Shown here piece by piece: positions 1 to 64,000 of a DNA stretch of 64,000 nt. The notes beneath the pieces were generated by a model, which was not told the DNA's origin, made no database searches, and saw nothing but the letters and a program-made list of their open reading frames with translations. The stretch's first letter is position 1. Each line of letters begins with the position of its first letter. The translations under genes and the position numbers were made by a program. This stretch comes from a bacterium (GTDB lineage Bacteria; Pseudomonadota; Alphaproteobacteria; Rs-D84), in contig JAAVBP010000002.1 of NCBI GenBank assembly GCA_014803525.1, forward strand, positions 6,492-70,491, read 5' to 3'.

Positions 1-1
1 G

Positions 2-997
2 GTTATAAACTACCTGCGACCCGATGCATTGATTGTGGCGGATCCAGGCATTGTTATGTGGGTGCGCGAAAATCATCCAGATATTCCAATTCATATTTCA
101 ACCCAGGCCAATATTTGCAGCAGTGCATCCGTCAAATTCTGGCAGGCGGCCGGCGCAAAACTCTGCGTCCTGGCGCGCGAGGTTACACATAACGACTTTA
201 AAACCATTCGCGCCGCATGCCCAGATATGGGATTGGAAATCTTTGTACATGGTGCAATGTGCATGGCGTATTCGGGACGGTGTTTGCTGTCGAACTTTGT
301 AACGGGGCGACCATCCAATCGTGGGGCATGCGCACAACTGTGCCGGTGGAAATATGATGTAATCTTGCGCGAACATGACAGCGGGATCGAGATGCCAATA
401 ACCGAAGACGACCGCGGCGCATATATTATGAATTCCAAAGATTTGTGTCTGATGCCACGTTTGGCGGATGTTTTGGCCAGTCACCCGGATTCATTAAAGA
501 TCGAAGGTCGCAACCGCAGTGAATATTATGTGGGCAGTGTTGTTCGCGCATATCGCGCGGCGATGGATACATATGCGGCAGACCCGGAACATTTTGATCC
601 GGCGCCGTTTATGGATGCACTGAATGTGTTAGAAACGCGTGGATATACAACCGCATTCTTTGATGGGCCGGTGACCCCAGATGCACATAACTATGACACA
701 ACACGCAGTTCATCGGAATATCACGCCGCCGGCGTTATTACCGCGGTGGCCGATGATGCGATTACATTGGAACTGCGCAATGAATTGCATTCAGGCGATG
801 AAATAACGTTTATATTGCCGGGCGGAATTGATGTGGCACGCGTTACGCTGACACAATTAATCAACGCCGCAAATGGCGAAGTACTTCCTAAATTTGCCGC
901 CGGCATGGGCCACAGTATTATTATACCGCGCGCATGGCTGGGCACGGCCGCGGCCGATAAATTCGTACCATATGTATTGGCGTACAAGCGGAAATAA
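2..997 (+). CDS. Peptidase U32 family protein, 5' end cut by window edge
   Basis: Frame is open from base 2 (..DALIVADPG..). U32 signature EIFVHGAMCMAYSGRCLLS is present. TAA at 995-997. Confidence 0.85.
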   Translation, partial: VINYLRPDALIVADPGIVMWVRENHPDIPIHISTQANICSSASVKFWQAAGAKLCVLAREVTHNDFKTIRAACPDMGLEIFVHGAMCMAYSGRCLLSNFVTGRPSNRGACAQLCRWKYDVILREHDSGIEMPITEDDRGAYIMNSKDLCLMPRLADVLASHPDSLKIEGRNRSEYYVGSVVRAYRAAMDTYAADPEHFDPAPFMDALNVLETRGYTTAFFDGPVTPDAHNYDTTRSSSEYHAAGVITAVADDAITLELRNELHSGDEITFILPGGIDVARVTLTQLINAANGEVLPKFAAGMGHSIIIPRAWLGTAAADKFVPYVLAYKRK

Positions 998-1022
998 AAA
1001 CGGGGACACGCCCCGTTTTTTG
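996..1022. terminator. Bidirectional intrinsic terminator
   Basis: CGGGG-loop-CCCCG hairpin (1001-1015) flanked by an A-run and a T-run, between convergent genes. Confidence 0.7.
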
Positions 1023-1029
1023 CAAATAC

Positions 1030-2478
1030 CTATTTCCATTCCGCCGGGATAGACGTATAATCGTCCAAATTTGTATCGCCGGAATAACAGCCAACAACAT
1101 GCTCTGTGTTGGCGTCCGGCCATATTTCATATAAATATTTACCATTTATACGCGCGGACAGTCCGGCAAGCGATGTACAGCCATAAAACATATCCCCAAA
1201 CATAAAAGTCCTTGCCATGCCCGATATATTACCAAACAGCTTTTCTGGGATGGATGTAAGCTTGCCGCAGTTATAAAATGTGTGAGAAAACATACTATCT
1301 GCCGGCGCACCGAAAATGCCTGCAAAAAGATTTTCCGGGATGGACGTTAAATTACTGCATCCGAAAAATGTTCTGTAAAACATATTGCCCGCCGGCGCGC
1401 CCTTTATCCCCGCAAACAGGCCTTCGGGGATGGATGTCAAACTACGGCATCCCTCAAATGTTCTCTGGAACATATAAGTTGCCGGCGCACCCTTTATCCC
1501 CGCAAACAGGTTTGCCGGAATGGTCGTCAGATTACAACATCCGGCAAATGTGCCACCGAACATATTTGATGCTGGGGCGCCTGATATCCCCGCAAACAAG
1601 TTTTCCGGGATGGACGTCAAATTACTGCATCCAGCAAATGTGCCAAAGAACATATGGTATGCCGGGGCGCCCGATATCTCCGCAAACAAGGTTTCCGGGA
1701 TGGACGTCAAATTACTGCATCCGTCAAATGTGCAAAAGAACATATATTGTACCGCCACCCCCGATACGCCCGCAAACAAATCTCCTGGGATATCGCCGGC
1801 CAGGTTGGTACAGTTGTAAAAAGTCTGATAAAAACGTGGTTGCTGACCATTCACACGGCCGTCCCCAACTGTTGCAAATACCGCCCCCAATGACCCGGAT
1901 ATTCCGGCAACATTTTTATTACTTGCAAAAGATATAGCAACGGCGTTATAGCTGGTGCCATAGCCCGTGGCGCGCCCACCAATGCCGATGGTATGCGCAC
2001 CAGCGGTGGCATACGTGTGACGGTATGCTGTTTCAGTCGTGTTTGTGCGCTTGATTATATCCTTGGTTCCATCACCCCATTCGATTTGAAATGTGCCACG
2101 CGCAGACATTGTGAATTCAAATTCTGCCGTGTCGTTGGTAGTCGTAACAAAAAATTTCGATTCTATTTTTATCAAGCGATTGGTTGCATCAATCGACGCG
2201 TCTGTATCTGCGGCCTGTTTCGTCGCATATTCACTGTGCAGATAATCCGTAGTTGCCGTACCATTCAATCGTTTATTCGTTATATCCACCATCCCGAGTA
2301 GATATTCCATATTTGCCGCGACCTTTGGATTTGTAACAGATGGATTATACGGAATCGAAACACCCCATTTCTGTTCAATTAATAAATGAATATATTCAAC
2401 ATTCACCATTTCCGCCGTATGCGCAGAATGGGACAACAAAATGCCCATAAAACCCAACAAAATCAATAGCCTGCTCAC
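1030..2478 (-). CDS. Secreted BspA/DUF285-like repeat surface protein, paralog 1 (482 aa)
   Basis: GTG start behind a GGAGAGA SD. Signal peptide MSRLLILLGFMGILLSHSAHTA. N-domain (KFFVTTT..FEFTMSA..WGDGT), then units MFxxTFxGCSNLTSIPENLFAGISGAPA, then C-terminal INGKYLYEIWPDA..IPAEWK. Alignable end to end with ORF 27777..29528. Confidence 0.75.
   Translation of the reverse strand: MSRLLILLGFMGILLSHSAHTAEMVNVEYIHLLIEQKWGVSIPYNPSVTNPKVAANMEYLLGMVDITNKRLNGTATTDYLHSEYATKQAADTDASIDATNRLIKIESKFFVTTTNDTAEFEFTMSARGTFQIEWGDGTKDIIKRTNTTETAYRHTYATAGAHTIGIGGRATGYGTSYNAVAISFASNKNVAGISGSLGAVFATVGDGRVNGQQPRFYQTFYNCTNLAGDIPGDLFAGVSGVAVQYMFFCTFDGCSNLTSIPETLFAEISGAPAYHMFFGTFAGCSNLTSIPENLFAGISGAPASNMFGGTFAGCCNLTTIPANLFAGIKGAPATYMFQRTFEGCRSLTSIPEGLFAGIKGAPAGNMFYRTFFGCSNLTSIPENLFAGIFGAPADSMFSHTFYNCGKLTSIPEKLFGNISGMARTFMFGDMFYGCTSLAGLSARINGKYLYEIWPDANTEHVVGCYSGDTNLDDYTSIPAEWK
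1159..1833 (-). repeat. In-frame tandem coding repeats, 90-nt (30-aa) period, about 7.5 units
   Basis: The motif recurs at exactly 30-residue spacing over aa 216-440 of the ORF. The repeats also create the long antisense ORF 1278..1937. Confidence 0.85.
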
Positions 2479-2604
2479 TATTCTCTCCTATGCCTAAAAA
2501 AACGGTCCTTTCGATTAGGCATAGTTGGGGCATAAAAAACACTGGATTTATAAGGGTATTTTTTCTATTATTTGCACGTATTTAAACCACCCTTTTTTTA
2601 CGAC
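2479..2604 (-). promoter_or_regulatory. Conserved 5' leader/promoter block of the repeat-protein genes (copy 1)
   Basis: About 126 nt alignable with 29529..29654. A 72-bp core is flanked by 16-bp imperfect inverted repeats (2496-2511 AAAAAAACGGTCCTTT; 2584-2599 AAACCACCCTTTTTTT). A 10-bp hairpin CTATGCCTAA/TTAGGCATAG lies next to the SD. Confidence 0.55.
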
Positions 2605-2908
2605 ATTTTTACGGGATTGCGACGGTTGTGATCCTTTTGTCACGCCCGCGCTCTTTTTGTCACGCCTAGCTCGGCGGGAGTGGGTCTAAACAGTTTTTGT
2701 TCGCACATAACATTTTTGTCCTTTAACAGACCATCATTTACTATGGTTGATAGACCCTATTCCCGCCGGGCTGGTGATAATACAGGACAGTGGGCATTAT
2801 TGCGTTCCAGAAACGGTCTAATTGCCACCACCCACACTGGGGCTCACGGAAATAAAATTTCCGTGGGTGATTCCTAGAGGAGAACTTTGTTCCTAAACTA
2901 GGCTCATA

Positions 2909-3043
2909 CTAATTGCCCCCGCCTGGGCGGGGGCTGGCGTGTGAAACACGACTGGGGGTGGCCATTTACGTACTCCGCAACACTTGCCACCCCCCGATGG
3001 CTAACGCCATCACCCCCCGCCCGCGGCGGTGGGAATTATTACG
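2909..3043. repeat. GC-rich composite palindromic repeat (units a-b-c)
   Basis: Unit a 2909-2936 (GCCCCCGCCTGGGCGGGGGC), unit b 2950-2975 (GACTGGGGGTGGCCATTTACGTACTCC), unit c 2986-3043 (GCCACCCCCCGATGGC..GCCATC..CGGCGGTGGGAATTA). All three recur at 51684-51899. Confidence 0.75.
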
Positions 3044-3093
3044 CATCCAGCACGCACAACTTTTTCACTCTTTCACTTTTTAACTTTTTCACT

Positions 3094-3121
3094 AAAAAAA
3101 TCCCCATTCCGGGGATTTTTT
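3094..3121 (-). terminator. Intrinsic terminator after cvpA
   Basis: ATCCCC-loop-GGGGAT hairpin with a flanking U-run, directly after the stop codon. Confidence 0.65.
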
Positions 3122-4004
3122 ACTCTGCATTCTCAGCAGCGCGTGCGGCGGTTTCAATTTGTAATAGCTGATTTTCTAATGCCGTCCGCTCTGATGTTTT
3201 ATAGCCGGTCTCGGGCGCGGCGGTTGGCGCCGGGACCGGGGTCGGCTTTGGCGGGGGGGGCTGTTTTTTCACGGGCGCCGCGACCTGGTTCGATTCCGAT
3301 TTTTTCGTCGCAGGTTTGGTTGGCTTTGATTCAGACTTTTTTTCTGTCTTGGCTTCAATTTGCGACGTATTTTTTGCCGGTGTTTTTGATTCTGTTGCGA
3401 TCGGCGCGCCAACTGTCGCTGTATCGACAACCGCCGGATTGATCAGGTTTTTATAAATTTCCATTGCTTCCTGGGTGCCGATTACGTCGCGCTGTAACAA
3501 CTTGTTTTCTTCCCCGGGCAGGAACCATTTATCCAACTTTACCGCGGTTAATTGCATTATCGGGCGCGTACGTGCATCCGCAATCCAGTTTGGCAGCATC
3601 GGCGCATCAGAATAATACCACAGCATTATCCAATACACCACGCCCATGACAACGATACCGCGAACGATACCGAATATTACGCCCAACGTATGATCGGTAA
3701 CATTCATCATGCTTTCCTGGATCTTGTCACGCAGTTTCTGGTTAAAGAACCCAACCACCAACAAGATTACAAAGAATACAATAAAGTATGATGAAACCAA
3801 CGTTCCAACCGTGGATTCTGCCAGTCCAAACCATTTCTGGAACAGTCCATCCAACAACGGCGACACAAAACGTGCGGTTACCGCGGCAACCACCCAAGAT
3901 AATGTTGCCACCGTTTCATATATGCCGCCGCGAATTGTCGCCCATATGGTCGACGCCAGAATTACACCGATATAAACGTAATCAAGACTTGTCAGATTAA
4001 ACAT
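3120..4004 (-). CDS. cvpA: CvpA family membrane protein with low-complexity Pro/Lys/Ala-rich C-terminal tail
   Basis: N-terminal 4-TM CvpA-like region (DYVYIGVILASTIWATIRGG..). The tail contains KKQPPPPKPTPVPAPTAAP. Confidence 0.7.
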   Translation of the reverse strand: MFNLTSLDYVYIGVILASTIWATIRGGIYETVATLSWVVAAVTARFVSPLLDGLFQKWFGLAESTVGTLVSSYFIVFFVILLVVGFFNQKLRDKIQESMMNVTDHTLGVIFGIVRGIVVMGVVYWIMLWYYSDAPMLPNWIADARTRPIMQLTAVKLDKWFLPGEENKLLQRDVIGTQEAMEIYKNLINPAVVDTATVGAPIATESKTPAKNTSQIEAKTEKKSESKPTKPATKKSESNQVAAPVKKQPPPPKPTPVPAPTAAPETGYKTSERTALENQLLQIETAARAAENAE

Positions 4005-4040
4005 ATTTTTTCGCCATTACTTCGCCATAATTTTTTTACA

Positions 4041-4595
4041 CTAATTGCGCTTGTTCCGGCGTATTAAATACGCGCCCAATCCAACAATCAACATTGCCAC
4101 CAGCGCCCCAAACAGTACCGCAGATTTTCCGCCATGTTTTTCCGCGACATTCGCATCTGTTACTGCGTCTGCGCGGTCTGCGTTGGCGGCCTTAAAACCC
4201 GCTGGGTCTGCGGCCATTTTTGCCTTGTTTTCTGTGGCGGCCTGTTTATCGGCATCGGACATGTCCACCTCTATCGCGGCGCGAATGTCATCCTGCATAA
4301 AGTCGGCATATCCCTGGAAACATTTTTCACCGACAACCATAACCGGAACGCCACCGGATTCATATTCGCACTGTTTTAACGCATCTTCGAACAACGGCAG
4401 ATTTCCATCTTCCATAACATTTACCTGGGTTACCTTTATTTGCGGATATTCATATATTAATGTTTCGCCGATAAAATCCAATGCATGATGACAATGCGGG
4501 CATGACGGCGAATAATAAATCGTAATATCCGCAGCCGACGCCGCACCCATAAACGCAAAACCAAATACGGTCGCCAAAACTGATAATTTTTTCAT
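4041..4595 (-). CDS. Exported thioredoxin/glutaredoxin-fold protein (CPHC) with C-terminal membrane anchor
   Basis: Signal peptide MKKLSVLATVFGFAFMGAASA. ITIYYSPSCPHCHH redox motif. GGVPVMVVG. Hydrophobic C-terminal helix. Confidence 0.6.
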   Translation of the reverse strand: MKKLSVLATVFGFAFMGAASAADITIYYSPSCPHCHHALDFIGETLIYEYPQIKVTQVNVMEDGNLPLFEDALKQCEYESGGVPVMVVGEKCFQGYADFMQDDIRAAIEVDMSDADKQAATENKAKMAADPAGFKAANADRADAVTDANVAEKHGGKSAVLFGALVAMLIVGLGAYLIRRNKRN

Positions 4596-4738
4596 TTTTT
4601 CTCCTTAAGAATATTTATGCACTGATTATAGAAAATACACGCGCCCGCGTGCAAGCCATTTTTCGCGAAAATTTTGTAAAAATTTCCTGTTGTAAAGCCG
4701 GTGTTTTATGCGCACAATTATAAAAAAAAGGAGAAAAG

Positions 4739-5323
4739 ATGTTCACATTAACACAATTCCCATTGCCTTATTCCGAGACAGCGTTGGCACCATATATCAG
4801 CGCAGAAACATTAAACTATCATCATGGCAAACATGTTGCAACATACATCAAAAATCTGAACGATTTAATCACAGGCACAAAATATGCGGATATGCCGTTG
4901 ATTGATATTATCAAAGAATCTGATGGAACCGATCAAAAGATATTTAACAATGCCGCCCAGGTGTACAATCACGACTTCTTTTTCAATTGCATGCGTCCGG
5001 CAGATAAGAAATCCACCGTGCCGGTAAAACTGGCCGATGCATTCGGTGGCACAGACAAACTGCGGGACCAGTTCAAGGCGGCCGCATTGTCAGTATTTGG
5101 CAGCGGCTGGGCATGGATTGTCCGCGACGGTGACGAATACAAAATCATAACAACCGCCAACGCTGACACACCAATTGCGCATGGTATGACACCACTGTTT
5201 ACAATCGATGTATGGGAACACGCATACTATCTGGACTATCAAAATCGCCGCGCAGAATTTATCGATGCGGTGTGGGATAATCTGGCCAATTGGGATTTTG
5301 TTGCGGAAAACATGGAATTGTAA
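4739..5323 (+). CDS. sodB: Fe/Mn superoxide dismutase
   Basis: LPYSETALAPYIS..NYHHGKHV and the DVWEHAYYLDYQNRR signature. Confidence 0.92.
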   Translation: MFTLTQFPLPYSETALAPYISAETLNYHHGKHVATYIKNLNDLITGTKYADMPLIDIIKESDGTDQKIFNNAAQVYNHDFFFNCMRPADKKSTVPVKLADAFGGTDKLRDQFKAAALSVFGSGWAWIVRDGDEYKIITTANADTPIAHGMTPLFTIDVWEHAYYLDYQNRRAEFIDAVWDNLANWDFVAENMEL

Positions 5324-5330
5324 CAATTTT

Positions 5331-5362
5331 AAAAAAAACGGGGCCGATGGCCCCTTTTTTTT
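5331..5362. terminator. Bidirectional intrinsic terminator
   Basis: GGGGCC-GAT-GGCCCC hairpin flanked by A8 and T8. Confidence 0.75.
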
Positions 5363-6752
5363 ATTTATACCGATCATATATAACCGGTGTTTTATTTATC
5401 GTATATATCCGCCCGTCATTTTTTCGATTATAGTATATATACATAACATTTGATATTTCGTCATCTGTCATCCATGGGTTGGCGGGGCCGATAACTTGGC
5501 GCTGAGTATTATGGGGAAAGACATGATGAAACGTATTATCAAACACGCGCGTATACGCATCACGAAAAGACGCACTGGTAACCATATTCATAATGATTAC
5601 ACCATCATCAGCAACGCGTGATTTTATCCGGTTCATAAATTCGATCGTGATCAAGTTTTCTGGAATCTGATAAGAATTCGAATACACGTCCAGCAATATC
5701 AGATCATATTTTTCGGGCGTATTTTTCAAATACTGGCTGGCGTCACGAACGATGAACTTTTTGTTGGGTGTCAGTTTCTTGTTTAAAAACTTTTGCTCTG
5801 ATATATCTTTCAGTGTCGGTTCAATATCAACAAATGTATAATCGTTGAAATCATCATTAAGGCCCGCCGTAAAGCCGCCAGCCCCCAATACCAGAATCTT
5901 TCTTTTTTTATCACGCGGCATGTTATAGATAAAATTGTCATTGATATAGTTTATATATTCTGCGCCCATATTATATCCTGGGTAATACACCGACATTGGC
6001 AGACCATTCATATACAGCACACGCACATCATCGCCGCCATTCATAACAGATATTGTGGAATTTGCGTTATTTACCAGTATGCCAAATCGACGTTCCTGCA
6101 GGCCGTTACTGTTTATAACCGCGGCGGCCGCGCATATACATATTGCGGCAACCCCAATACGCACGCGTGGTGTCACAATAAATGCCGCACCCACCGCCAA
6201 TACCACGATTAAAATCACCGTGTTATTCACACCAACAAACGGCATAAACAACAGTGTTGTTGCAATTGATGCAACAACCGACCCAATGGTATCCCATGCC
6301 ATAATATTGCCGGCATAATTTGTATTATATTTATGCAGCATACGTGACAACAGCGTCGTATTAAACCCAAATAAAAACGGCCCAACCGACAGGAATATCA
6401 ACGCAAATATAAATGTTTGAACAACGCCTGATTTAATGCCGACGCCATACATAATGCCAAAGAAATCTGACATTATCGGAAACGATGCGGCGATAACCGC
6501 CATAACCGATATCGTCAGAAACCCGGCACACAGCATTTTACGCGTGCGCGCCACGTCAAAATTACCGCGCGTACCCAGAAAATACCCCAGTGACATAAAC
6601 CCCATAAAGCATCCCATAATAATACTGGTGATGACGGCGGCACTGCCCACGAAAAACGATAATTGACGCATGATCAGCAGTTCCAGGCCCATGCTGACAA
6701 AGCCGTTTAAAAATATAAGAAATACAAGCCAGATTTTCATCTTTTGCGTCAT
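5361..6752 (-). CDS. Fused polytopic membrane / spermidine synthase-like (class I methyltransferase fold) protein
   Basis: About 7 N-terminal TM segments, then ILVLGAGGFTAG..DLILLDVYSN, typical of spermidine-synthase-like domains. Confidence 0.65.
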   Translation of the reverse strand: MTQKMKIWLVFLIFLNGFVSMGLELLIMRQLSFFVGSAAVITSIIMGCFMGFMSLGYFLGTRGNFDVARTRKMLCAGFLTISVMAVIAASFPIMSDFFGIMYGVGIKSGVVQTFIFALIFLSVGPFLFGFNTTLLSRMLHKYNTNYAGNIMAWDTIGSVVASIATTLLFMPFVGVNNTVILIVVLAVGAAFIVTPRVRIGVAAICICAAAAVINSNGLQERRFGILVNNANSTISVMNGGDDVRVLYMNGLPMSVYYPGYNMGAEYINYINDNFIYNMPRDKKRKILVLGAGGFTAGLNDDFNDYTFVDIEPTLKDISEQKFLNKKLTPNKKFIVRDASQYLKNTPEKYDLILLDVYSNSYQIPENLITIEFMNRIKSRVADDGVIIMNMVTSASFRDAYTRVFDNTFHHVFPHNTQRQVIGPANPWMTDDEISNVMYIYYNRKNDGRIYTINKTPVIYDRYK

Positions 6753-6822
6753 GAATTATCCCCTTACCTTTGTACGCGACGCATGCTACTAAAAAAATGA
6801 TTATGCGGCAAATAAAAACTTT

Positions 6823-7134
6823 TTAATGTGCATTCAACAGACGAACATCGCTGAACTCTGGGTGACGACCAAACATTGCCGCCGCAAAAGGACACAGTGC
6901 TATAACCTTGCGTCGTTGGGCGCGCGCCATATCGACCACGGCCGCAACCAGCCCCAGTCCCACACGCGCCCCACGGAAGGCGGCGTCAACCTCGGTATGG
7001 TCAATAATCATTTTATCTGCGCCGGTGTTCACAAATGTTATATTGCCAACATTACGGCCATTATACTGGGCATAGAATCCCTGGCCATCGGCAAACAATA
7101 TATATTTCACGTCATACGCCATTGCAATCCCCAT
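6823..7134 (-). CDS. Small GNAT-like N-acetyltransferase (YjdJ type)
   Basis: IIDHTEVDAAFRGARVGLGLV..ALCPFAAAMF matches the short GNAT-like fold. The start may be Met5 (7122). Confidence 0.6.
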   Translation of the reverse strand: MGIAMAYDVKYILFADGQGFYAQYNGRNVGNITFVNTGADKMIIDHTEVDAAFRGARVGLGLVAAVVDMARAQRRKVIALCPFAAAMFGRHPEFSDVRLLNAH

Positions 7135-7207
7135 TCTTGATATAAAAAATTATAGCCGGACAATACTCGTCCGGCCATAGGGTTGTTATCCCGTGAATTT
7201 ATTGATA

Positions 7208-8137
7208 TCAAATTGCATCGTAATTTTTGCGAATTGTTGCCGCACTGCGACGCAGGGCGGCGGCCTCGGCCACCGACAATTTCGGACGCAGTGACGCCAT
7301 GACCCCCATTTCGCCAACAACGCGCGGCATTGACATTGCAACCGCGTTACGGCCCGTGCCATCGGTCATGCTGACGGTTAAAATGCGACGTTCATCATTT
7401 GCGATGCAACGAACCAGGTCTGCCACCGCCGCACCGATTCCGTCCCATGTCGCGCCACGGCCACGAATGATTTCATATGCCGCATTACGCACGCGATATT
7501 CAATTGTCTGGCGTGTCGTTGCAGCCAAGGTGTTTTTCGTCTGGCGACAAAATTCATCCAACGCCACGCCACCGATGCATGCTGCGTTCCATGCGATAAC
7601 ACTGCTGTCGCCATGTTCGCCCAGAACGTATGCATTAACAGACCGGGTTGATACACTTATTTGTCGGGCTAATATTGTACGCAGACGCGCCGAATCCAGC
7701 ATTGTGCCCGTACCAATCACGCGCGCCGCCGGTAATTTAGACAATTTTTGGGCCAGCATAACCATCACATCCAGCGGATTTGTAACCATGATAATTTTAA
7801 CTTTTTTAGAATCAACATTTGCCATGACACGCGGGATAATATCTGAAATAACCGCAACATTTTTATGCAGCAAATCTGTGCGCGTTTCACCGGGGCGTTG
7901 ATTTGCACCGGCGGCGATAACAACAATATCAGACCCACGAATTGCGCGGTAATTATTCGCCGCCGTAATTTTTATATCATACGAAAATGCCGCGGCATGC
8001 CCCAAATCTTCGGCCGCAGCGCGCGAACGCATACCATCACGATCCATCAAAACCATTTCCCGGGCAAGCCCCGTTCCAGCCACTGCGGTTGCGACCGCCG
8101 CACCAACCGACCCAATACCAATAATTGCTATTTTCAT
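7208..8137 (-). CDS. ldh: L-lactate dehydrogenase
   Basis: MKIAIIGIGSVGAAVA Rossmann motif, AGANQRPGETRTDLL (Gln at the LDH specificity position), VLGEHGDS. GGAGAGGG SD before ATG at 8137. The longer tracked ORF (to 8290) runs into the leader RNA element. Confidence 0.85.
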   Translation of the reverse strand: MKIAIIGIGSVGAAVATAVAGTGLAREMVLMDRDGMRSRAAAEDLGHAAAFSYDIKITAANNYRAIRGSDIVVIAAGANQRPGETRTDLLHKNVAVISDIIPRVMANVDSKKVKIIMVTNPLDVMVMLAQKLSKLPAARVIGTGTMLDSARLRTILARQISVSTRSVNAYVLGEHGDSSVIAWNAACIGGVALDEFCRQTKNTLAATTRQTIEYRVRNAAYEIIRGRGATWDGIGAAVADLVRCIANDERRILTVSMTDGTGRNAVAMSMPRVVGEMGVMASLRPKLSVAEAAALRRSAATIRKNYDAI

Positions 8138-8202
8138 TTTATCCCTCTCCACTCTTTTAGATATAATTATACCATAATTAAGCATGAGTATCGGTAAATA
8201 AT

Positions 8203-8231
8203 TTGCTTTTCTGAAAACAATCCGATATAAT
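8203..8231 (+). promoter_or_regulatory. Sigma70-type promoter of leader RNA copy 1
   Basis: TTGCTT (8203-8208), 17-nt spacer, TATAAT (8226-8231). Nearly identical to the promoter at 51646-51674. Confidence 0.75.
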
Positions 8232-8237
8232 GGTCGT

Positions 8238-8385
8238 GCATCGGGTGACGCCCGGTGCGAGGTGTAGTAACCTCCATAGTGATTCTCCAACTGTGGTTGG
8301 AGGGTCGTGATATATATGAATAAACGACACTATACTATGATAGTTACTAACCTCCAACCGCATCTCGTCAGTGCGGGCTTTTTTA
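8238..8385 (+). ncRNA. Structured leader RNA with intrinsic terminator, copy 1 (unclassified family)
   Basis: P1 8238-8258 (GCATCGGG/CCCGGTGC). Long-range P2 8265-8280 with 8334-8349. P3 8285-8302 (CTCCAAC/GTTGGAG). P4 8304-8328 with the 15-nt loop GATATATATGAATAA. CCTCCAACC 8351-8359 is complementary to the P3 3' arm. Terminator stem 8358-8376 plus T6 at 8379-8384. Same architecture at 51491..51640 and 24908..25100. Confidence 0.7.
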
Positions 8386-8387
8386 TT

Positions 8388-8436
8388 CCCCTCCAGGGCC
8401 CGACGGGGCCCGGTCGGAGGGGTGTCACGAAGTGAC
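8388..8436. repeat. GC-rich nested palindromic insertion between leader terminator and HTH gene
   Basis: CCCCTCC..GGAGGGG (8388-8394 / 8416-8422) encloses GGGCC..GGCCC, followed by the GTCAC-GAA-GTGAC hairpin. Absent from the equivalent position in copies 2 and 3. Confidence 0.5.
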
Positions 8437-8476
8437 GGGGAGGGTTCCTTGTCACGTGAAACATATGGAGGAAAAA

Positions 8477-8764
8477 ATGAAAAAGAAAGCAATCAATGAA
8501 ACAGCCGCACGCGTGGGGCACGCACTGCGCACAGCGCGTCAGACGGCACGCCTGACACATGGCGATTCCGCAGATTTGTTCGGTATAACAATGGAAGAGC
8601 AGTTGCAATACGAACGCGGCACTGCCCAAATACCAATTGAGCTTTTAGAGCATATGTTTGTAATGGGCTACAAACTGATTGGTATTCGGATATTAGAAAA
8701 AAAGTATCGAATCAAGCGTGACTTCATTCGTAAAATAAAACAAACAATAAAAGAGGGTATATAA
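8477..8764 (+). CDS. Small XRE/Cro-type helix-turn-helix protein (95 aa), paralog 1
   Basis: GGAGG SD 5 nt before ATG 8477. HTH pattern LRTARQTARLTHGDSADLFGITMEEQLQYERGT. Clear paralog of 51176..51466. Confidence 0.7.
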   Translation: MKKKAINETAARVGHALRTARQTARLTHGDSADLFGITMEEQLQYERGTAQIPIELLEHMFVMGYKLIGIRILEKKYRIKRDFIRKIKQTIKEGI

Positions 8765-8799
8765 ACTTTTTCACTGTTTTACTTTATAATTATTTAACT

Positions 8800-8830
8800 A
8801 AAAAATCCCGCCATTCGGCGGGGATTTTTT
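8800..8830. terminator. Bidirectional intrinsic terminator
   Basis: ATCCCGCC-ATTC-GGCGGGAT flanked by an A-run and a T-run, between convergent genes. Confidence 0.75.
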
Positions 8831-10265
8831 AATATGACTTGGCGACGAACACGTATGTCGGATCGGCATCATCCAGGCATCGACGTGATATCTTGAATTC
8901 ATCCATCAAGCCTTCGAATTCCGGTGACAAAGTCTGTTCATATTTCAGACGGAAAAATCCAATCTGGCCCGCGTCCAATGCCGCGCGCAAATCTGCAAGC
9001 GCATCAATATTGTGAATCATCGTTTCATTACGGGCCGCGGCCGCGTTATACATATCATGCTGCATGGAATCCAACATGCTGCGCACATCCGCAACAAACA
9101 CGTCCAAGTCCAACGTTTGTTTCGATGATTTGCCCAAATCACGACGTGTGACGGTAACCTGAGATGCATCCATTTCGCGTCCGCCGATTTCCACACGCAG
9201 TGGCACGCCACGCTTAATCCATTTCCACATTTTGTCGGCGCCACGCATATCAGATGTATCCGCCAAAACGCGAATGTCCGCCGCACGCAGTTTCGATGCA
9301 ATTTTTTCCGCGTATTCGTTCAGTGCATCTTCGTTCCCATCACGCGCAATTGGGATAATCACAACCTGGTGCGGGGCAACCGCCGGCGGCAGAATCAGAC
9401 CATCATCATCACTGTGTGTCATAAACAGGCCGCCCATCATACGCGTTGATGTGCCCCAGGATGTCGTCCATGCATGATGCAATTGGCCGTCGGTCCCCAG
9501 ATACTGAATCCCGAATGATTTCGAAAAATGCTGGCCCAGGTCATGCGACGTTCCGGCCTGCAGAGCCTTGCCATCTTGCATAATCTGTTCGGTGGTGTAT
9601 GTATGATCGGCACCGGCAAAGCGTTCCTCGGGCGTCTTTTCACCCATGATAACCGGTATTGCCAAAACATCGCGCATATAGTCTGCGTACAACTTATGCA
9701 TGCGGCGCGCGTCGGCGTTGGCCTCGGCATGTGTGGCGAATGCGTTATGCCCTTCTTGCCAATTAAATTCAGACGTGCGCAGGAACATACGCGGACGCAT
9801 TTCCCAGCGCATTACATTCACCCATTGGTTCAATTTCATCGGCAAGTCGCGATATGATTGCACCCAGCGGGACATCGCATCACCAATAATGGTTTCAGAT
9901 GTCGGGCGAATTATGTACGGATCTGTCAATTTTGATTCCGAATCGGGCTGCAGGTTGCCATCTATCATCTTTAAACGATAGTGTGTGACAACCGCCGCTT
10001 CTTTGGCAAAGCCGGCGACATGCTGGGCCTCGCGGTTAAAGAAATCGATTGGGATCAGCAATGGAAAGTTTGCATTCTGGACGCCGGTTGCCTTGATACG
10101 CCGATCCATCTCGGCCCGCATTAATTCCCAAATCGCCCATCCATATGGCTTTACCGTCATACATCCGCGAACGGGCGCGTTTTCCGCCAAATCTGCCGCA
10201 GTTATTAAATTCTGGTACCATTCGCTGAAATTTTCAGCGCGTGTGGGGGTTATTGCTGTCTTCAT
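8829..10265 (-). CDS. proS: Proline--tRNA ligase (archaeal/eukaryote-like type)
   Basis: N-terminus RAENFSEWYQNLI..VRGCMTVKPYGWAIWE, class II motifs, and a length of ~478 aa typical of this ProRS type. Confidence 0.88.
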   Translation of the reverse strand: MKTAITPTRAENFSEWYQNLITAADLAENAPVRGCMTVKPYGWAIWELMRAEMDRRIKATGVQNANFPLLIPIDFFNREAQHVAGFAKEAAVVTHYRLKMIDGNLQPDSESKLTDPYIIRPTSETIIGDAMSRWVQSYRDLPMKLNQWVNVMRWEMRPRMFLRTSEFNWQEGHNAFATHAEANADARRMHKLYADYMRDVLAIPVIMGEKTPEERFAGADHTYTTEQIMQDGKALQAGTSHDLGQHFSKSFGIQYLGTDGQLHHAWTTSWGTSTRMMGGLFMTHSDDDGLILPPAVAPHQVVIIPIARDGNEDALNEYAEKIASKLRAADIRVLADTSDMRGADKMWKWIKRGVPLRVEIGGREMDASQVTVTRRDLGKSSKQTLDLDVFVADVRSMLDSMQHDMYNAAAARNETMIHNIDALADLRAALDAGQIGFFRLKYEQTLSPEFEGLMDEFKISRRCLDDADPTYVFVAKSY

Positions 10266-11104
10266 TTCTTTAACTCTTTATCTTTTAATTCCATGTATTT
10301 ATCAGATACTATTTTTTGCAGGGTGGTTGCAATTTGCTTGCGATCCATGCCGGATAAATCCGTCGGTTCCATTATAGTGATATCAACGCGAAATCCGCCG
10401 ATTACCATAATGTGAAACAGCTGCATAAACGCACTGCGTTCGCGTTCGCACCGCGGGCCCATATCCTGTTTTGCGTTATCAAAGTACGCATAGTGCGTCG
10501 CCATGTCCGTGTCACTAATGGGCGTGCCGTCACGATAACGATATACCGTCGCCATAGGTTGCACCACAACGTCTGAATTTTCAACAAAATTGAACAGCGT
10601 GCTTTTAAACGCCTTGACATATGCGCCGTTGGTGGTTGTCCCTTCAGGAAACAAGAACATTGGGTAAGACACCGTTTGAACCGTGCGCTGTACGACCGCC
10701 AGGGCGTCACGCGCATGGGACGGACGACGATCAACATATATCACGCCGAACTTTTTTGCGACCCATCCGACAACGGGCCAGGATTCGATTTCTTTCTTGG
10801 CAACAAAGCTGCCGCCGAATGCAACCGGGAATGTTGCGATTTCAAATATGGATATATGGTTTGTTATAACCAGCAAAGGCCGATGCGAAACAAGCTGTCC
10901 CTGAACGCGAATACGGATTCCCGCTGTACGCAGCAAGAACCACATAAACACGCGCATATACGCGACCGATACGCGCCCACGCGGCAGCAATATAATCAGT
11001 GGCAACTGAACAAAAACCAGCAGCCAGAACAGCGTAAACTTCACCACCGCCCAGGTGGTTGTAAAAATATTTTGTTTGCGTATACGTGCCATTGATTTCC
11101 CCAT
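10262..11104 (-). CDS. olsA: Lysophospholipid/1-acyl-glycerol-3-phosphate-type acyltransferase, likely ornithine-lipid OlsA
   Basis: NHISIFE (NHxxxxD/E) and FPEGTTTNG motifs. Directly downstream of the olsB-like gene. Start chosen at ATG 11104, just after the olsB stop; the tracked ORF extends to 11185. Confidence 0.65.
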   Translation of the reverse strand: MGKSMARIRKQNIFTTTWAVVKFTLFWLLVFVQLPLIILLPRGRVSVAYMRVFMWFLLRTAGIRIRVQGQLVSHRPLLVITNHISIFEIATFPVAFGGSFVAKKEIESWPVVGWVAKKFGVIYVDRRPSHARDALAVVQRTVQTVSYPMFLFPEGTTTNGAYVKAFKSTLFNFVENSDVVVQPMATVYRYRDGTPISDTDMATHYAYFDNAKQDMGPRCERERSAFMQLFHIMVIGGFRVDITIMEPTDLSGMDRKQIATTLQKIVSDKYMELKDKELKK

Positions 11105-11114
11105 GTATACCCGG

Positions 11115-12089
11115 TTATTCGCGTGACGCGCCCTCTTCCACTTCTTCGGAATCGTCGCGATATTCGGCATCGGCCGCATCTTCACGCAGCAAGAATTCGA
11201 TAAACGACCCCATAACCTTTAATGGGCCGGTTACCGGGAAAGATACAATCTTGCCGATTGTGCGCATTGTGCCACCATTATCGTCATCCGTATCCAATCC
11301 GGCCAGTGCATTTTCGCGTCCAAGGAAATGCTTTTGATATGCGGGCGCAATATTTTTTGTCTGTAACATTACAAACACGTCGTATGAATTAAACGGTGCA
11401 TCAATAAATACACCACGACCAAATGTCGCCCCCAGACGCAAGTATCCCTTGACCAACGGGGTCATTTCACGTACGGCCATGTCTTTGTCCACAAAAACCT
11501 CTGGCAAGATATTCATGCGCGACAGTTTCGGATTGATACCTTCGGCAAAATTATCTGTTACGACCCGCGCACGCAGATTCAGCGGTGACAAATGATTATA
11601 GTACAGGTATGATATCGCCTGGGCCGCGGCAACCGGATTTTTACCAACCCATGATGCCACACCAAACAAAATAGAAATCTTGCGACGGACAACATATTCA
11701 CCCAGTCCCGCCCACAGCATGCGCATAACCAGCGCATTTTCACGATACTGGCGCGCGACGCATGCACGCGACATTTCGGCGATGTTACCGCGTGACTTTT
11801 TTATTTTCGATATATCAAATTCGGTTTCCGTATAAAATCCGCCCATTTTTTCAGCGGCCGCGCGCGTGATAATACGGTACGTTCCAACAATCTTGCCGGC
11901 GTGCAGAACAACCATGTATTCCGCATGTTTATCATATGCGTCATATTCTTCACGCAGGGCACGCTGTTCTTCGGTGGCACCGGCGCCTTCTTCTTCTACA
12001 AAAACATCATATCGCAATTGACGAACCTGTTTGCGTTCATCTTTATTCCGTGCCAAACGCACCTCATAATCGCGAACCTTGATAGCCAT
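11115..12089 (-). CDS. olsB: GNAT-fold ornithine N-acyltransferase (OlsB / hemolysin-like)
   Basis: RQLRYDVFVEEEG..GKIVGTYRI.. is typical of OlsB-type acyltransferases. Paired with a PlsC-type gene. Confidence 0.7.
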   Translation of the reverse strand: MAIKVRDYEVRLARNKDERKQVRQLRYDVFVEEEGAGATEEQRALREEYDAYDKHAEYMVVLHAGKIVGTYRIITRAAAEKMGGFYTETEFDISKIKKSRGNIAEMSRACVARQYRENALVMRMLWAGLGEYVVRRKISILFGVASWVGKNPVAAAQAISYLYYNHLSPLNLRARVVTDNFAEGINPKLSRMNILPEVFVDKDMAVREMTPLVKGYLRLGATFGRGVFIDAPFNSYDVFVMLQTKNIAPAYQKHFLGRENALAGLDTDDDNGGTMRTIGKIVSFPVTGPLKVMGSFIEFLLREDAADAEYRDDSEEVEEGASRE

Positions 12090-12175
12090 AATTTACGTCC
12101 TTTCATATATAACAATGGGAAGAATATCAAAGAATAACCCCATTGGCAATTATTATATTTTTTAACGATTTTTGC

Positions 12176-13228
12176 TTATTTCAGTTCATCTGCCAATGTG
12201 GCAATCGCAATCGCGTACCAGTTTGAATTATTCCACTTCTTTATCCGATAGAAATTCGGATATGTCAAATATGCATTTATGACACGACGCGGTTGCACAT
12301 CGGTGTCGGAATCAACAACCTCTATCGTGGCCGCCGCCAGTTTCTGTTCAATCGCCGCGGTGTCCGCCACCAGCCCGGCTGTCATATTTGCTGTCGGTAA
12401 CGGCGCGCCATCAGGCAAAGTAACCCCCATCGCGGCCCATTCAGAAAGTGACTTTTTTACATCGCCCTTTAACAGTCCCAAATCGAAATTTGCCGGCACC
12501 GCAACCTGCCGCACAATGCGTTCATTCGGATTCCACCCCAGTTTATTCAGATAATTACCCGCACTGAACATTGCGTCACCAACACTGCCGATAATATCGA
12601 TATGGCCATCACCGTTGCCATCAACACCGTACTGTGCCAATGTTGTCGGAATAAACTGGAAATGACCCATGGCGCCGGCCCAACTGCCCCTGATTGTGGC
12701 GATATCCAGATTATTTTTATCTGCGATTTTCATCAGGGCAAGTAATTGTTCACCAAAGAATTTCTCGCGCCGACCATCATACATTAATGTCAAAAAAGCA
12801 TCGCGCAGGTTGTGCGCCGCCTTGTACTGGCCATAATTGGATTCCAGGCCCCAGAACGCCAAAATTACATGCGATGGCACGCCATATGCATCTTCAACGC
12901 GCGACAACATTGTTGGATATTTGGTTCGCATATTTTTTCCGTTTGCGATACGCGTCGCAGACACAGTACGTTTTAAATACTGATCCAATGTCAATTTAAA
13001 TTCAGACTGATTTTTATCACTGCGTACGATTGACGGGATAAATGCCGGATTTTTTAATGTTGCATTTATCGTTGCATCCGATATGTTTTGCGCGGCCGCC
13101 CGTTCCCGCACATCAGACAAAATTTCATCCCAGCGATCCATATCAAACGTACCACCGGCAAGCACAACCCCTGGCATCACCAACGCCAGCGCCACGGCGC
13201 CCACGCGCAATAGACTGTTGGACATCAT
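12176..13228 (-). CDS. Lytic murein transglycosylase (MltB/SLT_2 type)
   Basis: Signal peptide. WGLESNYG and GSWAGAMGHFQFIPTT motifs. C-terminal PG-binding-like segment. Confidence 0.8.
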   Translation of the reverse strand: MMSNSLLRVGAVALALVMPGVVLAGGTFDMDRWDEILSDVRERAAAQNISDATINATLKNPAFIPSIVRSDKNQSEFKLTLDQYLKRTVSATRIANGKNMRTKYPTMLSRVEDAYGVPSHVILAFWGLESNYGQYKAAHNLRDAFLTLMYDGRREKFFGEQLLALMKIADKNNLDIATIRGSWAGAMGHFQFIPTTLAQYGVDGNGDGHIDIIGSVGDAMFSAGNYLNKLGWNPNERIVRQVAVPANFDLGLLKGDVKKSLSEWAAMGVTLPDGAPLPTANMTAGLVADTAAIEQKLAAATIEVVDSDTDVQPRRVINAYLTYPNFYRIKKWNNSNWYAIAIATLADELK

Positions 13229-13249
13229 AATAATCCCCCATTTATAAAA

Positions 13250-14752
13250 TTAAAATGCGTATTTAACACCCAGGTGCAGGCCAAATGATTGCCATGTCGC
13301 CTCTTTCAACGAATTGCTGACATCAATGGTCTGGGCCGGGCTTGTTTCCAGATATGGCAACCCCTGTTCATCCAGCGCATACTGACCATCATCAGTCATT
13401 GCCCAATGCGTATCTTCGGCCAGGTACAGTTTTCCGCCGATCTTGCCCACATGAAATACGTTCGTATCCACCTTTAACGCCAATTGCATACGATCCGACA
13501 GACGCAGGTTATATTCCATTTCTGCGGCATACGAATATGCGCCACTGCTGCCTTCGTCTGTAAAACTGGGGTTCTGTTGCCAATCATCACGCATTGGCCA
13601 TGTACCATCAGATGAATACTTTGGCAACCCAAATTGCACATAAAAACGCAATTTATCCGCCAGGGTCATTTGCTTTTCAATCTCTAGTCCGACAAAGAAA
13701 CCACTCCACGTCGTGTCATAGATGTGTGTTGTACCTTCGACAATCACTGGGCCATCACCACCGATAATAACACAATCATTTGGTCCGACACCCCATGGCA
13801 CAGTCCCCATAATCGGATCATAATCACCAATAACCAATCCATCCAAATATGCACCTGTGGCGGGCGCACCCGCAGATGCCTGGACCAGTTTTATATCTTC
13901 GGGCGACATACAAACCTGATATAAATCATCCGGCGCCTCAACCCCCTGGGGGAATGCGTAATAATTACCTTCGCCATCGCCAAAGACATAATCACCCTTG
14001 TTCGTCAGCAACGGCAGATAAATCCCCGGATTCGGATAATAATGATCCGACATTTTCAGGTTATGTTTAAAGATTTCATATCCAATCGACGGCGACAGTT
14101 TCCATCCTGCAATATCCCATATATGATGCGCGCCAATACCAAATTTAAAATGATTTGTCGTACCCGACTGGTCCCCCATGGATATCGTAAATATACCATC
14201 ATTGGGTGCCGATGATTCATACGGCTGCAAATCGTAATCCATGGACAGGCCGCCACTTTCCATACGTCCATACGCATACTGACCGTATACGAACATATCA
14301 AAATTACGCAGTGAAAAATTATGCTGGGCACCGACATTTATTTCGTTAAAAATCATGTCATCCCATTCCAAAATGGAATTCACACCCGTTTTAAATTCAA
14401 AGTCCGCAAAACGCCGTGAATATCCGGCATACAGGTTGGTTTTATTATCATTTTGCGCCGGCAACGCGATACCATTTGCAGTCATCATACCCGTGGTCGC
14501 ATATGTCGCGGGCACATTTTCCGCGGTCGCGCGCGGCACCTGATAAGACGTACTGCGCGTGCCGACAACCTGTTTATTCCCGGACGTGCCAACATATTTT
14601 GAATACCCCTGTTGGCTGTACTGGCCATATCCAATCTGGTTTGCATTGGGGCCATTTGACGTCTGATAATATGACGGCACACCCTCATTCGCGGCCATCG
14701 CCGCGATTGGCGCCAATAATCCACATAATAAAATATAAAATCTTGCTTTCAT
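13250..14752 (-). CDS. Outer-membrane beta-barrel protein, family not recognised
   Basis: Signal peptide MKARFYILLCGLLAPIAAMA. Alternating aromatic/hydrophilic strands. C-terminal ..GVKYAF with terminal Phe. Confidence 0.6.
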   Translation of the reverse strand: MKARFYILLCGLLAPIAAMAANEGVPSYYQTSNGPNANQIGYGQYSQQGYSKYVGTSGNKQVVGTRSTSYQVPRATAENVPATYATTGMMTANGIALPAQNDNKTNLYAGYSRRFADFEFKTGVNSILEWDDMIFNEINVGAQHNFSLRNFDMFVYGQYAYGRMESGGLSMDYDLQPYESSAPNDGIFTISMGDQSGTTNHFKFGIGAHHIWDIAGWKLSPSIGYEIFKHNLKMSDHYYPNPGIYLPLLTNKGDYVFGDGEGNYYAFPQGVEAPDDLYQVCMSPEDIKLVQASAGAPATGAYLDGLVIGDYDPIMGTVPWGVGPNDCVIIGGDGPVIVEGTTHIYDTTWSGFFVGLEIEKQMTLADKLRFYVQFGLPKYSSDGTWPMRDDWQQNPSFTDEGSSGAYSYAAEMEYNLRLSDRMQLALKVDTNVFHVGKIGGKLYLAEDTHWAMTDDGQYALDEQGLPYLETSPAQTIDVSNSLKEATWQSFGLHLGVKYAF

Positions 14753-14830
14753 TCCATCCATCCGCAATTCACACTATATCACAATAATTTAACCCTTGCA
14801 AGGGGCGCTGGCATCGATACAATACCCACC

Positions 14831-15883
14831 ATGATACATGACCATAATATATACATTCACGTGCCGTACTGTCGATCAAAGTGCAAATATTGTGCATTCT
14901 TTTCGGCGGCAATTAAACCCGACTGGGAAAAATATGCGCACGATATATGTGCCGAGATTGAATTTTGGGCCAGGAAACTGGGTCGAATAACCGTGCCAAC
15001 CATATTCTTTGGCGGGGGGACGCCATCAATAATGCCGACACCCGTCTTTGAACAAATAATCGAATGCATTCAAAAAAATTTTGATATTGCACCCGACGCC
15101 GAAATTACATTAGAAGCCAATCCCGGAACACTGGATAAAACGCGCCTGCACGAATTTATGGCGGCGGGTGTAAATCGCCTGTCGGTTGGGGTACAATCAT
15201 TGGATGATGCGGAACTGGAACTCTTGGGCCGCACACACACTGCGCGCGATGCAATAAATTTAATTGACGCCGCATGCCGCATGGGCCTGCGCGTTAGTGG
15301 CGATTTTATTTACGGCCTGCCCGGGCAAGATGCGCACGCGGTTGAAAAAATATGTCGCCAAATAAATGATTTGGGGTTGCGTCACTGTTCCATGTATGAA
15401 CTGACGATTGAACCAAGCACGCCATTTGGCAGAATGAACCTGGACATGCCAAGCAATGATGAAATGGCAGATATGTATTCGGCGATTGGGGCTACATTGA
15501 ATCTGCCCCGGTATGAGGTTTCAAATTACGCCGCCCCCACCCAGCATTGCCGGCACAACGAAAACATCTGGGACGGCGCACCATATATCGGCATCGGGCG
15601 CGGCGCGGCGGGCCGGATATTTATGGGTGACCAATGGTTTGAACAGATGGGTGCCGGCGCACGATTTGAACCAATGTCGGCGCATGACCGCGCAATTGAA
15701 AAAATCATTACCGGCATGCGCACAATGCGCGGCGTGGAATTGTCACCCGACGTGGTCGCAGCAGTTGACTGGGATGCGGCGCGCGCAAACGCTGATTTTG
15801 TTAAATGGGATAATAATCGTATGCAGGCGACAGAGGCCGGATTATTGACATTAGACAATTTGCTGATAAAATTAATAGGCTAA
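14831..15883 (+). CDS. hemW: Radical SAM HemN-like heme chaperone
   Basis: IHVPYCRSKCKYCAF (CxxxCxxC) followed by GGGTPS. Confidence 0.8.
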   Translation: MIHDHNIYIHVPYCRSKCKYCAFFSAAIKPDWEKYAHDICAEIEFWARKLGRITVPTIFFGGGTPSIMPTPVFEQIIECIQKNFDIAPDAEITLEANPGTLDKTRLHEFMAAGVNRLSVGVQSLDDAELELLGRTHTARDAINLIDAACRMGLRVSGDFIYGLPGQDAHAVEKICRQINDLGLRHCSMYELTIEPSTPFGRMNLDMPSNDEMADMYSAIGATLNLPRYEVSNYAAPTQHCRHNENIWDGAPYIGIGRGAAGRIFMGDQWFEQMGAGARFEPMSAHDRAIEKIITGMRTMRGVELSPDVVAAVDWDAARANADFVKWDNNRMQATEAGLLTLDNLLIKLIG

Positions 15884-15888
15884 AAAAA

Positions 15889-17880
15889 ATGGAAAACAAA
15901 ACATTAAATATTGTTGGCATTATGGCGGTCGTTATCGCAATTGCAACGGCGTTCTTTTACGTAAAGGGGGATAAAATCATGACACCGGGAATTAAGACTG
16001 AAAATATGGATACGCGCGTAAATCCGGGCGACAATTTCTATGATTATGCAACAAACGGATGGCGTGCGGCAAATCCGATTCCGGACGATTATGCGCGTTA
16101 TGGCGCAATTGAAATATTATATGACACCAACCTGGGGCGCGTACGTGAAATCGCAGAAAATGACACCGGAAAAATCGGAACGCTTTATAAAGTTGCAATG
16201 GATGCAGAACGCTTGAATCGCGACGGAACCGCACCGGTGCAATCATATCTGGACGCGGTGAGTGCCATAAAGTCACGCGATGAATTGCCCGCGTTTTTGG
16301 GTCGCATGCATAAATACACCGGCGGGTTCTGGGGCGATGGTGTGGCACTGGACGAAATGGACAGTGAACACTTTTTATATAACATACACCAGGGTGGCAC
16401 AGGGCTGTCACGCGACTATTATTTTGATAACGATGACAAGTCGATTGAGGTTCGCAAAAAGTACAAAGAATTTATCGCGGCGCAGACCAAAAATTTTGGC
16501 CAGGAAATGGATGCGGATAAATTGTATCTACTCGAAGAGCGCATGGCAAAATCTTTCCACACCAAGGAGGTATTGCGTGATCCACATGCGAACTATCACA
16601 AAATGTCGATTGATGAAATAAAAAAAGACTTTCCGGGGTTTGACTGGGATGCATATCTGGCGGCGCGTGGCGCGACGGCGGCAACACATATAAACATCGG
16701 CCAGCCATCGGCAATCATAGAATCAATAAAAATCATGAATGATACTGATTTAGATTTGATCAAGGATTATCTGAAATTCTGTATCATTCAGTCGGCAGAT
16801 ACTTTGCTGGACGATAAAACATACGACATATCGTTTGATTTCTATAACAAAATCATGGCGGGCCAGAAAGAAAAGAAACCACGCTGGAAACGCGCGGTGG
16901 CATTATTGGATGATACACTTGGCGAAGAAATCGGGCATCTGTATGTGAAAAAATATTTTCCGGCCGCAGCCAAAAAGCGTATGGAAGAATTGGTAAAAAA
17001 TCTGCAACGTGCGTATGCAATGCGTATTGAAAATCTGACATGGATGTCGGACGAAACGCGCACGCGGGCATTGGAAAAGTTAAGCGGATTCCAGGCAAAA
17101 ATCGGATATCCGGATCGGTGGCGCGACTATGGTGATTTAAAGATTTCCAGCGACATATCATTGTGGGAAAATATGGTGCGGGTTGCCGAATTCGAAGATG
17201 CATTTTGGCTGGCCAAAATCGGCAAGGAAAATGATCCGAACCTGTGGTACATGAATGCGCACGAGATTAATGCATATTATGATCCATCCACGAACGAGAT
17301 TTGTTTTCCCGCAGGAATCTTGCAATATCCGTTCTTTGACATGACGGCCGATGACGCATTTAACTATGGCGCGATTGGTGCAATTATCGGCCACGAAATG
17401 ACACACGGCTTCGACGATTCCGGACGCAAGTTTGACCGGCACGGCAACCTGAAAGACTGGTGGACAGAATCTGACGCCGCCGCATTCGAAGAACGCGCAG
17501 GTGTATTGCGCCGGTTCTTTGACGCGATCGAAATCGCACCGGGCGTACATGCCAACGGCGAATTTACACTGGGCGAAAACCTGGCAGATTATGGCGGCGT
17601 TACGATTGCATATACGGCATATAAAGAATTTGGCACGCCGTCAAATACGGTGACAGGTCTGACGCCTGATATGCGGTTCTTTATCGCGTATGCCGGCGCA
17701 TGGGCGCAAAACATCCGCGAATCCGAGGCCCTGCGCCTGACCAAGATGGAGGAACATTCGCTGGGGCATAATCGTGTGAACGGGATACTGCCACATATTG
17801 ACGCATGGTACGACGCGTTTGGAATTACAGCAGACGACAAAATGTATATCGCGCCGGATATGCGTACAAAGCTGTGGTAA
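15889..17880 (+). CDS. M13 family zinc metallopeptidase (PepO/endothelin-converting-enzyme-like)
   Basis: HEMTHGFDD, NAYY and GENLADYGG motifs. N-terminal membrane anchor. Confidence 0.88.
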   Translation: MENKTLNIVGIMAVVIAIATAFFYVKGDKIMTPGIKTENMDTRVNPGDNFYDYATNGWRAANPIPDDYARYGAIEILYDTNLGRVREIAENDTGKIGTLYKVAMDAERLNRDGTAPVQSYLDAVSAIKSRDELPAFLGRMHKYTGGFWGDGVALDEMDSEHFLYNIHQGGTGLSRDYYFDNDDKSIEVRKKYKEFIAAQTKNFGQEMDADKLYLLEERMAKSFHTKEVLRDPHANYHKMSIDEIKKDFPGFDWDAYLAARGATAATHINIGQPSAIIESIKIMNDTDLDLIKDYLKFCIIQSADTLLDDKTYDISFDFYNKIMAGQKEKKPRWKRAVALLDDTLGEEIGHLYVKKYFPAAAKKRMEELVKNLQRAYAMRIENLTWMSDETRTRALEKLSGFQAKIGYPDRWRDYGDLKISSDISLWENMVRVAEFEDAFWLAKIGKENDPNLWYMNAHEINAYYDPSTNEICFPAGILQYPFFDMTADDAFNYGAIGAIIGHEMTHGFDDSGRKFDRHGNLKDWWTESDAAAFEERAGVLRRFFDAIEIAPGVHANGEFTLGENLADYGGVTIAYTAYKEFGTPSNTVTGLTPDMRFFIAYAGAWAQNIRESEALRLTKMEEHSLGHNRVNGILPHIDAWYDAFGITADDKMYIAPDMRTKLW

Positions 17881-17908
17881 TTTTAGAAAAAAATAGACAC
17901 GTAAAAAT

Positions 17909-17938
17909 AATTCGGCGGCAATTACTTGCCGCCGAATT
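17909..17938. terminator. Hairpin terminator between convergent genes
   Basis: 13-bp stem AATTCGGCGGCAA / TTGCCGCCGAATT. Confidence 0.6.
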
Positions 17939-17987
17939 CTCCTCTCCTTTCCGGGAACCGGAAACCATGCCCATATACCGCAATATA

Positions 17988-18323
17988 TTATGCGGCCATG
18001 GCGGTGCCACGTGTTTCAGTCGAATCTGCGGCATCCATAACTTTTTTCGCCTCTGCAAAGACCATTTCTTTGACGCGCAACGCCAAAGTTTTTGTATCCA
18101 AACCTTCGGCGGCAACATCAAAATTATCTGTACGAATTTGCAGGGATACATATGCGCCAACCAATGCCGTGCGGGATAAATCCTCGATCGTGCGGGGCGC
18201 ATTGTTTATACCAATCTGCAATTCATCGGCCAAGGATACAATCTGGCGATCTTCGTTAACCCATACGGTTGTGGTCAAGACCTTGTTTAATGCGATCATT
18301 ATTTCTTTTATATTTTTCGCCAT
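17988..18323 (-). CDS. Hypothetical protein (111 aa)
   Basis: Strong SD AAAGGGGGG before the ATG. No recognisable motif. Confidence 0.55.
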   Translation of the reverse strand: MAKNIKEIMIALNKVLTTTVWVNEDRQIVSLADELQIGINNAPRTIEDLSRTALVGAYVSLQIRTDNFDVAAEGLDTKTLALRVKEMVFAEAKKVMDAADSTETRGTAMAA

Positions 18324-18612
18324 TTTTTATCCCCCCTTTCTGGATTTGGCCGATAATCCGGGACCAAATATGTATTTACAGTCGTATTTACATATTCAGC
18401 CCAAAATTCTCTGTTTTATTTCGTTTTTTGGCAGAATTCCGGTTTTTTGCGGTTTTCTGGGCTTTTTATTTCTTTTTCTCTTGTCTATACACGAATCATA
18501 GAACAAAACCGAATCGCAGGTCAAGAGGAAAATACCCAACCGATTCGTTTTTTATAAAAAATTTTCTAAAAATTAAAAAAAGTGGCAGATATCTGCCATA
18601 TATATCATCCAT

Positions 18613-18640
18613 AAAAAAATCCGGCATACGCCGGATTTTT
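18613..18640 (-). terminator. Intrinsic terminator after the 752-aa gene
   Basis: ATCCGGC-loop-GCCGGAT with a U-run on the minus strand. Confidence 0.7.
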
Positions 18641-20899
18641 TTATGGATTTATAGTGCAAGATGTCCCTGTATTCCACTCAGCCCCCGTTATAGTATCGCA
18701 TTTCGCCTTTGTCACAGCACTGGCACCCTGGAACGCCCTAAGGTTATCACGCCAGATAAAACTGTTGCCATCAATCGTCAATTTGCACTGGTTATTGCTA
18801 GAATCCCATGCGGCATTTGTGATCTTATCACAGCGTTCTTGCGTCATTATATACTGTGTGCCAATTGACATATCCAGCCACTTTTTTTGTTCTGTGCCTT
18901 CATATCCTGTCACGGACATACACGTTGTAATCACAGCGTTACACGCCTTGATCGCAACATCGCTGGGGGTATTTGAATTAGATGTATTATAATAAGACCC
19001 ACTGAAATTATAATTGTTCTGTGACAGACAAGACGCAACATCAGAGATACAGCTGTCGGCATAATCACTTAATACCTGATCTTGCTTTGCCTTGATTTGA
19101 ACCAATGTACGTTGCAGGTATTCCTTGATAACAGAATTGCCATATGTAAAGGATTTATTGGCCCCACTGCCCGTTGTATAGGTCAAATCCTGGCACTTGT
19201 TCAAAACAGATGAACACATGCCAAAGTTTTTACCATCTTTGACATACCCGATCTTGGCCTGCAGGTATTCTATCATATTTGATGTATTCTGCTTTGGTTC
19301 CGTCGTCGAAACACTATTGGCTATATACGCCGCAACCGTACCGTCCGTCCACGGATTGGAGTCTTCTGCCTTATAATTCCATACCTGATATAACCCAGTG
19401 CTAATTTCTCCGCTGTCGGCGCTAACACCGGCCACGCCGGGGGTGCTGCCTGCAACAACGGCGCCGTTTACGATATATTTGCCGGTCGGATCCAGACAGT
19501 TTTCATAATCAGATCCACACACAAAATCATCCTGCATACAGCTGTCCAGGGCGTTTACACATCCACGCAGATCGTATTGATTCTTTTGCTGGGCCACCAT
19601 TAAACGCGCCTTTTGCAGAACACTTTTTGCATTGCGTACCGTCGACGCCATTTGATCGTTCGCCTCGGTCAGGCTGCGCTCGTACGCGATACACTGTTTA
19701 TCTATTTCCAGGTCATATGCATTTGTGATCAGCGACGCATCAACACCCTGGGCGGTACAGCTGTTTAATACAGACGCCTTGCAGCGTGCCGTTGCCGTCT
19801 TGAACAATTGTTCGCCACGCTGATTGCTGATACTGCTGGTGTTGGATGTTACGCCAAACAAATTCGATAAATCAAATCCTGTACTGGATATCGAGAAATC
19901 CAACAACCCAGACAAATCAAACGACAGCCCTGAATCAGACGATACCGCATTACCGCTTTTTACATCGACAATCAGGTTTTTGATCTTGTCCAGATCATTT
20001 TTCAACTGGGTATTATCGGTTTTATTTTGCAGTGTTAATTCCGCCTCAGTCTGACTGAACAAGGTTTCAATATCATCACCGGACAGACCGATATACTGGA
20101 TCTTTTGCGCAACATCTTGCAGGTCTTCGGTCGCCTGTTTCAATGCCGCCTCGGTCGTGGCATAATTCTTTAAATTCGCACTGCAACTGCAACGTCCCTG
20201 GTTATCATCCAGAACGTTACAGAAATTATCCATGCACGACATATACTGCGCCTTGCAGAAATCAGTCAGTTGAGCCAATTCGTCCATATCGGTTGCCGTG
20301 GACGTGGCACTGACCGATGTTTCAGCCACCGTCGCCGCAGATCCCGCCATGCGAATTGTCGGCACACGTGATGTCACATTTGAACGAACACCAACACGCC
20401 CCGTATACAACGGTGTACTTACAGTATCTGTTTGAACAATAGACGATGTTGTCGCCGCACGCGCCGCGGTTGCGGCACCGGTTGATGCGCGACGTGGCGT
20501 AACCGGCATGGCGCCCGCACTGTTTGATGCACGTGACACGGTTGCGCGCGCCGCGGTTGAACGAGATGCAGCATTCACATTTGTCGTTGTACGCGCCGTG
20601 GTACCCGCACTGCGCCCAGATACACCACGCGTTGTCACATTACGTGTCGGGGCCACGGTTGCACCACCGGTCGCAACCGCACGGGACGCATTGCGCGTTG
20701 TGTTTGTACGTGCCGTTGGGGACTTGGCCGCTGTTTGGGCCGCGGGCATAACAACATTATCCTGGATATCTTCTGTAGATTCCGCATCCACCGCATCAAC
20801 GTCAGCATATTCTATCACATCTTCGTAATAAATGGGCGCAACCTCAGCAAATGCGGGCAAAACCAGCAAACCACTAAGTACAGCAATTAATCTTTTCAT
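18641..20899 (-). CDS. Large secreted Cys-rich protein with Arg/Thr/Ala/Ser-rich N-terminal low-complexity region (752 aa)
   Basis: Signal peptide MKRLIAVLSGLLVLPAFA. About 180 aa of R/T/A/S-rich sequence. Then many spaced Cys residues (FCKAQYMSCMDNFCNVLDDNQGRCSCS ..). Confidence 0.65.
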   Translation of the reverse strand: MKRLIAVLSGLLVLPAFAEVAPIYYEDVIEYADVDAVDAESTEDIQDNVVMPAAQTAAKSPTARTNTTRNASRAVATGGATVAPTRNVTTRGVSGRSAGTTARTTTNVNAASRSTAARATVSRASNSAGAMPVTPRRASTGAATAARAATTSSIVQTDTVSTPLYTGRVGVRSNVTSRVPTIRMAGSAATVAETSVSATSTATDMDELAQLTDFCKAQYMSCMDNFCNVLDDNQGRCSCSANLKNYATTEAALKQATEDLQDVAQKIQYIGLSGDDIETLFSQTEAELTLQNKTDNTQLKNDLDKIKNLIVDVKSGNAVSSDSGLSFDLSGLLDFSISSTGFDLSNLFGVTSNTSSISNQRGEQLFKTATARCKASVLNSCTAQGVDASLITNAYDLEIDKQCIAYERSLTEANDQMASTVRNAKSVLQKARLMVAQQKNQYDLRGCVNALDSCMQDDFVCGSDYENCLDPTGKYIVNGAVVAGSTPGVAGVSADSGEISTGLYQVWNYKAEDSNPWTDGTVAAYIANSVSTTEPKQNTSNMIEYLQAKIGYVKDGKNFGMCSSVLNKCQDLTYTTGSGANKSFTYGNSVIKEYLQRTLVQIKAKQDQVLSDYADSCISDVASCLSQNNYNFSGSYYNTSNSNTPSDVAIKACNAVITTCMSVTGYEGTEQKKWLDMSIGTQYIMTQERCDKITNAAWDSSNNQCKLTIDGNSFIWRDNLRAFQGASAVTKAKCDTITGAEWNTGTSCTINP

Positions 20900-21027
20900 G
20901 CGAAATCTTCCCTTCTATTATGTTTACTTTATCACAAATACCATACCCGCGCAAACAAAAAACTGAATTATCTTGTAAAAATCGCAAAATACGATATAAT
21001 CCCAAATCAGAGAAAAAGGGATAAAAA

Positions 21028-22611
21028 TTGTCGTGGTTTAAAAAAGTTTCTATGTTCGTTTTAACATTACCACTGTTGGGATGCACAACTGTTCCAACCA
21101 CAACACACGACAGTCGCCTGGCCGAATATACATCCAAAATAACCGCCAGCGATTTTGAATACGACCCAATGCAGACACCCATTGCCCAGTGTTATGCATC
21201 CGAACTGGCCACACCGGGGATCAGTGGGGCAACACTGATCGACGATGGATTATCTGCGTTTATAATACGCGCCGCGTTTGCACGAATGGCAACAAAAACC
21301 ATTGATCTGCAGACGTATATTTACAGCAACGACTTTTCATCCAAGGTTTTGGTTGGCGAACTGAAAAAAGCCGCCGACCGCGGGGTCAAGGTACGAATAC
21401 TGCTGGACGATTACGGCACAAAATCCGATATTGTTGATGTTATGTTACTGAACCAGCATCCGAATATAGAGGTCAAGGTTTTTAACACCGTCGCAAATCG
21501 ATCAAGATTGCTGTACTATCCACAATTTTTGTTGGATTTTAACCGTCTGAATTCCCGTATGCACAACAAACTGTTTATTGTGGATAATGTCGCATATATT
21601 ACCGGCGGACGCAATGTCGGCAGTAATTATTTCTATCCGGAAACGGCGTCTAATTTTTCCGACACCGACGTATTATTCTTGGGCGATATGACAAAATATG
21701 CCACGGCCAGCTTTAATGAATATTGGGTACATCATCTGTCGATTCCGGCGGACGTTTTTCCAAAAGCGAAATCCAGCCGCGCGATGAAGCGTCTGGAGCA
21801 GCACTTTGCAAAATTCGAACACACCAGCAACGACAGCGTCAATCGATATAACAAAATTATCACAATGGCCCAGCGTGAATTCAAAAATAAAAATTTTGAT
21901 TTCAGTTGGGGGCACGGAAAATTCTTGGCCGACCCACCGGAAAAGGTCGAAATGACCATGCAGGAAAAAGAAAAATATCAGGGTGATATTATCAAAGAAC
22001 TGCAACAATTATGGCGTCGTACAGAACACAATGTTTACATGTCGGCGGCATATTTTGTACCGGGCAATGGGGGCCTGGCCCATATGATGCACGAAGAAAA
22101 TTCCGGCGTACATATGACGATCGTTACAAATTCCCTGTCTTCGACCAATGCACCGACGGTTTATGCAAAATGGGAACAGTATCGCAAGAAACTGATCAAA
22201 TCGGGCGCCGACGTTTATGAATTCATGCTGTCGGCAGAAAACCTGCGCGGCAAGGAACACGACCGCGAAAGAAAACAATCCAGTTTTTCTGTACTGCACA
22301 GTAAAACCATCGTATTCGACGACAATATTTCATGGATCGGCAGCTTTAATCTGGACCCGCGCAGCGCATACTTTAACACCGAAAATGTTGCCGTGTTTGA
22401 AAGTCGTGAGTTTGCAAAAAAACTGCGCGATATGATTATCAGCGACACCATAACATCATGGCATGTGACAATGGATGGCAACACGACAAAATGGACCGGT
22501 TGGCGCACGGGCGACGCGGCCCCAAAAACATATCGGCGCAGCCCGGATACAACCATATTCCGCCGTGCATGGAAATCAATATGCGGATTGGTTCCGGAAA
22601 AATTCGTATAA
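21028..22611 (+). CDS. Phospholipase D / cardiolipin-synthase-family lipoprotein
   Basis: Lipobox LTLPLLGC. Two HKD motifs (HNKLFIVD..GGRN and HSKTIVFD..GSFN). TTG start as tracked, or Met at 21052. Confidence 0.85.
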   Translation: MSWFKKVSMFVLTLPLLGCTTVPTTTHDSRLAEYTSKITASDFEYDPMQTPIAQCYASELATPGISGATLIDDGLSAFIIRAAFARMATKTIDLQTYIYSNDFSSKVLVGELKKAADRGVKVRILLDDYGTKSDIVDVMLLNQHPNIEVKVFNTVANRSRLLYYPQFLLDFNRLNSRMHNKLFIVDNVAYITGGRNVGSNYFYPETASNFSDTDVLFLGDMTKYATASFNEYWVHHLSIPADVFPKAKSSRAMKRLEQHFAKFEHTSNDSVNRYNKIITMAQREFKNKNFDFSWGHGKFLADPPEKVEMTMQEKEKYQGDIIKELQQLWRRTEHNVYMSAAYFVPGNGGLAHMMHEENSGVHMTIVTNSLSSTNAPTVYAKWEQYRKKLIKSGADVYEFMLSAENLRGKEHDRERKQSSFSVLHSKTIVFDDNISWIGSFNLDPRSAYFNTENVAVFESREFAKKLRDMIISDTITSWHVTMDGNTTKWTGWRTGDAAPKTYRRSPDTTIFRRAWKSICGLVPEKFV

Positions 22612-22647
22612 AAAACAAAAAGTAACGCGCCAATATGGCGCGTTTCT

Positions 22648-23058
22648 TTAATCAAAATAGTCGGGCAATTTTGGCCGGTCTTTATCATATATGCTAAGCG
22701 TGCCCGCATCCATTGCACGCGAATAATAATCTATTTTAAAATCTATTATCTTTAGCGTCTTTGTTATGTCGGCCAATTGCTGTTTAACCACCCGTTTACG
22801 CTCCACAAACATATTCAAACGTTGTTCTATTGTTTCATCACCACGCGAACACCAATCAATAAATATTTTAATATCAGCCAATGGCATGCCAGTCTTTTTC
22901 AAACACTCTATCATGCCCAGACGCGTCATATCCGCCGGACCATAATCACGAACACCACCAGCACGCTTTGCCACATCCGGCATTAATCCCGCCTTTTCAT
23001 AAAAGCGCAGAGTATGTTCTGTTAATCCTGTCTTTTTTGCAACCTCGCCTATTTTCAT
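22648..23058 (-). CDS. MerR family transcriptional regulator (NmlR/AdhR-like)
   Basis: MKIGEVAKKTGLTEHTLRFYEKAGL HTH, a single conserved-position Cys in MIECLKKTGM, and a coiled-coil dimerisation helix. Start at ATG 23058. Confidence 0.8.
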   Translation of the reverse strand: MKIGEVAKKTGLTEHTLRFYEKAGLMPDVAKRAGGVRDYGPADMTRLGMIECLKKTGMPLADIKIFIDWCSRGDETIEQRLNMFVERKRVVKQQLADITKTLKIIDFKIDYYSRAMDAGTLSIYDKDRPKLPDYFD

Positions 23059-23069
23059 AAAAAAATCCC

Positions 23070-23100
23070 TTGCCTTAGAGTTCAGTCCAGGGTTTATACT
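23070..23100 (+). promoter_or_regulatory. MerR-type promoter with 19-bp spacer
   Basis: TTGCCT (23070-23075), a 19-nt spacer holding the imperfect dyad CCTTAGAG-TTCA-GTCCAGGG, then TATACT (23095-23100). Divergent from the MerR gene. Confidence 0.6.
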
Positions 23101-23128
23101 TACAACAAAAGCAAAGGAGAAGTCAATC

Positions 23129-24079
23129 ATGAAAACATTTGCCATTATTGGTGTCGCCGCGGCCGCTTTGGTCGCGGTCGGGGTTGGAATTTACCGGGCG
23201 CACAACAATGCTGTGCCAACGGTATATTTTACACGCGACATATCACCCGATGGTTTGGTTCGCGCATATCATGCATCGGGATGGCAGCCGGCAAATGGGC
23301 CGGTTGGCGTAAAAATGTCCACAGGCGAACCACCGGCCAGCAATTATTTGCGCCCAGAACTAATCAGCGATTTGATCCAAGATGTAAATGGCACAATTGT
23401 TGAATGCAACACCGCATATGATGGCCGTCGCGCACAAAGCGCCGAACATTGGAAAGTTATTCGCGAACATGGATTTTTAGATGTCGCACCTGTTGACATT
23501 CAGGACGAAGAAGGCGATTTGGCAATTCCTGTTCCCAATCCGCTGCGCATATCCGAAAACTATGTAGGAACGCATTTTGCAAATTATCCATCGTACATAA
23601 TTCTGTCCCACTTCAAAGGCCACCAGATGGCCGGATATGGCGGCGCACTGAAAAATATTTCAATCGGATTTGGCAGCCGCATGGGCAAATCATGGATTCA
23701 TTCCGGCGGCACGTCCAAGACCAATCCGTGGGGCGGAGAACAGGACGCATTCTTGGATTCCATGGCGGATGCATCGGCCGCAGTAATTGATTATGTTGGT
23801 GCCGACAACATGTTGTACATCAACGTACTGAATCGCATCAGCATTGATTGTGACTGCAACGGAAACCCGGCCGAACCAGACATTCACGATATCGGCATTT
23901 TGGTATCAACCGACCCTGTTGCAATTGACCAGGCCGGCATAGACATGATAACAGCGGCGCCAAATAATGCGGCATTGTTAAATCGTATCGCAGAGCGCAA
24001 TGGCCTGCGCACCATAGAAGCGGCAGAAAAACATAACCTGGGCAGTCGTAAATATAAATTAATTGATTTGGATAAATAA
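23129..24079 (+). CDS. DUF362 domain protein with N-terminal membrane anchor
   Basis: VKMSTGEPPASNYLRPELI..ECNTAYDGRR..EHGF and GFGSRMGKSWIHSGG match the DUF362 pattern. Confidence 0.65.
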   Translation: MKTFAIIGVAAAALVAVGVGIYRAHNNAVPTVYFTRDISPDGLVRAYHASGWQPANGPVGVKMSTGEPPASNYLRPELISDLIQDVNGTIVECNTAYDGRRAQSAEHWKVIREHGFLDVAPVDIQDEEGDLAIPVPNPLRISENYVGTHFANYPSYIILSHFKGHQMAGYGGALKNISIGFGSRMGKSWIHSGGTSKTNPWGGEQDAFLDSMADASAAVIDYVGADNMLYINVLNRISIDCDCNGNPAEPDIHDIGILVSTDPVAIDQAGIDMITAAPNNAALLNRIAERNGLRTIEAAEKHNLGSRKYKLIDLDK

Positions 24080-24096
24080 AAAAACAGGAGAGAGAA

Positions 24097-24633
24097 ATGA
24101 AACAAATCGCAGCAGCAATTTTCGGCATAGTCGCCATGGCGGGCGCGGCAGATGCAAAAACTTTGGTCGCGTATTATTCACGCAGTGGTAATACCGCCGC
24201 CGTGGCCGACATTATCAAAAATTCAACCGGTGCAGATATTTTTGAAATAAAAACAGCGGATGAAAATCACTATCCGGCCGAATATCGCGCCACGACCGAA
24301 GTGGCAAAAAATGAAATCAACAGCGCAACGTTCCCAGCAATAGCCTCCACACCCGACATGACGGAATATGACACCGTATTTATTGGCACGCCATGTTGGT
24401 GGGGCACAATGGCGGGGCCCGTGCATACATTTTTGAGCCAGGTTGACATGTCCGGCAAAACAGTTATTCCGTTTAACACCCATGGCGGCAGTGGCGCCGG
24501 CAGCGTGCACAGCGATATAGAAAAACTAACCCCCAATGCGACACATAAAACAGGCATCGCCATTTGGGGCAATGATGCATCCGATGCAGGTGACGCAATT
24601 AACAAATGGCTGACAGAAATCGGCATAAAATAA
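24097..24633 (+). CDS. Exported flavodoxin-family protein
   Basis: Signal peptide, then LVAYYSRSGNT and IGTPCWWG motifs. Confidence 0.75.
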   Translation: MKQIAAAIFGIVAMAGAADAKTLVAYYSRSGNTAAVADIIKNSTGADIFEIKTADENHYPAEYRATTEVAKNEINSATFPAIASTPDMTEYDTVFIGTPCWWGTMAGPVHTFLSQVDMSGKTVIPFNTHGGSGAGSVHSDIEKLTPNATHKTGIAIWGNDASDAGDAINKWLTEIGIK

Positions 24634-24635
24634 AG

Positions 24636-24662
24636 AAACGGGGCAGATGCCCCGTTTTTTTT
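24636..24662. terminator. Intrinsic terminator shared by convergent genes
   Basis: ACGGGGC-AGAT-GCCCCGT followed by T8. Confidence 0.7.
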
Positions 24663-24885
24663 AATTCATTTTGTAAAGTTCCCATAAACGTAAAAGATAA
24701 TACAGCTCTAATGAGTTACCGCCCTCGCAATCCTTCAAGGCGTCTATGCTAATATCTGCCAGTTCGGATGCATTTTCCAGTGTCAATCCAAAATCCATAC
24801 GCACGGCCTGCAAGAATTTACCGTATTCTACGTTAAATTCCGCTTTTGTCTTTCCCTTTGTCCCTGATGCTGTTGTTTCGACCAT
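24661..24885 (-). CDS. Small XRE-type helix-turn-helix protein (74 aa), divergent paralog 3
   Basis: GAGGGAG SD before ATG 24885. FGLTLENASELADISIDALKDCEGG HTH pattern. Preceded by leader RNA copy 3. Confidence 0.6.
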   Translation of the reverse strand: MVETTASGTKGKTKAEFNVEYGKFLQAVRMDFGLTLENASELADISIDALKDCEGGNSLELYYLLRLWELYKMN

Positions 24886-24907
24886 AATACTCCCTCTTTT
24901 TTGTAAT

Positions 24908-25100
24908 AAAAAAGCCGTCAGTATCTGACGGCGATTGGAGGGACGAACTGTCAACTTTTTAGGAAAAACAGTGTGCTTTATTTATATATATCAGCACACT
25001 CCAATCGCCGTTGGCGATTGATGTTTTACAGCGCCGAAGCGCAAACCTAAAAAGTTGATGTGGGTTCGTCTACCCAATCTGAGCCGTGGCTCAGATACTG
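24908..25100 (-). ncRNA. Structured leader RNA with intrinsic terminator, copy 3 (divergent)
   Basis: On the minus strand: P1 25077-25096. Long-range P2 (GACGAAC/GTTCGTC and CAACTTTTTAGG/CCTAAAAAGTTG). Extra UUCG-capped hairpin 25031-25042. P3 25002-25020 (CAATCGCC/GGCGATTG). P4 24971-24999 with loop GATATATATAAATAA. CTCCAATCGCC (24930-24940) is complementary to the P3 3' arm. Terminator 24914-24932 plus a U-run. Confidence 0.65.
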
Positions 25101-25149
25101 GGAATGTTATACTATTTTTTGACAAGATTCAATAGGAATGTTTCCGCCC

Positions 25150-25476
25150 TTAATGTGCGAATAAATGTAAAATAATGCTGACCATGAAAATGGCCGTTAT
25201 TACCCCAAGTATTATCTTTTGCGTGCGGTGCGAATGGCCGCCGTGACAATGGTCGCATGCACACGCGCAATCGCGCAACACCATCAACCACGACAGCGCC
25301 AACATCAGCCCGGACATCACGAAAATCCACGGTTCCATCCAATGTGGAATCAAAGACCAATGCGCCGCATCCGGCGCGATCAAACCAATCAGTGACAGCG
25401 CAATCGGCAACCCGCAACAGAACACATGCGGCAATATGGTGGCAAGCAGACTTAATTTAACAGCTTTGTTTTTCAT
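25150..25476 (-). CDS. Small Cys/His-rich membrane protein, MerC-like
   Basis: Four hydrophobic segments, VFCCGLP in TM1, and a CACACDHCHGGHSH cluster. Confidence 0.45.
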   Translation of the reverse strand: MKNKAVKLSLLATILPHVFCCGLPIALSLIGLIAPDAAHWSLIPHWMEPWIFVMSGLMLALSWLMVLRDCACACDHCHGGHSHRTQKIILGVITAIFMVSIILHLFAH

Positions 25477-25499
25477 CGGGCTTTATTATATTCGTGCAA

Positions 25500-25519
25500 T
25501 TTTCATTTGCAAATGAAAA
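25500..25519. promoter_or_regulatory. Perfect 20-bp palindrome, candidate operator
   Basis: TTTTCATTTGCAAATGAAAA lies 24-43 bp upstream of the MerC-like start codon. Confidence 0.4.
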
Positions 25520-25569
25520 CAGCGGGAATGTTTTCCGTCTGTGTGGCCCCAATTACATATTCCTTAACA

Positions 25570-26322
25570 TTACCGACTGTGGCCCGAATATTTGCGCATC
25601 AGTGATTTTGGCAGACTGTCCGCGTCATAGACATCCAACACACGTCTAAATTCATCTGGGTGCGTTTTTAAATATCCCGATATCACAGAAATCGCATAAT
25701 CGCGGGTAACATCAAACGTCCAACCGCTAAGCAATCTGCGGAACAACGTCGGATTTTTGGCGGACATTTCTTTTATCACCGCGCAACATATCGGATGCAG
25801 TTTTTCATCCTTGCAACCGCTTAAACCAACCAAGGTTCGCACCAATGAATAATTCAGCTGATTAGCATATATATGTCCATTTAAACACTCAACCGTCTTG
25901 GCTGCGATTTGCATATCATCCTTGGCCCCGACGCGTGCCATCGCGGCCGCCACCACCATCATTATAACGGAAATCAAAGTATAAGCCCCATCGGGAATGC
26001 CAGACGCATCCGTATGTGCGCGACGCGACGCATCGGTCAAAATTGTCACATCATACGCACGGCGCAAGGCATCTGTGTACGATGTATGCTCGGTCCCCGA
26101 CAGTTCGAGATTAGTTATGCCCCAATACGCACTGCCCACGCCAAATGCCAGCAACAGGCCGGCCGCAAAGTTATTAAAACCACGACGCACAACCAACAGA
26201 CGCGTGGCCGCACCCATATCTTCTAACAGCTTTCTTTGTGCAGCTTTCTTTGCGGCCGCCGCACGACGTTTTTCGGCCAACTGCTTTTGCGCATCGCCAC
26301 CGGGGAATATTTTCTTGTCCAT
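25570..26322 (-). CDS. Hypothetical membrane protein (250 aa)
   Basis: Lys/Ala-rich N-terminus and two hydrophobic segments. No recognisable motif. Confidence 0.5.
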   Translation of the reverse strand: MDKKIFPGGDAQKQLAEKRRAAAAKKAAQRKLLEDMGAATRLLVVRRGFNNFAAGLLLAFGVGSAYWGITNLELSGTEHTSYTDALRRAYDVTILTDASRRAHTDASGIPDGAYTLISVIMMVVAAAMARVGAKDDMQIAAKTVECLNGHIYANQLNYSLVRTLVGLSGCKDEKLHPICCAVIKEMSAKNPTLFRRLLSGWTFDVTRDYAISVISGYLKTHPDEFRRVLDVYDADSLPKSLMRKYSGHSR

Positions 26323-26346
26323 AACTTATACCTTTATGAAAATTCT

Positions 26347-26422
26347 TGGCATCCCCACCAGGACTCGAACCTGGATCTAATTCTTAGGAGGAACTTGTTC
26401 TATCCTGTTGAACTATGGGGAC
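26347..26422 (-). tRNA. tRNA-Arg (anticodon CCT)
   Basis: Manual cloverleaf: acceptor GTCCCCA/TGGGGAT, D stem GTTC/GAAC, anticodon loop CTCCTAA, T arm CCAGG-TTCGAGT-CCTGG, encoded CCA. Confidence 0.85.
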
Positions 26423-26515
26423 GCATATTTTGTATTTTATTCACTTGATTTTAATATTGCAAGTTGTAATTGGGACCTGTATAATACCCACGACAAAGTT
26501 TAAGGAAGGGTACCG

Positions 26516-27454
26516 ATGGGCAGCAGACTGATTGGATACGGGTCTTATTTACCGGAAAAAATAATGACCAATCAAGATTTTGAAAAAATTATGGATACCA
26601 CCGACGAATGGATTGTTCAGCGTACCGGTATGCGTACACGGCACTTTGCCGCAGATAACGAAACCGTTGTTGACATGGCCGCCGTCGCGGCCCAGCGCGC
26701 GCTGGATAATGCCGGCATGACAATTGATGACATCGATATGATTATCTGTGCCACAACATCACCGGAACTGGATTTCCCGTCTGTCGGCGTCCAGGTTTTG
26801 GGACGTCTGGGCGCATCGCGAAACCAGCCGGCCTTTGACGTTCGCGGCGCATGCACGGGCTATATTTATGCCATGCACTGTGCACGTGCGTTTTTTACCG
26901 CCGGAATGCATCAACGTATCATGCTGATTGGCGCAGAAAAAATGACACGCTTTGTCGATTTTAATGACCGCAGCACGGCCGTATTATTCGGTGACGGTGC
27001 GGGCGCATTGATTTTTGAACACTCTTCGTCGGGGTACAGCGGCATTATCGACACCGTGGTTATGGCCGATGGACGTGAATTTGACATGCTGCACGGGACG
27101 CCGGATCACAAGATTGCAATGAATGGGCCAGAGACATATAAACGGGCCGTAACCTGTATGCCAGAGGCCGCCAGCTATATCATGGAGCACGCAGGCATTT
27201 CCGCCGATAACGTTGACTGGATAATTCCACACCAGGCAAACCTGCGCATTATAAACAGCGGCGCCCAACGTTTGGGCTTTCCATTGAATAAAATTATTGT
27301 AACCGTGGACAAGCACGCAAATACCAGTGGCGCATCAGGCGTTCTGGCACTTAGTTATGCACTGGATAACGATATTATTAAAAAAGGACAATTAATACTA
27401 TACCCCGCGTTTGGCAGTGGCCTGACATGGGGTGCGGCACTGATAAGGATATAA
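26516..27454 (+). CDS. fabH: 3-oxoacyl-ACP synthase III
   Basis: GACTGYIYA active-site Cys region, IPHQANLRI, ANTSGAS. Confidence 0.9.
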   Translation: MGSRLIGYGSYLPEKIMTNQDFEKIMDTTDEWIVQRTGMRTRHFAADNETVVDMAAVAAQRALDNAGMTIDDIDMIICATTSPELDFPSVGVQVLGRLGASRNQPAFDVRGACTGYIYAMHCARAFFTAGMHQRIMLIGAEKMTRFVDFNDRSTAVLFGDGAGALIFEHSSSGYSGIIDTVVMADGREFDMLHGTPDHKIAMNGPETYKRAVTCMPEAASYIMEHAGISADNVDWIIPHQANLRIINSGAQRLGFPLNKIIVTVDKHANTSGASGVLALSYALDNDIIKKGQLILYPAFGSGLTWGAALIRI

Positions 27455-27456
27455 AG

Positions 27457-27744
27457 ATGGCAACGATAACAAGAATAGATTTTGCAAATAAATTGCGTGA
27501 ACGCTTTGGTTTAACATCAACAGACGCGTATAAATTGGTTGATTTGATTTTTGATGAAATTGCAGAGGCACTGGTCCATGGCGAAGAAGTTAAATTCGCC
27601 GGGTTTGGTTCCTTTAAAATTTTAAACAAGGCTGAACGCCAGGGTCGCAATCCGAAAACGGGTGAACCGGCCGTTATATCTGCGCGTCGGGTTGCAACGT
27701 TCCGTCCATGCAGTGATTTCCGCCGCCGCGTGGCAAAACAATAA
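27457..27744 (+). CDS. ihfA: Integration host factor subunit alpha
   Basis: GFGSFKILNKAERQGRNPKTGEPAVISARRVATFRP. ATG 27457 lies immediately after the fabH stop. Confidence 0.85.
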   Translation: MATITRIDFANKLRERFGLTSTDAYKLVDLIFDEIAEALVHGEEVKFAGFGSFKILNKAERQGRNPKTGEPAVISARRVATFRPCSDFRRRVAKQ

Positions 27745-27753
27745 AAACAAAAT

Positions 27754-27778
27754 AAAAAACGCCAAATGGCGTTTTTTT
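27754..27778. terminator. Bidirectional intrinsic terminator
   Basis: CGCCA-AA-TGGCG flanked by A6 and T7, between convergent genes. Confidence 0.65.
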
Positions 27779-29528
27779 ATTTCCAATTTGCCGGAATATC
27801 CGCATAATCGTCCAGCCCCGTGTCACCATCATAACACGAATCAACCCGGTCCGTGGTTGCGTTTGGCCATATTTCATATAAGTATTTGCCATTTATTTTT
27901 GCAGACGGCCCCGTCAGGGATGCACAACCACAAAACATGCGCGTAAACATACCCGGTTGCGTCGTGCCAGATATATCACCGAACAGGTTTTCTGGAATAG
28001 ACGTCAGACCACTGCACCCATAAAATATGCCGTTGAACATACTCTCTGCCGGGGTACCAAATATCCCCGCAAACAGGTTTTCCGGAATCGCCCCAGAAAG
28101 ACCACTGCATCCATTAAATGTATAATAGAACATAGCCCTCGCCGGGGCACCAGATATCCCCGCAAACAGATTTTCTGGGATCGAACCAGAAAGACCACTG
28201 CATCCAGCAAATGTCTCGCCGAACATATCCCCCGCCGGCGCCCCCGATATCCCAGCAAATAAATTTTCCGGGATCGGACCAGAAAGACCACTGCACCCAT
28301 AAAATGTGGCGTGGAACATATATACTGACGGCGCACCAGATATACCCGCGAACAGTTTTTCAGGAATCGAACCGGTCAGCCCGCTACAGTTACGAAATGT
28401 ATTGTTGAACATAAATAACGCCGGCGCACCCGATATCCCAGCAAATAAATTTTCCGGGATCGACCCAGAAAGACCACTGCACCCAGAAAAGGTGCCGCTG
28501 AACATATACCATGCTGGTGTGCCAGATATCCCCGCAAACAGGTTTTCCGGTATCGAACCAGAAAGGTTGCTGCATCCAGAAAATGTGCTGCTGAACATAT
28601 ACGTCGCCGGCGCCCCAGATACCCCAGCAAACAATTTTTCAGAAATCGAACCAGAAAGGCCGCTGCATCCAGAAAATGTGCTGCTGAACATACTCCGCGC
28701 CGGCGCGCCAGATATCCCCACGAACAGCTTTTCAGGAATATGGCCCGACAGATTTACACAATCTTGAAATGTGCCTTCAAACATATTCATGGCAGAACCA
28801 GATACACCAACAAACAGGTCTTCTGGGATCGTTCCACCCAGATTTGTACACCCCATAAAGGTGTGATAAAATCGCGGCTGATTGCTACTGCTGCCTCCTT
28901 TGCCAATTGTGGGAAACACCGCGCCCAGACGACCCGATATACCCATAATATTCTGATTACCTGCGAATGATATCACCGGAACAATGGGATTTGGATAATT
29001 GTCAGGCGAATACCCCTTAACATATCCACCAATACCGATCATGTATTCGCCGGGCGCAGTGTATGTATGAACGTATGTTGATGCCGTTGTGTCCTCGCGC
29101 TTTATAACGTCATACGTACCATCGCCCCAGTAAATCTGAAACACACCAGACGCAGACATGGTAAATTCAAACTCCGTTGTATCCGCGGTGGTTGTTACGA
29201 AAAACTTTGGCTCTATCTTAACCAGGCGATCCGCCGCATCAATTGCCGCAACGGTGTCGGCCGCATACTGTGTGGCAAACGCGCCATTGCCATAGTCTGT
29301 GGTTGACGTGCCATTTAATATCTTGTTCGCGCGATCCACCGCCGTCAGCAGGTATTTCATATTTGCCGCAACCTTTACGTTTTGCAGCACCGGGTTGTAC
29401 GGAACCGTGATCCCCCATTTTTGTTCAATCAGCAGGTGGATGTATTCAACATTGACCATTTCGGCGGCGCGTGCGGAATTACAAAGAAAACAGCCCACAA
29501 AACCCAATAAAATTAATAACTTGCGCAT
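27777..29528 (-). CDS. Secreted BspA/DUF285-like repeat surface protein, paralog 2 (583 aa)
   Basis: Signal peptide MRKLLILLGFVGCFLCNSARA. Same N-domain and C-terminal INGKYLYEIWPNA..IPANWK as paralog 1. Units MFxxTFSGCSGLSGSIPENLFAGISGAPA. Confidence 0.75.
   Translation of the reverse strand: MRKLLILLGFVGCFLCNSARAAEMVNVEYIHLLIEQKWGITVPYNPVLQNVKVAANMKYLLTAVDRANKILNGTSTTDYGNGAFATQYAADTVAAIDAADRLVKIEPKFFVTTTADTTEFEFTMSASGVFQIYWGDGTYDVIKREDTTASTYVHTYTAPGEYMIGIGGYVKGYSPDNYPNPIVPVISFAGNQNIMGISGRLGAVFPTIGKGGSSSNQPRFYHTFMGCTNLGGTIPEDLFVGVSGSAMNMFEGTFQDCVNLSGHIPEKLFVGISGAPARSMFSSTFSGCSGLSGSISEKLFAGVSGAPATYMFSSTFSGCSNLSGSIPENLFAGISGTPAWYMFSGTFSGCSGLSGSIPENLFAGISGAPALFMFNNTFRNCSGLTGSIPEKLFAGISGAPSVYMFHATFYGCSGLSGPIPENLFAGISGAPAGDMFGETFAGCSGLSGSIPENLFAGISGAPARAMFYYTFNGCSGLSGAIPENLFAGIFGTPAESMFNGIFYGCSGLTSIPENLFGDISGTTQPGMFTRMFCGCASLTGPSAKINGKYLYEIWPNATTDRVDSCYDGDTGLDDYADIPANWK
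27909..28874 (-). repeat. In-frame tandem coding repeats, mostly 93-nt (31-aa) period, about 10 units
   Basis: The motif recurs over aa 219-540. The repeats generate several long antisense ORFs (27957..28767). Confidence 0.85.
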
Positions 29529-29654
29529 TCTTTCTCCTCTGCCTGATAAAAAGGGTGGTTTCGATTAGGCATAGTTTTGGCGCAAAAAACACTGGATTTG
29601 CGGGGGTATTTTTTCTAATATTTATACGTAATTAAAGGACCCTTTTTTTACGGC
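29529..29654 (-). promoter_or_regulatory. Conserved 5' leader/promoter block of the repeat-protein genes (copy 2)
   Basis: Alignable with 2479..2604. The same 72-bp core is flanked by 16-bp inverted repeats (29546-29561 ATAAAAAGGGTGGTTT; 29634-29649 AAAGGACCCTTTTTTT). Confidence 0.55.
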
Positions 29655-29746
29655 AAAAATGAATGAAGTTATATGGATTGTTTCTGGGGTATATTAATAT
29701 AAAAACGCGCCGAAATCGGCGCGTTTTTGGGTGTGAGAAACATAAA

Positions 29747-30808
29747 TTATTCGGCAGATAATTCCGCACGAACATTTGCAATCGCCGCCGCGCGTTCTGC
29801 AATCGCCCCATTCAGGTCCGCATTGGTTAAACCATACGCATGACGAATGGAATTTGCAAATGCCAACGCATCACTGTTACCATGCGTTTTAACCGCAAAT
29901 CCCTTTAGCCCCAAGAACATTGCACCCGCATATGAACGCGGATCAATCTTGTGCTTTAGCCGTTTAAACACATGAATCAGGAAAAACGCCCCAATTTTTG
30001 CCAGCCACGATTTCTGCAAATTTTCTTTCAATACGCGCTTGATCAGGCGGGCGGTACCCTCAACAGTTTTTAACACCACATTACCGGTAAATCCGTCGGT
30101 CACCACAACCTGGACCACGCCGGCACTGATATCAGACCCTTCGACAAAACCGATATATTCGTACGGCAATTCATCTTTATGCGCGGTCAAAACATGATTC
30201 AGATGCTGCAGCGTTTCGTTGCCCTTGGTATCTTCTTCGCCGATATTTAACACGCCCAATTTTGGTCGCGGCATATTACCAATTTTTTCGGCATAAACAC
30301 TGCCCAGTACCGCAAAGTCAAACAGGTTTTCTGCATCACACTGAATATTTGCGCCCAAATCCAACATAACAACGCGACTGTCCCCGCCACCGGACGGCAA
30401 CATTGTTGTAATTGCCGGGCGCGAAATCCCATCAATCGTTTTCAGGGCCAGTTTCGCCAGCGACATCAGAACACCGGTATTACCCGCACTGATAACCGCG
30501 CTGCTGCTTCCTTCACGTACGTCTTTTATCGCCATGTACATGGATGTATCCTGGGCATGGCGGATGACATCGCGAACCTTGTCCGTTGCACGAATGGCAT
30601 TAGGCGCATGGATGATTTCAGAATTGCGCGCCACACGCGGATATTTCGCAGCCAGGCGGCGCAACAGTTTTTCATCACCAAAAACGCGAAAGAAAACATT
30701 CGCATCCATATTCTGATACAAGAATTGATTCATGCCGCCATATACGGCACCGGGCCCCTTGTCCCCGCCCATTGCATCAATTGCTATTACTTTTTTTTCA
30801 GATGACAT
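29747..30808 (-). CDS. plsX: Phosphate acyltransferase
   Basis: IAIDAMGGDKGP N-terminal motif. Located downstream of rpmF as usual. Confidence 0.9.
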   Translation of the reverse strand: MSSEKKVIAIDAMGGDKGPGAVYGGMNQFLYQNMDANVFFRVFGDEKLLRRLAAKYPRVARNSEIIHAPNAIRATDKVRDVIRHAQDTSMYMAIKDVREGSSSAVISAGNTGVLMSLAKLALKTIDGISRPAITTMLPSGGGDSRVVMLDLGANIQCDAENLFDFAVLGSVYAEKIGNMPRPKLGVLNIGEEDTKGNETLQHLNHVLTAHKDELPYEYIGFVEGSDISAGVVQVVVTDGFTGNVVLKTVEGTARLIKRVLKENLQKSWLAKIGAFFLIHVFKRLKHKIDPRSYAGAMFLGLKGFAVKTHGNSDALAFANSIRHAYGLTNADLNGAIAERAAAIANVRAELSAE

Positions 30809-30878
30809 GATGTATTAAAAAAAGCAGATTGGGTGCAATCTGCATGCCCCCAAATCTGCCCTTATATCCCCACATTTA

Positions 30879-31028
30879 TTATTTTGCACCACATGCAGCA
30901 CATACGTGATGCGGACGCTTTTTTTCGCCACATGACTTGCATACAGTGGACGGCATTACAGACAAAGCATCATGAGAGCGACGCTGTGCGCTGCGTGCTT
31001 TACTTGTTTTACTTTTTGGCGTTGCCAT
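30879..31028 (-). CDS. rpmF: 50S ribosomal protein L32 (49 aa, below ORF-track cutoff)
   Basis: Manual translation gives MATPKSKTSKARSAQRRSHDALSVMPSTVCKSCGEKKRPHHVCAACGAK, upstream of plsX. Confidence 0.85.
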   Translation of the reverse strand: MATPKSKTSKARSAQRRSHDALSVMPSTVCKSCGEKKRPHHVCAACGAK

Positions 31029-31143
31029 TTTAAATCCTTTTATTTTTTTAACTTCGTACTATTTTATTTATTTTCCCAGCGTTTGCAAGGAAAATTTACA
31101 CCCGGGCACCCCATATTACATGGCACCCGGGTATTCATTTTTT

Positions 31144-34100
31144 TTAGATGTTCAGCAACTGCTGATGCGCGCCACCTTCGCGTGCCAGGCGTTCGGCTTT
31201 TTCCTCTTCCTTGGCGATTTCGCGAACACGACGTACATACGCACCAGTTCCAATCGGAATCAGTCGACCAACAATCAGGTTTTCATTGATACCAACCAAT
31301 TTATCGGTTGCACCGTTGATCGCGGCATCAACCAATACCTTGGTTGTCTGCTGGAACGACGCATTAGAAATGAACGAACGTGATGTCAATGACGCACGTG
31401 TCAATCCAACCAGAACCTGGGATGCAACCGCCACTTTGCCACCGTCGCGCGCGACGCGTGCATTTTCTTCTTCGAAATCAACACGGTCAACAACCTGGCC
31501 CATCAAGAATCCTGTGTCACCCGGGTTTGTGATTTCAACACGGCGTGTCATTTCACGGATCAAGATTTCAATGTGCTTGTCGTTAATTACCACGCCTTGC
31601 AAACGATAAACCTGCTGAATCTGTTCAACCATAAAGGTTGCCAAGGCTTTCTGGCCCAAGATACGCAGAATATCCTGAGGTACCGGGTCACCATCGACCA
31701 ATTTATCGGCCTTGCGTACGACATCACCGCTGCGCACCAACAGGTTTGTACCCTTTGGCACTGCGTATTCAACAGGCGCCGTACCATCATCCGGTTCAAT
31801 GCGGATAATAATCTTGGACTTGTTATCTTCCAGATCGATTGTACCATCAACCTCTGCCAACAGGGCCGGGTTGGACGGACGACGAACTTCCAACAATTCT
31901 TCTACTCGTGGCAGACCGCCGGTAATATCGCTGGTACGTTTGGTCTGGACCGGGATACGCGCCAGAATATCACCAGCCGCAACACGGTCGCCATTCGCAA
32001 CATTCAATACGGAATACATCGGCAACAGGTATTCAGCAATCTTTTTACCACCCAGCGAGATTACATTACCCTTGTCATCAACCAATGTGACCGCAGGTTT
32101 CAACGCCTTTTTCGTGTTTGTTTTCCAGTTAATAACCTTGCGGGAAACGATACCGGTCATGGAATCAACTTCTTCCTGATACGATACGTTTTCAACCAGG
32201 TCGTTAAAGTTCACAATACCATCTTTTTCAGCGATGATCGTGTTGGAATACGGATCCCATTCAGCCACTTTTGCGCCCTTTTCAACCGCGTCGCCATCGT
32301 TGACAATCAACATGGATGCATACGGCAAGGATGCTGTGAACAGGTTGGCGCCTTTGTCATCAACAACGGACAATTCACCGTTACGTGACAACACTACAAC
32401 GCGACCAGCCGAGTTTTTAATCGTATTAACACCTGTTAACTTAATCTTACCGGCAACAGGAACTTCGATAAAGTGGCTTTCTGCACCACCGGCCGCAATA
32501 CCACCAATGTGGAAGGTACGCAACGTCAACTGGGTACCAGGTTCACCAATGGACTGACCCGCGATAACACCAACCGCTTCGCCAACGTGTACCAGCGCAT
32601 TGCGCGACAAATCCATACCATAGCATTTTGCGCACAGACCGTCACTGCAGCATGTCAGCACACTGCGAACGTCAACGCTCGGCAGGCCGGATTCGTTAAT
32701 CTTTTTCGCGGCAGATTTTGTAATCAGTTCGCCCTTTGGTACAATCATTTCCTTGGTAATCGGATGAACGATGTCATTGGCCGCAGTGCGTCCCAAAACA
32801 ACATCACCCAATGCCACGGACAGTGTAGATCCCTGGTATACCGGTTTTGCCGTAATATATTCAGATGTACCACAATCATGTTCTGTAATAACAGTATTTT
32901 GTGCCAATTCAACCAAACGACGTGTCAGGTATCCAGCCTCAGCTGTTTTCAACGCCGTATCCGACATACCCTTACGCGCACCGTGGGTGGATGTAAAGTA
33001 TTCAGACATGGTCAGACCTTCTTTAAAGTTCGAGATAATCGGAACTTCAATAATAGAACCGTCTGGCTTCTGCATCATACCACGCATACCGGCCAACTGC
33101 TGAATCTGACGTTTAGAGCCACGGGCACCAGACAACGCCATCATCAATACAGAATTCCATCCATCGCCAGATGTTTTGCCCAATGCCGCATATGCCAAGT
33201 CACCAAGCTCGTCGGTTGTTTTCTGCCACAAGTCAATCAATTTATTGTGACGTTCACCACCAGACAATAAACCATTCTGGTACTGCTGTTCAATTTCTTC
33301 GGCGGCTTTTTCTGCCTTGGCAATCATAGTGGTCTTTTCTTCCGGAATTACAATATCGTCGAAACCGATTGAAATACCACTGCGCGCCGCTTGTTCGAAA
33401 CCTGTGTTTTTCAACGCGTCGGCCAACAGAATTGTTTCTTTGTCACCGCAACGTTCGTATGTTGTGGCAAGCAGTGCCTTGATTTCTTTTACCGGCATAA
33501 CCTTGTTAACCAAATCAAACGGCATTTTGTCAGATTTCGGCAACAGTTCGCCCAAAATCATACGGCCGGCTGTTGTCTTATAAATTTTACCATTAATACG
33601 CGCAACAATTGGTGTGTGCAATGTGATAGATTTGTTTTCCAATGCCAACTGCACTTCGTCCATGTTCGCAAAACGCGGTGATTTTTCAGTGTGTTCGCCA
33701 TTAATCAGCGAGATATAGTACACACCCAAAACCATGTCCTGGGACGGCACAATCATGGGTTCACCACTGGCCGGGGACAGAACGTTGTTGGACGACAACA
33801 TCAATGTACGCGCTTCCAATTGCGCTTCCAATGAAATCGGAACGTGAACAGACATCTGGTCACCGTCAAAGTCAGCGTTAAAGCCCTTGCACACCAACGG
33901 GTGCAGACGGATCGCTTTACCTTCGATCAAAACCGGTTCAAATGCCAACAGTGACAAACGGTGCAATGTCGGCGCACGGTTCAACAGAACCGGGTGCTGG
34001 TAAATAACCTTTTCCAGGATTTCCCATACGATGTCTTCGCCGTTTTCAACCATTTTACGTGCGGTTTTCAATGTGTTTGCATAATCCCCCGCAAGCAAAC

Positions 34101-35253
34101 GTGCATAAACGAACGGTTTGAACAATTCCAATGCCATTGTTTTCGGCAGACCCACCTGATGCAATTTCAGGTTCGGCCCCGACACAATAACAGAACGACC
34201 GGAATAGTCCACACGTTTACCCAACATGTTCATACGGAAACGACCGGATTTACCACGCAAAGAATCAGACAATGATTTCAACGGACGACGATTCTGGGAA
34301 ACCATCGGGCGCGCTTTGTGGCCGTTATCGAACAGGGAATCAACCGCTTCTTGCAACATGCGCTTTTCATTGCGAACAATGATTTCCGGCGCGTGCATTT
34401 CCATAAATCTTTTCAGACGATTGTTACGGATGATAACACGACGATACAAATCGTTCAGGTCAGATGCCGCGACGTGCCCCGCATCCAATGTGACCAATGG
34501 GCGCATATCTGGCGGGATAACCGGGATAATATCCGGTAACATCCATGCCGGTTCCGTTTTGGAATCCAAGAACGCCTCAACCAATTTCAATTGCTTGATC
34601 AGGGCCTTGCGCTTGGTTTCTGATTTTGTTTCCTGTAATTCTGCACGCAGACGCGTACGTTCATCGCCCATATCCAGGCTGGAAATAATGCTGCGTACGC
34701 CTTCGGCACCGATGCCAACGCGGAACGCATCCGGGCCAAATTCTTCAACGGCCGCCTGGTATTCATCTTCGCTGATAACATCATATTGTTTCAGGTTTGT
34801 TAAACCCGGTTCAATAACGATGTATGCATCGTATGAAATAACCTGTTCCAACTTTTTCTGGGGCAGATTGTTCAGCAATGTGGCAATTTTACCCTCACGC
34901 AGGAACCAAGTATGCGCAACCGGCATGGCCAGTTTAATGTGTCCCATGTTTTCACGGCGAACCGACGATGGGCCAACAACCACACCGCACTTTTCGCAAA
35001 CAACGCCGCGGAATTTGATGCGTTTATATTTTCCGCATGCGCACTCATAATCCTTGACTGGTCCAAAAATCTGCTGACAGAACAGACCTTCTGCTTCTGG
35101 TTTTAAAGAATGATAGTTTATTGTTTCCGGCTTCTTTACCTCGCCATGGGACCAGGACAGAATTTCTTCTGGTGATGCAATGGTGATGCGCAGTGCGTCA
35201 AACTGTTCCTTTGTTTCAATTTGTCCGAATATCTTCTGCAACATATTTGTCAT
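31144..35253 (-). CDS. rpoC: DNA-directed RNA polymerase subunit beta'
   Basis: NADFDGDQMSVHVP catalytic motif; 1369 aa; follows rpoB. Confidence 0.97.
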   Translation of the reverse strand: MTNMLQKIFGQIETKEQFDALRITIASPEEILSWSHGEVKKPETINYHSLKPEAEGLFCQQIFGPVKDYECACGKYKRIKFRGVVCEKCGVVVGPSSVRRENMGHIKLAMPVAHTWFLREGKIATLLNNLPQKKLEQVISYDAYIVIEPGLTNLKQYDVISEDEYQAAVEEFGPDAFRVGIGAEGVRSIISSLDMGDERTRLRAELQETKSETKRKALIKQLKLVEAFLDSKTEPAWMLPDIIPVIPPDMRPLVTLDAGHVAASDLNDLYRRVIIRNNRLKRFMEMHAPEIIVRNEKRMLQEAVDSLFDNGHKARPMVSQNRRPLKSLSDSLRGKSGRFRMNMLGKRVDYSGRSVIVSGPNLKLHQVGLPKTMALELFKPFVYARLLAGDYANTLKTARKMVENGEDIVWEILEKVIYQHPVLLNRAPTLHRLSLLAFEPVLIEGKAIRLHPLVCKGFNADFDGDQMSVHVPISLEAQLEARTLMLSSNNVLSPASGEPMIVPSQDMVLGVYYISLINGEHTEKSPRFANMDEVQLALENKSITLHTPIVARINGKIYKTTAGRMILGELLPKSDKMPFDLVNKVMPVKEIKALLATTYERCGDKETILLADALKNTGFEQAARSGISIGFDDIVIPEEKTTMIAKAEKAAEEIEQQYQNGLLSGGERHNKLIDLWQKTTDELGDLAYAALGKTSGDGWNSVLMMALSGARGSKRQIQQLAGMRGMMQKPDGSIIEVPIISNFKEGLTMSEYFTSTHGARKGMSDTALKTAEAGYLTRRLVELAQNTVITEHDCGTSEYITAKPVYQGSTLSVALGDVVLGRTAANDIVHPITKEMIVPKGELITKSAAKKINESGLPSVDVRSVLTCCSDGLCAKCYGMDLSRNALVHVGEAVGVIAGQSIGEPGTQLTLRTFHIGGIAAGGAESHFIEVPVAGKIKLTGVNTIKNSAGRVVVLSRNGELSVVDDKGANLFTASLPYASMLIVNDGDAVEKGAKVAEWDPYSNTIIAEKDGIVNFNDLVENVSYQEEVDSMTGIVSRKVINWKTNTKKALKPAVTLVDDKGNVISLGGKKIAEYLLPMYSVLNVANGDRVAAGDILARIPVQTKRTSDITGGLPRVEELLEVRRPSNPALLAEVDGTIDLEDNKSKIIIRIEPDDGTAPVEYAVPKGTNLLVRSGDVVRKADKLVDGDPVPQDILRILGQKALATFMVEQIQQVYRLQGVVINDKHIEILIREMTRRVEITNPGDTGFLMGQVVDRVDFEEENARVARDGGKVAVASQVLVGLTRASLTSRSFISNASFQQTTKVLVDAAINGATDKLVGINENLIVGRLIPIGTGAYVRRVREIAKEEEKAERLAREGGAHQQLLNI

Positions 35254-35342
35254 ATATTTTGCTCCTTAGCTGTCGCTTTCACAGTATTGTCGCGCGTACC
35301 GGACGTGATGAAATTATCACCACACCCGGCACGCAGCCGTTT

Positions 35343-38300
35343 TTAATCTACTTTCTTTGGTGTCATGGCCAAGCCCAAACCTTTCAGTTCGCGCACGAAC
35401 ACGTTAAAGGCTTCTGGCGTGCCGGTTTGGATATCATTGCTGCCGGAAATGATGGATTCGTACATCTTGTTACGGCCAACGATATCGTCAGACTTTACCG
35501 TCAACATTTCACGTAACAGGTGTGCCGCACCATGCGCTTCCAGTGCCCAAACCTCCATTTCACCCAGTCGCTGACCACCCATGTGGGCCTTACCGGACAA
35601 CGGCTGCTGTGTTACCAATGAATAGTTACCGATTGAACGTGCGTGAATCTTTTCATCCACAAAGTGATGCAGTTTCAGCATGTACATAATACCAACGGTG
35701 ACTGGACGTGCAAACTTTTCACCGGTCATACCGTCGTACAGATCAAACTGACCTGTTTCCGGCAGCCCCGCCAGTTTCAGCATGCTGCGAATATCTTCTG
35801 GGGTCGCACCGTCAAATGTCGGTGTTGCCATCGGCACACCATCACGCAACAGTGCCGCCTCTGCCCGGACATCGGTATCCGTCATCTTTTCCAATTTTTC
35901 TGCAACGTCTTTGCCATAGATTTTGCCCATAATGCTGCGCAAATCATCGGTTACCGCACGTTTGGCCTTTACTTCTTCCAGGACCACACCAATCTGGGCA
36001 CCCAATGTGCGCGCCGCCATACCAAGGTGGGTTTCCAAAATCTGGCCAATGTTCATACGCGACGGCACACCCAACGGATTCAGAACCAGGTCAACCGGCG
36101 TACCATCTGCCAGGTGCGGCATATCTTCGACAGGCACAACCTTGGATACAATACCCTTGTTTCCGTGACGACCCGCCATTTTATCACCCGGCTGCAGTTT
36201 CATCTTGTGCGCGATGTAAACCTTGACCTCTTTCAATACACCTGCGTTCAAAGAATTGGATTCCGTCGCCTTTGAAACCTCTGCATCTGCACGCTCGTTC
36301 AACAATTTCAGTTTAACAACATGCTGTTCGCGCAGTTCATCGATTTTCGCCTGGACTTCCTTATTCTTCACAACCAGCTTTTTAACATCCGATGCCTTGA
36401 TACCTTCGAATACTTCCGCTGTCAGCTTCTTGCCGATGAACGGTTTCAAGCTGCCAGTGCCGGATTCGATGGTCTGACCTTCGGCAATTTGGAAAATCTG
36501 GTCTGCAAAGCCCTTTTCGATGATGGCTGTTTCTTCATCGCGGTCTTTGTTGATCTTTTCTATTTTCTGCAGTTCAATCATCTGGGTGCGTTCGTCTTTC
36601 TTGACACCATGACGTGTCAAAACGTTAACACCGATAACTGTACCTTCTTCGTTCGGGCCAACACGCAGTGATGTATCCTTTACATTCAATGCCTTTTCAC
36701 CAAAGATGTTGCGCAGCAACGCTTCTTCGGGGGTCAGCAGTGTTTCGGACTTCGGCGACACACGGCCAACCAAAATATCACCCTGTTTCACACGTGCACC
36801 AACATAAATGATACCGGATTCGTCCAGGTTTTTCAGGGCATCTTCACCAACGTTTGGAATATCACGGGTAAAGCTTTCCGGCCCCAGTTGCGTATCACGA
36901 ACCTTGAATTCTTTTTCAACAATCTTGATGGATGTGAACACATCATCACGTGAAATACGTTCGGAAATAACGATAGAGTCTTCATAGTTATAACCACGCC
37001 ACGGCATAAATGCCACCAATACGTTGCGGCCCAATGCCAATTCACCATAATTCATTGACGCACCGTCCGCGATAATGTCACCCGCAGAAATACGGTCACC
37101 AACCTTTACCAACGGTTTCTGGTGAATCAGGGTTTCACTGTTACTGCGTTCAAATTTTTCCAGGTTATAAATATCTACACCTGTCACAACGTTGCGGCTG
37201 TTCATGCACTTTACCACGATACGGTTTGCATCCACTGATTCAACCACACCACTGTGTTTTGCAACAACACCTGTGCGGGAATCGCGTGCAACTTCGCGTT
37301 CGATACCGGTACCAACCAATGGTGCCTGAACGCGCATCAATGGAACCGCCTGGCGCTGCATGTTTGAACCCATCAAGGCACGGTTCGCGTCGTCATTTTC
37401 AACGAACGGGATCAGACCTGTGGCAATGGATACCACCTGGCGCGGTTCAACGTCGATTAAATCAACTTCATCTTTTGGCACCATGGTAAATTCGCCGTCA
37501 ACACGGGCTGTTACCATATCTTCGGCCAAAACACCGGCCGCGGTTGTCGGGGTATTACCCTGGGCAATTTTGTGTCCCAATTCTTCATCCGCCGTCAGAT
37601 ATACCATTTCTTTGGTGATCTTACTGTCTTTTACAACATAATATGGTGTTTCGATAAAGCCATACGGATTTACACGCGCATATGTAGACAAGTGGTTAAT
37701 CAGACCAATATTCGCACCTTCGGGTGTGTGAATTGGGCACAGACGTCCATAGTGTGTCGGATGAACGTCGCGGACGTCAATGCCGGCGCGTTCACGGTTC
37801 AAGCCCCCAGGACCCAACGCAGAAATCAAACGTTTGTGTTCCAATTCGGACAACGGATTATAAGAATCCATAAACTGGGACAGCTGGGACGTACCCAAGA
37901 ATTCAGCAACCAACGACATCAACGGTTTTACATTGATTACATCCTGGGGCTGCATATTTGCGATGTTCGGACTGGACAATGCTTCACGAACCAGACGTTC
38001 GATACGAACCATACCAGTGCGGAAATTCTGTTCTAACAATTCACCAACAGTACGAACACGACGATTGGACAGGTTATCGATATCATCAACAACATCCTTG
38101 CGATCAATAATGTTGGTCAATGTCTTTAACACTGCCAAAAAGTCTTCCTTAGACAACAGGCGTTCATCTTCTGGCTTTTTGCCGGATTCGATTTTCAAAC
38201 GCTTGTTCATCTTGAAACGCCCAACCGCCGACAGGTCATAGTATGCCGGATCGAATCCCTGGCGTGCGAACAGATTGGTTGCCGCCTCGATCGTTGGACG

Positions 38301-39479
38301 TTCACCCGGACGGATGATGTTATAAATTTCAATCAGCGCTTCTTCGCGGTTTGTTGTCTTGTCCGCCATCAGCGTATTGCGCATATGCGCAGAAATAGTC
38401 GTATTGTCGATAGAAATCAGTGAAATTTCACGTACCCCCATCTTTTCCAAATCGGCCAAAACTTCTTCGGTAATTTCTGTACCCGCCGGGAATACAATAT
38501 CGCCCGCATTTGTTATCGGATCAAACAGATATTCGCCAATCAAGCTATCCGTGTCAATACCAAAGTTCTTGGACGCAGACATAATCTTGGACAGGCGTTT
38601 CGCCGACAGACGATCACCCTTGGCCGCCAAAACTTTTTTGTCTTTTGGATTAATCAGATCATAGTTCAGACGATATTTATCCAGCCCTTCGAATACAGCC
38701 GTGTCGCCAATCCAATATTTACCATCAAATGACAATGGGATACGTTTATAGAACGCGCCCAAAATTTCAGTATCGGTCATACCGCGAACACCGGCCTTAC
38801 GCGGGTCGGCGGCCCATTTCTTTTCATCTTCGCTTGTGGGCAAGCAACGCAACAGAACCGTTGCCGGAACTTTACGGCGACGGTCTATACGAACATAAAT
38901 TATACCTTTGGATTCTTCGAAATCGATCCATGAACCATGTTCCGGGATGATACGTGCGGTATATGTTGTCGGATTACCGGCAACCTTGGATTCTTTGGTC
39001 GTTGCAAAAACCACACCTTGGGCGCGATGCATCTGGGAAACGATAACACGTTCAACGCCAGACGCGATAAAGCTGCCGCGTTCTGTCATCAACGGCACTT
39101 CGCCCATAAATATCTCTTGTTCCTTGATGTCGCGTAGTGTCTTCTTGCCATCTTCTGCGACATCCCATAAAATCAATCTTAGCTTCAATTTCAGCTTGCT
39201 GGAATATGTCATATTACGCAGCATGCATTCCTTGACGTTATAGACAGGTTTGTCCAGTGTATACTCTACGAATTCCAAATCTGCAATTCCCGCATAATCC
39301 TTGATTGGGAACATTGATGAAAATACATTCTGCAAACCGATATTTTTACGGTTCTGGGGCTCTACATCCGCCTGCAGGAAATCTTTGTAAGAATCATATT
39401 GAATTTCAACCAAGTCAGGAAGCGGAGTTTGCAAAAAACCTTTACCAAAAGACTTTCTATATTTCTGGATAACTGCCAT
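35343..39479 (-). CDS. rpoB: DNA-directed RNA polymerase subunit beta
   Basis: GRHGNKGIVSK and other beta-subunit motifs. Start taken at MAVIQKYRKSFGK (ATG 39479); the tracked ORF begins 33 nt upstream. Confidence 0.96.
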   Translation of the reverse strand: MAVIQKYRKSFGKGFLQTPLPDLVEIQYDSYKDFLQADVEPQNRKNIGLQNVFSSMFPIKDYAGIADLEFVEYTLDKPVYNVKECMLRNMTYSSKLKLKLRLILWDVAEDGKKTLRDIKEQEIFMGEVPLMTERGSFIASGVERVIVSQMHRAQGVVFATTKESKVAGNPTTYTARIIPEHGSWIDFEESKGIIYVRIDRRRKVPATVLLRCLPTSEDEKKWAADPRKAGVRGMTDTEILGAFYKRIPLSFDGKYWIGDTAVFEGLDKYRLNYDLINPKDKKVLAAKGDRLSAKRLSKIMSASKNFGIDTDSLIGEYLFDPITNAGDIVFPAGTEITEEVLADLEKMGVREISLISIDNTTISAHMRNTLMADKTTNREEALIEIYNIIRPGERPTIEAATNLFARQGFDPAYYDLSAVGRFKMNKRLKIESGKKPEDERLLSKEDFLAVLKTLTNIIDRKDVVDDIDNLSNRRVRTVGELLEQNFRTGMVRIERLVREALSSPNIANMQPQDVINVKPLMSLVAEFLGTSQLSQFMDSYNPLSELEHKRLISALGPGGLNRERAGIDVRDVHPTHYGRLCPIHTPEGANIGLINHLSTYARVNPYGFIETPYYVVKDSKITKEMVYLTADEELGHKIAQGNTPTTAAGVLAEDMVTARVDGEFTMVPKDEVDLIDVEPRQVVSIATGLIPFVENDDANRALMGSNMQRQAVPLMRVQAPLVGTGIEREVARDSRTGVVAKHSGVVESVDANRIVVKCMNSRNVVTGVDIYNLEKFERSNSETLIHQKPLVKVGDRISAGDIIADGASMNYGELALGRNVLVAFMPWRGYNYEDSIVISERISRDDVFTSIKIVEKEFKVRDTQLGPESFTRDIPNVGEDALKNLDESGIIYVGARVKQGDILVGRVSPKSETLLTPEEALLRNIFGEKALNVKDTSLRVGPNEEGTVIGVNVLTRHGVKKDERTQMIELQKIEKINKDRDEETAIIEKGFADQIFQIAEGQTIESGTGSLKPFIGKKLTAEVFEGIKASDVKKLVVKNKEVQAKIDELREQHVVKLKLLNERADAEVSKATESNSLNAGVLKEVKVYIAHKMKLQPGDKMAGRHGNKGIVSKVVPVEDMPHLADGTPVDLVLNPLGVPSRMNIGQILETHLGMAARTLGAQIGVVLEEVKAKRAVTDDLRSIMGKIYGKDVAEKLEKMTDTDVRAEAALLRDGVPMATPTFDGATPEDIRSMLKLAGLPETGQFDLYDGMTGEKFARPVTVGIMYMLKLHHFVDEKIHARSIGNYSLVTQQPLSGKAHMGGQRLGEMEVWALEAHGAAHLLREMLTVKSDDIVGRNKMYESIISGSNDIQTGTPEAFNVFVRELKGLGLAMTPKKVD

Positions 39480-39642
39480 GGGTTTTAATCCTTTTTTTTG
39501 TGCGTTTTGCAAACAAACATTTTTTATATGTCTTTTTACGCCGCTGGGCCCGCCTGGGATTTTATTCCCCAGGCGGGCGGCGGAGTACCGTGGAAAACCA
39601 CGGATTTTTTATTTTGAACCGTTTTGGTTCAGGTGGGTTAAA

Positions 39643-40008
39643 TTATTTCAATTCAACCTTTGCACCAGCAGCTTCGATAGTCGCCTTCAGCTTTTCAGCT
39701 TCGTCTTTGGCAACTGCTTCTTTTACTGTTTTCGGTGCGCCTTCTACCAGAGCTTTTGCTTCGCCCAGGCCCAGACCTGTGATGTCTTTTACAGCCTTGA
39801 TAACAGCCAGCTTGTTCGCGCCAACTTCAGCCAAAACTACATCAAATTCTGTTTTTTCTTCAGCAGCGGCAGCAGCCGGACCAGCAGCAACAGCTACTGC
39901 AGCGGCGGCGGAAACGCCCCATGCTTCTTCCAACGCCTTGGACAGTTCAACAGCTTCCAAAACGCTCAATTTTGACAATTCTTCAACTAATTTCTGAATG
40001 TCTGCCAT
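39643..40008 (-). CDS. rplL: 50S ribosomal protein L7/L12
   Basis: Ala-rich hinge and C-terminal [26 protein letters not shown]. Confidence 0.95.
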
Positions 40009-40056
40009 TTTTTGCTCCTATTTATTATTACCAGAATGTCGCCATTCTGAATTTTA

Positions 40057-40536
40057 TTATTGTTCTTTCTTTCCATACTCTGCGGAAACGCGGGCCAGAC
40101 GTGATCCCGGTTCGACCAAGATACGCGCGATTGTGCCGCGGATTTCCAGCAAGGACGGAAGCTTGGATAATTGCATAACGCCGTCTGTGTCTAAGACATC
40201 TGCATCCATTTTACCACCAATAATGGTCAGGTTCGGGTGCGCTTCTGCGAACTTTGCCAGAACCTTGGTCACGGCCAACGCATCTGTTGCGATTGCAACG
40301 GCGGTCGGACGCTTCATCATTTCGGATACAGGTTCGAAATCGGTGCCTTTCAGCGCCAATTTCATCAAACGGTTTTTAACGACTTTGAATGTGGAAACCA
40401 ATGGACGCAGTTCATTGCGCAATTCTTCCATTTCTTTCACAGTCACACCGTGGTTTTCAACCACGAAGATACCGTTTGCATCTTTCAGGGACGACTGCAA
40501 CGCTGAAATCAAATCTGATTTTTCTTCGCGTTTCAT
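40057..40536 (-). CDS. rplJ: 50S ribosomal protein L10
   Basis: MKREEKSDLISALQSSLKDANGIFVVENHGVTV. Located upstream of rplL. Confidence 0.9.
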   Translation of the reverse strand: MKREEKSDLISALQSSLKDANGIFVVENHGVTVKEMEELRNELRPLVSTFKVVKNRLMKLALKGTDFEPVSEMMKRPTAVAIATDALAVTKVLAKFAEAHPNLTIIGGKMDADVLDTDGVMQLSKLPSLLEIRGTIARILVEPGSRLARVSAEYGKKEQ

Positions 40537-40715
40537 CTTTATATCCTTACTCCATTTTGTTAACTTTCCATTCGGGTTTCCCCGAACGGGGCTTGGTTCC
40601 TGCCCCAAAGAATTTTTCTTTGTCTATGATGGAAATTAAGTCTTGGTGACACCATCAGTCTCGGACAGAAATCTGTGTTCGCCGCGGGACGCATTTGCGC
40701 CCACACGGCGGATTA
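40537..40715 (-). promoter_or_regulatory. Possible L10 (rplJL) autoregulatory leader
   Basis: 179-nt untranslated gap at the position where L10 leaders occur, with hairpins such as CCCCGAACGGGG. Structure not verified. Confidence 0.3.
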
Positions 40716-41390
40716 TTATTTTGCCTCTACCTTCAGGCCCGGACCCTGGGTTGTCGCAACCGAGATTCCCAAGATATACTGACCCTTAGATGACGCCGGC
40801 TTTACCTTTTTCAGCTGGTCAATCAACGCCATCGCATTTTCAACCAACGCGTCTGTCTTGAACGACATTTTGCCGATACCGGCGTGGATGATACCTTTCT
40901 TTTCCGCACGGTATTCAATCTGACCCGCTTTGGCAACCTTAACTGCTTCTGCCACGTTGTTTGTAACAGTGCCCAATTTCGGGTTCGGCATCAAGCCTTT
41001 CGGACCCAAAACGCGTGCGATTTTTGACATTTTCGGCATCATATCCGGTGTTGCGATAACGCGGTCGAAATTGATTTCACCGCCGGCAACTTTTTCAATC
41101 AGTTCTTCGCCGCCAACAACATCGGCACCCGCCTTTTTCGCTTCGTCCTGAGAATTGATGGTAAATACGGCAACGCGAACGCTTTTACCTGTGCCATTCG
41201 GCAGGGACAGCATACCACGGATATTCTGATCGGCCTTGGTTACATCGATACCCAAACGGATTGCGATTTCCAAGCTTTCGTCGAACTTTTTAGACGCATA
41301 CGGACGCAATGCTTCGATTGCTTCGGCCAAGGAATATACTTTATCCTGATCCAATGCCGCCCAAGTCTGTTGTCTTTTTGTCGCTTTCAT
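40716..41390 (-). CDS. rplA: 50S ribosomal protein L1
   Basis: FDESLEIAIRLGIDV..GTGKSVRVAVF pattern and operon position. Confidence 0.93.
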   Translation of the reverse strand: MKATKRQQTWAALDQDKVYSLAEAIEALRPYASKKFDESLEIAIRLGIDVTKADQNIRGMLSLPNGTGKSVRVAVFTINSQDEAKKAGADVVGGEELIEKVAGGEINFDRVIATPDMMPKMSKIARVLGPKGLMPNPKLGTVTNNVAEAVKVAKAGQIEYRAEKKGIIHAGIGKMSFKTDALVENAMALIDQLKKVKPASSKGQYILGISVATTQGPGLKVEAK

Positions 41391-41393
41391 ATC

Positions 41394-41825
41394 TTATTCC
41401 TCCACCTTTACGCCCATAGAACGGCACTGACCCGCAACGATGTTCATCGCAGATTCAATGGAAGAGCAATTCAAGTCCGGCATTTTCGCTTCGGCAATTT
41501 CCTTGATCTGAGCCTTGGAAATTGTGCCTACGAAATCACGGCCCGGTTTGTGGGAACCGATTTTCAGCTTTAATGCATTTTTGATGTAGTACGACACCGG
41601 CGGCAACTTCATGATAAATTCAAAGCTGCGGTCGGTATAAACAGTGATAATACAAGGTATCGGCATACCCGGTGTTTTATCAGATGTTTTGTCGTTAAAC
41701 TGTTTGCAGAATTCGGCGATGTTAACACCCGCCGCACCCAACGCCGGTCCAATCGGAGGCGCAGGATTTGCTTGTTTCGCCGGCACAACCAGCTTTACCA
41801 AGCCTTTAACTTCTTTCTTTGCCAT
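41394..41825 (-). CDS. rplK: 50S ribosomal protein L11
   Basis: [22 protein letters not shown] motif. Confidence 0.95.
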
Positions 41826-41923
41826 TTTTTCACTCCATTTTTTTGGTTAGTGTCGTGGTACGATGTGGCGCATCTACCACCACGGATTTTTAGCGAAACC
41901 ATTCCGCAAAAATCCAAAAACTT

Positions 41924-42103
41924 TTATCTCTTCTTCTGTGCGTCGATTTCTGCCACCAGATTTCTTACCCACGACTTGCGTTCAGCCGCCTCTTTAGCCA
42001 TCATCGCCTTGGTTTCCGGCTTGCTCCGCCACTGCTTTAGCGCAGCATGCATTTCTTCGCGCGACATCTCAACCTTGTAAACAGTTTGTCTCGTAATTTT
42101 CAT
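41924..42103 (-). CDS. Candidate small basic protein (59 aa) between nusG and rplK
   Basis: Manual translation gives MKITRQTVYKVEMSREEMHAALKQWRSKPETKAMMAKEAAERKSWVRNLVAEIDAQKKR. The ATG overlaps the nusG stop as TAATG. Just below the ORF-track cutoff. Confidence 0.4.
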   Translation of the reverse strand: MKITRQTVYKVEMSREEMHAALKQWRSKPETKAMMAKEAAERKSWVRNLVAEIDAQKKR

Positions 42104-42636
42104 TACACCCGCTCTACCTGTTCAAAGTCCAGTTCAACACTGGTTTCGCGACCGAACACCAGAATCGTTACGGTCATTTTCTGTTTTACATTATCAACCT
42201 CGGACGCAACACCATTAAATCCATTGAACGGCCCGTCGATAACATGCACTTCTTGACCAACCTCATATTCAACATCATCTGGCAAGAAGCTACCCTCTTC
42301 TACCTGCTTCTGCAGACGGCGCGCCTCTTCCTCGGTCACTGCGATCGGCTTGTTCTTAGCGCCCAAGAACATAACAACCTGGGGCATCAGCTTTACCAGT
42401 GAGAACGTCTCGTTATTCATAACCATCTGAACAACGATATAACCCGGAAAGAATTTTCTTTCGGCACGAACGCGTTTACCACCCTTAATCTCGGTCACTT
42501 CGCGTGTCGGCACCAAGATTTCACCAAACAGCGCATTCAGGCGACGCTTATCAATCTGTTCACGCAGACCACGCGCGACCTTATCTTCGCACCCGCTATG
42601 AACATTTACAACAAACCATTGCATATTGCCATCCAT
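42103..42636 (-). CDS. nusG: Transcription termination/antitermination factor NusG
   Basis: WFVVNVHSG..FPGYIVVQM NGN domain and KOW motif (VHVIDGPFNGFNGVASEV). Start could be Met5 (42624). Confidence 0.93.
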   Translation of the reverse strand: MDGNMQWFVVNVHSGCEDKVARGLREQIDKRRLNALFGEILVPTREVTEIKGGKRVRAERKFFPGYIVVQMVMNNETFSLVKLMPQVVMFLGAKNKPIAVTEEEARRLQKQVEEGSFLPDDVEYEVGQEVHVIDGPFNGFNGVASEVDNVKQKMTVTILVFGRETSVELDFEQVERV

Positions 42637-42657
42637 AATTATTCGCCCCCCAATGCG

Positions 42658-42837
42658 TTAGAAAACCCAACCAACAATTGCGTTTAATACACTGTCCACA
42701 ACAAAAAAGAACAGCGCAGCCAGGCCAGAAAACACCAAAATCATTATCGTTGCACGAACAACACTGTCACGCGACGGCCATACAATCTTGAACCATTCTG
42801 CGCGCACCGATTTAATATATTCCAGCATTTTCTTCAT
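42658..42837 (-). CDS. secE: Preprotein translocase subunit SecE (59 aa, below ORF-track cutoff)
   Basis: Manual translation gives MKKMLEYIKSVRAEWFKIVWPSRDSVVRATIMILVFSGLAALFFFVVDSVLNAIVGWVF. Located between tRNA-Trp and nusG. Confidence 0.85.
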   Translation of the reverse strand: MKKMLEYIKSVRAEWFKIVWPSRDSVVRATIMILVFSGLAALFFFVVDSVLNAIVGWVF

Positions 42838-42880
42838 AAATATTTCCGCCTGTTTTCAGATACAAATCCGGCATTTTATT

Positions 42881-42954
42881 TGGCAGGGGCTAAAGGAATC
42901 GAACCCTTATCCGCGGTTTTGGAGACCGATATTCTACCGTTGAACTAAGCCCCT
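42881..42954 (-). tRNA. tRNA-Trp (anticodon CCA)
   Basis: Manual cloverleaf: acceptor AGGGGCT/AGCCCCT, anticodon loop CTCCAAA, T arm AAGGG-TTCGATT-CCTTT, encoded CCA. Canonical position before secE. Confidence 0.88.
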
Positions 42955-43158
42955 GTTATTGCCTGTTTTACCGCACATGCATCACAATATTCTGCGATAC
43001 AATACCACAGTTATGCGGAAAATCAAGCAGAAAGTATTATAAGATTTTATCACGACCCGCGCAAGCAAAAAAGTACATTCAAATCGACCACAAATGCGCA
43101 CAATCACAAAAAACACTTCACAAATTCTATTTTTACGGGTCTTTTTGACTTTTTTCGC

Positions 43159-43188
43159 TTGCGGGGGCGATATTTTTTTGTCTACAAT
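43159..43188 (+). promoter_or_regulatory. Candidate promoter of the virB8-10 operon
   Basis: TTGCGG, 18-nt spacer, TACAAT, about 30 nt before the GTG start. Confidence 0.35.
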
Positions 43189-43215
43189 CAATAAAAATAC
43201 GAAAGGGAGAGATAC

Positions 43216-43881
43216 GTGCCGGATCAAGTTCGTCCACCGGTTTTAATATCCAGACTTATGGCGTTTGTATTGGCGACCGCACTGGTTGTGCTGGGGGCGC
43301 TTGTCATCACATTATGGTCCATGTTCCCACTGAACCGGCCCCAAGTGTTCTTTCTGACCACCCAGATGCGTCCAGACATGGATATCAAGCTGTATGCAAT
43401 GAACACGGACGAAAAGTATACAGAACTGTATAAAATATCCTTTATCAAAGAATACATCAAGGCACGCAACGAAATCGTCCCGAATACAAATGTTATGCAG
43501 CGCAAATGGGCAAATTCCGAAGACGGCATTGTCAATATGTGGTCAACCGGTGAAATATTTGATGAATTTACACAGACAAATATGTGGAATGCGGCGATGT
43601 ATTCCAATGCAAACATCGACGTTACATGCACGGTAGAGTTCCCACCACGACCAATATCAGAACGAACATCTGATAAAATGACATATACGGCAAATTTTAG
43701 CTATGTTTGCGTAAATAGTGATGGACAGACCGATAAAAAAGATTATACAATTATAATAGAATTGGAAAAGGCGGACAACGACACTATTAAATGGGGCGAC
43801 CGAACAAACAACCCGCTGGGGCTGTATGTGCGGCGTTATGAAATTGATTCAGGCGGTACAGATCCGCTGGATTTCGAATAA
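43216..43881 (+). CDS. virB8: Type IV secretion VirB8-like protein
   Basis: GTG start behind an AAGGGAGAG SD. One N-terminal TM helix, then a ~170-aa periplasmic domain (FIKEYIKARNE..W). First gene of an 8-9-10 order. Confidence 0.6.
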   Translation: MPDQVRPPVLISRLMAFVLATALVVLGALVITLWSMFPLNRPQVFFLTTQMRPDMDIKLYAMNTDEKYTELYKISFIKEYIKARNEIVPNTNVMQRKWANSEDGIVNMWSTGEIFDEFTQTNMWNAAMYSNANIDVTCTVEFPPRPISERTSDKMTYTANFSYVCVNSDGQTDKKDYTIIIELEKADNDTIKWGDRTNNPLGLYVRRYEIDSGGTDPLDFE

Positions 43882-43923
43882 TAACGCGTGGGACGCAACA
43901 TCTGGTACAAGGGAAGGATTGCA

Positions 43924-45447
43924 ATGAAATTCGCAAACGCAATTAAATTAAATGTTTCTATATTCTGTCTGGGGGCAATGTGCATTGGCGCGATGCCGGC
44001 ATTGGCCGCGCAAAGTGCATGGGATAATCCAAACGCCAACATGGCCGCCGGCAGTACCAAGCCCGGATATGCGCAATTGCCATGGTCACCGGGTGGTGTT
44101 TTGCCTGTAAAACTGCGCCAGGGCATGGCGACAATGATAACCCTGCCGAATGGCGAACAGATTTCAGATGTAATCGTTGGCAATAATGAATTGTTTCAAA
44201 TTGACACAACCCAGGGTTCCCGCACCATGTTTATGAGTCCGAACAGCGTCGGCGACACAAACATGATTGTTCAGGGGAAATCCGGCAACACTTATTTATT
44301 CTATCTGCGCGCCGAAGAAGCAGGTAGCAGTGAAATCACATATTCCCAGGTGGATGTTGTTCTGGATGGCAATGCAACCGTCCCCAACGCCAGTGCCGCG
44401 ACCACTACCCCATCGGGCAGCATGAATTCAATCTTTGCAAAGAAGTCAAATACCACCGGTACCGTTGGTGTTGATGGCGAAGATTATGGATGGATAAAAT
44501 CGATGAAGATTGATCCGTCAGAGTTCCGTTTTGATTTGGATATATTTGTACCCAATCCGGATGACTATGTAATTGCGCCGGAACGCGTATGGCGCGACCG
44601 TATATTCACATACATCGATTTCGGGGACAAGGTTATTTCCATGACCCAGCGTCCGGTGGTATCATTATTGGTCGAGGGTGGCGAATCCCCGGTCGGATTC
44701 CGTACCGATGGCGAAGATGGCAGATTGTTGATTGTTGAGGCCGTCGGCGACATGATCCTGCGCAGTGGTCAACGTATTGTTTGTATTAAAAAGCGTGAAA
44801 AACCGTTCCTGATTGCGGATACTGCATCTGTCATGGCACTGGCCGAGGCGAATGTTGCGCAGAGTATGATGTCGGGGCAATCACTGAATAACATCGCATA
44901 CCAGATGGACGTAAATGCCATGAATATGGCGGGCACGAATTACACCGGCACGCCGGTTTATGTGGGCCAGAATGCAAATGCCGCGACCGGTGTCGGCACA
45001 TATATGCCGATGGGTTACGGAACACAGGCATCACTTGCCGGCGGTGCGGTTGCAACATCCAGTGGCGTTACAATGATGCCAACCCAACGTGTTACCGCGG
45101 GCAGCTATCTGCCACAATCAAACATACCGCTGATCACCAGCAATCAAAACGGTGTTGCGGTTGAATTAAAATCAGATACATCGGTCAAGGCATTGGATGA
45201 TTATTGGACGGGGCTGCTGGCTAAATTCAGTGGCGAAGATGGCCAGGGGTTGTTGACCCCGTACAAAGACATGGTATTCTTTGCGGTTGATGAACAGGGC
45301 GTGGGCGATTTGGGCAGTGGTGCATCATCTGCGCGTCTGTATCGTTTGCGCATTGGGCCAATGGCGGATATTGATGCGGCACAAAAACTGTGCGACCAAT
45401 TGCTGAAATTCAGTGGCGCCAGTTGCAGCGTAGTTCGCATCCAGTAA
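43924..45447 (+). CDS. virB9: Type IV secretion VirB9/TrbG-like protein with C-terminal SPOR-like domain
   Basis: Signal peptide. LRQGMATMITLPNGEQISDVIVGNNELFQI..TNMIVQGKSGNTYLFYL (VirB9 N-domain). VWRDRIFTYIDFG..RIVCIKK (VirB9 C-domain). Tail LYRLRIGPMADIDAAQKLCDQLLKFSGASCSVVRIQ resembles SPOR. Confidence 0.7.
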   Translation: MKFANAIKLNVSIFCLGAMCIGAMPALAAQSAWDNPNANMAAGSTKPGYAQLPWSPGGVLPVKLRQGMATMITLPNGEQISDVIVGNNELFQIDTTQGSRTMFMSPNSVGDTNMIVQGKSGNTYLFYLRAEEAGSSEITYSQVDVVLDGNATVPNASAATTTPSGSMNSIFAKKSNTTGTVGVDGEDYGWIKSMKIDPSEFRFDLDIFVPNPDDYVIAPERVWRDRIFTYIDFGDKVISMTQRPVVSLLVEGGESPVGFRTDGEDGRLLIVEAVGDMILRSGQRIVCIKKREKPFLIADTASVMALAEANVAQSMMSGQSLNNIAYQMDVNAMNMAGTNYTGTPVYVGQNANAATGVGTYMPMGYGTQASLAGGAVATSSGVTMMPTQRVTAGSYLPQSNIPLITSNQNGVAVELKSDTSVKALDDYWTGLLAKFSGEDGQGLLTPYKDMVFFAVDEQGVGDLGSGASSARLYRLRIGPMADIDAAQKLCDQLLKFSGASCSVVRIQ

Positions 45448-45488
45448 ACCGGATGACGGATAACGGATAACGAGTGACGGGTAACGAC

Positions 45489-47900
45489 ATGAGCAAAATA
45501 AAGCAGCAATTTTCAGATTTGCGGAAAACGACGCCAAAACACGTTCAGTGGCTGCTGTTGGCGGCGGCATTTGTTGTGGTGCTGATATTGTTGACGTTGC
45601 TGGTTGGTGGATGGGGCAAAAACAAAGATAATATGCCCGCATCAGACGATCGGGAAATGACACTGAAAATCGACCCGAATGAAACACTTGATTGGGCCGG
45701 AACGCCTGTTGGCGAAATAAAAACACAACAGTATACGATTACTGCGACCGCACCCGTAAAAATACTGAATGTTCGCACCAGTGATGAAACACCGGGTCTG
45801 AGCATGGCGCACCAATGTCCGCCTGAATTGATCATAGATGAAAAAACAGGGTGTCGTATAACGGTAAAGTATGCCCCAGATGGTCCGATGTCCACCACGG
45901 GCGTTGCGCTGTATGTGGATTGGCGCGGGAAAGGCCAACCCGATACGGTCAAAAAAATCGCCAAGATAACAATGGCCATTGGCGCCAAAGCGACGGCGAC
46001 AGCACAACCGGCGGATGTAAAAAAAACCGAACCGCAACCAGAACCAGCGCCCATCGCGGAACCGACACCAATTGAAACACCGGTAACAGAACCTGTCGCC
46101 GAACCAGAACAAGAACCGGAATCCGACGCGGCGCCTGCGCCATTTATTGAACCAGATCCGGTGTCGGCCGCCATACCAGTCAAACAGGAAATCCGACAAG
46201 AGATTGAAGCAATTGCGCCATCGCTGTCGGAAATGGCACCGGTCGTGACCACAGAACCGTCTTATGCACAATCCGAGACATGTTCGGATTTTGCATTCCC
46301 GGGATATAACGCGTCCGGCCGTCAGATTGGTTGGATCAAACCAGAACGTGGTGCATATTATTTCCATCCGTTTTCGGACAAGAACTGTGACAGCCCGACG
46401 GGTGTTTACAATCCGGATAATGGTATAATCAGCGACATCAAAGATGCGTCTAAAAAAATTGGAACAGATGCCGAACATATAGGTTTTGCGGCGGTGACAA
46501 ATGGTGCGTTACCCCAGCTGTCGGCCGCCCCGAATAAAAAAAATCGCAGCAGTTCGACGGAACCATCGGCCCCCAGCGGTCAAATGGCGTTTGTAGAGAT
46601 GAAAAAGGTTCCCAGTGAAGTAGAATATGCTTCAACCGGTCAAGATACTGTTATCAGCACACAGATATACGATCGCAGCTTTATATTACGTCAGTATAAA
46701 CCAATTCCGGCCACAATTGTATCTGATGTTCGTGCGGATGCAACACTGATAAACGGTAAACAGTTTTTACCAGTTCGCGCAACCGTTGATCGCAATGTTT
46801 ATGCAGATAACGGTCGTACAGTTATTATTCCAACCGGAACACTGTTATTGGGATATGTAGATGGTGAAGTTCCTGGCCCATATAAGTCAATTGGTCGTAT
46901 GGAAATAAAGTGGTACCAGTTTGTTTTACCAAACGGTGTTGAGTTTAATTTTAATGGTTCGAATGATCCGTTTTCTGGCGACGCCCAGGGACGTGTTGGC
47001 GTACCAGGCCGTGGCAGTACGGATTACCTGGAACAATTTGTTATGCCAATGTTAACCGCAATTGTGCCGGCGGCGGTAAATATGATCGCACCGGTTGCGG
47101 ACAAGTTTGTGAACCAAATCGATTTAGATAATAACACGGTTGTACAAAGTGGTACGGTGCGTTCATCAGAACTGGCAAAAAATGAAATTATCACCGCATG
47201 GAACCAGGTTGCCCAGAAATTGATGGTTGATATGATGGATAACTCGGTACCACCATTTACAATCCCTGCTGGCACACGCATTACCGTATATTCACCAGCA
47301 GACTTACAGGTTTCATGTGGAACACCCGAATCAGGAAAACCAGAAAAGTGTGCGGTTGGATATGGCAACAATCAACGGCAATTATGGCAGCATAAGGCAA
47401 CTGCTGCTCAGGATGATTCTTGGGTTGGTCAGGTACGTTCCTTTAATGCAGAAAATTACTGTGAACAAAAGAACGGTTTATGGACCGCAAAGGCAGAATG
47501 TGCGCAAGGTACTTGTGGTGGAATGGATTACAGAAATCTGTTATTCTATTGTCAGACTCTGAATTACAAAGCGGTTAACAATGCAAAGCAAGAAGCAGTT
47601 TGGCAGAACCAAAATTCTGCGTCCAATACCAACAGCATTTCCAGCATGGGCGGTGTTGGCAGTCAGACATACAATGAACAGGTATTGGGATTGAAATATG
47701 ACGATGATACGGGCGCGATTATCAATCCGTTCCAGTCACTGCCCAAGGAAGAGGCACCGGCCGCAATAACATGCCCGGATGATGGATCCGCCCCGGATGC
47801 AAATGGTTGCTGTACGGGCGAAATATACACCGATATGGGCGACCAGGGATTCAATTGTTGCCCGGAAACAGGAGGCGACTGTTTCCCACCGATACTATAA
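45489..47900 (+). CDS. virB10: Type IV secretion VirB10/TrbI-like protein, oversized (803 aa) with Pro-rich linker and Cys-rich C-terminal extension
   Basis: TM anchor. EPQPEPAPIAEPTPIETPVTEPVAEPEQEPE linker. Core IPTGTLLLGYVDGEV..RMEIKWYQFVLPNGVEF..GRVGVPG matches the VirB10 barrel domain. The last ~200 aa hold 13 Cys. Confidence 0.75.
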   Translation: MSKIKQQFSDLRKTTPKHVQWLLLAAAFVVVLILLTLLVGGWGKNKDNMPASDDREMTLKIDPNETLDWAGTPVGEIKTQQYTITATAPVKILNVRTSDETPGLSMAHQCPPELIIDEKTGCRITVKYAPDGPMSTTGVALYVDWRGKGQPDTVKKIAKITMAIGAKATATAQPADVKKTEPQPEPAPIAEPTPIETPVTEPVAEPEQEPESDAAPAPFIEPDPVSAAIPVKQEIRQEIEAIAPSLSEMAPVVTTEPSYAQSETCSDFAFPGYNASGRQIGWIKPERGAYYFHPFSDKNCDSPTGVYNPDNGIISDIKDASKKIGTDAEHIGFAAVTNGALPQLSAAPNKKNRSSSTEPSAPSGQMAFVEMKKVPSEVEYASTGQDTVISTQIYDRSFILRQYKPIPATIVSDVRADATLINGKQFLPVRATVDRNVYADNGRTVIIPTGTLLLGYVDGEVPGPYKSIGRMEIKWYQFVLPNGVEFNFNGSNDPFSGDAQGRVGVPGRGSTDYLEQFVMPMLTAIVPAAVNMIAPVADKFVNQIDLDNNTVVQSGTVRSSELAKNEIITAWNQVAQKLMVDMMDNSVPPFTIPAGTRITVYSPADLQVSCGTPESGKPEKCAVGYGNNQRQLWQHKATAAQDDSWVGQVRSFNAENYCEQKNGLWTAKAECAQGTCGGMDYRNLLFYCQTLNYKAVNNAKQEAVWQNQNSASNTNSISSMGGVGSQTYNEQVLGLKYDDDTGAIINPFQSLPKEEAPAAITCPDDGSAPDANGCCTGEIYTDMGDQGFNCCPETGGDCFPPIL

Positions 47901-47904
47901 ACCC

Positions 47905-47925
47905 AACCCGCCGTCGGCGGGTTTT
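47905..47925 (+). terminator. Intrinsic terminator after virB10
   Basis: AACCCGCC-GTC-GGCGGGTT followed by a T-run. Confidence 0.7.
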
Positions 47926-47991
47926 AATTCAAATAAAGATGAACCAAGAAAAAATGATTTAGAAAATGATAATATTTCACGCAACATTTTT

Positions 47992-48017
47992 GCGCGCCAT
48001 TTGGCGCGCTTTTTTTA
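47992..48017 (+). terminator. Second tandem intrinsic terminator
   Basis: GCGCGCC-ATTT-GGCGCGC followed by T7. Confidence 0.65.
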
Positions 48018-48196
48018 ATTCGCGCGCACCACCGATATTAACACAGCCGATTCGGTTGCTTTTTGCGATTCGTTTTCAAAACACAAAAAACGTAAAATGA
48101 TTCAGAAATCCGATTCGCAGTTCAACCGACGGTTGTAATATTTTACATACTTCTAGTCTTTGGCTATATATCAATTAGAGAAAAAGGAGGAAAAAT

Positions 48197-48553
48197 ATGT
48201 TATCCCAAACAGCACAGAATTATATCAACGCAGAAAAATTCCAGAACGCAGAACAATTGTGGTTCTGGTTTTTATATTCAAAATCACTGCGTGGGCAATT
48301 CTGTCATAATCACAGCGCGGCCAATCAATCACGTAAAATATGTGAATTGATTGATGTGGAAACATTGGTTACAAAACTGTACCTGGCCGGGCGATTAACG
48401 GATGAACAATTGTCCGTGATGAAACAATTTGGTGATCGCCGTCGCGCCCCACACCAGTATATATGGACCGAAAACCGGGCCGCCGCCCTGTGGCGTGATG
48501 CGATGCAGACCCTGCAGGCCGCGGCCACACATCGTGGTTGGATTGCCGAATAA
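48197..48553 (+). CDS. Hypothetical protein (118 aa)
   Basis: Strong SD AAGGAGG. Trp-rich. No recognisable motif. Confidence 0.55.
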   Translation: MLSQTAQNYINAEKFQNAEQLWFWFLYSKSLRGQFCHNHSAANQSRKICELIDVETLVTKLYLAGRLTDEQLSVMKQFGDRRRAPHQYIWTENRAAALWRDAMQTLQAAATHRGWIAE

Positions 48554-48596
48554 AAAATCTATACAGAAACAGAAAATAAACAGGATAGGTATCAAT

Positions 48597-48935
48597 ATGG
48601 TTATTATCGCTTTCTCTGATAAAACATCAAAAGTCATTCCACGTATTGTGTGTCATAAATTTAAACATTGCGCACCGATTATCCCAACGGGCCACGACAT
48701 GGTTATGTATCAATTCACGCGACCGGGACATGTGACACCCATAAAAATAAATATGTCGGGGATTCGCAGGCTGCGACAACATGGCTGGCAATTTATATAC
48801 GTGCCACATGACACACCACCGAATTTTACCACGCGCGGCGCAATCAGCTGTGTTGACTTATCCAAGCGAGCATTAGGACTGCGTGCGGCATGGATATGGC
48901 GGCCGGATGGTTTATATACATATCTGCGCAATTAA
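48597..48935 (+). CDS. Hypothetical protein (112 aa), possibly a permuted papain-like (His..Cys) hydrolase
   Basis: Internal ATG 48597 behind an AGGATAGG SD; the tracked ORF from 48429 overlaps the previous gene. KHCAPIIP..GH.. and ..AISCVDLSKRALGL resemble His-before-Cys permuted NlpC/P60-type proteins (weak). Confidence 0.45.
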   Translation: MVIIAFSDKTSKVIPRIVCHKFKHCAPIIPTGHDMVMYQFTRPGHVTPIKINMSGIRRLRQHGWQFIYVPHDTPPNFTTRGAISCVDLSKRALGLRAAWIWRPDGLYTYLRN

Positions 48936-48964
48936 AAAACGTCCCCACTCGGGGACGTTTTTTG
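48934..48964. terminator. Bidirectional intrinsic terminator
   Basis: ACGTCCCC-ACTC-GGGGACGT flanked by an A-run and a T-run. Confidence 0.75.
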
Positions 48965-48967
48965 TTC

Positions 48968-50542
48968 TTATTTACTGCGATGCTTGATTATATACATCTG
49001 GACGATACCAAACAGGTTCGACACCGTCCAATACAAAACCAACCCGGCCGGCATCCATGCAAACAGTATTGTAAACAGAACCGGCATCCATTTCATCATA
49101 CGCTGGGTCTGGGCAATGGCATCATTTGTATTGCCAGATGTTTTCGGCGTCTGTAATCTGGACTGGAACCACATGGTCGCACCCATCAGAATCGGCAATA
49201 TAAAATACGGATCCATCGCGGCCAGATCGCGAATCCACAGGAAATGTGCACCCCGCATCGGAACAGATATCAATAACGCCTTGTACAATGCAAAGAATAT
49301 CGGAATCTGTAACAGCATTGGCAGACATCCCGACATCGGTGATGTCTTGTGAGTCTGGTACAGACGCATCATTTCAATTTGCATGCGCGCCTTGTCATTG
49401 GCGTACAGTTTCTGGATACGTGCCATTTCCGGCTGCATTTTCTGCATGGCGGCCATTGATGTATAAGACTTGCGCGTCAGTGGCCACATCAGCAAACGCA
49501 ACAGTATCGTCATCAATATAATCGCAATACCATAATTCATAACGACCGCATTTATTGCATTCAACACCCACAACATCGGCCGTGCCAAGAACCAGAACCA
49601 ACCATAATCCACCGTTTTATTTACACCCGGTATCATACGCGCGGCGTCGTTCAAAATGCTTTGATCGCGTGGACCGGCAAAGATCCGTGACACAATCGTC
49701 TGCGACGCACCAGGTGCAATGGCGACCGCGCCAGCGGCGGTGTCGGCCGCAAACATATCGCCGGACTTTTTCGCACGCATTGTTTGATCCGGATGATCAA
49801 TCGCGACAAATGTTTCCCAATATTGGTCTGCAAATCCGACAAAGCCATTCGTCGTCGTATATGCATATGAACGTTTGCCCAACGCGCGCCAGCTGTCATG
49901 TTCAATGTCGTTATTGGCAAATGCAACCGCCCCGGTATAAACACCGGCGGCCGCGGTATCTTTGTCCGACCGCATAATGCGCGCATATGGCGTGACCGCA
50001 ATTTGTGCGGCGGTATTATTTTTCACCGTATCATTAATTGTGATTACATAACCGTCGGTTGTGATTGTGCGTTCGAATTCCACGCCCGCCGGATTACGCC
50101 ATGTCATTACGCTGTCGGTGGTGCGCCAAACAGTATCCGCCGCCGGTGCCGTTGTATTCTGGGACAGCAGGCCCACCTCTGCAAATGCGCCAGCATCACG
50201 CGGCATCAATACAACCGGCGCGTCCGAATTTTTATCGCCGCCCGCTTTATAATCTAATAACTCGACCCCAGATATACGAGTGCCCTGGACATCAAATGCG
50301 ATTTTATCCGTATCAACGCGCGTGATCGGAACGTTCGACACATCAACCGTTGGCGCGGTGTCTGTGGGTGCGTTATCCTGCACGGCCGGGCGCATAAACA
50401 TTCCAATTAACCACCAGCATGCGACAAATATCGCCGTCCACCACAGGAATGATGTAAACCACGACTTCTTTTTCTGGGGCGCATTTGCGGCGCACCACTG
50501 ACCAAATCCGGAATTTTTATTATTATCCAAATATTTTACCAT
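48968..50542 (-). CDS. yidC: Membrane protein insertase YidC
   Basis: Large periplasmic P1 domain, then a conserved C-terminal 5-TM core (..GCLPMLLQIPIFFALYKAL..). Confidence 0.92.
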   Translation of the reverse strand: MVKYLDNNKNSGFGQWCAANAPQKKKSWFTSFLWWTAIFVACWWLIGMFMRPAVQDNAPTDTAPTVDVSNVPITRVDTDKIAFDVQGTRISGVELLDYKAGGDKNSDAPVVLMPRDAGAFAEVGLLSQNTTAPAADTVWRTTDSVMTWRNPAGVEFERTITTDGYVITINDTVKNNTAAQIAVTPYARIMRSDKDTAAAGVYTGAVAFANNDIEHDSWRALGKRSYAYTTTNGFVGFADQYWETFVAIDHPDQTMRAKKSGDMFAADTAAGAVAIAPGASQTIVSRIFAGPRDQSILNDAARMIPGVNKTVDYGWFWFLARPMLWVLNAINAVVMNYGIAIILMTILLRLLMWPLTRKSYTSMAAMQKMQPEMARIQKLYANDKARMQIEMMRLYQTHKTSPMSGCLPMLLQIPIFFALYKALLISVPMRGAHFLWIRDLAAMDPYFILPILMGATMWFQSRLQTPKTSGNTNDAIAQTQRMMKWMPVLFTILFAWMPAGLVLYWTVSNLFGIVQMYIIKHRSK

Positions 50543-50544
50543 TT

Positions 50545-51075
50545 TTATTTACCACCTTTGTTTGATGCACGCACGCGCGCAATAACCCAATTCAACAGAT
50601 ACAATCCAACACCCACGCAGATGCAAATATCTGCGACATTAAACGATGGATAGTGTAACGACCCGATATGAAAATCCAAGAAATCAACCACCGCACCAAA
50701 GCGAATTCGATCAATCAAATTACCAATCGCGCCACCCAAAATCAATGCCAGCGGCAGGCGTTCATTCGCACCCGCACGACGTAATGCATAATATCCAATA
50801 AACCCGATAATTGCCGCCGTCGCCACAACCATGAAAATCGGCGCAGCCTCGCCCAGTGCGCGAAACATTGAAAACGACGCGCCCGGATTCCATGTAAACA
50901 CGATGTTAAAGAAATCGGTTACACGTGCGATTATCCAAGGCTGGGGTACGATACTCCATGCGGCGCCATATAATGGAACCGTGCCGGTTACCAGATACAG
51001 CAGAATCCCTTTTGAAATTTGGTCCAGCAAAATCGCCCCGAAAATCACGGCCAAAAATTTAAATAATGACTTCAT
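50545..51075 (-). CDS. lspA: Lipoprotein signal peptidase II
   Basis: WNPGASFSMF, GGAIGNLIDR and FNVADICI motifs. Start at ATG 51075 behind AAAGGGAAAGG. Confidence 0.88.
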   Translation of the reverse strand: MKSLFKFLAVIFGAILLDQISKGILLYLVTGTVPLYGAAWSIVPQPWIIARVTDFFNIVFTWNPGASFSMFRALGEAAPIFMVVATAAIIGFIGYYALRRAGANERLPLALILGGAIGNLIDRIRFGAVVDFLDFHIGSLHYPSFNVADICICVGVGLYLLNWVIARVRASNKGGK

Positions 51076-51175
51076 TTGTCCTTTCCCTTTGTCACAGTCT
51101 ATGCAATATAGCAACACGCCGGCAGAAAAGCAAATATAATCGCCCCCGGGAATATAATTTCGGGGGCTGACTTTT

Positions 51176-51466
51176 TTACGGTATTTCTGCAACGGTGTGT
51201 CTTAATTTATTAAACACACGGCGTTGACGACGATACCGGTCTTCCAGTGTGCGAACGCGTATCATTTTATAGCCCATAACAATTACGCGTTCCAATACAT
51301 CCGCCGGGATTTTTGTTGTACCGCGTTCGTATTCCAACATCTCGGTCGGGGATATCAACAGCATTTTTGCAACTTCGTCATGGGTCATATAACATATGCG
51401 ACGCGCATTGCACATAATTGCGCCCAGGCGCGATGCGGTTTCATCAATTGGTTTTTGTTTTTGCAT
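51176..51466 (-). CDS. Small XRE/Cro-type helix-turn-helix protein (96 aa), paralog 2
   Basis: SD and spacing identical to paralog 1 (GGAGGAAAAAATG). MTHDEVAKMLLISPTEMLEYERGTTKIP. Confidence 0.7.
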   Translation of the reverse strand: MQKQKPIDETASRLGAIMCNARRICYMTHDEVAKMLLISPTEMLEYERGTTKIPADVLERVIVMGYKMIRVRTLEDRYRRQRRVFNKLRHTVAEIP

Positions 51467-51490
51467 TTTTTCCTCCTTGCTTTTTCTTAT

Positions 51491-51640
51491 AAAAAAGTCC
51501 GCTTTGACGAGAAGCGGTTGGAGGTTAACAACTATTAAAGGTAATAGCGCTGTTTATTTATGTATATCACAGCCCTCCAACCAACGTTGGAGTTTCCTTT
51601 ATGAGGTTGTTAAGCCTCGCACCGGGCGTCACCCGATGCA
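51491..51640 (-). ncRNA. Structured leader RNA with intrinsic terminator, copy 2
   Basis: On the minus strand: P1 51619-51639 (identical to copy 1), P3 51575-51592, P4 51549-51573 with loop GATATACATAAATAA, CCTCCAACC (51516-51524), terminator stem 51499-51517 plus U6. Only ~25 nt to the HTH start codon. Confidence 0.7.
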
Positions 51641-51645
51641 TGCAT

Positions 51646-51674
51646 ATTATATCTGATTGTTTTTGGAAAAGCAA
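51646..51674 (-). promoter_or_regulatory. Sigma70-type promoter of leader RNA copy 2
   Basis: On the minus strand: TTGCTT (51669-51674), 17-nt spacer, TATAAT (51646-51651). Confidence 0.75.
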
Positions 51675-51683
51675 ATTATTATA

Positions 51684-51899
51684 GCCACCCCCCGATGGCA
51701 TTCGCCATCACCCCCCCGCCAACGGCGGTGGGAATTAGTACGTTCACAGCTCGGGCTAATGGCCCCCGCCCGGGCGGGGGCTGTCGCCAAGGGCGACTGG
51801 GGGTGGCCGTTTACGTACTTCCCTATATTTGCTACCCCCCCGCAGTCCACCCACAAAAACATTCGTTTTTGCGGGGCCCAGAAACGGCGGTGGGAATTG
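51684..51899. repeat. GC-rich composite palindromic repeats (units c-a-b-c')
   Basis: Unit c 51684-51742, a 51756-51783, b 51795-51822, variant c' 51831-51899. Same units as at 2909-3043 but in circularly shifted order. Confidence 0.75.
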
Positions 51900-51937
51900 C
51901 TCTGCGACATCATCTGCACTCTGAAAACTGAACTCTA

Positions 51938-51964
51938 TAAAAAATCCCGCGGTTGCGGGATTTT
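51938..51964 (-). terminator. Intrinsic terminator after the CPA2 antiporter gene
   Basis: ATCCCGC-loop-GCGGGAT with a U-run on the minus strand. Confidence 0.7.
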
Positions 51965-51966
51965 CG

Positions 51967-53670
51967 TTAATGATTTTCCGATATCAGGCATAACTTTTCA
52001 TAATTGTCCGCCCGCATTTCATCCATCATTGCATCAATCTTGGCATCTGACAGCCCCAGGTGTTCCAGCACACCGTGACTGAGTGCGAATGATGATTCAA
52101 TCGTTTCTGGCAGCGCTTCGGCCGCGCCTTCTTTCATCAGCATTTTTGAATCGGCCAGATTACGTGCACGTGCAAATATCTTTACCCGCGGCGCAATCGA
52201 CTTTACCGTCAGAATCGTATCACGCGCCGTCGTCGCATTATCCAGCGCGACCACAACCGCACGTGTTGTGCGTGGACGCAACCCCAGGCACCCCAGCACA
52301 TCGCCGTTCGTAGAATCACCATATACAACGTTATATCCTGCATCACGTCCAACCATTACTGCATTGACACTTAAATCAATTGCGACATATGGTATTTTCT
52401 GGGCGGCCAACATTTTCGCCACAATTTGGCCCACGCGACCGAATCCACAGATTACAACCGCGGGTGCTTCTGCGGTATCACTGTCCTTGATACAATGTGC
52501 GCGACGCTTTGGGAATTTGCCGCCCCGCTTTTGCACCCAATCATATACGGCCAACAGCAACGGCGTTGCAATAATCGACAGTATAATTATCGCGGCCAAA
52601 ATTTCTTCGGCAGATTTTGGAATCGCGTTAATGCCGCCCTGTTTCATTGTCTGTAACATCAACAGACCGAATTCGCCACCCTGGGCCAGGATTAATGCAA
52701 TCTTGGTCGCGTCATATGTTGGCACATTACGCACACGCGCAACGATAAAGATGGCCAGGAATTTCAACGCAATCAGGCCGACCAGTCCAACCAATACCAG
52801 ATACCATTTATCCATCAGGAATGGCAGATTTAACCCCATCCCCAACGACACAAAGAACAGCGCCAGGAACAGCATCGAATATGGTGCAATTTCCGCGCTG
52901 ATTTGATGACGGTAAATTGTTTCAGACATCAACATACCGGCCATAAATGCACCCAGCCCCGCCGGCAACCCGCACAGCCCCAGCAGCACCGCCCACACAA
53001 CGATGGTTAACATGATTACGATAATAAACGCCTCTTTGCAGCGCAGTTTTGCAACCATACGCAGCAATGGATTCAAGATAAAGCGACCGACAACAACAAC
53101 GCCCAATATCAAGCCCAATGACAAAACCAAAATATCAATTGCCGTCGCCCCCAGATTGAATGATCGGCCCGCAAACACCGGCAACATCGCCAGCAACGGA
53201 ATCGACAGCAAATCCTGGAACAATAAAATTGAAAAAGTCTGATGGCCCATGTTGGTGTTTAATTCGTCACGATCCGCCAGTAATTGCAAGTCTTCGGATG
53301 TACTGGACATCGCCAGCAATAATGCCACCATTATCCCGCCCATTATCGACCACGATGTTGTCATATGCAATATCGGGAACAGCATGACAGCCACCATCAT
53401 AACCTGGGCCGCGCCAAAACCAAATATTGTACGCTTCATCTTCCACAGACGTTTCATATTTATCTGCAGACCGATGTTGAACCATAAAAAGATTATGCCC
53501 AGTTCGCCCAAGAAGCTCCACGTATCCGTTAACTGGAACAAGTTCAGAACAAACGGCCCGGACAAGACACCGGCGAATAAAAACGCAACAACGGTGCCGA
53601 TGCGTGCCGCACGCAGTATGAATACCAGCGCAAACAATACTGCAAAAAATATTAACACAGACAGTGACAT
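51967..53670 (-). CDS. CPA2 family monovalent cation:proton antiporter (KefB/KefC-like) with TrkA-N domain
   Basis: About 12 TM segments, then VVICGFGRVGQIVAKML Rossmann motif. Confidence 0.85.
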   Translation of the reverse strand: MSLSVLIFFAVLFALVFILRAARIGTVVAFLFAGVLSGPFVLNLFQLTDTWSFLGELGIIFLWFNIGLQINMKRLWKMKRTIFGFGAAQVMMVAVMLFPILHMTTSWSIMGGIMVALLLAMSSTSEDLQLLADRDELNTNMGHQTFSILLFQDLLSIPLLAMLPVFAGRSFNLGATAIDILVLSLGLILGVVVVGRFILNPLLRMVAKLRCKEAFIIVIMLTIVVWAVLLGLCGLPAGLGAFMAGMLMSETIYRHQISAEIAPYSMLFLALFFVSLGMGLNLPFLMDKWYLVLVGLVGLIALKFLAIFIVARVRNVPTYDATKIALILAQGGEFGLLMLQTMKQGGINAIPKSAEEILAAIIILSIIATPLLLAVYDWVQKRGGKFPKRRAHCIKDSDTAEAPAVVICGFGRVGQIVAKMLAAQKIPYVAIDLSVNAVMVGRDAGYNVVYGDSTNGDVLGCLGLRPRTTRAVVVALDNATTARDTILTVKSIAPRVKIFARARNLADSKMLMKEGAAEALPETIESSFALSHGVLEHLGLSDAKIDAMMDEMRADNYEKLCLISENH

Positions 53671-53699
53671 TTTTCCCTCTCCCTACTTTGATATTGCGA

Positions 53700-54527
53700 T
53701 TATAGCACTATATTTTCAGATAATTCCAGAAATTTTTCGGGCGTAATATTTTCGGCGCGTTCGGTACCAGCAAGACCGTATTTTGCCCAATCTACACCCG
53801 GTATAATTCCGCGTATCATTTTGCGACGCATGCCAAATAATTTTGCCGTTAATTGTTCCAATGCATTCAGATTTTTTATACGCGCGATTTTTTCCGCGTT
53901 TGGAATAATCTGCACCACAGCACTTTCAACCTTGGGCCGCGGAACAAACGCGGTCGATGGCACATCAAATAAAATTCGCGCATCGGCAATCAGTGATGTC
54001 AACACCGCCAGCCGACCATACTGCGCGTCACCGGTGCGCGCGGTGATGCGATGTGCCACCTCGCGCTGAAACATTAGAGTTAATGACTTTATCGGTGCGC
54101 CCGCCGCCATCATATGCAACCATCCGATTAACAACTCTGTCCCGACATTGTATGGCAGGTTTGCACACACAGCGTATTCATTTAACCCCAGCGCCGCAAA
54201 ATCTGTCTTTAACGCATCACCATAAATAACATTCAGACGCCCGTCGGCGGCATCGATTATGCGCGATAAAATTGGCGCGGTCGCCCGGTCTTTTTCAATC
54301 GCAATAACGCGCGGTGCACCCGCCATCAGCAACGCACGCGTCAGGCCCGCAGGACCCGGCCCAACCTCTACCACCGGTATGGTTTCAATATCCGGCACGC
54401 TGCGCGCGATACGGCCCGTCAAATTCAAATCAAACAGGAAATTTTGGCCGAACTGTTTTTTCGGTTCCAACCCAGCGTCACGCATCATTTCAGACACAGG
54501 TGGTAAATTTGCGACAGTGTCCGTCAT
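53700..54527 (-). CDS. rsmA: 16S rRNA (adenine1518/1519-N6)-dimethyltransferase
   Basis: KKQFGQNFL and VVEVGPGPAGLT motifs. Confidence 0.9.
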   Translation of the reverse strand: MTDTVANLPPVSEMMRDAGLEPKKQFGQNFLFDLNLTGRIARSVPDIETIPVVEVGPGPAGLTRALLMAGAPRVIAIEKDRATAPILSRIIDAADGRLNVIYGDALKTDFAALGLNEYAVCANLPYNVGTELLIGWLHMMAAGAPIKSLTLMFQREVAHRITARTGDAQYGRLAVLTSLIADARILFDVPSTAFVPRPKVESAVVQIIPNAEKIARIKNLNALEQLTAKLFGMRRKMIRGIIPGVDWAKYGLAGTERAENITPEKFLELSENIVL

Positions 54528-55123
54528 AATGTTTTTCGTCCCCCAAACGCCAGTGTTAACGTGCCATCATCAATATAATCCAGGTCACCGCCCAACGGCA
54601 CGCCGGACGCCAATTCAGAGAATGCAACATCCGATGAATCTTGCACAATTGACATAACATAATGCTGGGTTGTTTTACCCTCAACCGTATTGGGCAATGC
54701 GAAAATTATTTCTGTGATTTTTTCATCCGCAATTCGCGCAGGCAATGATGCAATGTTTAAATCATCCGGCATTGTTCCCGCCGCCCCCGACAAAACACCG
54801 CCGATAATATGATAACGGCCATGAAAGACAGATGCCTTTTCCAATGTCCAAACATCCGCCAGGTCGCGCACCACGCACAGCTGACCGTTCGCACGCGAAC
54901 TATCGCGACAAAATTCACATGCATCCGAATCCCGGTCCGTCAACACACCACACCGCGGACATGGTGCAATTGATGTGGCCGCGTCTGACAGCACCGTCGC
55001 CAGCGCCGCCGCGCGTCCTGTTTTATCCTGTAACAACGCCAAGACGATACGCTGACCGCCGCGCGCGCCAACACGTGGTAATTTTGCAAATTGTTTTATC
55101 AGTTTTTCTATTTTCGGATTCAT
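54524..55123 (-). CDS. recR: Recombination protein RecR
   Basis: LPRVGARGGQRI HhH, CPRCG..CEFC zinc finger, Toprim region. Start at ATG 55123. Confidence 0.9.
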   Translation of the reverse strand: MNPKIEKLIKQFAKLPRVGARGGQRIVLALLQDKTGRAAALATVLSDAATSIAPCPRCGVLTDRDSDACEFCRDSSRANGQLCVVRDLADVWTLEKASVFHGRYHIIGGVLSGAAGTMPDDLNIASLPARIADEKITEIIFALPNTVEGKTTQHYVMSIVQDSSDVAFSELASGVPLGGDLDYIDDGTLTLAFGGRKTL

Positions 55124-55142
55124 GGTACCAGCGATAATATCA

Positions 55143-56267
55143 TTAATGAAAAATATAGCAATCAATTCCCGCAGCGGTCGCACGCGATTTTATGTCGGAT
55201 GCAGAACCTTCGGACAAGCCATTTGCACGCACGCGATACATGCCCGAACCATTTGGTTCCACAACAGGCGTGATACCAATTGCGCTTTGCACACGCGCAA
55301 CCTGGGCTGCGGCGGCAGCCTCTGATGAAAACGCCCCAAACTGCACCCCCGCACTTCCAGATGTTGCCGGAACCGTTACAACTGGCTTTGGTTTCGGCTG
55401 CGCTGATGGTGCGGGCGCCTGAACAGGCGCCGTAACCGGCGTTGTTTTTGTGACCGGCGCAGCGTTTGTGCCCAGCATATTAAAACCCTTGTTCAACAGG
55501 TTGGTTGAAACCGACGCACGAACATCTTTGTTTTCAGCCCCCAGCACCACCGACATCAAGCGATGCCCATCACGCGCGGCGGTCGCCACAAGCGAATATT
55601 TAGACTTGTTTGTATATCCGGTCTTCATCCCGTCGCACCCCGGATATGTACCCAGTAACCGATTGCCATTTGTATATGTTTTACCGTTATATGTCCACGT
55701 CTTTATCCCGAAATATTTCCAATATTGCGGGAAATGTTTATACACCGCCATGGACAGCAATGCGATATCACGCGCCGTCGACATATGATCATCGTTCGGC
55801 AGACCTGATGAATTTTCAAAGTGCGTTTTGGCCAATCCAATTTCACCCGCGACGCGCGTCATCAGTGATGCAAAGTTACCTTCTTTGCCGCCCTTTAAAT
55901 TTTCAGCCAAAACGCGGGCGACATCATTCGCACTGACCACTGCGACGGCCTTGATCGCATCTTCGACCTTGATCTTGCTGCCCGCGGCCAGACCAAGTTT
56001 TACCGGCGATGCATCGGCGGCGGCCTTGGACACAATCAGATAATCATCCATATGCAGGCGGCCGTGCTCCAACGCATCAAACGTTAAATACAGCGTCATG
56101 ATTTTGGTCAAACTGGCTGGATAATTCAAATCATTCGCATTTTCAGAATATAGTACCCGGCCCGTGTCCATATCGGCAACCAATGCCGCACGATACCCTG
56201 CAGCAGTCGCCACAGATGGTGCACAGACAATCACGGCGGCACAGATAAAACGCAAAAATCCTCTCAT
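55143..56267 (-). CDS. D-alanyl-D-alanine carboxypeptidase (PBP5/6, S11) with C-terminal SPOR domain
   Basis: ASLTKIMT (SxxK) and KTGYT. C-terminal GVQFGAFSSEAAAAAQVARV..MYRVRANGL..GIDCYIF is SPOR-like. Confidence 0.85.
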   Translation of the reverse strand: MRGFLRFICAAVIVCAPSVATAAGYRAALVADMDTGRVLYSENANDLNYPASLTKIMTLYLTFDALEHGRLHMDDYLIVSKAAADASPVKLGLAAGSKIKVEDAIKAVAVVSANDVARVLAENLKGGKEGNFASLMTRVAGEIGLAKTHFENSSGLPNDDHMSTARDIALLSMAVYKHFPQYWKYFGIKTWTYNGKTYTNGNRLLGTYPGCDGMKTGYTNKSKYSLVATAARDGHRLMSVVLGAENKDVRASVSTNLLNKGFNMLGTNAAPVTKTTPVTAPVQAPAPSAQPKPKPVVTVPATSGSAGVQFGAFSSEAAAAAQVARVQSAIGITPVVEPNGSGMYRVRANGLSEGSASDIKSRATAAGIDCYIFH

Positions 56268-56338
56268 AATTTTTTATGCTACAAAAAATCCGCCCTTGAC
56301 GTCAAGGGCGGATGTAATCACAACAAATAAATTTGCGA

Positions 56339-57712
56339 TTATTTTACCAATGATACGATGCGTTTGCAACCGCATACCGATACCAATGTGCCTTCGACGC
56401 CGCATTTTTTGGCCGCGGCCGCCGCATCATGGGATGCAAACAGATCCGCATCCAGGATAGAACGCACGCCACGTGACAACGCCAACTGGTTCGCAACAAC
56501 TTCTTTGTCGCATACCGCAATAATCGGCATATTCGGACGACGGCAAGAAATTTCGGTTGCCGCAGCCGTATCCGGCGCGAACACAACGATTGCGTCTGCA
56601 TCATTCAATTCGGCCATAACCGCAACAGACAGCGACCAATCATTTTCCGGCAGATCTTCTACATCCGACCAATCCTGGGAATTTTCAACAGAATCAATAT
56701 CCGCGTTCAGCAAAATTTTTGCCATTGTTGCGGCAACGAACGGCGGATTTTCGCTGATGGTTGTTTCTTCGGATGTCATTGTTGAATCAACATGCAGATA
56801 TGCCGCTGTTGCAATGTCAGAAATTTCTGCACGTGTCGGGAAATCACTGTTAACCATAGAACCCAACATCTGTGTCGCCATGATAACCGGTTTGTTCTTT
56901 TCACGGCACAGGCGAACAATACGACGGGAAATTGCCGGTACTTTTTCAAACGGAACCTCTACCGCCAAGTCACCACGTGCAATCATGATACCATCGGCCG
57001 CGTCAACAATTTCTTCGATTTTCTCAACCGCTTGGGGTCGTTCAATTTTCGCAATGATCTTTACCGGATGTGATGTACGCGCAGTGATGAATTCACGTGT
57101 TTCCGCGACGTCTTCTGGTTTCTGTACGAACGAAATCGCAACAAAGTCCGGGTTCTTGGTCAAAACATATTCCAAGTCCGCACGATCTTTGGCCGTCAGA
57201 ACAGATGTTGCAACCTCGGTATCCGGCAGATTGAATCCACGACGGGACCAGATTTCGGTACCACGGATAACAATGGCTTCGATGCTGTCAGAGTTTACTT
57301 TTTCAACCTGCATTTCAATCTTACCATCGTTCAGCAAGATGCGATCGCCAGCCTTTAATGAATGAATAACGTCCATATCCGGCAACTGTACACGGTTGGA
57401 ATTACCCGGGGTCGGATCGGAATCGAATACGAATTTCTGGCCCGGTTTGATCGGGAATTTATCTTCGGTTTCAAAGTTACCAATGCGGTGTTTCGGCCCC
57501 TGCAGGTCGGCCAGAATCGCAACCGGATTACCAGTGCGCGCAGAAATTTCGCGAACCGCATCAATTTTTGCACCCTGAACATCGCCGCCATCATGGCTGA
57601 AATTCAAACGGCATACGTTTACACCCGCCGCAATCATTTTCTCCAGCATTTCTGTGCTGCCACTTTTCGGGCCGATGGACGAAGTAATTTTCGTGAATCT
57701 TTTCATTTCCAA
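56339..57712 (-). CDS. pyk: Pyruvate kinase
   Basis: TKITSSIGP..MLEKMIAAGVNVCRLNFSH and MIARGDLAVE motifs. Confidence 0.92.
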   Translation of the reverse strand: MEMKRFTKITSSIGPKSGSTEMLEKMIAAGVNVCRLNFSHDGGDVQGAKIDAVREISARTGNPVAILADLQGPKHRIGNFETEDKFPIKPGQKFVFDSDPTPGNSNRVQLPDMDVIHSLKAGDRILLNDGKIEMQVEKVNSDSIEAIVIRGTEIWSRRGFNLPDTEVATSVLTAKDRADLEYVLTKNPDFVAISFVQKPEDVAETREFITARTSHPVKIIAKIERPQAVEKIEEIVDAADGIMIARGDLAVEVPFEKVPAISRRIVRLCREKNKPVIMATQMLGSMVNSDFPTRAEISDIATAAYLHVDSTMTSEETTISENPPFVAATMAKILLNADIDSVENSQDWSDVEDLPENDWSLSVAVMAELNDADAIVVFAPDTAAATEISCRRPNMPIIAVCDKEVVANQLALSRGVRSILDADLFASHDAAAAAKKCGVEGTLVSVCGCKRIVSLVK

Positions 57713-57797
57713 TCCTTTAAGGTTATTAAATTTGTTTTCTTGATTTTTGGCTTTTATGGTATATCATGGAATTTAGGAATTAACAAGGGGAATTTTC

Positions 57798-58046
57798 ATG
57801 AAAAACGCAAATCACGGCGCAATTGACAATCAGCAGTTGTTGACCATTATTGAACGCATAGAAAAGCTGAACGAGGATACGGCCGCCATCGCTGCAGATA
57901 TCAAGGAAATTTATAGCGAAGCGAAATCTGCCGGATTCGATCCTAAATATATCCGCCAGATGATACGCCTGCGCAAACTGGATCCGGATGAATTGGATGA
58001 GGCAGACGAACTGACAAAAATGTATCGCAGCGCGCTGGGGATATAA
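57798..58046 (+). CDS. gapR: DUF2312/UPF0335 nucleoid-associated protein (GapR family)
   Basis: QLLTIIERIEKLNEDTAAIAADIKEIYSEAKSAGFDPKYIRQMIRLRK. Confidence 0.8.
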   Translation: MKNANHGAIDNQQLLTIIERIEKLNEDTAAIAADIKEIYSEAKSAGFDPKYIRQMIRLRKLDPDELDEADELTKMYRSALGI

Positions 58047-58360
58047 TGAAAAAATTCACACGACGCATCGAAGATTTTAACTGCGCCCATTGCGGCGCAG
58101 TTGTTCATGGAAACGGATATACAAACCACTGCCCGAAATGCATTTGGTCACGGCATGTGGATATCAACCCGGGCGATCGGGCGGCGACGTGTATGGGCAT
58201 GATGCGTCCCATCGCCGCCGCACCGGCGAGTGACCATTTTATAATTACACACAAATGCGAAACGTGCGGCAAGACAATACGTCAAAAATCATCCCCCGAT
58301 GATGATACGGACACGATTATAAAAATTAGTGCCAACGACGATTTTATCTTTGGCAAATAG
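58046..58360 (+). CDS. RNHCP domain protein
   Basis: FNCAHCGAVVHGNGYTNHCPKCIWSRHVD. Confidence 0.75.
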   Translation: MKKFTRRIEDFNCAHCGAVVHGNGYTNHCPKCIWSRHVDINPGDRAATCMGMMRPIAAAPASDHFIITHKCETCGKTIRQKSSPDDDTDTIIKISANDDFIFGK

Positions 58361-58385
58361 CGTTTTTATTCCTATAATCGCATCC

Positions 58386-60353
58386 ATGAAAGATTGGATT
58401 CGTGCGCAATATCAAAATGCATTTCTATGGGCACCGTTTTTAATGACGGCGGGGGCTGGTGCCTATTTTACACTGGCGAATAATGTGTGCGGTGTATTAT
58501 GCGGGGCGGCTGCGACGATTGCATGTATGGGAATTATTTTCAAAAACAAATATGTATTTCGCGGGGCCGGACTGTTTCTGTTTGGATTTTTATATACAAT
58601 ATTATTCACACATATTTTTGCAACGCCACAAATATGGCGCCCAACCCGTAATACGGAAATCACAGGACGCGTAACATCAATTGATTACAGCACAGATAAA
58701 ACACGTATATTTTTATCCATACCGCGTGATGTAATTAAATCGGGTGTGCACGGAAACGCAACCGTTCGCCTGAACATCAAAGACGATATGCCAATTCCAA
58801 ATATCGGCGATAAGATCAATGCAACCGCCAGTATATTTCCACCAGCAATTGCCGATGCACCGGAAACATTTGATTATGCGCGATGGGCGTACTTTAATAA
58901 TCTGTCCGGGACAGGATACATTACAGACATGCAAATTATCCGACATGATAATGCCGGTGGTATCACCAAATTGCGTGACCGGTTGCACCATGCGGCAAAT
59001 TCTTTTTTAAGTGACGGTTTGGTTTTGGGGTATAAAGGAACACTGCCCAGCGACGATCGCGAAACATGGACAACAATTGGCATCGGTCACGTATGGGCGA
59101 TCAGTGGATTTCACATGACGTTGGTATCCACATGGTTCTTTTTGATATTCTTTGCCATATTCCGCAGGATTCCATATATCACACGTCGCGTGCCCGCACG
59201 AATTCCGGCGTTGATATGTGCATGGTTCGGATTACTGATGTATCTATTAATATCGGGAATGAGTGTTGCAACCGTGCGTGCATTCTTGATGGCGACATTG
59301 ATATTCAGCGCATTTATTATCGGACGCACGGCCCTGTCGATGCGTAATATCTGTTTGGTATTTTGCGCAATATTTCTGATTAATCCACATTATATAATGC
59401 AACCTGGATTCCAGTTATCTTTTTCCGCGGTATTCGGTCTGATATGGTTTTGGTCGCAATACAGACCCGCACGACGCCAAACCCGCATCGGCCGAACAGT
59501 ATTTGCAATTTATGCAGCTGCCATGACATCAATTGTCGCGACAATATTTACCGCCCCATTTGTTGCAATGCATTTCTATGCCATGCCCATGTATGGATTG
59601 ATTGGGAACCTGATACTGTTGCCGATATTTTCATTTGCAATCATGCCATTGGTTTTCATCGGAACATTTATTGCGGCACTTGGATGGCATGGACCGATAT
59701 GCTTGGCGCATCATGTTTATACTTTTACACTGGATATCGCCCAGGAAATTGTAGACCTGCCACACGCAAATATTGCGATGCCGCATATTCCAAATGTGGC
59801 GGTTGCGATAATAATATTTGGATTTTTATGCCTGATGTTTATCCGCAACACTGAAAACGCCAGACGCATTATGCGCGGATTACGTTATTATATATTCATC
59901 GCATGTGTTGCGACGGGAATTTATATTATCGCAACCGCACCGCGACCGGTCTTTTATGCGACCGCCGATCATGAATTAATTGCGTTTGTCGAGAACGGAA
60001 AACTGATATTTAGCAAATCATATGCATCCGGTCACTTCTTTACATTTGACACGTGGCGTCAATTAAATGGCGAACCCGTCGGCACCCCACCCATTAAACG
60101 CAAGGCAGAACGCGGCGTATGGATGTATAAATCAGAAAACTTTACCGTCGTATATATTCAACGCTTTAAACCGTTGTCGCGGGAAATTGTAAATATGTGT
60201 CGCGATGATAATATCGATTATATCGTGTCATACTTTGATGTGCAGAGTCCGAAATGCAATCATAAAATTTTGCGTGGTGGGTTTGTTATCTATCCCGATG
60301 GGCATGTACGCCAGAGTTTTATTCCGCGCCCGTGGAATAATCCGCAGAAATAA
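58386..60353 (+). CDS. comEC: ComEC/Rec2 family competence membrane protein
   Basis: Polytopic; GIGHVWAISGFHM core motif. Start at ATG 58386 (MKDWIRAQ). Confidence 0.8.
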   Translation: MKDWIRAQYQNAFLWAPFLMTAGAGAYFTLANNVCGVLCGAAATIACMGIIFKNKYVFRGAGLFLFGFLYTILFTHIFATPQIWRPTRNTEITGRVTSIDYSTDKTRIFLSIPRDVIKSGVHGNATVRLNIKDDMPIPNIGDKINATASIFPPAIADAPETFDYARWAYFNNLSGTGYITDMQIIRHDNAGGITKLRDRLHHAANSFLSDGLVLGYKGTLPSDDRETWTTIGIGHVWAISGFHMTLVSTWFFLIFFAIFRRIPYITRRVPARIPALICAWFGLLMYLLISGMSVATVRAFLMATLIFSAFIIGRTALSMRNICLVFCAIFLINPHYIMQPGFQLSFSAVFGLIWFWSQYRPARRQTRIGRTVFAIYAAAMTSIVATIFTAPFVAMHFYAMPMYGLIGNLILLPIFSFAIMPLVFIGTFIAALGWHGPICLAHHVYTFTLDIAQEIVDLPHANIAMPHIPNVAVAIIIFGFLCLMFIRNTENARRIMRGLRYYIFIACVATGIYIIATAPRPVFYATADHELIAFVENGKLIFSKSYASGHFFTFDTWRQLNGEPVGTPPIKRKAERGVWMYKSENFTVVYIQRFKPLSREIVNMCRDDNIDYIVSYFDVQSPKCNHKILRGGFVIYPDGHVRQSFIPRPWNNPQK

Positions 60354-61065
60354 AATAGAGTCCCGCCGCCGGTGCGGTTGGGCCGGCCGCGCTGCGATTT
60401 TTTGCCGCAAAAATTTCATCGACATCGTATGGTTTTCCGAGTCCAATCTCAACCAGCGTTCCCACAATATTTCGCACCATGTGATGCAGAAACGAACGCG
60501 CGGAAAATTCAAAAATTATTTTATCGCCGTCGCGCACAACGCGCGCAACGTCCAGTGTTTTTATCGGACTTTTTGCCTGGCATTCGGATGCGCGAAAACT
60601 GGTAAAATCATGATTGCCGATAAGTTTATCTGCAGCCACGCGCATCGCATCAACATCCAATTCGCGCGGCACCCACCACACGCGATTTTTTTCCAATACC
60701 GGCGCCGCCCGACGATTTAGCACCACGTATTTATAATGACGCGCGGTGCAATCAAAGCGCGCATGAAAATCATCCGGCACAATTTCACATGATAAAATTG
60801 ACACCGGTTTATCCGTTAAATAAAAGTTCACCGCACGCATAACGGTGTTTGCATCGCGGTCGCCCGGCAAATCAAAGTGCGCCGTCATCCCAACCGCATG
60901 CACACCAGCATCCGTACGCCCGGCGGCCACAACATCGGGGCGCGCGCCACAGAATTTTTCGATGGCGTCCTTTATTAACGATTGCACGGACGGGCCCTGG
61001 CGGTTTTCCTGCCACCCTATTAAATCCGTCCCATCGTATTCAAGAGTTACCCTGTATCGTGTCAT
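60319..61065 (-). CDS. truA: tRNA pseudouridine(38-40) synthase
   Basis: TLEYDGTDLIGWQ and AAGRTDAGVHA catalytic motif. Start at ATG 61065. Confidence 0.9.
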   Translation of the reverse strand: MTRYRVTLEYDGTDLIGWQENRQGPSVQSLIKDAIEKFCGARPDVVAAGRTDAGVHAVGMTAHFDLPGDRDANTVMRAVNFYLTDKPVSILSCEIVPDDFHARFDCTARHYKYVVLNRRAAPVLEKNRVWWVPRELDVDAMRVAADKLIGNHDFTSFRASECQAKSPIKTLDVARVVRDGDKIIFEFSARSFLHHMVRNIVGTLVEIGLGKPYDVDEIFAAKNRSAAGPTAPAAGLYFISADYSTGAE

Positions 61066-61466
61066 TATCTTGTCTTGTATTCGTATGCTTGACATAACTG
61101 GCAACGGCTTTTTTGCACTAAATCCAGTTCTGCCCGCTCCGCCGCCAGTTTTTCAAATGTCGAACAACCATGACAATGCGTGCCGAAACATTTCAAGCAT
61201 GGGCACGTGCCGTTATCGTTATGTTCGGACACCGCGACATTCGCGTGAAATAATCCGCACATGGGTTTTGATTGCATCATCATCTTAACGTGAACGCCCG
61301 CCATAATTTTTGTGATATCGAAAGCGCGAACAATATCCGTCATACGCCACAATCTTGGGCCCCAAAAACGCCAAATGCAACAGTGACACGTCATAGCATG
61401 CAAACCACACGCGATAATTGCCAAAGTGTCTGCAATATCTGCATTGTTTTGGATATGGATTTCCAT
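61065..61466 (-). CDS. Cys/His-rich hypothetical protein (133 aa) between fmt and truA
   Basis: Stop overlaps the truA start as TAATG. 12 Cys, including TCHCC and CPCLKCFGTHCHGC. Family not recognised. Confidence 0.5.
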   Translation of the reverse strand: MEIHIQNNADIADTLAIIACGLHAMTCHCCIWRFWGPRLWRMTDIVRAFDITKIMAGVHVKMMMQSKPMCGLFHANVAVSEHNDNGTCPCLKCFGTHCHGCSTFEKLAAERAELDLVQKSRCQLCQAYEYKTR

Positions 61467-61516
61467 TTACATTTTTATTCACATGTTTGCTGGCGCCAAA
61501 TTCTATCTCCGACATA

Positions 61517-62326
61517 TTATTCCCCTATTTTTATATCCGCGCCGCGGTGACCGTTTAGGAAACTTTTCCAATCCATCGGCTTTTTCCCCGCGGGTTGCAG
61601 ACGCAATATTTCAAGTGCACCATCCGCGCCGATGCGCGTTTCCAAAATCTTTACATCCACACCGTTTATCTTTGTTCGCCCCGCGCCCAGGGCACGGATC
61701 ATATTATGAATTTCACGCGGTGGTTTGCCCCAATCGATGATTTCATCGTCGCCTGTAAATTTGCGTGTAAATGTGGGCGTGCCACTTTGCGGCACGGCCG
61801 GGTAAAGAGATGGATTCTTCAAATACTCAATTACCATATCCGCACCGATTTCGGCAACGCGCGCCTCTATCATTTCATTGGTGTCGTTTTCACCAATTTC
61901 AAATGGCGTACGCATATAAACATCACCCGCATCCAGTTCCGGCGTCACCGCCATCAAACAAACCGCCGACGCCGCATCCCCGTTATAAATCGCCGTGCGT
62001 ATCGGTGCCGGCCCGCGATAACGCGGCAGGTCACTTGGGTGAATATTAATGCACGGCGCAGAATTCAAAACATTATCACGCAGAATTGCCCCATAAGACA
62101 CAACCACAACCATATCGGGATGCATATCGTATTCACGCGGATTGTGATGCACTGGGATTCCGCGTGCATCGGCCCATGTGTGCACCGGTGATGGCGTTAA
62201 AATTTGTTTGCGTCCCACCGGTTTCGGCCCACGGGTGTACACGGCCATTATTTCATGACCAGCGTTTGCAATTTTTTCAAAAATCGGAACAACGAACGCG
62301 TTTGTTCCCATCAGTACCAGCTTCAT
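61517..62326 (-). CDS. fmt: Methionyl-tRNA formyltransferase (short form, 269 aa)
   Basis: INIHPSDLPRYRGPAPI motif. Overlaps the def stop. Confidence 0.88.
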   Translation of the reverse strand: MKLVLMGTNAFVVPIFEKIANAGHEIMAVYTRGPKPVGRKQILTPSPVHTWADARGIPVHHNPREYDMHPDMVVVVSYGAILRDNVLNSAPCINIHPSDLPRYRGPAPIRTAIYNGDAASAVCLMAVTPELDAGDVYMRTPFEIGENDTNEMIEARVAEIGADMVIEYLKNPSLYPAVPQSGTPTFTRKFTGDDEIIDWGKPPREIHNMIRALGAGRTKINGVDVKILETRIGADGALEILRLQPAGKKPMDWKSFLNGHRGADIKIGE

Positions 62327-62823
62327 TTTCTTTTCCGAACCTTTCTCATTACCATTTCGCGACGCACCGGCGCCAACAAATCGATAAACAACCGCCCATC
62401 CAGATGATCTGTTTCATGCTGCACGATGCGGGCCGGCACGCCCGACATTTCGGCGACGCATTTTTTACCGTTTTCATCCGTCCATTCAACAACCACAGAT
62501 GCCGGGCGCACCACATAAGCAAACACCGGCAGATTATCGGGCCCCAGCACGGACAGGCAGCCCTCTTCCAGTTTGGCTGTTTCGTCGCTGTATGACACTA
62601 TGCGCGGGTTTATCATTTTATAAACCGTTTCCGTATCCGGATCCATCATCACGATAAAGCGGCGCGCGATTCCAACCTGGGGCGCGGCCAGACCAACACC
62701 GTTTTGTTCGCGCATCATTTCCACCATTTCATCCAATGTCGCGCACAGATCGGGCGTAATGTTATCGACCGGCGCACATTTTTCACGCAAAACCAAGTCA
62801 CCGCAAAGTTTCATTTGCAACAT
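62323..62823 (-). CDS. def: Peptide deformylase
   Basis: GVGLAAPQVG, EGCLS and HETDHLDG motifs. Confidence 0.93.
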   Translation of the reverse strand: MLQMKLCGDLVLREKCAPVDNITPDLCATLDEMVEMMREQNGVGLAAPQVGIARRFIVMMDPDTETVYKMINPRIVSYSDETAKLEEGCLSVLGPDNLPVFAYVVRPASVVVEWTDENGKKCVAEMSGVPARIVQHETDHLDGRLFIDLLAPVRREMVMRKVRKRK

Positions 62824-62865
62824 ATCTAAATCCTTTTATAATTGATATTAGCAAAGGATTAGGAA

Positions 62866-63747
62866 ATGACAACTTATATTTTAATTTTGTTGGTTGTAAT
62901 TGTGGCATTGCAAATGGTGATGCTGATGCGGCGGCCGGCACCAGTGGACTTTTCGCCACTGAACGAAAGTAATACGCGCCTGCGCGAAGTGTTGGCGGAT
63001 CGCCTTGGCAAACTGTCACAGAATGCGGTGGAATTAAAAAACATTGGTGATGATATTGCGAACTTTAAAAATATTTTAATGGGCAACAAACAGGCACGCG
63101 GCACATTTGGCGAAAGACAATTAGAAGACCTGATCGCCGACATTATGCCGCCGGAAAGTTATGCGTTTCAATGCGTATTGGATACAGGCGTGCGGCCGGA
63201 TTGCATAATCCGCCTGCCATATCCGCCAGGCGACATGGTAATTGACAGCAAGTTTCCGTTAGAAAGCTTTTCGCGTATGACGGCAGATCACACCGACGGC
63301 ATGGCGCGCAAACAATTTGAATTGGATGTGCGCAAGCATATTGATGCCATCGCCGAAAAATATATTATTGCCGGCGTCACGGCGGAATCCGCCATGATGT
63401 TTATCGCATCGGAATCGATATTTGAAACATTACATCGCGAATTTCCGGCGACGATCGAATATGCCGCACGACGCAAAGTCTTTATCGTATCACCATCAAC
63501 ACTGTGGGCGACATTGAACACAATTCGCGCAGTACTGTCGGATATAAAGATTAAGCGCGTTGCACAAAAGATAAAACGCGAATTGGATATGTTATTAACA
63601 GACCTGGGACGCTTGGCCGATCGGGCAGATAATTTGGGACGACACTTTGCACAAACAAATGCGGATATTGAACAATTGCAAACATCCGTGCGCAAAATCA
63701 CGCCACGTGCAACCGCCCTGCGCGATATGGATTTTGGTGAAGAGTAA
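62866..63747 (+). CDS. rmuC: DNA recombination protein RmuC (short, 293 aa)
   Basis: RGTFGERQLEDLI..PDCIIRLP..VIDSKFPLE..FIASESIF pattern. Confidence 0.8.
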   Translation: MTTYILILLVVIVALQMVMLMRRPAPVDFSPLNESNTRLREVLADRLGKLSQNAVELKNIGDDIANFKNILMGNKQARGTFGERQLEDLIADIMPPESYAFQCVLDTGVRPDCIIRLPYPPGDMVIDSKFPLESFSRMTADHTDGMARKQFELDVRKHIDAIAEKYIIAGVTAESAMMFIASESIFETLHREFPATIEYAARRKVFIVSPSTLWATLNTIRAVLSDIKIKRVAQKIKRELDMLLTDLGRLADRADNLGRHFAQTNADIEQLQTSVRKITPRATALRDMDFGEE

Positions 63748-64000
63748 ACCCTAACCCTTGTTTCCACAAATCCGGAATTTCAGAATAGTCGGATAACCCA
63801 TCGTCATAGATGTAACAGGCGCCAACCTGGTCGGGGGTTGCGTCCGGCCAAATCTGATACAGTGGTACACCATCTATCCGGGCCGATTGACCGGCCAGGC
63901 CGTGACACTCGCCAAACGTGTACACAAACATTCCCGGTGCGGCGTCCCCTGAAATTCCAGCAAACAAATCCGCCGGTATTTCCGTCAGACCGCTGCACCC
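63698..64000 (-). CDS. BspA/DUF285-like repeat surface protein, paralog 3, 3' part only (gene continues beyond window)
   Basis: Frame open to base 64000 (GCSGLTEIPADLFAGISGDAAPGMF..IDGVPLYQIWPDA..IPDLWK). The family stop after WK is replaced by CAA, which gives a 24-aa tail. Confidence 0.7.
   Translation of the reverse strand, partial: GCSGLTEIPADLFAGISGDAAPGMFVYTFGECHGLAGQSARIDGVPLYQIWPDATPDQVGACYIYDDGLSDYSEIPDLWKQGLGFTLHQNPYRAGRLHVA

Follow-up and report, generated by a model that had tools for sequence, protein, structure and literature searches.

A putative terminator/antiterminator switch in a many-copy leader RNA upstream of HTH genes in gut bacteria of the order Rs-D84

The structured leader RNA upstream of a small HTH gene, termed copy 2 in this study, is probably a cis-acting terminator/antiterminator switch of a riboswitch-like kind. 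Two mutually exclusive folds most likely toggle the downstream gene on and off. The leader has a conserved anatomy, both of its folds covary, and it occupies a constant position before ORFs. That a signal would drive the interconversion of the folds, and would favour one of them, is what we infer. To our knowledge, nothing is known about gene regulation in Candidatus Enterousia or the order Rs-D84. These are uncultured gut bacteria with genomes of <1 Mb and about 900 genes (PMC12306168).

Leader copies and HTH genes in the window

Three copies of the leader were found in the window (the whole stretch of 64,000 nt analysed here), and all three HTH paralogues of the window are preceded by one of them (Table 1). 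Re-reading of the sequence showed the copy 2 features of an earlier, sequence-only reading to be present base for base and in place. The promoter, which that reading described as shared with copy 1, is nearly identical in the two copies. It was not called by a consensus scan, because TTGCTT matches TTGACA at only 3 of 6 positions. Of 122 family members, 79 had a TTGnnn-16/17-TATAAT box at the same upstream spacing. P1, likewise reported as the same in copies 1 and 2, gave two exact matches in the window, with 0 expected by chance. The alignment agrees that P4 has different stems (GCUGU/ACAGC in copy 2, GUCGU/ACGAC in copy 1) and a near-identical loop, and the sequence bears out the common order of P3, P4 and the terminator. 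The P3 pairing of copy 2 is CUCCAAC/GUUGGAG. The long-range helix P2/P2a and the antiterminator pairing presented below are additional to the earlier description.

Table 1. Positions of the leader elements, HTH genes and neighbouring signals in the window
Feature	Position	Strand	Basis or remark
Copy 2 promoter: TTGCTT 51674-51669, 17-nt spacer, TATAAT 51651-51646	51646-51674	-	Sequence read
Copy 2 leader RNA, ~150 nt, likely transcription start to U-run end	51491-51641	-	
P1 hairpin GCAUCGGGUGACGCCCGGUGC	51619-51639	-	Loop UGACG complementary to terminator loop CGUCA
Element A (GAGG) and P2 5' strand CUUAACAAC, ending in element B (CCUC)	51603-51618	-	
Element C (CUCCAAC), P3 5' arm	51586-51592	-	MFE fold
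Element D GGUUGGAGG; partner C (P3) or E (antiterminator)	51574-51582	-	RNAalifold consensus
P4 hairpin, conserved 15-nt loop GAUAUACAUAAAUAA	51549-51573	-	Covarying stem
ACUAU...AUAG segment: P2a 3' strand CCUUUA 51541-51536, P2 3' strand GUUGUUAACCUC 51532-51521	51521-51548	-	
Element E CCUCCAACC	51516-51524	-	CCUC predicted to pair with A (fold T), whole E with D (fold R)
Intrinsic terminator: stem CCGCUU/AAGCGG, 7-nt loop, then ACUUUUUU; hairpin 51517-51499, U6 51496-51491	51491-51517	-	Terminator scan; stem pairs covary
SD GGAGG 51476-51472 and 96-aa XRE-type HTH gene, ATG 51466, stop at 51176	51176-51476	-	
lspA promoter-like TTGCTT-17-TATATT; preceding hairpin 51167-51142	51133-51105		
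Copy 1: promoter 8203-8231, leader RNA 8236-8384	8203-8384	+	
Copy 1 parts: D 8295-8303, E 8351-8359, terminator 8358-8376		+	
GC-rich palindromic insertion, copy 1 terminator-to-SD spacer	8386-8460	+	Alignment gap versus copy 2
95-aa HTH paralogue 3' of copy 1	8477-8764	+	43% identical to copy 2 protein
Copy 3, divergent leader	24908-25096	-	R1 match 34.8 bits, E=3e-7
Copy 3 elements: C CAAUCGCC 25020-25013, D GGCGAUUGGAG 25009-24999, E CUCCAAUCGCC 24940-24930		-	
Copy 3 terminator 24932-24914, U-run 24913-24908		-	
74-aa HTH-like gene 3' of copy 3	24661-24885	-	HTH_31 match weak

The folds of copies 1 and 2 are more stable than chance (copy 2: MFE -58 kcal/mol, z=-5.77; copy 1: z about -5.7). 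With the covariance model R1, copy 2 scored 146.4 bits (E=1e-35) and copy 1 scored 147.3 bits.

The gap between the copy 2 U-run and the gene was as short as had been reported, measuring 24 nt to the ATG and 14 nt to the GGAGG. The claim that no room is left for a separate promoter is not general: copy 1 and the orthologue of copy 2 in locus L001 each carry an insertion in the spacer. Both insertions (~70 nt) are GC-rich and palindromic and lie at the same site; the copy 1 insert has no second occurrence within the window. A weak internal transcription start before the HTH gene is possible.

The product of the copy 2 gene is predicted to be an XRE/Cro-C1 HTH protein. Its Pfam match was weak (HTH_19/HTH_31, 17 bits versus a cut-off of 27), and paralogues behind the same leader were above the HTH_3/HTH_31 threshold (29-37 bits). 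The AlphaFold model (pLDDT 85.8) presented an HTH core and a long C-terminal helix, and its top PDB fold matches were 3f51 ClgR, 2b5a C.BclI, 4yba C.Kpn2I and 4pu7 HipB; a PDB sequence search with the protein gave no match. Close homologues were limited to 8 clusters among 5.8 billion proteins. The HTH genes of the window are monocistronic, with lspA-yidC, proS and a flavodoxin-like gene as neighbours, and no restriction, methylase, toxin or clp gene is adjacent to them. The adjacent, co-oriented restriction-modification genes that characterize a restriction-modification controller (C) protein are thus missing. The lspA ATG (51075) is located 100 nt past the HTH stop codon. An effect of read-through on lspA-yidC, which had been proposed, is doubtful, because lspA has its own promoter-like sequence preceded by a hairpin.

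Two alternative folds of the leader

Transcription would start at the conserved promoter and produce a leader of ~150 nt with two mutually exclusive folds. Fold T (off) consists of P2, P2a, P3, P4 and an intact terminator. The 5' strand GAGG-UGUAGUAAC would pair with GUUACUAA-CCUC as P2, extending into P2a, CUCCAAC would sequester GGUUGGAGG in hairpin P3, and P4 would form. The short terminator hairpin would then be free to form and polymerase would halt at the U-run, still 24 nt short of the ATG; a kissing contact of the P1 loop may reinforce the terminator. In fold R (on), GAGG would fold back onto the adjacent CCUC (A:B), exchanging its fold T partner E' for B, and the ACUAU...AUAG segment would form hairpin P5 (ACUAU/AUAGU) instead of supplying the 3' strands of P2a and P2. 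Element D would pair with element E over 9 bp, GGUUGGAGG:CCUCCAACC, occupying the start of the 5-6-bp terminator stem, including its first CC. The terminator would be blocked, and polymerase would continue into the SD and the HTH gene.

Covariation was quantified for fold T in 113 distinct sequences: 95.6% of cells were paired and 580 cells were changed on both sides, with a covariation of 0.552 versus 0.200 in shuffled and ≤0.10 in slid controls. P1, P2, P2a and P4 covaried far above both types of control. All 7 pairs of P1 covaried in the family alignment, as did all 5 pairs of the P4 stem (99.8% paired), and both-side changes were observed at 6 of the 7 inner P2 pairs and at none of the outer P2 pairs (GAGG:CCUC). 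The P2a duplex was better with a leader's own sequence (-7.8 kcal/mol) than in cross combinations (-3.8 kcal/mol) in 97% of cases (p about 1e-18).

The pairs of fold R likewise covary. D:E was chosen unprompted by RNAalifold, was 99.8% paired with both-side changes at 5 pairs, and was paired at 9/9 positions in every properly aligned copy; its covariation rests on about 10 variant copies, because most sequences of the collection were found with a pattern fixing D. Compensated D/E variants were GGCAGGAGG/CCUCCUGCC, GGUCAGGAGG/CCUCCUGACC, GGUUGGAGU/ACUCCAACC, GGUUGGAGA/UCUCCAACC, GGUUGGGGG/CUCCCAACC and, in copy 3 of the window, GGCGAUUGGAG/CUCCAAUCGCC. Element C varied jointly with D and E in variant copies. 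For A:B, the pair at columns 46:63 was AU in 40, GU in 32 and GC in 30 sequences, and for P5 the pair at 166:183 was UA in 91 and AU in 20.

The sequence-only reading had argued that expression of the HTH gene must pass the terminator, which would make the leader a cis-regulatory attenuator and not a free-standing sRNA. Comparative support for this is strong, since a conserved and covarying antiterminator (D:E) competes with the terminator stem; termination and read-through at the leader are themselves predictions. Two generic features of riboswitches were found, a conserved structured domain with covariation and, on computational evidence, a platform of mutually exclusive terminator and antiterminator. 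The junctions hold few conserved unpaired bases, unlike those of most small-molecule aptamers. The P4 loop, the sole long conserved unpaired segment of the leader, is a candidate effector-binding site; whether the effector is a protein, an RNA or a small molecule, this loop is where it would most likely bind.

Just before the 3' arm of the terminator is made, the energy gap between folds T and R is 2.5 kcal/mol in copy 2, and at the same decision point fold R is the MFE structure of copy 1. The two folds are nearly iso-energetic at this point. For copy 3, the calculated advantage of fold T over fold R is ~15 kcal/mol, so that this copy may be mostly off, or in need of a strong effector. The complementarity of the P1 and terminator loops in type-A copies was 4.8 nt within the same copy versus 4.0 nt in cross comparisons (p=0.0015). 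Outside the type-A copies the two loops are not complementary, and the kissing contact would therefore be specific to the type-A subfamily.

These data also bear on a simpler model, which we regard as improbable, in which a constitutive structured 5' leader responds to no signal, a terminator of fixed leak sets a low level of expression, and the structure stabilizes or insulates the mRNA. With a stem of 5-6 bp and a loop of 7-9 nt, the terminator is short, so some effector-free read-through is expected, and neither a ligand-like pocket nor a coherent function of the downstream genes was found. However, compensatory changes maintain two mutually exclusive folds, whose near iso-energetic state at the decision point is difficult to account for unless switching is under selection, and the P4 loop is invariant although it lies in neither alternative helix.

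The pairing data also leave almost no credibility to a DNA-level repeat (a MITE, a REP or an attC-like recombination site) in place of an RNA. The element is multi-copy and contains inverted repeats, and CUCCAAC/GUUGGAG is loosely like the attC core, RYYYAAC/GTTRRRY. The MITE and attC proposals were nevertheless ruled out by the fixed orientation of the element relative to the promoter, the terminator and the ORF, and by its many G-U pairs (P1 pair 3:42, GU in 64; A:E pair 46:195, GU in 63), since the other strand would have A-C mismatches. Terminal inverted repeats and target duplications are also lacking, and the C:D loop is merely 3-5 nt.

Combination of the pairings into one structure was considered as well. 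A single pseudoknotted fold with D:E and P2/P2a together was rejected on geometric grounds, by reasoning and not by computation, because no more than 5 nt and the P4 hairpin separate the 3' end of D from the P2a top, yet this end would need to reach the base of the ~19-bp P2/P2a stack. P5 together with P2a was rejected too, as 0-1 nt would remain to span the helix.

If the switch model is true, single mutants of D (GGUUGGAGG to GGAAGGAGG) or of E would terminate more, the compensatory D and E double mutant would restore the wild-type behaviour, and mutants of C would read through more.

The leader family and its downstream genes

At least 125 instances make up the leader family, and only a few of them carry a label other than Candidatus Enterousia or uncultured alphaproteobacterial gut MAG (genomes <1 Mb). 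Some genomes harbour at least 11 copies, and many copies are near-identical. The order promoter, RNA, terminator, SD and ATG recurs in about 100 independent instances. The start of a same-strand ORF preceded by an SD was located 10-80 nt past the U-run in 87% of 116 instances, compared with 14.5% at random positions, and the median distance from the U-run to the start codon was 33 nt in the family. Tandem leaders were observed in two loci (L084 and L039), and a few instances had no nearby ORF or lay upstream of another leader.

The position of the leader is relevant to the proposal that it is an independent, multi-copy gene for a trans-acting sRNA, with the P4 loop or the CCUCC boxes as seeds for pairing with target mRNAs, and with downstream genes expressed by accidental leaky read-through or from undetected promoters of their own. 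We consider this unlikely. Such a gene would be expected to have a strong promoter and an intrinsic terminator of its own, and the leader has both; the many near-identical copies per genome, the C/U-rich anti-SD-like boxes, the conserved 15-nt loop and the few 'orphan' leaders that precede another leader and not an ORF are also consistent with an sRNA, and the terminated leader could act in trans besides a role in cis. An independent sRNA gene would not require the same-strand ORF found 10-80 nt downstream in 87% of cases, however, and a conserved antiterminator pairing that overlaps the terminator would be purposeless in a pure sRNA. Targets of the P4 loop were also not above chance: the complementary matches in the window were the three leaders alone, and the 49 matches with 2 mismatches in 0.88 Mb of related loci were scattered without a pattern.

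About 63 of 114 downstream genes encode small XRE HTH paralogues. The remainder encode mostly Cys-rich secreted or surface proteins or Flg_new surface proteins, together with one OMP and two DNA methylases. The leader is common to unrelated gene families and is not specific to HTH genes, as genes for secreted or surface proteins and DNA methylases also follow it. Among the 114 downstream genes, no common metabolic theme and no function pointing to a ligand were observed.

The high proportion of HTH genes (63/114) might indicate that the encoded protein is itself the effector, binding its own leader RNA to control termination. The fold of the protein is related to XRE proteins including Aca2 (weakly, E=0.13), which reportedly binds RNA as well as DNA. 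Autoregulation at the RNA level is unlikely as a general mechanism, because the leader also precedes genes for secreted or surface proteins and DNA methylases, with the same P4 loop and D/E boxes, and as an explanation of the switch it is very unlikely overall. The HTH paralogues have diverged widely (those of copies 1 and 2 share 43% identity), whereas the RNA elements are nearly identical, and a conserved AATCCGATATAAT stretch within the promoters suggests that any autoregulation takes place at the DNA level.

The terminator/antiterminator switch remains our preferred reading, and it may extend beyond single genes. In genomes of <1 Mb the leader precedes >1% of genes, including XRE regulators, Cys-rich surface proteins and methylases, and its carriers therefore probably form one co-ordinated regulon. 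It stands in front of many surface protein genes and of the majority of the small XRE regulator genes encountered in this analysis. More tentatively, and with doubts on our part, the leader might represent a new riboswitch class, or an RNA- or protein-sensing leader, that constitutes the main global regulon of Rs-D84, a gut order with reduced genomes, with one signal, read by the P4 loop, flipping the switch. If so, a switch built of SD-like and anti-SD-like boxes would co-ordinate >1% of genes (XRE regulators, Cys-rich surface proteins and DNA methylases), and the at least 11 copies in some genomes would rank it among the densest RNA regulons known. The leader would provide a testable handle on regulation in Rs-D84, and possibly on how these bacteria interact with a host or partner. 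As a switch candidate of ~150 nt it is a clean orphan, with both conformers backed by covariation and a possible loop-loop clamp on the terminator, and it is open to study in vitro without culturing the organism.

Comparison with known RNA systems

A search of the whole window against Rfam 15 at the gathering threshold identified only two tRNAs. With E up to 10, the region 51400-51720 gave chance-level matches to snoR27, sau-5949, Trp_leader and DnaX, none of which came near its threshold. No match was found among 2.9 million viral contigs in a search for a phage origin, and no description of the leader was found in the literature on Enterousia, on Rs-D84 or on riboswitch candidates near XRE genes. 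Of the 3,161 candidates in a catalogue of gut RNAs (PMC8040213), 100 lie near HTH-XRE genes, and the D or E strings had no match in the 200 of the catalogue's 408 supplementary files that were searched. With no Rfam match and no description found, the leader appears to be a previously undescribed, many-copy RNA of small-genome gut Alphaproteobacteria.

The ANTAR antiterminator consists of two tandem hairpins with hexaloops (A1/G4), the second of which overlaps the terminator. In the leader, the only hexaloop-like element (AYNURA) lies in P4, with no overlap with the terminator, and carries U instead of G at its fourth position. The CcsR or 'cuckoo' RNAs carry CCUCCUCCC motifs in hairpin loops, act in trans and follow a small ORF. 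They share with the leader the bacterial class, the multi-copy nature and the C/U-rich anti-SD-like boxes, but the boxes of the leader are in switching helices, the RNA precedes the gene and there was no Rfam match. At the protein level, the predicted HTH fold is like that of XRE/Cro-C1 regulators (ClgR, C proteins, HipB), with the PDB match being one of fold and not of sequence.

T-box RNAs are also multi-copy, cis-acting antitermination leaders, and a trans RNA could stabilize the antiterminator in both; element D includes a UGGA, which is in principle a possible partner for an NCCA end. Unlike a T-box, the leader presented neither a Stem I nor a specifier loop, its alignment contained no T-box sequence, Rfam scans gave no T-box match, and its downstream genes are not related to aminoacyl-tRNA. 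The regulons of c-di-GMP-I (GEMM-I) riboswitches comprise many copies, functionally mixed genes (surface or secreted proteins and regulators) and tandems. The leader has the multi-copy distribution, the mixed gene content and the tandem arrangement in common with them, but it lacks a match to an Rfam riboswitch, and its junctions lack conserved unpaired aptamer nucleotides.

The trp-leader type of attenuator differs from this family in having a conserved leader peptide: among 114 aligned leaders, no start column of an ATG ORF of at least 6 codons was common to more than about 20%. The match to the Rfam Trp_leader was not significant (15 bits, E=1.6), and the leader has extra alternatives (A:B versus A:E, P5 versus P2a) and the long P2/P2a helix. 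In its layout, however, the leader resembles trp-leader-type attenuators, as three successive segments (here C, D and E) are present, of which the middle one would pair with either neighbour. As in those attenuators and in riboswitch platforms, the last segment overlaps the terminator, and the whole element is located between the promoter and the SD of the gene that it would regulate.

Anatomy of the copy 2 leader

The minus strand of 50600-52200 was read for the features of copy 2, a minus-strand leader RNA followed by a helix-turn-helix (HTH) gene, and all of the elements listed in the sequence-only reading were present. The identity of P1, the 5' hairpin, with that of the plus-strand copy 1 was confirmed (two exact matches, none expected by chance), as were the different P4 stems (GCUGU/ACAGC in copy 2 versus GUCGU/ACGAC in copy 1) around a nearly identical 15-nt loop. 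The folds of both leaders beat shuffled controls (z = -5.8 and -5.7). Spacing from the end of the U-run was 14 nt to the GGAGG SD and 24 nt to the ATG (51466). In the interval from the terminator to the ATG, a scan gave no promoter on the minus strand, in agreement with the claim that the only evident promoter is the one upstream of the RNA; the latter was itself missed by the scan because TTGCTT shares only three positions with TTGACA. Read-through into lspA-yidC had also been suggested. These genes do lie on the same strand, but they probably have their own start, as a second promoter is present ahead of lspA. The GC hairpin preceding that promoter has the form of a terminator when read on the plus strand.

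Features of the copy 2 and copy 3 modules
Feature	Position	Strand	Remarks
Copy 2 promoter	TTGCTT 51674-51669, 17-nt spacer, TATAAT 51651-51646	-	sequence reading
Copy 2 P1 hairpin	51639-51619	-	identical to 8238-8262 of copy 1
Copy 2 P3 hairpin		-	CUCCAAC/GUUGGAG; sequence reading
Copy 2 terminator	51517-51499, then U6	-	terminator scan
Copy 2 HTH ORF	51176-51466	-	96 aa; 43% identity to copy 1 protein
GC hairpin	51167-51142	-	GCCCCCG...CGGGGGC; between HTH stop codon and lspA
Second promoter	51133-51105	-	TTGCTT-17-TATATT, same flavour; downstream of GC hairpin, before lspA
Copy 3 leader	24908-25096	-	24908-25044 by covariance model; rest to about 25096 by eye
Copy 3 HTH-like ORF	24661-24885	-	74 aa; behind copy 3 leader

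Upstream of the copy 2 promoter, a GC-rich block (51691-51960) with C and G runs and short palindromes had stretches of 26-40 nt in common with a block near 2909-3043 (90-96% identity); judged on these stretches, the two blocks are another REP-like repeat family.

Spread of the leader family and genes downstream

Close homologues of the two HTH proteins formed only eight clusters among 5.8 billion proteins, and wherever contig sequence allowed, the genes of these homologues were directly preceded by the RNA (in full or at least in its 3' portion) and the terminator. A pattern of the conserved D box and the P4 loop, searched in one genome per species, matched at least 113 stretches. Nearly all of the matches listed were from MAGs of animal and human guts named Candidatus Enterousia or uncultured Alphaproteobacteria, Rickettsiales or proteobacteria. 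Enterousia is a member of the order Rs-D84, with genomes mostly <1 Mb (PMC12306168). A covariance model built on 32 copies, and neutral between the alternative folds because its structure comprises only P1, P2, P4 and the terminator, matched 114 copies in 100 sources, and three in the window (the two known and the divergent copy 3). Some individual MAGs (CAMWQN, CAMRSV) had 11 copies or more. No Rfam family matched the leader, and no viral contig carried the pattern. A few leader-bearing contigs are labelled Bacteroidota: L038, L067, L096 and L116 (CAZJGX, Muribaculaceae) and L081 (CAVGNU, Bacteroides fragilis). The typical leader precedes XRE HTH genes in four of these and a small unclassified ORF in L038; the contigs are probably mis-binned or contaminating.

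Among the matches listed, 79 of 122 pattern instances had a TTGnnn-16/17-TATAAT box at a distance of 65-100 nt ahead of the D box. A same-strand, SD-preceded ORF followed in 114 of the 116 instances with a recognisable U-run (median distance 33 nt), and 87% of ORFs started 10-80 nt past the U-run, compared with 14.5% at random positions in the same loci. The lack of room for a separate promoter, described for copy 2, is thus the rule across the family. The long-distance outliers contained GC-rich palindromic insertions, like copy 1. The copy 1 insert (about 70 nt, CCCCUCCAGGGCCCGACGGGGCCCGGUCGGAGGGG...GUCACGAAGUGAC..., 8386-8460, plus strand) lies just past the terminator U-run, and a closely similar one occupies the same site in locus L001 (2898-2965), which encodes an orthologue of the copy 2 protein (91% identical); copy 2 is without it. 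By its sequence and position, the insert looks like a small mobile element targeting the spot behind terminators. Tandem leaders were also observed, three within ~650 nt in L084 (1881-2524, minus strand) and two in L039 (377-788, plus strand). Their upstream members, followed by a further promoter and leader and not by an ORF, may represent tandem switches, degenerate copies or small RNAs in their own right.

Of the downstream genes, 58 + 5 encoded small XRE-type HTH proteins (~60-130 aa), several of which passed Pfam HTH_3 or HTH_31 thresholds, and the leader was present ahead of all three HTH paralogues in the window. The model of the copy 2 protein has an HTH core and a long C-terminal helix (pLDDT 85.8), with ClgR, restriction-modification controller proteins, HipB and ImmR as the closest fold matches; a PDB sequence search gave no match. 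About 35 downstream proteins had signal peptides and were Cys-rich (Ephrin_rec_like), Listeria-Bacteroides repeat or outer-membrane beta-barrel proteins. One C5 DNA methylase, one EcoRI-type DNA methylase and singletons made up the others. Autoregulation of each HTH gene at the RNA level through its own leader is unlikely, as the same invariant RNA elements precede unrelated genes and the HTH paralogues differ greatly from one another. The promoter spacer of the closest HTH copies is conserved immediately before the -10 (AACAATCCGATATAAT; window 8209-8231 and 51646-51668, and promoters of L001, L006, L017 and L025) and in some partly palindromic (GGATTTAATCC in L017, CGGAAAGAATCCG in L025). 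A possible role for this spacer is that of a DNA operator in HTH autoregulation.

Predicted terminating and antiterminating folds

Fold T, the predicted terminating conformer, was the MFE structure of single sequences, with P1 at the 5' end and P3 (C:D), P4 and an intact terminator also formed. Its P2 is a long-range helix of GAGG+UGUAGUAAC with GUUACUAA+CCUC, extended by P2a, in which the variable linker after the first CCUC pairs with the central variable stretch of the ACUAU...AUAG segment. In 113 distinct sequences the model structure was 95.6% paired, with both sides changed in 580 cells and a covariation of 0.552 (shuffled control 0.200; slid controls no higher than 0.10). As column alignment of P2a was impossible, it was tested sequence by sequence: linkers paired with their own segment at -7.8 kcal/mol versus -3.8 with those of other leaders, and their own pairing was superior in 97% of 106 cases (p about 1e-18).

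Fold R, the predicted antiterminating conformer, was suggested by RNAalifold without our input. The GAGG of A pairs locally with the adjacent CCUC of B, ACUAU/AUAGU form hairpin P5, and a 9-bp helix joins D (GGUUGGAGG) to E (CCUCCAACC). Since the last two bases of E open the terminator stem, which is just 5-6 bp long (CCGCC.../...GGCGG), D:E and the terminator are mutually exclusive; the folds are incompatible because P2 and D:E compete for the CCUC of E, and P5 and P2a are built from the same bases. Covariation was observed in A:B (columns 46:63; AU 40, GU 32, GC 30) and P5 (166:183; UA 91, AU 20). D:E was 99.8% paired, with variation in D drawn solely from copies found by the model alone, because the search pattern fixed D. 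In these copies D, E and mostly C were altered in concert, all three in copy 3, and this three-way covariation supports both of the predicted pairings, C:D and D:E.

Concerted changes in D, E and mostly C in model-only copies
Source	C	D	E
L098	CUCCUGCC	GGCAGGAGG	CCUCCUGCC
L084, L075, L096	CUCCUGGC / CUCCCGACC / CUCCUGACC	GGUCAGGAGG	CCUCCUGACC
L039 (two copies), L053	AUCCAACC / CUCCAACC / GUCCAACC	GGUUGGAGU	ACUCCAACC
L078	GCUCCGCC	GGUUGGAGA	UCUCCAACC
L003	CUCCAAC	GGUUGGGGG	CUCCCAACC
Window copy 3	CAAUCGCC	GGCGAUUGGAG	CUCCAAUCGCC

When the RNA was cut just before the terminator 3' arm, T and R of copy 2 had energies of -50.6 and -48.1 kcal/mol, and R was the MFE of copy 1 (-51.0). At full length, T plus terminator was ahead by about 5 kcal/mol. 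A 12-bp P2a gives copy 3 a strong T bias (-72.9 vs -58.2); with its extra GCGC-UUCG-GCGC hairpin it resembles type-B copies elsewhere. In many copies (type B, e.g. L018 4111-4287, L021 210-371 and window 25021-25044) an extra small hairpin (consensus UGUC-loop-GACA, then conserved AUAAAAC) lies between P2a and P3, replaced by an A-rich linker in compact ones; it may be a tertiary-contact element. A pseudoknot joining P2/P2a and D:E was rejected on geometric grounds, as D would have to cross a ~19-bp helix on a 5-nt tether.

The P1 and terminator loops are complementary in the type-A subfamily, including copies 1 and 2 (UGACG/CGUCA in the window; GAUUA/UAAUC, UGAUGA/UCAUCA and GUGAUUA/UAAUCAC in others), and comparison of the loops found no such complementarity in other subfamilies. 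Own loops matched over 4.8 nt versus 4.0 nt across copies (p = 0.0015), which is suggestive of a kissing contact in type-A copies. As P1 and the terminator flank P2, this contact could hold the weak terminator closed in fold T. The P4 loop (GAUAUAYNURAAUAA), outside both alternative helices, is the sole long conserved unpaired element and a likely effector contact; no complementary partner was found in the window and 0.88 Mb of related loci.

A probable cis-acting switch and its relation to known regulators

The anatomy of the leader is shown, as are covariation in each conformer, the antiterminator-terminator overlap, the energy balance and the constant position ahead of ORFs, and a cis-acting terminator/antiterminator switch is the best-supported reading of these sequences. 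The overlap and the placement favour, as had been proposed, a cis-regulatory attenuator over an independent sRNA; there is weaker support for a pure trans-acting sRNA, a non-switching leaky leader or a DNA repeat. In such a switch a signal would shift the T/R balance; we infer the shift, its direction and the identity of the signal alike. A biosynthetic-metabolite riboswitch is disfavoured because the genes encode regulators, surface proteins and methylases and the junction is without a pocket; the effector may be a protein, an RNA or some global signal. The element might represent a new riboswitch class, or a new RNA- or protein-sensing leader, that makes up a major regulon of Rs-D84 bacteria.

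No conserved upstream ORF was present in the leaders, and the defining features of T-box, ANTAR, leader-peptide or any Rfam family were absent. No description of the leader was found in the searchable literature, including the part covered of a bulk catalogue of gut RNA candidates, and it was placed within a known kind of regulator as a new family. The leader follows the same logic as classical attenuators and riboswitch expression platforms, and its copy number and gene mix resemble those of second-messenger riboswitch regulons.
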